A stretch of DNA of 20,000 nucleotides from an uncultured virus (IMG/VR IMGVR_UViG_2724679368_000003) (lineage: Duplodnaviria > Heunggongvirae > Uroviricota > Caudoviricetes), in IMG/VR virus record IMGVR_UViG_2724679368_000003; one strand, written 5' to 3'. Under the pieces are notes generated by a model. The model worked only from the letters and a program-made list of their open reading frames with translations, was not told the DNA's origin and did not search any database. The stretch's first letter is position 1; each line of letters opens with the position of its first letter. The position numbers were made by a program, and so were the translations under genes. Of the stretch, positions 1 to 20,000 are shown piece after piece.

Positions 1-684
1 GGGTAAAATAATCACCTCACCGCGCAAATCAACATCCACCTGACGTGCAGCGGCGACAATATAGTTTTTAAACTGGTGCGCCTGCGCTTTGGAGGCCGAA
101 ACAAACATTTGGTTGCGGCCGGTGTCGAGCGCATCAAGCAAGGCTTCCCAAGAGAAAAAGTAGGTTGCACCGACTTGGCGCGATTTCAAAAAGTTACGAA
201 TGCGGAAATCAGGTGATAAACCAGCTTCATACCAGTTACGCTGATAGTCGAACATGGATTCATTGAAAATATCTTTCAGTTTGGCAACCTGCGCCTCACT
301 GAATACATTTTTCTGTGCGGCCTTGCGTGTTCCGCTGTTGCGCTTCTCAATATTGGGGTTGAGATCAGCCTCATTACCGCCATCATTGTATTTACCAATG
401 CGAGCGTGACGCTCGGCTTGTCGGCCCAGCAAATCAATCTCTTTGTAGTCTTTGGCCTCCTTGACAGGTTTCATGATCAGGCGGCAATATTCCGCTGCCG
501 TGGTCAGTTGCATCTGATCCAATGGCCCGTAAGCGTCCCACTTGTCGCGGCGCTTCCAACTGTGTACCGTGACGGCTTTCTCGCCGATCATTTCCGCAAT
601 TCGGGCAATACGCAGCCCTTGCCAGTACAGATACATGGCTTGACGGCGGGGATCTAAATCGGCATTGATAAGTACGCTTTCCAT
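1..684 (-). CDS. P: Terminase ATPase subunit (P2 gpP), 5' part; runs off the window start
   Basis: Manual translation from ATG at 684: MESVLINADLDPRRQAMYLYWQGLRIARIAEMIGEK...VHSWKRRDKW...FLKSRQVGATYFFSWEALLDA...SASKAQAHQF. N-terminal HTH-like region plus terminase Walker A (KSRQxG). Divergent from gpO as in P2. Absent from the ORF track because there is no stop in the window. Confidence 0.95.
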   Translation of the reverse strand, partial: MESVLINADLDPRRQAMYLYWQGLRIARIAEMIGEKAVTVHSWKRRDKWDAYGPLDQMQLTTAAEYCRLIMKPVKEAKDYKEIDLLGRQAERHARIGKYNDGGNEADLNPNIEKRNSGTRKAAQKNVFSEAQVAKLKDIFNESMFDYQRNWYEAGLSPDFRIRNFLKSRQVGATYFFSWEALLDALDTGRNQMFVSASKAQAHQFKNYIVAAARQVDVDLRGEVIILP

Positions 685-757
685 GTGAAATAGCCTGTTT
701 TATTGCTTAATTGCAACAAGGCTACCTATCCGCACCGCCTCCATCCCGCATTACACC

Positions 758-777
758 TTGTGCCAGCCATGGCACAA
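758..777. promoter_or_regulatory. Ogr-type activator site shared by the divergent late promoters pP/pO
   Basis: TTGTGCCA-GCCA-TGGCACAA is a perfect inverted repeat containing TGT-N12-ACA (759-776). -10-like hexamers lie at the same 52-nt offset on each strand: CAACAT at 811-816 (+) and TAGCCT at 724-719 (-). Confidence 0.85.
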
Positions 778-852
778 CAGCGCCTGATTGTTCCGTTTGC
801 CGCCGGTCGCCAACATAGGTCACTACTATCGAATCAAACCGGAATCAATCAC

Positions 853-1665
853 ATGCCAATATCCAAGTTTTTCCGTGCCGTGGTGGAGGGTGCCACCAGT
901 GATGGCCGCCATGTCCCCCGCGCCCATATCATTGAAATGGCCGAAAGCTACAACCCGGCATTTCGTGGCTCGCGCGCCAATCTGGAACACATCAAGAGTG
1001 TTTTGCCCGATAGCCTGTTTCGCGCCTATGGCGATATCGCGGCAGTTAAATATGAAGAAATCAGTGACGGGCCACTGAAAGGCAAATTAGCGCTGCTTGT
1101 CCAGGTCGATGCCACTGACGACTTGGTGAAACTGCGTCAGGCGCGGCAAAAGGTCTACTCCAGCATTGAATATATTGAGAAATTTGCGGATACCGGCAAG
1201 GCCTATCTGACCGGCATTGGTTTTACTGACACTCCTGCCTCATTAGGTGCTGAAATGCTGACATTCTGCGCGCAAAGCGAACATAGCCCGCTGGCATCGC
1301 GCAAAAGTCAGTCTGACGCCATTTTTACCGAAACCACCGAAATCAATCTGGAATTTGAAGCCGAGCAGGAAGTTAAAACCAACCTGCTGACCACCATCAA
1401 GACCATGTTTACCAAAAAGCAAACCGGTGATGACGCACGTTTTAGCGATGTGCATCAGGCGGTTGAATTGGTCGCGCAACAAGTTGAGGGGAAATTTAGC
1501 GCCATTACCGCATTGGAACAGCAGTTTTCTGAGCTAAAAACCGCCAATGATGCGACCAAGCAAGAGCTTGATGAGCTGAAAACCATGCTCAGTAAAACAG
1601 ACCGCAGCTTCTCCCAGCGCGAGCGCTCAACAGGCAATGACGGTGCCATTTTGACGGATTGCTAA
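853..1665 (+). CDS. O: Capsid scaffolding protein/protease (gpO)
   Basis: MPISKFFRAVVEGATSDGR...NLEH...YSSIE...YLTGIGFTDTPASLG matches gpO motifs. True start is ATG 853, not the ORF-track start at 703, which lies within the promoter region. Confidence 0.93.
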   Translation: MPISKFFRAVVEGATSDGRHVPRAHIIEMAESYNPAFRGSRANLEHIKSVLPDSLFRAYGDIAAVKYEEISDGPLKGKLALLVQVDATDDLVKLRQARQKVYSSIEYIEKFADTGKAYLTGIGFTDTPASLGAEMLTFCAQSEHSPLASRKSQSDAIFTETTEINLEFEAEQEVKTNLLTTIKTMFTKKQTGDDARFSDVHQAVELVAQQVEGKFSAITALEQQFSELKTANDATKQELDELKTMLSKTDRSFSQRERSTGNDGAILTDC

Positions 1666-1701
1666 TTTATTACGCTTGCTACGTTAAGGATTTAATTTCA
1701 C

Positions 1702-2757
1702 ATGAAAAAAACCACCCGATTTAAGTACAACCAGTTTTTGCAGCAAGTCGCCAAACTGAACAATTTGGACAATAAAGAGGATATCAGCGCGAAATTTACC
1801 GTTGAGCCGTCCATTGCGCAAAAACTGGAAACTAAACAACAGGAAAGCAGCGTTTTTCTGTCAAAAATCAACATTTATCCAGTAGATGAAAAAGAGGGTG
1901 AAAAAGTGGGTTTGGGTATTGAGCGCCCTATCGCCAGTACCACTGATACCTCGAAGCAAGAGCGTGAAGCCTCTGATCCCAGTGGCTTAGACGGTACGAG
2001 CTACAATTGCACCCAAACCAACTTTGACACGGCGCTGCCTTACCCGAAATTAGACATGTGGTCTAAATTCCCTGATTTTCAAACCCGTATCCGTGATGCC
2101 ATTGTTAAACGCCAGGCACTCGATCGCATCATGATTGGTTTCAACGGTACTCACCGCGCAAAAACCTCCGATCATACCGTTAATAAGCTACTGGAAGATG
2201 TAAACCGTGGCTGGCTGCAAGGCATTCGTGAAGATGCTCCCGGTCAGGTGATGGATAAAGTGGTTGATGAGCAAGGCAGTGTCATTTCGCCAAAAATCCG
2301 CATCGGCAAGGGTGGCGACTTCCATAATCTTGACGCGCTGGTGATGGCGGCAACAGATGAGCTGATTCAGCCGTGGTACCAGGACGATACCGAACTGGTG
2401 GTGATTGTTGGTCGTCAGTTGTTGGCAGATAAATACTTCCCGATCGTCAATCAGGAACAGCCGAACAGCGAAGCGCTGGCCGCTGATTTAATTATCAGCC
2501 AAAAACGTATTGGCGGCTTGCCCGCAGTGCGCGCGCCCTCTTTCCCGGCTAATGCCATCTTGATCACCCGGTTGGATAACCTGTCCATTTATTGGCAAGA
2601 CGGCACCCGCCGCCGCCACATTATCGACAATCCAAAACGCGATCGCATTGAAAACTATGAGTCAGTCAATGAAGCCTATGTGGTTGAAGATTTTGACGGC
2701 GTGGCGCTGATTGAAAACATTGAATTCGGTGATTTCTCCGCGCCAAAAGAGGGTTAA
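1702..2757 (+). CDS. N: Major capsid protein (gpN)
   Basis: KFTVEPSIAQKLE...LDRIMIGFNG...NLSIYWQ...NEAYVVED; SD AAGGA upstream; 351 aa. Confidence 0.96.
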   Translation: MKKTTRFKYNQFLQQVAKLNNLDNKEDISAKFTVEPSIAQKLETKQQESSVFLSKINIYPVDEKEGEKVGLGIERPIASTTDTSKQEREASDPSGLDGTSYNCTQTNFDTALPYPKLDMWSKFPDFQTRIRDAIVKRQALDRIMIGFNGTHRAKTSDHTVNKLLEDVNRGWLQGIREDAPGQVMDKVVDEQGSVISPKIRIGKGGDFHNLDALVMAATDELIQPWYQDDTELVVIVGRQLLADKYFPIVNQEQPNSEALAADLIISQKRIGGLPAVRAPSFPANAILITRLDNLSIYWQDGTRRRHIIDNPKRDRIENYESVNEAYVVEDFDGVALIENIEFGDFSAPKEG

Positions 2758-2762
2758 TTCCT

Positions 2763-3416
2763 ATGACTAACCCCGTTCGCCGCCACCGGCTATTCGTGGC
2801 GGCCCAGCAATCGGGTTCACTGAGCGAGGCGGCCAATCTAAGCCACGCCAGCAACTACGAGCTGTTGTTGTTCAAGCTGCAACAGGATATGGCCCAATTA
2901 GGCCGCATTGAGTCGATTGCCCGTAAAGCCGAGGTTAAACAAGGCATGTTGCCCACATATCTTCCGTGGGTGGCGGGTGTGCTGGCGAAAGATAGCGGCG
3001 AACAGGACGACATTCTGATGCGTATGTTGATTTGGCATCTGGATGTCGGCGATATCACCCGCGCTCTGGATATCGCGGAGTACGCCATTAAGCATGATTT
3101 GGTGACGCCGGACAGCTTTAAGCGCACCACCGCGTGCCTGATTACCGAGGAAGTCGCCGCCATTGCACAGCGTACATTGACCGACCAAAAGCCGCTGGAT
3201 ACTCAGCAGCTATTACGCGCCCAGCAAATTTTAACCGGTCAGGATATGCCGGATATGGTTTGCGCCCGGCTGCATAAGTTTGTCGGTTATGCCCTGCGTC
3301 AGGACGGCGACAGCGTTCTCGCACTGGCAAACCTGAAAACGGCGCTGCAACTGGATGATAACAGCGGTGTGAAAACCGATATCAAGAATCTTGAGAAGCT
3401 GATTAAAGCCACTTAA
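2763..3416 (+). CDS. M: Terminase endonuclease/small subunit (gpM)
   Basis: YLPWVAGVL...QDDILMRMLIWHLDVGD...ARLHKFVG...GVKTDI; position after N. Confidence 0.92.
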   Translation: MTNPVRRHRLFVAAQQSGSLSEAANLSHASNYELLLFKLQQDMAQLGRIESIARKAEVKQGMLPTYLPWVAGVLAKDSGEQDDILMRMLIWHLDVGDITRALDIAEYAIKHDLVTPDSFKRTTACLITEEVAAIAQRTLTDQKPLDTQQLLRAQQILTGQDMPDMVCARLHKFVGYALRQDGDSVLALANLKTALQLDDNSGVKTDIKNLEKLIKAT

Positions 3417-3425
3417 GAAAAATTC

Positions 3426-3549
3426 GATTAGGCGTAATTGTTGCAGGCAGTTTGGACGCGGACAGCGCGGAGCAACCGGAGCGTACACGTAGTACGTGAT
3501 GGGTGCGAGCACTGCCCAAACCCAAAATGGCAAATAAAATAGCCTAATC
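3426..3549. repeat. ~124-bp MITE-like / ERIC-related enterobacterial intergenic element
   Basis: Terminal inverted repeat GATTAGGC (3426-3433) / GCCTAATC (3542-3549). Internal palindromes CACGTA-G-TACGTG (3486-3498) and GGCAGT/ACTGCC. Core GGAGCGTACACGTAGTACGTGA resembles the ERIC core GGAGCTTACATAAGTAAGTGA. Confidence 0.65.
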
Positions 3550-3649
3550 ACCCAAACGCCCCGGCGAGGGCGGCACGCGAGCTAAGTCAGGATATTTTTT
3601 ACCCCGGCAAAGCCAGCGTCCACCGCCCGTTTATTTTGCGAGTGTCAGC

Positions 3650-4141
3650 ATGGAAATCGTCATCAATACCAATCAGACAGCAGGGGCACCAGAACCGCAG
3701 GAGCCAACGGAAAAAGCCGTTATAAAAAATGATGGTTTCTGGCCGGATATCGACCTGAATCAGTACCGCGAAGAGTCACGGCAGGACGGCACCATCACCC
3801 AGCCGCGCGTTATTGAGGCGGCGCTGTTTGCCATCAATGAAACCAATGATCGGTTATCTGTCTGGCGCTTAACCCAGCAAAAACAAGGTTACATGACGGC
3901 GGCTGAGGTGCCAGCGGAAAAACTGAATGAGGAAAGTACCCGTATTCAGTTGTACCGCACGGCGGTGTTTTGCCTGATGCAAGCCCGTTTAACTGATCGT
4001 TTTCGTGGCTTTGATACCACCGCTACCGGCGGGAAGCGGGCCGATTCACTGGAACCCACTATTGATAATTTGCGCCGTGATGCTGCCTGGGCAATTAACG
4101 ATATTCAGGCCATCAACCGCATGACAGTGGAATTGATTTAA
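3650..4141 (+). CDS. L: Head completion/stabilization protein (gpL)
   Basis: IKNDGFWPDIDL..YR...YRTAVFC...RGFDTT..G...LRRDAAWAI...VELI. Confidence 0.92.
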   Translation: MEIVINTNQTAGAPEPQEPTEKAVIKNDGFWPDIDLNQYREESRQDGTITQPRVIEAALFAINETNDRLSVWRLTQQKQGYMTAAEVPAEKLNEESTRIQLYRTAVFCLMQARLTDRFRGFDTTATGGKRADSLEPTIDNLRRDAAWAINDIQAINRMTVELI

Positions 4142-4344
4142 TGCGCATTCTGGCCCAGCAGTACGACACCCTTGATGCCATGTGTTGGCGCTACTACGGC
4201 CGCACTGAGGGCGTGACTGAAAAAGTGCTGGCAGCTAATCCGGGGTTAGCGGATATCGGGCCAGTGTTACCGCACGGTTTTCCGGTGGAAATGCCGGAAG
4301 TCAGAGCCGCCACAACGACGCAAACCCTGCAACTTTGGGACTAA
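4141..4344 (+). CDS. X: Tail protein X (LysM-like)
   Basis: AQQYDTLDAMCWRYYGRTEGVTEKVLAANPGLA...LQLWD; TAATG overlap with L. Confidence 0.95.
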   Translation: MRILAQQYDTLDAMCWRYYGRTEGVTEKVLAANPGLADIGPVLPHGFPVEMPEVRAATTTQTLQLWD

Positions 4345-4351
4345 TTGCACA

Positions 4352-4383
4352 ATTCCCCACAGGGGGTAACGGACATGAAAATG
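4352..4383 (+). promoter_or_regulatory. Lambda-like sdi hairpin/SD with Met-Lys-Met dual start
   Basis: TTCCCC-ACA-GGGGG hairpin sequesters the SD and is followed by TAACGGAC-ATG-AAA-ATG, the same architecture as the lambda S translation initiation region. Confidence 0.75.
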
Positions 4384-4761
4384 CCAGAAAAAGATCCAAG
4401 TTGGGTGGGGGTGGTACTGGCCTTTTATTCTACCCATTCAACCGTGATAAACGGCTTTCTCGTCGCCTTTATTGTGGCGTTTCGCCGCGTAGTGTGGGGC
4501 GGCGGTAAGTTGCGTGAGGGCATTGGCGAGGGGGTGGTGTGTGGGCTGGTCGGCGTCAATATCGGCCCGGTAATTTCCCCGATGCTAATCCACCTGATTG
4601 ATGCCACTCCCTGGCTAAATGGCGCGTTAACCGAAGTTGCCGCCGGGAAAGTGGAGATATTTGTCAGTTGTCTTATCGGGCTGATCGGCTTGCAGACCAT
4701 CCGCGAGCTGGTATTTAAAATTGTTAACAAAAAGACGGGAACCACTGATGCCAAGCAATAA
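4375..4761 (+). CDS. Holin, lambda S-like (class I), with dual start (antiholin from 4375, holin from 4381)
   Basis: MKMPEK N-terminus identical to lambda S107; three hydrophobic segments; basic C-terminus (KIVNKKTG). Confidence 0.88.
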   Translation: MKMPEKDPSWVGVVLAFYSTHSTVINGFLVAFIVAFRRVVWGGGKLREGIGEGVVCGLVGVNIGPVISPMLIHLIDATPWLNGALTEVAAGKVEIFVSCLIGLIGLQTIRELVFKIVNKKTGTTDAKQ

Positions 4762-5143
4762 ATTTATTTTCGGCAAAACCAGCGAAACCAATCTGATCGG
4801 CGTGCATCCTGATTTGGTGAAAGTGGTGCGCCGCGCGCTGGAATTGACCCCGATTGATTTTAAAGTGATCGAGGGCCGCCGCACAATCGAGCGCCAACGT
4901 GAGCTGGTCAAAGCTGGAGCCAGCCAAACCCTGAACAGCCGCCATTTAACCGGTCATGCGGTCGATATTGTGCCGCTGCCGGACGGCAAGGTCAGCTGGG
5001 AATGGAAATATTTCTATCCAATGGCTGACGCGATGAAACAGGCCGCCGCCGAGTTGGGGATCGCCGTGGAGTGGGGCGGTAACTGGACAACCTTTAAAGA
5101 CGGCCCGCATTTTCAATTGCCCGCCCGTCAATATCCGGGCTGA
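4748..5143 (+). CDS. Endolysin, M15-family (L-Ala-D-Glu) Zn peptidase
   Basis: GVHPDL...EGRRT..RQ..L...SRHLTGHAVD...WGGNW...DGPHFQL (SxHxxGxAxD and late His Zn ligands); ATG at 4748 overlaps the holin end. Confidence 0.9.
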   Translation: MPSNKFIFGKTSETNLIGVHPDLVKVVRRALELTPIDFKVIEGRRTIERQRELVKAGASQTLNSRHLTGHAVDIVPLPDGKVSWEWKYFYPMADAMKQAAAELGIAVEWGGNWTTFKDGPHFQLPARQYPG

Positions 5144-5147
5144 CACC

Positions 5148-5573
5148 ATGCCAATCTTCAACACCGCTCCGCTCGCATGGGCGATTGCCGCCGCCTTACT
5201 GCTTGCCGGTGGCGTGCAAACCTACCGCTTGTCTGAGGCTCGGCAAGTAGTGATTGACCAGCAAGCGGCCGAGACAGTCAGTAAAAACGGCCAACTTATT
5301 GCCCTGGCACTGACCGCCAACGCCAACAATCAGGCACAGGCGCAATTACGCCAGCAGGTTGCCAGTACCGATCAGTTGTTGGCGCAGCGCAATAGCCAAA
5401 TCAAGAGGTTATACCGTGAAAATGAAATCTTACGCCGCTGGGCTGATACTCCCTTGCCTGATGATATTATCCGGCTGCGCCAGCGACCTGCCTTTACCGG
5501 GGCCGCAGATTACCGTCAATGGCTGTCCGCGAGTCACGCCTTGCCAATTCCCGGCAGCGGAACCGCAAACTAA
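5148..5573 (+). CDS. lysB: Inner-membrane spanin, LysB/Rz-like
   Basis: N-terminal TM, Q/A-rich coiled coil, ENEILRRWADTPLPDDIIRL motif. Confidence 0.88.
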   Translation: MPIFNTAPLAWAIAAALLLAGGVQTYRLSEARQVVIDQQAAETVSKNGQLIALALTANANNQAQAQLRQQVASTDQLLAQRNSQIKRLYRENEILRRWADTPLPDDIIRLRQRPAFTGAADYRQWLSASHALPIPGSGTAN

Positions 5574-5685
5574 CAGTGACTTAAACGACGATATCGACCA
5601 GTTGGAAGCGGCTTTACACGCTTGCGCGGCGCAGGTAGATACGGTGCTGGCTTGCCAGCAAGGGGCGGCCAATGTTAAAGCCTGA
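5416..5685 (+). CDS. lysC: Outer-membrane spanin lipoprotein, LysC/Rz1-like (start GTG 5416 or ATG 5422)
   Basis: Signal peptide with lipobox LSGC; CPRVTPCQFP...TNSDL...LEAALHACAAQVD..LACQ; overlaps lysB in another frame; GAGG SD at 5405-5408. Confidence 0.85.
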   Translation: MKMKSYAAGLILPCLMILSGCASDLPLPGPQITVNGCPRVTPCQFPAAEPQTNSDLNDDIDQLEAALHACAAQVDTVLACQQGAANVKA

Positions 5686-6139
5686 TTCGCTACGCACCGC
5701 CATTTTAAAGGCGGTGCCGTATATCAAGCAAAACCCGGACTGCTTGCATGTGTTTATTGATAAAGGGGCGATTATTGCCACGCTGGCCCCGTCACTCTCT
5801 TTTGAGTATCAGTACACCTTAAATCTGGTGGTGACTGATTACGCCAGTGATATGGATCTGGTCATTGTCCCGATTTTGCATTGGTTGCGCACTCATCAGC
5901 CCGATATTATGGCAAACCCCGACAAACGCCAGGACAGTTTTACTTTTGAAGTTGATTATCTGGATAATAAAGTGCGCGATATCAGCATTGATATCAAACT
6001 CACCGAACGGGTGATCGTGAAAGAACAAGATGGCAAATTAGACGTTAACCATCTTGGGGAGCCGGTGCCGCCGGAGCATTTTATCAACAGCTATAAGATT
6101 GATATTGAGGGTAAAACTGTTGCGGAGTGGACACAGTGA
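5672..6139 (+). CDS. R: Tail completion protein (gpR)
   Basis: MLKPDSLR...NPDCLHVFIDKG...SLSFEYQYTLNL...WLRTHQPD...LTERVIV. Confidence 0.93.
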   Translation: MLKPDSLRTAILKAVPYIKQNPDCLHVFIDKGAIIATLAPSLSFEYQYTLNLVVTDYASDMDLVIVPILHWLRTHQPDIMANPDKRQDSFTFEVDYLDNKVRDISIDIKLTERVIVKEQDGKLDVNHLGEPVPPEHFINSYKIDIEGKTVAEWTQ

Positions 6140-6582
6140 ATGACCTGCATGAGTTAGACCAAACCTTATCAATTTTACTGGCGCAATTATCCCCACAGGC
6201 GCGTGGTGCGTTTATGCATCAGGTATCCAAACAACTACGCCAGCGCCAGCAAAAGCACATCCAGGCACAACAAAACCCAGACGGCTCACCCTTTGTGCCA
6301 CGCAAGAAAAAACGCCGCGATAAGCAAGGCCGCATCAAACGCAAGATGTTTACCAAACTGCGCACCGCCCGCTTTATTAAAAGCGAGTCCAACGCCGATG
6401 AAGCCGCCGTTACATTCAGTGGCAAGGTCAATAATCTGGTGCGGGTACATCACTACGGCTTGCGCGATAAAGTCAGTCGCAACGGGCCAACGGTGAAATA
6501 TGAACGCCGCCAGTTGCTAGGCTTTACTGACGGCGATAGTGAATGGATTGGGGATCTGGCGTTGGAATACATCGCCAAATAG
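6136..6582 (+). CDS. S: Tail completion / virion morphogenesis protein (gpS)
   Basis: QQNPDGSPFVPRK...MFTKLR...RVHHYG...YERRQLLGF; likely GTG start at 6136 (GTGA overlap with the R stop, GGAG SD 8 nt upstream). Confidence 0.92.
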   Translation: MNDLHELDQTLSILLAQLSPQARGAFMHQVSKQLRQRQQKHIQAQQNPDGSPFVPRKKKRRDKQGRIKRKMFTKLRTARFIKSESNADEAAVTFSGKVNNLVRVHHYGLRDKVSRNGPTVKYERRQLLGFTDGDSEWIGDLALEYIAK

Positions 6583-6597
6583 TTATTCCTGTCTAAG

Positions 6598-6837
6598 TTA
6601 TTTATCTTTTCTTATTAAATGAAAAATCACTTTTGTCATTAGATATGAAAGAAAAAGAGCAAGAATAGCCATTTCATAATAGAGCGCTATCAGGATATTC
6701 GTATTAAGAAAGTTAAAATAACTTATCGCATTGCCAAACTGATCGCTTGACAATACCAACACCAGAACCTCTGGAATAAGAAAGGTCAAGATAACAAATA
6801 AAGTAAGAAAAGTCCCAAATTTAGCCAGTCGCATCAT
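6598..6837 (-). CDS. Hypothetical 79-aa membrane protein (2 predicted TM helices), accessory locus
   Basis: Two long hydrophobic segments, basic C-terminus (IRKDK), GGAG SD upstream, AT-rich. Confidence 0.7.
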   Translation of the reverse strand: MMRLAKFGTFLTLFVILTFLIPEVLVLVLSSDQFGNAISYFNFLNTNILIALYYEMAILALFLSYLMTKVIFHLIRKDK

Positions 6838-6916
6838 ACAACTCCATTGTAGTATTTAAAATCCATAATTATAACGTATAGTACACAATTATTGACAATC
6901 AATGGAGTGCTAGTTA

Positions 6917-7618
6917 ATGAATGCTTCTTTTTATTTAAAAGAAAAACTAAAGGCAGATAGAGAGTTATCGCTATCGTTAGAGCGCGGGATAAAAGGAGCT
7001 GTGAGTTCTGCCAAAGGAACGATCAGGAATGTATATAGTGGTGCTGAAAGAGCCAGTTGGTATACATCCTGTTTCTTTGAAAAATATGCGAGAGAATGTC
7101 AGGAAATAAAAGCTGAGGATGCAAGAATAATAAAAGCAATATCAGAGGTATACAGAAGATCTGATGTTATCTTTGACATGATAAAGCTTTATGTCGAATA
7201 TGTTCTTGATAGGTACACACCGCGTGAAAACATGCAGAATTCCGCTTATCAGTCAACCCATTTAGCTGCTAATCTCTCAGTTTCAATAACCACTAAAAAA
7301 GCCATGGCTTACTCTATAGCTAAAACAGTTGCGGAGTCATTCTCTGTATCCAATATTGTACGGGCAGAAATAAACAAAAAAGGTTTGTTTTTAATTAATG
7401 CCGCTGATTTATATGGGAAAGTTCAAAAATCCGCTATGGCGGCCAGAAAGCTGCAAGTGATTGACCCGGAATATTATAATTTATTACGAATCAATAATAT
7501 AGAAATGCTTTACGTATATATAGAACCAGTTGTTTCTAAAGCAATGGAGAAAATACGTTCCAACTCTAATTTAAGCTTTGATGAAATTGTGGATATACTT
7601 AACGGCATGGGAAGGTAA
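6917..7618 (+). CDS. Hypothetical 233-aa protein of unknown function, accessory locus
   Basis: Long AT-rich ORF with GGAG SD at 6904-6907; no catalytic motif recognised. Confidence 0.85.
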   Translation: MNASFYLKEKLKADRELSLSLERGIKGAVSSAKGTIRNVYSGAERASWYTSCFFEKYARECQEIKAEDARIIKAISEVYRRSDVIFDMIKLYVEYVLDRYTPRENMQNSAYQSTHLAANLSVSITTKKAMAYSIAKTVAESFSVSNIVRAEINKKGLFLINAADLYGKVQKSAMAARKLQVIDPEYYNLLRINNIEMLYVYIEPVVSKAMEKIRSNSNLSFDEIVDILNGMGR

Positions 7619-7791
7619 TGAAAAATATATTGTGTAACATATTATTTTCAACGATTCCATTTGTGGTTATTATCATATGTTCAATCTGTTATTTGATATT
7701 TTTTCCTGATCACTTTGGAAAACTCACATTAGCAACCATCGTGATAGTGTTCTTGGTGTCTTGCAAACTAATGCCGAATAAATACATTTGA
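7618..7791 (+). CDS. Hypothetical 57-aa membrane peptide (2 predicted TM helices), not in the ORF track
   Basis: TAATG stop/start overlap with the 233-aa ORF. MKNILCNILFSTIPFVVIIICSICYLIFFPDHFGKLTLATIVIVFLVSCKLMPNKYI*. GGAAGG SD-like sequence upstream. Confidence 0.75.
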   Translation: MKNILCNILFSTIPFVVIIICSICYLIFFPDHFGKLTLATIVIVFLVSCKLMPNKYI

Positions 7792-7866
7792 AATAACATC
7801 AATGAGGCGGCTGTTTTCAGTCACCCTATAACCATTCCTTTCTCTATGGTTGACCTTAATTCCCCT

Positions 7867-7946
7867 ACTGGCTAACCATTAAATAAGAGCGCCGCCAGTT
7901 ATTGCACTTTACTGACGGCGATAGCGAATGGATTGAAGAACTGATG
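7867..7946 (+). pseudogene. Relic duplicate of the gpS 3' end
   Basis: 7881-7935 matches 6496-6550 at 47/55 nt by manual alignment. Translates K*ERRQLLHFTDGDSEWIEELM versus gpS KYERRQLLGFTDGDSEWIGDLA. Confidence 0.9.
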
Positions 7947-7966
7947 TATTGCTATGCCACACTAAA

Positions 7967-8257
7967 TCACAGCATTCCATGTGTTTTAGCGTAATCGCGC
8001 AACGCTTCATTCATCTTAGTTTGCCACCCGTCACCCTGCGCCCGATAGGCGTCCACCACATCGTGATCAATCCGTAACTTAACTGGCTCTTTCGGATTTG
8101 CCAGTTTTGGCCGACCACGGGTTTTTATCACCTTTTCCGCGCCCTCTTTCCCAAACAACTCGGTAAATACCTCGGTGGCTGGACGTGCGCGGGCAAACTC
8201 TGCCTCGCCCCACTCAGGGTTATCGGTTATGGTGACTTTACTGATTTTTTTGTTCAT
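7967..8257 (-). CDS. brnA: BrnA-family antitoxin (type II TA, C-terminal RHH)
   Basis: DNPEW...RGRPK...K..VKLRIDHDVVDAYRAQGDGWQTKMNEALR signature. Confidence 0.9.
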   Translation of the reverse strand: MNKKISKVTITDNPEWGEAEFARARPATEVFTELFGKEGAEKVIKTRGRPKLANPKEPVKLRIDHDVVDAYRAQGDGWQTKMNEALRDYAKTHGML

Positions 8258-8510
8258 ATCGCTTTACCTCACGGGAATTGGCCTTACGCAAGCTGATAAC
8301 ATGCACCTTGCCGTTACGTGGTGTGAATACCAACATATGTAACCGCTCTTCAATGTAGCCCAGTGCCTGAAAGCGCCGCTCTGGATATTCCTTACGTAGA
8401 TCCTCAACAATTAGCGCGGTAGCAACTTCGAAATCACGCGCCATCTCAAAGGACAGTTTACGTTCAGCAATATTTTTTTCGTTTTTGGTTGGGTCGTAAG
8501 ATATGTCCAT
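8238..8510 (-). CDS. brnT: BrnT-family ribonuclease toxin (RelE-like fold)
   Basis: YDPTKNEKNIAERKLSFE...EDLRKEYPERRFQALG...VFTPR...ISLRKANSREVKRY; toxin-first order overlapping brnA. Confidence 0.9.
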   Translation of the reverse strand: MDISYDPTKNEKNIAERKLSFEMARDFEVATALIVEDLRKEYPERRFQALGYIEERLHMLVFTPRNGKVHVISLRKANSREVKRYEQKNQ

Positions 8511-8546
8511 ATAATTAATGTACCCCCAATAAATACATCAATGCAA
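8511..8546 (-). promoter_or_regulatory. Putative sigma70 promoter and operator of brnTA
   Basis: Minus strand reads TTGCAT (8546-8541), 18 nt, TACATT (8522-8517), 6 nt, then ATG. Inverted repeat ATGTA...TACAT (8518-8538) overlaps the promoter. Confidence 0.6.
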
Positions 8547-8582
8547 GAGATATTAGCATTCATGCTTTAGTTTCATTTCCTT

Positions 8583-8646
8583 TGTGCCATCCCTCACACA
8601 AAACCCATCACATGCCGCGCGCGCCCGTAGGCGGCACACTGGCCGC
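8583..8646 (+). promoter_or_regulatory. Late promoter pV with Ogr site
   Basis: TGT-GCCATCCCTCAC-ACA (8583-8600); -10-like CACACT at 8635-8640, 6 nt before the V ATG. Confidence 0.85.
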
Positions 8647-9282
8647 ATGAATATCCTTATTGCTGGCCTTAAACGCCTGTTGGCTAACATTATCCGCATT
8701 GGCATCGTCTCAGACGTCGATCTTGCTAACGGATTGTGCCGGGTCAAAATTGGCAACCTTGAAACCGATTGGCTCAATTGGTTAACGCTACGCGCCGGTC
8801 GGGTGCGTTTTTGGTCTGCGCCGTCCAAAGGTGAACAAGTCATGGTGCTGAGTATCGGCGGTGAACTCACCACCGGCTTTGTGCTGCCCGCCATTTTTTC
8901 TGATGCTCATTCCGCGCCGTCACAATCGGCTGATGCCATGGTGATCACTTTTCCTGATGGTGCGCGTTTTGAGTATGAGCCGGAAACCAGTCACCTGGCT
9001 GTCACCGGCATAGCCACGGCGGTGATTGAAGCCAGTGAATCAGTCAATGTGACCGCGCCCAATATCACTTGTACCGCATCAGTCAAAATCACGCTGGATA
9101 CGCCAGAAGTGGAATGTACCAACAACCTAACCACCGCCACGCTGGATGTGACCCAAAGCGGCAAGATGAGCGGCAATATCACGCATACCGGCGGTAAATT
9201 TTCATCTAATGGCGTGGTGGTTGATAACCATAATCACGGCGGCGTGCAGCGCGGCGGAAGCTGGACTGAGGGGGTTAAATGA
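8647..9282 (+). CDS. V: Baseplate spike (gpV)
   Basis: LANIIRIGIV...TDWLNW..RAG....WSAPS.GEQV...FPDGA..EY...C-terminal HxH (HNH) metal-binding motif; start ATG 8647. Confidence 0.94.
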   Translation: MNILIAGLKRLLANIIRIGIVSDVDLANGLCRVKIGNLETDWLNWLTLRAGRVRFWSAPSKGEQVMVLSIGGELTTGFVLPAIFSDAHSAPSQSADAMVITFPDGARFEYEPETSHLAVTGIATAVIEASESVNVTAPNITCTASVKITLDTPEVECTNNLTTATLDVTQSGKMSGNITHTGGKFSSNGVVVDNHNHGGVQRGGSWTEGVK

Positions 9283-9635
9283 CAAGCTATAAATATATCG
9301 GTATGAACCGCAACAGCGGTTTAAACATCGGAGATATTGACCATATTCGCCAGTCAATCAGTGACATTCTGACCACGCCGCAAGGCTCGCGAGTGATGCG
9401 CCGTGATTATGGCTCCTTACTATCAACCCTAATCGACCAGCCACAAAATCCCGCTCTGCATCTAAAAATGATGGCCGCTGTCTATGGTGCGGTAATGCGA
9501 TGGGAACCGCGCGTGACGCTGAATGCCATCAGTATCACCACTCAAATTGACGGTAAGATGATGGTGGATTTAACCGGTAGCCGTACCGACAGCGATAGCC
9601 GGTTGAGTTTGGTCGTGCCACTAGGAGGCCAATAA
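9279..9635 (+). CDS. W: Baseplate wedge protein (gpW, gp25-like)
   Basis: HIRQSISDILTTPQGSRVMRRDYGS...RWEPRV. Confidence 0.94.
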   Translation: MTSYKYIGMNRNSGLNIGDIDHIRQSISDILTTPQGSRVMRRDYGSLLSTLIDQPQNPALHLKMMAAVYGAVMRWEPRVTLNAISITTQIDGKMMVDLTGSRTDSDSRLSLVVPLGGQ

Positions 9636-10543
9636 TGCCAATCATTGATTTAAGCCAGTTACCGGCCCCACTGGTGATTGAATCACTGGATTTTGAAAGC
9701 CTGTTTGCCTTACGCAAAGAGGAATTTATCGCCTTATATCCGGCTGATCAACAAGACGCCGTGCGACTAACACTGTCATTTGAGTCTGAACCCATCGTGA
9801 AGTTGTTGCAGGAAAGTACCTACCGTGAATTGCTGTTGCGACAGCGTGTCAATGAGGGGGCGCAAGCGGTGATGGTGGCCCATGCGATGGGGGGTGATTT
9901 AGATCACCTTGGCGCAAACAATGGTATTGCGCGACTGACCATCACGCCAGCCAATCCAGACGCCATCCCACCGATTACCGCAGTGATGGAGTCTGACGAC
10001 GATTTTCGGGTGCGTATCCCGCAAGCCTTTGAGGGTTTGAGCGTGGCGGGGCCGACCGGCGCGTATGAATACCATGCCCGCAGTGCTGACGGCCGCATCG
10101 CTGACGCCTCCGCAATCAGCCCGTCCCCCGCTTGCGTCACCGTCACTGTGCTTTCTCGCGAGGGGAACGGCACGGCACCGCAGGAATTGCTGGATAAAGT
10201 CTTTACCGCCCTGAATGACGAGAATGTGCGGCCGGTAGCCGACCGATTAACGGTGAATACCGCCGATATCGTGGAATATCAGATTGACGCCACGCTCTAT
10301 TTTTACCCAGGGCCAGAAGCCGAACCGATCCGCGCTGCATCAGAAGCCCAATTGCAAAATTACATCAGCACTCAGCGCCGATTAGGGCGCGATATTCGCA
10401 AGTCGGCGATTTATGCCGCGCTGCATGTCGAGGGGGTGCAGCGAGTTGATCTGGTCGCACCGATAGCGGATGTGGTGTTGGATAAAACACAGGCAGCCTA
10501 TTGTACCGGCTATACATTAATAGCGGGTGGCTCAGATGAATAA
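9635..10543 (+). CDS. J: Baseplate J protein
   Basis: IDLSQLPAP...ESEPIVKLL...LSVAGPTGAYEYHA...VRPVADR; 302 aa. Confidence 0.95.
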   Translation: MPIIDLSQLPAPLVIESLDFESLFALRKEEFIALYPADQQDAVRLTLSFESEPIVKLLQESTYRELLLRQRVNEGAQAVMVAHAMGGDLDHLGANNGIARLTITPANPDAIPPITAVMESDDDFRVRIPQAFEGLSVAGPTGAYEYHARSADGRIADASAISPSPACVTVTVLSREGNGTAPQELLDKVFTALNDENVRPVADRLTVNTADIVEYQIDATLYFYPGPEAEPIRAASEAQLQNYISTQRRLGRDIRKSAIYAALHVEGVQRVDLVAPIADVVLDKTQAAYCTGYTLIAGGSDE

Positions 10544-11144
10544 ACGTTTATTGCCGGTTGGCTCAACCCCGCTGGAAGTTGCCGCTGCACAAGCCTGTGC
10601 GCGCATGGCTGATATTGATGTGCCGTTGCGTCAGTTATGGAATGCGGACACTTGCCCGCTGGAGTTACTGCCTTATCTGGCGTGGGCGTGGTCGGTCGAC
10701 AGATGGGATGAGGGCTGGCCGGAAGCCACAAAGCGCGCAGTGGTCAGCGCCTCGTTTTACGTCCATAAACGCAAAGGTACTATTGGCGCAATTCGGCGTG
10801 TGGTGGAGCCGCTCGGCTATCTGATTAAGGTGATTGAGTGGTGGAAAACCAACGAGGCTCCCGGCACTTTTCGTCTGGATGTTGGCGTGCTGGAGACCGG
10901 TATTACTGAGGAGATGTATCAGGAGTTGGAGCGGCTGATTGATGATGCCAAGCCGTGTAGCCGCCATCTGATCGGCCTATCGATTAATCTCGATGTTAAC
11001 GGAACGATCCCCATCAGCGCCGCCAGCTATGACGGTGACGAAATGACCATTTACCCCTATCTACCCGAAACTATTACCGTTAGCGGCCAAGGCTATTGCG
11101 GCGGTGTGGTGCATCTGATTGATGATATGAGAGTCAACCCATGA
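10536..11144 (+). CDS. I: Baseplate/tail protein I
   Basis: LLPVGSTPLE...LWNADTCPLELLPYLAWAWSVDRWD...HKRKGT...AKPCSRHL; start ATG 10536. Confidence 0.94.
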   Translation: MNKRLLPVGSTPLEVAAAQACARMADIDVPLRQLWNADTCPLELLPYLAWAWSVDRWDEGWPEATKRAVVSASFYVHKRKGTIGAIRRVVEPLGYLIKVIEWWKTNEAPGTFRLDVGVLETGITEEMYQELERLIDDAKPCSRHLIGLSINLDVNGTIPISAASYDGDEMTIYPYLPETITVSGQGYCGGVVHLIDDMRVNP

Positions 11145-12310
11145 CAGTGAAATATTTTGCGCTACTGACCAATTTGGGGGCGGCCAAGCTGGCAAACGCG
11201 GCCGCTCTCGGTACCCCATTACAAATTACGCATATGGCGGTGGGGGATGGCGGCGGTGCCTTACCAATTCCAAACCCGGCACAAACACAGCTTGTGGGTG
11301 AAAAACGCCGCGCCGCATTGAATTCATTGAGTATTGATGAGGCGAATAGTAGCCAGATTATCGCCGAGCAAGTGATCCCCGAAACGGACGGCGGTTGGTG
11401 GATACGTGAAATCGGGCTATTTGATAAAGATGGCGTATTAATTGCCATTGCCAACTGCCCGGACACCTATAAACCCCAGCTACAAGAGGGCAGCGGCCGC
11501 ACGCAAACCGTGCGCATGGTGCTGATTGTGAGTAGCACTGAGGCGGTCACATTAAAAATCGATCCGTCTGTGGTGTTGGCAACGCGCAAATACGTCGATG
11601 ATAAGGTGATTGAGGTTAAAACCTATGCCGATGAATTGATGATTGCACATTTGACAGCGGTTGATCCACATTCACAGTATGCTCCCAAAGCTAGCCCCGC
11701 ACTGACGGGTAAACCAACTACCCCTACACCGGCCGCGGGAAATAATACCCAACAATTGGCGAATACCGCTTTTGTGCAAGCCGCCCTCACTGCTTTGGGT
11801 TTGGGAGATGCAGCTAAATTAAGCTCTGGTGTCGCCGGAGGCGTTGCACTCTTTAACGATACGCTCCGCGTGGTTAATGACTTAATCGAAATTAAAAACA
11901 AAGGTGAAATCGCCAAAACTAACGCAAGAGTTAATCTCGGCTGTGGAACGGCAGCGGCAAAAGATGTCGGGACGGGTGCGGGACAAATACCCGATATGAG
12001 CGCCTGGTCATTTGTCAAAAATGCCGATAACAGTAAGTGGACGCTGACATTACCCAATGGTTTTCTTCTGCAAAAAAGTTCCGTTGTCACTTCGGGCGCA
12101 ACTGCAACGATTAACGCCGCCTGGTTAACCCCATTTCCAATTGAGTGCTTAGGTGTGTGGGGAACAGATGGTTCGTCTGGCGTCGCTGATTTAGGGTCTG
12201 CTAACGCAGCTCAATTACCTGCTGGTCGAATTTATTACATGTTAATGACCACAACATATGCGACTGTCGGCGGCTATGGCGGCATTGATATTTACGCAAT
12301 AGGACATTAA
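11141..12310 (+). CDS. H: Tail fibre protein (gpH-like), short variant
   Basis: Conserved P2 H N-terminus (MAVGDGGG...GGWWIREIGL...EGSGR...DPSVVLATR), PHSQYAP and GxGAGQIPDM repeats, divergent C-terminus (LPNGFLLQ). Confidence 0.9.
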   Translation: MTVKYFALLTNLGAAKLANAAALGTPLQITHMAVGDGGGALPIPNPAQTQLVGEKRRAALNSLSIDEANSSQIIAEQVIPETDGGWWIREIGLFDKDGVLIAIANCPDTYKPQLQEGSGRTQTVRMVLIVSSTEAVTLKIDPSVVLATRKYVDDKVIEVKTYADELMIAHLTAVDPHSQYAPKASPALTGKPTTPTPAAGNNTQQLANTAFVQAALTALGLGDAAKLSSGVAGGVALFNDTLRVVNDLIEIKNKGEIAKTNARVNLGCGTAAAKDVGTGAGQIPDMSAWSFVKNADNSKWTLTLPNGFLLQKSSVVTSGATATINAAWLTPFPIECLGVWGTDGSSGVADLGSANAAQLPAGRIYYMLMTTTYATVGGYGGIDIYAIGH

Positions 12311-12312
12311 GA

Positions 12313-12792
12313 ATGAAATATTATTTCTCACCCAACACACTTGGCCTTTACCGCGAAGAAATGAAATCACGTTATATTGCGGCCGAGTCATGGCCCAGTG
12401 ATGCAATAGAAGTCACGCAGGATATTTATGACCAATACACCAATGCAGCCCCAACAGGGAAAGAAATAGGTGTTGATAACACTCAGCCTTGTTGGGTCGA
12501 TATTCAAACGCTACCGCTAAACCCCGACCAACTAGCGGCAAAGGCTCGCGCCCATCGTGATGATTTTATTATTGCCACTGACCCCATGATGGTCAGCGAT
12601 TACTCGATTGATGACGCCCCACTGACCAAGGAACAGCGCACCGAGTTAACCGCCACACGTGCGCTCTATCGCGCATGGCCGATGCAGGAGAACTGGCCGC
12701 TGATTGAACTACCCGAACTGCCGCAATGGCTGTTAGTGGAAGCCGTTAATCAGGGCTATCGTGTCCCAGTCTGGCCGCCGCTGTCAGCCTGA
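12313..12792 (+). CDS. Tail fibre assembly chaperone (gpG position)
   Basis: YYFSP..LGLY...WPSDAIEV...GKEI...PCWVD, then ARAHRD...YRAWP..NWP..LPELP; directly follows the fibre gene. Confidence 0.8.
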   Translation: MKYYFSPNTLGLYREEMKSRYIAAESWPSDAIEVTQDIYDQYTNAAPTGKEIGVDNTQPCWVDIQTLPLNPDQLAAKARAHRDDFIIATDPMMVSDYSIDDAPLTKEQRTELTATRALYRAWPMQENWPLIELPELPQWLLVEAVNQGYRVPVWPPLSA

Positions 12793-12803
12793 CATTTTAT
12801 ATT

Positions 12804-12828
12804 AGCCCCGACCTCGGGGCTTTTTTTT
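12804..12828 (+). terminator. Rho-independent terminator of the V operon
   Basis: GC-rich hairpin AGCCCCG-ACCT-CGGGGCT followed by a T8 run. Confidence 0.85.
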
Positions 12829-12885
12829 GTGCCATCCCTCACACAACCCCCACCCACTGCCCCGCGCGTAATTATCCGGCATCAT
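12828..12885 (+). promoter_or_regulatory. Late promoter pF with Ogr site
   Basis: TGT-GCCATCCCTCAC-ACA (12828-12845), identical to the pV site; -10-like CATCAT at 12880-12885 at the same offset. Confidence 0.85.
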
Positions 12886-12915
12886 AGCGAATGAACGCTT
12901 AACCGGAGAAAACGC

Positions 12916-14091
12916 ATGTCTGCAACCGATTACCACCATGGTGTGCGCGTCATTGAAATTAACGAAGGCACTCGCCCGATCCGCACTGTCAGTACGGCGG
13001 TGGTCGGGATGGTCTGTACCTCCGATGATGCTGACGCCACCCTATTTCCACTCAATACCCCGGTATTACTCACCGATGTGTTAGCCGCCAGTGGCAAGGC
13101 CGGTGAAACCGGCACATTAGCCCATTCACTGGATGCCATCGGCGACCAAACCAAACCCGTTACTATCGTTGTCCGTGTGGCTCAGGGTGAAACCGAAGCC
13201 GAGACCACGTCAAACATCATTGGTGGATCCACACCGGATGGCCGCTACACCGGCATGAAAGCACTACTGGCCGCACAGGGCAAGTTTGACGTTAAACCGC
13301 GAATTTTGGGTGTCCCAGGTCATGACACTAAAGCGGTAGCCACCGAACTGCTTTCCATCGCTCAAGATTTACGCGCCTTTGCCTACATCAGTGCTTATGG
13401 TTGTAAAACCAAAGAAGAGGCCATTATCTACCGCGATAATTTCAGCCAGCGAGAAGCCATGGTGATTTGGCCGGATTTTCTTAGCTGGGATACGGTCACT
13501 AATGCCGAGACGACCGCCTTTGCAACCGCTCGCGCACTCGGCTTGCGTGCCAAGATTGATAATGATGTTGGCTGGCATAAAACACTGTCTAACGTGGGAG
13601 TAAATGGTGTTACTGGCATTAGCGCTGATGTGTTTTGGGATCTGCAAAACAGCGCCACCGATGCCAACTTGCTCAACAGTAAAGACGTCACCACTTTGAT
13701 CCGTAAAGACGGTTATCGCTTTTGGGGTTCTCGCTCTTGCTCTGATGATCCGCTATTTGCCTTTGAAAATTACACCCGCACCGCTCAGGTACTGGCTGAC
13801 ACCATGGCCGAGGCGCATATGTGGGCTAACGATAAGCCGCTCAGCCCATCACTGGCAAAAGACATTATTGAGGGCATTCGCGCCAAAATGCGTGAATTGA
13901 AATCATTGGGCTATTTGATCGATGGCGATTGCTGGTACGACGACAGCGTGAACGATAAAGACACCCTGAAAGCGGGTCGCCTGTTTATTGATTACGACTA
14001 TACGCCAGTGCCACCACTGGAAGATTTAACCCTACGCCAGCGCATCACCGATCGCTATCTGGCTAATTTCGCCGCCGCTGTTAATAGCTAA
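12916..14091 (+). CDS. FI: Tail sheath protein (FI)
   Basis: [12 protein letters not shown]...KPRILGVPG...GWHKTLSN...GYRFWGSR...[13 protein letters not shown]. Confidence 0.96.
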
Positions 14092-14102
14092 GGAGTTTAA
14101 TT

Positions 14103-14618
14103 ATGGCCTTACCACGCAAACTTAAGTTCCTGAATGTATTCAATGACGGGAACAGCTATCAAGGGGTAGTTGAATCGATCACCTTGCCAAAACTCAACCG
14201 CAAATTTGAAGAGTTTCGCGGTGGCGGGATGAACGGCAGCGCTAAGGTCGATTTGGGGCTGGCGGATGGCGCGCTGGATGTTGACTGGACACTGGGCGGT
14301 ATTGAACACGAGATTTACAAGCAATGGGGTGTAACCAAAGTCGATGGCGTGATGCTGCGTTTTGCTGGCTCTTATCAGCGCGACGACACCGGCGAAACCC
14401 ACGCGGTAGAAATTGTGATGCGCGGCCGTCATGAGGAAATCGACGGCGGTGACAGTAAACAAGGCGACAACACCACCACCAAGATTTCCACTAAAAACAC
14501 CTACTACAAACTGACGTGGGACGGTGAAGTGCTGATTGAAATCGACATTGTGAATATGGTCGAAATGGTTAACGGCGTCGATATGCTGGAAGCCCACCGC
14601 CGCAATATTGGCCTTTAA
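14103..14618 (+). CDS. FII: Tail tube protein (FII)
   Basis: MALPRKLK...LPKL...RGGGM.G...LRFAGSYQRDDTG...HRRNIGL; AAGGAG SD. Confidence 0.96.
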   Translation: MALPRKLKFLNVFNDGNSYQGVVESITLPKLNRKFEEFRGGGMNGSAKVDLGLADGALDVDWTLGGIEHEIYKQWGVTKVDGVMLRFAGSYQRDDTGETHAVEIVMRGRHEEIDGGDSKQGDNTTTKISTKNTYYKLTWDGEVLIEIDIVNMVEMVNGVDMLEAHRRNIGL

Positions 14619-14629
14619 TGCCCCCATCA

Positions 14630-14720
14630 GAGAGTAGATGACGAGTCACGATAGCCCATCGATGGGGAAAAGTTCCGTTCGGGTCGTAGCGGCTTAGGCC
14701 GCCGGAGCGCCCGTAGGAAC
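14630..14720. repeat. Structured MITE-like insert (possibly Yersinia YPAL-type) between FII and E; boundaries approximate
   Basis: Nested inverted repeats GTTCC/GGAAC (14672-14720) and GCGGC-TTAG-GCCGC, plus palindrome CCCATCGATGGG (14655-14666). Family resemblance is from memory only. Confidence 0.5.
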
Positions 14721-14774
14721 AGTTGCCCCGTCGCACTCGGGGCAAACCTCCTAACTTTTAATCGGATAATTATT

Positions 14775-15086
14775 ATGAAAAAAGACACGACAGAACCCCA
14801 ATTTAATGTGATCACACTGGATGTACCTATTGTCCGGGGGGATACCACCATTACCGAAGTCACGGTGAATAAACCCAACGCCGGAGCGTTGCGCGGGGCT
14901 AAGTTGCAAGCGCTGTTAGATACCGATGTTGACGCCTTGATCCGGGTATTGCCTCGCATCACTACGCCCAATCTGACCGTGCCAGAAATCAGCAACCTTG
15001 ATCCGGCGGATATCTACGCGCTGTCTCAGGCGCTGGCGATTTTTTTCTTACCGAACTCGGTCAAGTCCGACTACCTGAGTGCTTAA
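14775..15086 (+). CDS. E: Tail assembly chaperone (gpE)
   Basis: ITLDVPIVRG...KPNAGALRG..L...VLPRIT.P...LDPAD. Confidence 0.92.
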   Translation: MKKDTTEPQFNVITLDVPIVRGDTTITEVTVNKPNAGALRGAKLQALLDTDVDALIRVLPRITTPNLTVPEISNLDPADIYALSQALAIFFLPNSVKSDYLSA

Positions 15087-15220
15087 CAGTTGATGATTTG
15101 ATGGCTGATATTGCGGTGGTATTCCATTGGCCGCCATCCGCCACCGATCCAATGACTATTGGTGAGCTTTTAGAATGGCGACATAAAGCCATTATCCGTA
15201 ACGGGGGCAGTGATGAGTGA
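15040..15220 (+). CDS. E': gpE' extension (E+E' made by -1 programmed frameshift at T7, 15040-15046)
   Basis: The -1 frame reads FLTELGQVRLPECLTVDDLMADIAVVFHWPPSATDPMTIGELLEWRHKAIIRNGGSDE* and contains the GpE' motif MADIAxxFHWxP. Confidence 0.88.
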
Positions 15221-18137
15221 TAAGAACCTCCGCTTGCAGGTTTCTTTAAGTGCCATTGATAAAGTGACCAAGCCCTTTAAATCTATGTTGGCCAGCAATA
15301 AGATGCTGGCCGCATCGATTAAAAATTCCAAACAAGAGCTTAAACAACTCAATAGCCAGGCGGCTAATATTGAGGGCTTTCGTAAGAACAAAGCGGCGGT
15401 TAATGGTGCCGCTCAGGCATTGGCCGCCGCCCGCGATAAAGCGCGCCAGCTTGCTAATGAATTAAAAAACAGTGCGGCACCCACTGCAAAGCAAGCCAGA
15501 GAGTTTAAGCGCGCCAGCGAAGCCGCCGCCAAACTAAAACAAAAATACAATGACTTACGCATCGCGCTACATACCCAGCGCAGCGCATTACAAAGCAGCG
15601 GCGTTGCCACTAACCGATTAGGTCAGGCACAGCGATCCCTTAAAGCCAATATCACCAGCACCACCGCCGCGCTGACTGCGCAACAGCGCCGGTTAGAGCA
15701 GCAAGCGCAGCAACAACAGCGCCTCAGTGCCGCCCGTAACCGCTTTGATAGCAGCAATCAACGCAAAGCCATTGCCGCCGGGCTGGGTTACACCTCGCTC
15801 TCCACCGGCCGCGCCATGGGCCGCGGGATTGGGAACGCCCTGCATGTCGGTTATGAATTTGACGCCATGATGAGCGGTACCCAGGCGGTAACCCGCATTA
15901 AAGATAAAAACTCGCCCGAAATGCAAGCCATGCGCCATCAGGCCCGTACTTTGCCGCTGTCCTCTAAATTTACCGACCTGCAAGTCGCCGAGGGCCAATA
16001 TTACCTTGGCCGCACCGGCTACAGCCCGAAACAGGTTGTTGGGGCAATGCCGGGTATGCTGAATTTAGCGGCGGCCGGTGATATCGATTTGGGTACCACC
16101 GCCGATATCGCGTCCAATATTCAAACCGCGATGGGTATCCCCGCCGAGAAAATGGATCGGGTGGCCGATGTGCTCACCGCCCTGTTTACCCGGAATAACG
16201 TGGATATTCCGATGTTGGGCGAATCCATGAAGTATTCCGGTGGCGTTGGCCGCGAATACGGGCAGAGTTTGGAGACAGTCGCAGCGTCTACCGCCATGCT
16301 AGGTAGCGCCGGTATTCAGGGTAGTCAGGCCGGTACCACCATGCGTAGCATCTTAAGCCGTATTGGTGGCTCCAGTACCGTTAAAGATTTAGGGGTTAAG
16401 ACGGCCGATAAAAACGGCAATATGCGCGATCTGGTGGATATCCTCAAAGATATCAATGAGAAAACCGCTAAAATGGGCAACGTTGAGCGCGGGGCTATCT
16501 TTAAGAGCATCGCCGGGCAATATGCCGTGACCGGTTTTGGCGTGCTGATGCACGCTGCCGGTAATGGCTCGTTGGATAAGATGCGCGGTCAGCCCGGTGA
16601 GTATGATGGCGAGGCGGCGCGCGTGGCAGCGACCAAGCTGGACAACTTAAAAGGCGACATGACTATTATTCATGCCGCCCTGGAAAACGTCAGCGTTGAA
16701 CTGTTTGAGAAAAATGACGCATGGCTTAGGTCAACAGCTAAAAGCATTACCGAGTTTATGCACGGTGTGGCCGAGTTCCTCAAAGCGCATCCAAAAATCA
16801 GCCTTGGCATTGTGCAGGTGGGTACCGCTGTCGCTATTGCTACCGCCGCATTCGGTGCATTGGCGATTGCCGTGGTCGGTATTTTGGGGCCATTCGCCCT
16901 ACTGCGTTTTACTACCTCAGTATTGGGCATCCGATTGTTGCCGCAGCTGTCGTTTGGTATGTCCAGACTGGCGAGCACTACTCCGATAACCACCCAGCAG
17001 ATCGGCAACTTTAGCCGCTCACTGCTTACCCTGTCTAAAAATGGCGGTCAGTCGGCGATTGCCACCCTTAAAGGGCTGGGTAATGGACTGGTTAATGTGG
17101 TGCGTTCGCCGGTTAAATCCGGCATCAGCGGTTTTAAAATGCTGGGTAATGGCATTAGCTGGCTGGCTAAATCTCCACTTAAATTCCTGCGTTTTGTCCT
17201 TGGTGGCTTAGGGGGCATGTTCGGGATATTAATCAGCCCCATCGGCCTGATTGGTGCGGCTATCGCGGGCGTTGGCCTGTTGATTTACAAGTATTGGAAT
17301 CCGATTAAGGCGTTTTTAGGCGGCGCGGTGGATGGCTTTATGCAAGCCGCCGCCCCGATTAGAGAGGCACTTAAACCGCTGGGGCCGGTGTTTGACTGGA
17401 TTGGTGATGCGGTTAAAAACGTGTGGAATTGGTTTAAAAAGCTATTGGAGCCGGTGCAATCCACCACCGCCGATTTAAACAGCGCTGCCGATGCCGGTAA
17501 ATCTTTCGGTAAATTTCTGGCCGATGGTATCAGCTTTGCCATGACACCGCTTAACGCGCTGATTTCATCCATTAAATGGGTGCTGGAAAAGCTGGATGAA
17601 GTGAAACAGCGCTCCGAGAAAACCCGCGAACTGGCACAGAGTAATCCGGCGCTAGCCGCCGCCGCTGGCAACTACGGTATTACATGGAAACCCGCCCCCA
17701 AGGGCAACAGTGCCGCTGATATCGCCGCGAAATACACCGGTGAATATGATAACGGCGGCACTATCCCGTTGGGTAAATTTGGCGTAGTCGGTGAGCATGG
17801 GCCAGAGATTATTAACGGCCCGGCACACATCACTGGCCGTCGCAATACTGCCGCCATGGCGGTTGCCGCTTCCATGCTATTTAGTGGCTATCAAGCTGCC
17901 GCCGCCCCGCTTCATCCGTACAGTTTACCAGCGACACAGTACCGCAATAATCACAGCGGCCAGACCAATAACCCGCCACAAAACCAAGCCAGCCATGCCG
18001 CGCTCATTATCAATATTTACCCGACGCCGCAGCAGGATGCACAGGATATTGCCCGCGAGGTGGCCCGTCAATTAGCGGCTTATCACCGAAACACGCAAAG
18101 CAAATCAAACCGCAGCTATCAAGACCATGACGACTAA
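15213..18137 (+). CDS. T: Tail tape measure protein (gpT)
   Basis: LRLQVSLSAIDKVTKP N-terminus, TP901-type core (AMPGMLNLAAAG...GIQGSQAGT), hydrophobic and W-repeat regions, C-terminal GEHGPE and DIAREVARQL; ~974 aa. Confidence 0.94.
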   Translation: MSDKNLRLQVSLSAIDKVTKPFKSMLASNKMLAASIKNSKQELKQLNSQAANIEGFRKNKAAVNGAAQALAAARDKARQLANELKNSAAPTAKQAREFKRASEAAAKLKQKYNDLRIALHTQRSALQSSGVATNRLGQAQRSLKANITSTTAALTAQQRRLEQQAQQQQRLSAARNRFDSSNQRKAIAAGLGYTSLSTGRAMGRGIGNALHVGYEFDAMMSGTQAVTRIKDKNSPEMQAMRHQARTLPLSSKFTDLQVAEGQYYLGRTGYSPKQVVGAMPGMLNLAAAGDIDLGTTADIASNIQTAMGIPAEKMDRVADVLTALFTRNNVDIPMLGESMKYSGGVGREYGQSLETVAASTAMLGSAGIQGSQAGTTMRSILSRIGGSSTVKDLGVKTADKNGNMRDLVDILKDINEKTAKMGNVERGAIFKSIAGQYAVTGFGVLMHAAGNGSLDKMRGQPGEYDGEAARVAATKLDNLKGDMTIIHAALENVSVELFEKNDAWLRSTAKSITEFMHGVAEFLKAHPKISLGIVQVGTAVAIATAAFGALAIAVVGILGPFALLRFTTSVLGIRLLPQLSFGMSRLASTTPITTQQIGNFSRSLLTLSKNGGQSAIATLKGLGNGLVNVVRSPVKSGISGFKMLGNGISWLAKSPLKFLRFVLGGLGGMFGILISPIGLIGAAIAGVGLLIYKYWNPIKAFLGGAVDGFMQAAAPIREALKPLGPVFDWIGDAVKNVWNWFKKLLEPVQSTTADLNSAADAGKSFGKFLADGISFAMTPLNALISSIKWVLEKLDEVKQRSEKTRELAQSNPALAAAAGNYGITWKPAPKGNSAADIAAKYTGEYDNGGTIPLGKFGVVGEHGPEIINGPAHITGRRNTAAMAVAASMLFSGYQAAAAPLHPYSLPATQYRNNHSGQTNNPPQNQASHAALIINIYPTPQQDAQDIAREVARQLAAYHRNTQSKSNRSYQDHDD

Positions 18138-18148
18138 GGAGTAATCAC

Positions 18149-18613
18149 ATGATGATGGCATTAGGGATGTTTGTCTTTATGCTGCAAACCGTCCCTTATC
18201 AAGATTTTCAGCATCAAATGGCATGGCGTCACCCCTCAAATGCCCGCATTGGCTTACGGCCAATCAGTCAATTTTTAGGGCCAGATGAAGAGTCTATTAC
18301 GCTATCCGGTGTGCTATACCCTGAATTGACTGGCGGTAAAATCTCACTCATGGCGCTGCAACTGATGGCTGAAACCGGCAAAGCCTGGTCATTGATTGAA
18401 GGGAACGGCGCTATTCATGGCATGTTTGTCATTGAGAATCTTAGCCGCACCAAAAGTATTTTTTTCAGTGACGGGTCGGCGCGGAAAATTGAGTTTACGC
18501 TCACGCTAAAGCGCACCGATGAATCTTTGAAAGAGATGTTTGGTGATTTATCTCAGCAATTTGACGATATCGCTACTCAAATATCGGACACTGCCAGCGG
18601 ATTATTATCATGA
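18149..18613 (+). CDS. U: Tail protein U
   Basis: MMALGMFVFMLQTVPYQ...WRHPSN.R.G...QFLGP...LSGVLYPE.TGG...DGSARKIEFTLTL. Confidence 0.95.
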   Translation: MMMALGMFVFMLQTVPYQDFQHQMAWRHPSNARIGLRPISQFLGPDEESITLSGVLYPELTGGKISLMALQLMAETGKAWSLIEGNGAIHGMFVIENLSRTKSIFFSDGSARKIEFTLTLKRTDESLKEMFGDLSQQFDDIATQISDTASGLLS

Positions 18614-19710
18614 CCATAATCGATAGCCTGTTAAATAACGGGCATAACGCGCCGGATTATTCTATTAAAGTCGACGGTGTAGATAAAAGCGGCGGCATTA
18701 AAAAGCGATTAATGTCATTAACCTTGACGGATAATCGCGGCTTTGAAGCTGATCAGCTTGATATTGAATTGGATGATTCAGACGGTCAATTAGTGTTGCC
18801 ACGTCGCGGGGCGAAAATAGCGGTTGCGCTGGGCTGGCAAGGGTCGGCGCTAATTGATAAAGGCGTATTTACCGTGGATGAAATAGAGCACAGCGGCGCA
18901 CCGGACAAGCTGACTATTCGCGCCCGCAGTGCGGATTTTCGTGAAACGCTGAATGTTCGCCGCGATCAGTCTTACCATAAAACCACCATTGGCGGGATCA
19001 TTAAAATAATTGCCGAGCGCAATAAACTCAACCCAACTTTAAATAAAGCCATGTCTGATTTAACGGTTGACCATATAGACCAAACCAACGAATCAGACGG
19101 TAATTTAATAACCCGATTAGCGAAACAATATGGCGCTATTGCCGCCGTAAAAAATGGCAATCTGTTATTTATCAAACAAGGCCAATCGAAAACCGCCAGC
19201 GGTAAACCGATACCAGTCATGACCGTTATCCGCAGTTTGGGTGACGGCCATCAATTTAGTATGGCTGACCGGGGCGCATATACCGGCGTCGTGGCGAACT
19301 GGCTTAACACCCGCACCACCGAAAAACCAGCGGTAAAAGTAAAGCGTAAACGCAAGACGAAAAGCAGCGCCAAGCCCAAGAAGCCAGAAGAGAAACAGGG
19401 CGAATATCTGATAGGTACGGATGAAAATGTACTGACCTTGCGCACCACTTACGCCAGCAAGAACAACGCACAGCGGGCGGCTAAATCGAATTGGGAACGG
19501 CTGCAACGGGGTGCGGCGAAATTCTCTATTCAACTTGCCAAAGGTCGCGCCGATCTCTATCCCGAAGTGCCGGTTAAAGTGACCGGATTCAAAAAGCAGA
19601 TTGATGAAGCTGATTGGACGCTGGTCACTGTTACCCATTCGGTGAGTGGCAGCGGCTTTACTACCGCGCTGGAATTAGAGGTGAAAATAGATGATTTGGA
19701 TATGGAATGA
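18610..19710 (+). CDS. D: Baseplate hub / late control D protein
   Basis: RLMSLTLTDNRGFEADQLDIELDD...KGVFTVDEIEHSGAPD...HIDQTNESD...GFTTALELE. Confidence 0.95.
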   Translation: MTIIDSLLNNGHNAPDYSIKVDGVDKSGGIKKRLMSLTLTDNRGFEADQLDIELDDSDGQLVLPRRGAKIAVALGWQGSALIDKGVFTVDEIEHSGAPDKLTIRARSADFRETLNVRRDQSYHKTTIGGIIKIIAERNKLNPTLNKAMSDLTVDHIDQTNESDGNLITRLAKQYGAIAAVKNGNLLFIKQGQSKTASGKPIPVMTVIRSLGDGHQFSMADRGAYTGVVANWLNTRTTEKPAVKVKRKRKTKSSAKPKKPEEKQGEYLIGTDENVLTLRTTYASKNNAQRAAKSNWERLQRGAAKFSIQLAKGRADLYPEVPVKVTGFKKQIDEADWTLVTVTHSVSGSGFTTALELEVKIDDLDME

Positions 19711-19784
19711 TGATTTTTAATCAATAATCACGCATAATTATCATTAACACCGGCCATAGCCGGGATGATGCCGGAGTCCGGATC

Positions 19785-20000
19785 ATGTTCAATTGCCCTT
19801 TATGCCATAGCGCAGCCCATACCCGCAGCAGCAGCCAAATCACCACCGAAACCAAAGAGCGCTATCACCAGTGCATCAATGTGAATTGCGGCCATACCTT
19901 TGTGACGATGGAAAGTTTTATGCGTTCAATCTCCAAGCCCGGCGAAATTAACCCTGTCATACCCCACCCTCAAACAGGCGGCCAAGTTGTTATGTTCTGA
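19785..20000 (+). CDS. ogr: Ogr/Delta-family zinc-finger late transcription activator
   Basis: MFNCPLC..AAHTRSS...KERYHQCINVNCGHTFVT.E (C2C2); GGAG SD; TGA at 19998-20000. Confidence 0.95.
   Translation: MFNCPLCHSAAHTRSSSQITTETKERYHQCINVNCGHTFVTMESFMRSISKPGEINPVIPHPQTGGQVVMF

Follow-up and report, generated by a model that had tools for sequence, protein, structure and literature searches.

The slot between gpS and gpV

We analysed a 20,000-nucleotide stretch of an uncultured virus record (IMG/VR IMGVR_UViG_2724679368_000003), hereafter the window, in which three open reading frames lie in an AT-rich block between gpS and gpV of a P2-like prophage (Table 1). The flanking genes were identified with Pfam, gpS as Phage_tail_S (E 2e-31) and gpV as Phage_spike, Phage_base_V and Apex, with gpR upstream. 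The GC content of positions 6583-7888 is 33.9%, compared with 51.3% for S, 54.2% for V and 50.4% for the whole window. The p233 stop codon and the p57 start codon overlap by one base (ggTAATGaaa), and a GGAG precedes the starts of both p233 and p79. In a Kyte-Doolittle hydropathy analysis with 19-residue windows, p57 and p79 each showed two hydrophobic segments and p233 none (maximum 0.84). The first-pass annotation had described the three ORFs at these coordinates, together with the TAATG coupling, the GGAG sites, the AT-rich block and the two-TM character of p57 and p79, and all of these were confirmed.

Table 1. Features of the slot between gpS and gpV (window coordinates)
Feature	Position	Strand	Description
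p79	6598-6837	-	79 aa, two-TM; divergent from the effector gene
p79/p233 intergenic region	6838..6916		79 bp, AT-rich, divergent; contains both GGAG Shine-Dalgarno sites; promoters presumed
p233	6917-7618	+	233 aa, soluble, all-alpha; predicted divergent Ssp6-like T6SS pore-forming effector
p57	7618-7791	+	57 aa, two-TM; translationally coupled to p233; predicted cognate immunity protein
gpS 3'-end remnant	7875..7955	+	residues 122-148, 70% amino-acid identity; tblastn and DNA alignment
BrnT/BrnA toxin-antitoxin pair	7967-8510	-	Pfam E 1.5e-21 and 3.6e-26

Neither Pfam, NCBIfam nor PADLOC offered a credible family for p79, p233 or p57, and PHROGs assigned two of the three proteins to families of unknown function (phrog_26461, E 4e-102; phrog_37330, E 3e-38). 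Promoter-like hexamers were found at 6855-6882 (plus strand), 6860-6833 (minus strand) and 6917-6888 (minus strand). Since the promoter and terminator scan performed no better than the shuffled expectation, with 7 promoter-like sites in 6838..6916 against 6.8 expected, no promoter is claimed. An Rfam search of positions 5500-9500 gave no match at E<=0.1.

The S remnant (at about 7875-7955) forms a direct repeat with 6485-6575, so that copies of the S end flank the AT-rich cassette on both sides, and the remnant marks the right boundary of the inserted cassette. Both this remnant and the BrnT/BrnA pair in the same slot are absent from the first-pass annotation. The S-V junction is a variable cargo slot of P2-like prophages: among the 71 related proviruses with S and V both on the locus, the gap between the two genes ranges from 22 to 3051 nt, and its content comprises a gap shorter than 200 nt (28 proviruses), the trio (13), BrnTA only (9), a cassette with hcp (9) or, in the rest, other cargo.

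p233 and the Ssp6-like effectors

The p233 protein (26.5 kDa, pI 9.2) has no signal peptide, and no enzymatic domain was recognised in it. Its relatives number 253 at E<=1e-3, counted as 50%-identity representative clusters and nearly all about 230 aa long; 65 loci of the family were confirmed in Enterobacterales genomes, with several paralogues per genome. Aligned with hhalign, the p233-family profile matched a group of ~215-aa Ssp6-like proteins over 158 columns (probability 99.2%, E 8.7e-20), and an HMM of the ~215-aa group matched a protein identical to p233 from a provirus locus (L180, E 2.9e-14). The relatives of the ~215-aa group include an S. marcescens protein of 215 aa (P0203) and BZ17_951 of Y. 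pseudotuberculosis IP 32953 (P0171, 218 aa), the latter also matched by the p233-family profile (hhalign probability 97.1%, E 6.4e-11). The sole IP32953 entry in Supplementary Data 1 of Mariano et al. 2019 is 657 nt long, with a HMMER score of 141 (PMC6889166). BZ17_951 appears to be that entry, as judged only from the name of the strain, the length (218 aa, 657 nt) and the order of the locus tags. The Ssp6 gene is given in the published list as 648 nt (PMC6889166). The connection between p233 and Ssp6 is an indirect one, which passes through the ~215-aa group with its apparent published homologue and a Serratia protein as long as Ssp6. Among the 95 Ssp6-like entries in the published list, fifteen score only 20-36 bits and are 687-735 nt long (PMC6889166), which is the length of the p233 family.

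Homology between the p233 family and the ~215-aa group covers only about the C-terminal 160 residues; towards the N terminus, the most conserved motif of the p233 family (G-x-E-R-x-S-W-Y-x-S-C ... Y-x-D-V-C) is not matched by anything in the ~215-aa proteins. On profile homology, p233 falls within the Ssp6-like superfamily of T6SS pore-forming effectors as a divergent member, in a branch of ~230-aa proteins. This branch, with its 253 representative clusters, widens the Ssp6-like family and is not named in current domain libraries.

An AlphaFold2 model of p233 built from 67 sequences reached a pLDDT of 81.8 and consists of ten helices with no strand; an earlier fold from 10 sequences was unusable (pLDDT 51.9). 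No Pfam family was found in the 67 p233-family members, a PDB sequence search with the p233 profile returned 0 matches at E<=10, and a Foldseek search of the PDB with the model returned nothing at E<=1e-3. The best Z score of the model in a wide VIA-align search was 6.3, within the noise stated for helical models. In its all-alpha model and its want of a solved structural relative, p233 is like Ssp6, for which the published account gives a predicted alpha-helical structure without structural homologues (PMC6889166). In the ESM Atlas, p233 retrieved only its own unnamed clusters, and every score for p79 was below 0.9. Neither megablast of the cassette against phage and E. coli genome collections nor tblastn of p233 against phages found a match; because records near the window may be left out of these collections, this is not evidence of absence. 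Separately, assignment of p233 as an Ssp4-type effector was ruled out on architecture, p233 having no strand and no hydrophobic segment.

The relatives of p233 are frequently linked to the T6SS gene hcp (Pfam T6SS_HCP, E 4e-28), which lies within 600 nt in 34 of the 46 intact loci and within 900 nt in 60 of the 93 distinct related loci. The first-pass annotation had suggested looking for enrichment of the homologues at T6SS loci, and such enrichment was found. It had also offered two alternatives for the cassette, a membrane-targeting toxin with one or more immunity peptides or a sensor with a membrane effector for defence or exclusion. The first gained support in kind. The second, including abortive infection, was not upheld: PADLOC gave nothing credible, and the relatives adjoin hcp rather than defence islands.

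The small membrane proteins and selection on the trio

A two-TM ORF of 58-77 aa lies directly 3' of the effector gene in 39 of the 46 intact non-Yersinia loci, mostly with an overlap of 4 or 8 nt. An HMM of 43 such downstream ORFs from non-Yersinia loci matched p57 (E 2.9e-14, 42.8 bits) and did not match p79 or other TM ORFs. Sip6 has been described as a 204-bp ORF with two TM helices that overlaps ssp6 by 4 nt (PMC6889166). Judged by its position and its Sip6-like architecture, p57 is likely the cognate immunity protein of p233. Between p57 and the two-TM ORFs of the ~215-aa group, architecture and position are common and sequence similarity is undetectable; searched against the ORFs that follow six ~215-aa genes, the p57-type HMM gave E values of 0.2-9.5, the peptides being very short. 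The relatedness of the immunity ORFs was, as stated in the published work, deliberately not analysed by Mariano et al. (PMC6889166).

Pairwise comparison of four cassette variants gave Ka/Ks ratios of 0.09-0.19 for p79, 0.10-0.18 for p233 and 0.07-0.16 for p57. By these ratios, the ORFs are not chance occurrences, and all three are under purifying selection. Among 23 proviral loci, p57 lies beside p233 in all 23 and p79 in 19; of the four without p79, two are cut by the locus end and two have an internally deleted p233. The effector gene is intact in 17 of these copies and broken in 6 (four by a frame break, two by internal deletion). The p57 of the window is 100% identical to that of three proviral loci (L003, L004 and L008), and p233 of the same loci is just 86% identical, so that each of the two genes can be exchanged without the other.

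The breakage of p233 in 6 of the 23 copies beside a p57 detected in every one, and the exact conservation of p57 next to a diverged p233 in the three loci, would suit a cassette kept for defence only, in which the immunity genes (p57, perhaps p79) shield the lysogen from the T6SS of its neighbours and p233 is a decaying passenger. We consider this quite unlikely, since purifying selection on the intact p233 (Ka/Ks 0.10-0.18) reaches down to 74% identity, most copies are intact, and the two loci with an internally deleted p233 have lost p79 as well.

The p79 family consists of small accessory membrane proteins with an invariant glutamate (E23) closing the first TM segment. A word-based search found relatives in Yersinia only (25 clusters), and in an iterative HMM search of 6137 small ORFs every ORF recovered lay upstream of a p233-family gene and divergent from it. 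A p79-like gene is present at 13 of the 93 loci, always divergent from and 5' of the effector gene, and all of these loci also contain the small two-TM ORF where the sequence allows. None of the 13 has hcp within 900 nt, compared with 60 of the 80 loci without a p79-like gene, and the branch to which the cassette belongs is therefore the one without direct T6SS linkage. This exclusivity is phylogenetically clustered, and because a quick tree forces only 2-3 changes, it represents few independent observations. The chromosomal loci of the p79 type are small islets amid housekeeping genes; of 35 proteins scanned in the neighbourhood of 6 such loci, none was a T6SS or phage protein. The predicted role of p79 is most likely that of a second or auxiliary immunity component or of a membrane partner of p57. 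Identity of p79 as an immunity protein of the p57 type was itself ruled out by the HMM (E 3.7). A second immunity protein for a pore-forming toxin, if p79 is one, would be a rare arrangement.

An alternative is that the cassette is a self-contained membrane module, independent of the T6SS, from which the prophage itself would benefit, for example through superinfection exclusion, through abortive infection or through modulation of lysis. In such a module p79 would let p233 reach the membrane or the periplasm from within the cell, and p57 would restrain p233. That p79-like genes and hcp never occur together would fit replacement of the T6SS link by p79, and both the chromosomal islets and the location of the cassette, in a variable cargo slot of a P2-like prophage beside BrnT/BrnA, are compatible with such a module. 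However, linkage to hcp and homology to T6SS effectors characterise the p233 family overall, an hcp-linked relative occupies the same slot of sister prophages, and Ssp6 is likewise encoded apart from T6SS genes (PMC6889166). The clustering of the hcp/p79 exclusivity on the tree also weakens the case, as does PADLOC, in which p233 gave just a 17-bit partial match to the methyltransferase MTase_II (E 8.6e-4); in PADLOC-DB 2.0, p233 was further matched to Cas4 at E 0.053, and p57 and p79 had no match. We regard such a module as unlikely. Equally speculative, and in our view improbable, is the extension that p79 marks an Ssp6-like branch freed from hcp and the T6SS, which would combine a depolarising toxin, a two-TM inhibitor and p79 for access from inside; a phage might use it to exclude superinfecting phages, for abortive infection or to kill cured or non-lysogenic kin, with cassettes swapped at the repeated 3' end of S.

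The first-pass annotation had put the cassette forward as an undescribed system. This is not supported for two of the three genes, because p233 matches the published Ssp6-like family by profile and p57 has the position and architecture of Sip6 (PMC6889166), so that both have a characterised counterpart; p79 is a new, undescribed element.

Proposed lysogenic conversion and comparison with known systems

The S-V slot of the window contains no hcp or other T6SS gene. A missing T6SS linkage is not unusual for the family, because Ssp6 itself is described as encoded apart from T6SS genes (PMC6889166). In 9 of the 71 related P2-like proviruses, hcp (Pfam E 3.4e-23), an Ssp6-like ~218-aa gene and a 71-aa TM ORF lie between S and V, and the ~218-aa gene product aligned with the ~215-aa group at an hhalign probability of 99.8% (E 3.5e-29). 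Two Yersinia genomes that bear the cassette have T6SS genes, with 9 and 4 Hcp matches and 7 and 2 TssC/VipB matches, respectively. Ssp6 homologues have also been reported in the T6SS1 secretome of Pantoea agglomerans (preprint 10.64898/2026.08.01.741415).

The trio resembles a contact-dependent antibacterial toxin of the Ssp6 type with its small membrane immunity protein and a third, undescribed membrane partner, so that what the phage brings is probably armament for its host and not an entirely new system. We favour, with reasonable confidence, lysogenic conversion as the explanation: the cassette would be cargo through which the lysogen gains an antibacterial T6SS module of effector and immunity protein. 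By analogy with Ssp6, p233 would be loaded on the T6SS of the host, probably with an Hcp as carrier, and delivered to the periplasm of adjacent bacteria. Inserted in their inner membrane, it would form pores with ion selectivity, so that the target cell is depolarised and arrested. In the lysogen and in its kin, p57 would give protection, probably by binding p233 directly, as has been shown for Sip6 and Ssp6. The separate small membrane-protein family of p79 accompanies the hcp-unlinked members of the effector branch.

A toxin and a small protective partner in tandem on a mobile element, next to a genuine type II toxin-antitoxin pair (BrnTA), might also be read as an addiction module, which would stabilise the prophage through the killing of cells that lose the cassette. 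We judge this very improbable: Ssp6, as published, acts from the periplasm and has only mild toxicity when in the cytoplasm (PMC6889166), p233 has neither a signal peptide nor a hydrophobic segment, and p57 is predicted to be an integral membrane peptide and not a labile cytoplasmic antitoxin.

If the arming of the lysogen is the correct explanation, the tail operon of P2-like temperate Yersinia phages has a fixed slot for T6SS ammunition, filled in some by a complete hcp-effector-immunity set and in others by the trio. Lysogeny would then alter which neighbours a bacterium kills and which attacks it survives, and phages would provide a direct route for the spread of interbacterial weapons and immunities. 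In the open-access literature searched, we found no paper on a prophage-borne Ssp6-like cassette.

Among the closest known systems, Ssp6/Sip6 of Serratia marcescens Db10 is similar in its effector, which is small (~215-235 aa), soluble and alpha-helical and lacks any recognisable domain (PMC6889166). The likeness to the Ssp6 family extends to profile homology over about 160 residues, to a tiny overlapping two-TM ORF directly 3', to restriction to Enterobacterales with several paralogues per genome, to variable, horizontally acquired locations and to frequent linkage to an orphan hcp. In contrast to Ssp6 proper, p233 is part of a branch of longer (~230 aa) proteins that have a conserved N-terminal motif of their own. 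This branch scores only weakly, if at all, with the published Ssp6 HMM, and the prophage copy of IP32953 (BZ17_631) is absent from the published list (PMC6889166). Further differences are that p57 and the immunity ORFs of the ~215-aa group are not detectably similar in sequence, that the p233 locus lies within the tail operon of a P2-like prophage, and that p79 is present as a third conserved membrane protein. The hcp cassette of the sister proviruses (e.g. L167:4954-6299) shares the phage lineage (gpS 81-93% identical), the slot, the effector superfamily and a TM immunity ORF, but it has its own hcp and a ~218-aa effector of the Ssp6-proper type, lies on the minus strand and has no p79-like gene.

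Ssp4/Sip4, found in Serratia together with Ssp6, resembles the predicted module in pairing a pore-forming T6SS effector, non-lytic and selective for cations, with an immunity protein that is integral to the membrane; Ssp4 is described as having 13 helices, a beta-sheet and predicted TM helices, and Sip4 four TM helices (PMC12669606). Compared by description, p233 differs in having ten helices and no strand, and its partners have two TM segments each. P2 phages carry lysogenic-conversion cargo (old, tin, Z/fun and orf30) at fixed variable loci. The cassette resembles this cargo as an AT-rich insert, presumably with promoters of its own, at a fixed late-operon junction whose occupancy varies among related phages; it differs in that its predicted content is an interbacterial weapon with immunity and not an anti-phage gene.

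Coding content and relatives of the S-V cassette

The window belongs to a 33.9-kb P2-like provirus record. ORF calling recovered the three genes (encoding p79, p233 and p57, named by length in amino acids) that the first-pass annotation had placed between the tail genes gpS and gpV, and its other readings of this block held as well: a GGAG motif precedes both p233 and p79, the p233 TAA stop and the p57 ATG have one base in common, GC content is 33.9% at 6583-7888 against ~50-54% in the surroundings, and p57 and p79 each contain two strongly hydrophobic segments, consistent with two-TM proteins. By hydropathy, p233 has neither a hydrophobic segment nor a signal-peptide-like N-terminus. Comparison of four diverged copies gave Ka/Ks of 0.07-0.19 for all three, which are therefore real coding genes.

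Features of the window and cargo of the S-V slot in related proviruses (L-numbers; locus-own coordinates)
Feature	Coordinates	Strand	Evidence or remark
gpR	5672-6139		Pfam
gpS	6127-6582		Pfam
p79 gene	6598-6837	minus	ORF call
p233 gene	6917-7618	+	ORF call
p57 gene	7618-7791	+	ORF call
~80-nt remnant of gpS 3′ end	~7875-7955	+	between trio and BrnTA; repeat of 6485-6575
BrnT (90 aa) / BrnA (96 aa), type II TA	7967-8510	minus	Pfam E 1.5e-21, 3.6e-26
gpV	8584-9282		Pfam
hcp/Ssp6-like/71-aa TM cassette	L167:4954-6299	minus	also L143, L164, L168, L171, L176, L179, L210, L211
Fatty-acid desaturase + acyl-CoA-oxidase-like protein	L169:3624-6328	minus	3051-nt insert; other cargo
541-aa HD-domain protein	L141:4950-6575	minus	other cargo
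199-aa protein, hydrophobic N-terminus	L005:3845-4444	minus	no Pfam family; other cargo

As first proposed, none of the three proteins has a recognised family: nothing credible was found in Pfam or NCBIfam, PHROGs returned only two families of unknown function, and 0 of 67 diverse p233-family members matched a Pfam family. PADLOC gave no credible match to p79, p233 or p57 and thus lent no support to the suggested defence role. A word-based search retrieved 13 p233 relatives, mostly from Yersinia, and a profile search across 1.84 billion representative sequences retrieved 253 with E<=1e-3, of which 66 reached E<=1e-30; almost all of the 253 are close to 230 aa long. Scanning species-representative genomes confirmed 65 loci across Enterobacterales. 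Co-occurrence was found in the 23 IMG/VR proviral loci with a p233-type gene, p57 being present in 23/23 and p79 in 19/23; of the four loci missing p79, two are truncated at the locus end and in the other two p233 has an internal deletion. A frame break affects four more p233 copies. These damaged copies and the Ka/Ks of p233 bear on the alternative that the cassette is solely defensive, supplying immunity while its effector decays, which we regard as very unlikely.

Association with hcp and the link to Ssp6

Every ORF was called and scored in 61 loci holding relatives (L029-L089), 46 of which contained an intact p233 homologue (at least 200 aa). A 58-77-aa two-TM ORF directly followed the effector in 39 of the 46, mostly overlapping it by 4 or 8 nt, and 34 had a 159-aa gene at most 600 nt away, assigned to T6SS_HCP in two examples (Pfam, E 4e-28 and 1.5e-16). 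Enrichment at T6SS loci, a proposed check, was also seen in a larger set: after 105 Yersiniaceae and Pectobacterium genomes had supplied further loci and identical proteins and ~215-aa weak matches had been dropped, hcp lay within 900 nt in 60 of 93 distinct p233-family loci. An HMM of 43 downstream two-TM ORFs, to which Yersinia prophages contributed none, matched p57 at E 2.9e-14 and did not match p79 or other TM peptides. Given this context of the relatives and the HMM match, p233 and p57 look like an hcp-associated effector-immunity pair. That the cassette is an addiction module is highly improbable.

Downstream of the effector in a Pantoea locus (L036:6708-7503) are three consecutive p57-like immunity ORFs, apparently an orphan-immunity array. 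Three metagenome-assembled contigs labelled Bacillota, Acinetobacter and Clostridium (L044, L048, L078) carry loci near-identical to Enterobacter/Erwinia ones (tree branch lengths 0-0.04) and are probably mis-binned enterobacterial DNA, not wide transfer.

Ssp6 of Serratia marcescens is described as a cation-selective pore former delivered by T6SS (Mariano et al. 2019, PMC6889166), its immunity protein Sip6 as the product of a 204-bp two-TMH ORF with a 4-nt overlap with ssp6, and the Ssp6-like family as confined to Enterobacteriaceae and often adjoining orphan hcp genes (PMC6889166). The p233-family profile weakly matched ~215-aa proteins (E 1e-23 to 2e-7), each encoded just ahead of, and overlapping, a two-TM ORF of 67-79 aa, in one case with hcp downstream too. 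Eight of these (alignment A3) were compared with the p233-family alignment (A2), giving an hhalign probability of 99.2% (E 8.7e-20, 158 columns), and the A3 HMM matched prophage p233 directly (E 2.9e-14). A3 relatives include a 215-aa S. marcescens protein, the published ssp6 gene being 648 nt, and BZ17_951 of Y. pseudotuberculosis IP 32953 (218 aa), which agrees in length with the sole IP32953 entry of the published list (657 nt; PMC6889166 Supplementary Data 1). A2 against BZ17_951 alone gave 97.1% (E 6.4e-11). The link to Ssp6 is indirect, made via A3 and its relatives; homology is limited to the C-terminal two thirds, and the p233-family N-terminal motif has no counterpart in A3. Among the 95 published entries, 15 are low-scoring (20-36 bits) and have the length of the p233 family (687-735 nt), with lengths matching for Erwinia tasmaniensis and Pectobacterium carotovorum, and BZ17_631, the IP32953 prophage copy of p233, is absent from that list (PMC6889166).

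We consider it likely that the cassette is a lysogenic-conversion element that equips its host with an Ssp6-like pore-forming T6SS effector, p233, whose secretion, pore formation and expression are predicted, together with p57 as a predicted membrane immunity peptide against it. For p79 the putative role is that of an accessory component at the membrane, perhaps as a second immunity protein.

The p79 family and proposed cassette exchange at the slot

A word-based search found p79 in Yersinia only (25 clusters, at least 74% identity). An iterative p79 HMM search of the 6137 small ORFs in all loci retrieved yielded twelve more ORFs and no others (first link E 2.5e-4), every one located upstream of, and divergent from, a member of the p233 family. 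Common to the p79 family are TM1 with an invariant Glu at its end, then an amphipathic stretch, TM2 and finally a basic tail (alignment A5). A small two-TM ORF occurs in 12 of 13 p79-type loci, the remaining one having a broken effector: it is p57-like and immediately follows the p79-like gene, within the divergent operon, in L031, L057, L062, L066, L069 and L080, and follows the effector (58-62 aa) in L098, L118, L119, L124 and L082. L114 is arranged in the former way, although the p79 HMM did not recover the TM ORF upstream of its effector. Whereas hcp lies within 900 nt in 60/80 other loci, it does so in 0/13 p79-type loci, an exclusivity resting on few independent events, since a quick tree of 73 effectors, in which the prophage clade is well separated, requires no more than 2-3 changes of the p79 label. 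Around six chromosomal p79-type loci, 35 neighbouring proteins included no T6SS or phage genes; the neighbours are housekeeping genes. This pattern bears on a T6SS-independent phage function, with p79 standing in for the delivery link, which we judge unlikely. Two trio-carrying Yersinia genomes have 9 and 4 matches to Hcp and 7 and 2 to TssC.

Of 80 proviruses with gpS relatives, 71 had both S and V on the locus, separated by 22 to 3051 nt. In counts that are not independent events, because hosts are closely related and the set overlaps the earlier provirus set, the slot was essentially empty (<200 nt) in 28, held the trio in 13 (BrnTA alongside in 4), BrnTA without the trio in 9, and a minus-strand hcp, ~218-aa Ssp6-like gene and 71-aa TM ORF in 9. 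With the TM ORF, this hcp (Pfam E 3.4e-23) and Ssp6-like gene (hhalign 99.8%, E 3.5e-29 against A3) constitute a phage-borne Hcp with its effector and immunity gene. One phage slot carries two alternating branches of one T6SS effector superfamily.

Owing to the S-end remnant, the AT-rich cassette is bracketed by a direct repeat. In proviruses without BrnTA a similar remnant lies upstream of p79 (e.g. L005:4580-4639), which suggests that recombination at the end of S exchanges cassettes. Relative to L003, L004 and L008, p57 and BrnTA of the window are 100% identical and p233 just 86%, and therefore recombination breakpoints fall inside the cassette. One provirus (L013:1-5700) has two p79 copies and extra partial p233 fragments upstream of an intact trio, tandem remnants of earlier cassettes.

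Comparison with known pore-forming effectors

An AF2 model of p233 (67 sequences) was all-alpha, with ten helices (pLDDT 81.8, pTM 0.72). No solved relative was found by sequence search, by Foldseek, a check that the first-pass annotation had proposed, or by an exhaustive structural scan, whose best Z of 6.3 is noise for helical models. Membership of the Ssp4 family was rejected: compared by description, its beta-sheet, TM helices and four-TM immunity protein (PMC12669606) do not fit the all-alpha p233. Ssp6, as published, agrees with an all-alpha model without a solved relative (PMC6889166). In the literature searched, the ~230-aa branch as a defined group appears undescribed, as does S-V-slot carriage of its effector and of the hcp cassette in P2-like prophages. 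The original proposal of an undescribed system stands for the p79-like partner family, which appears new to that literature, but not for the other two genes, which belong to a known kind.
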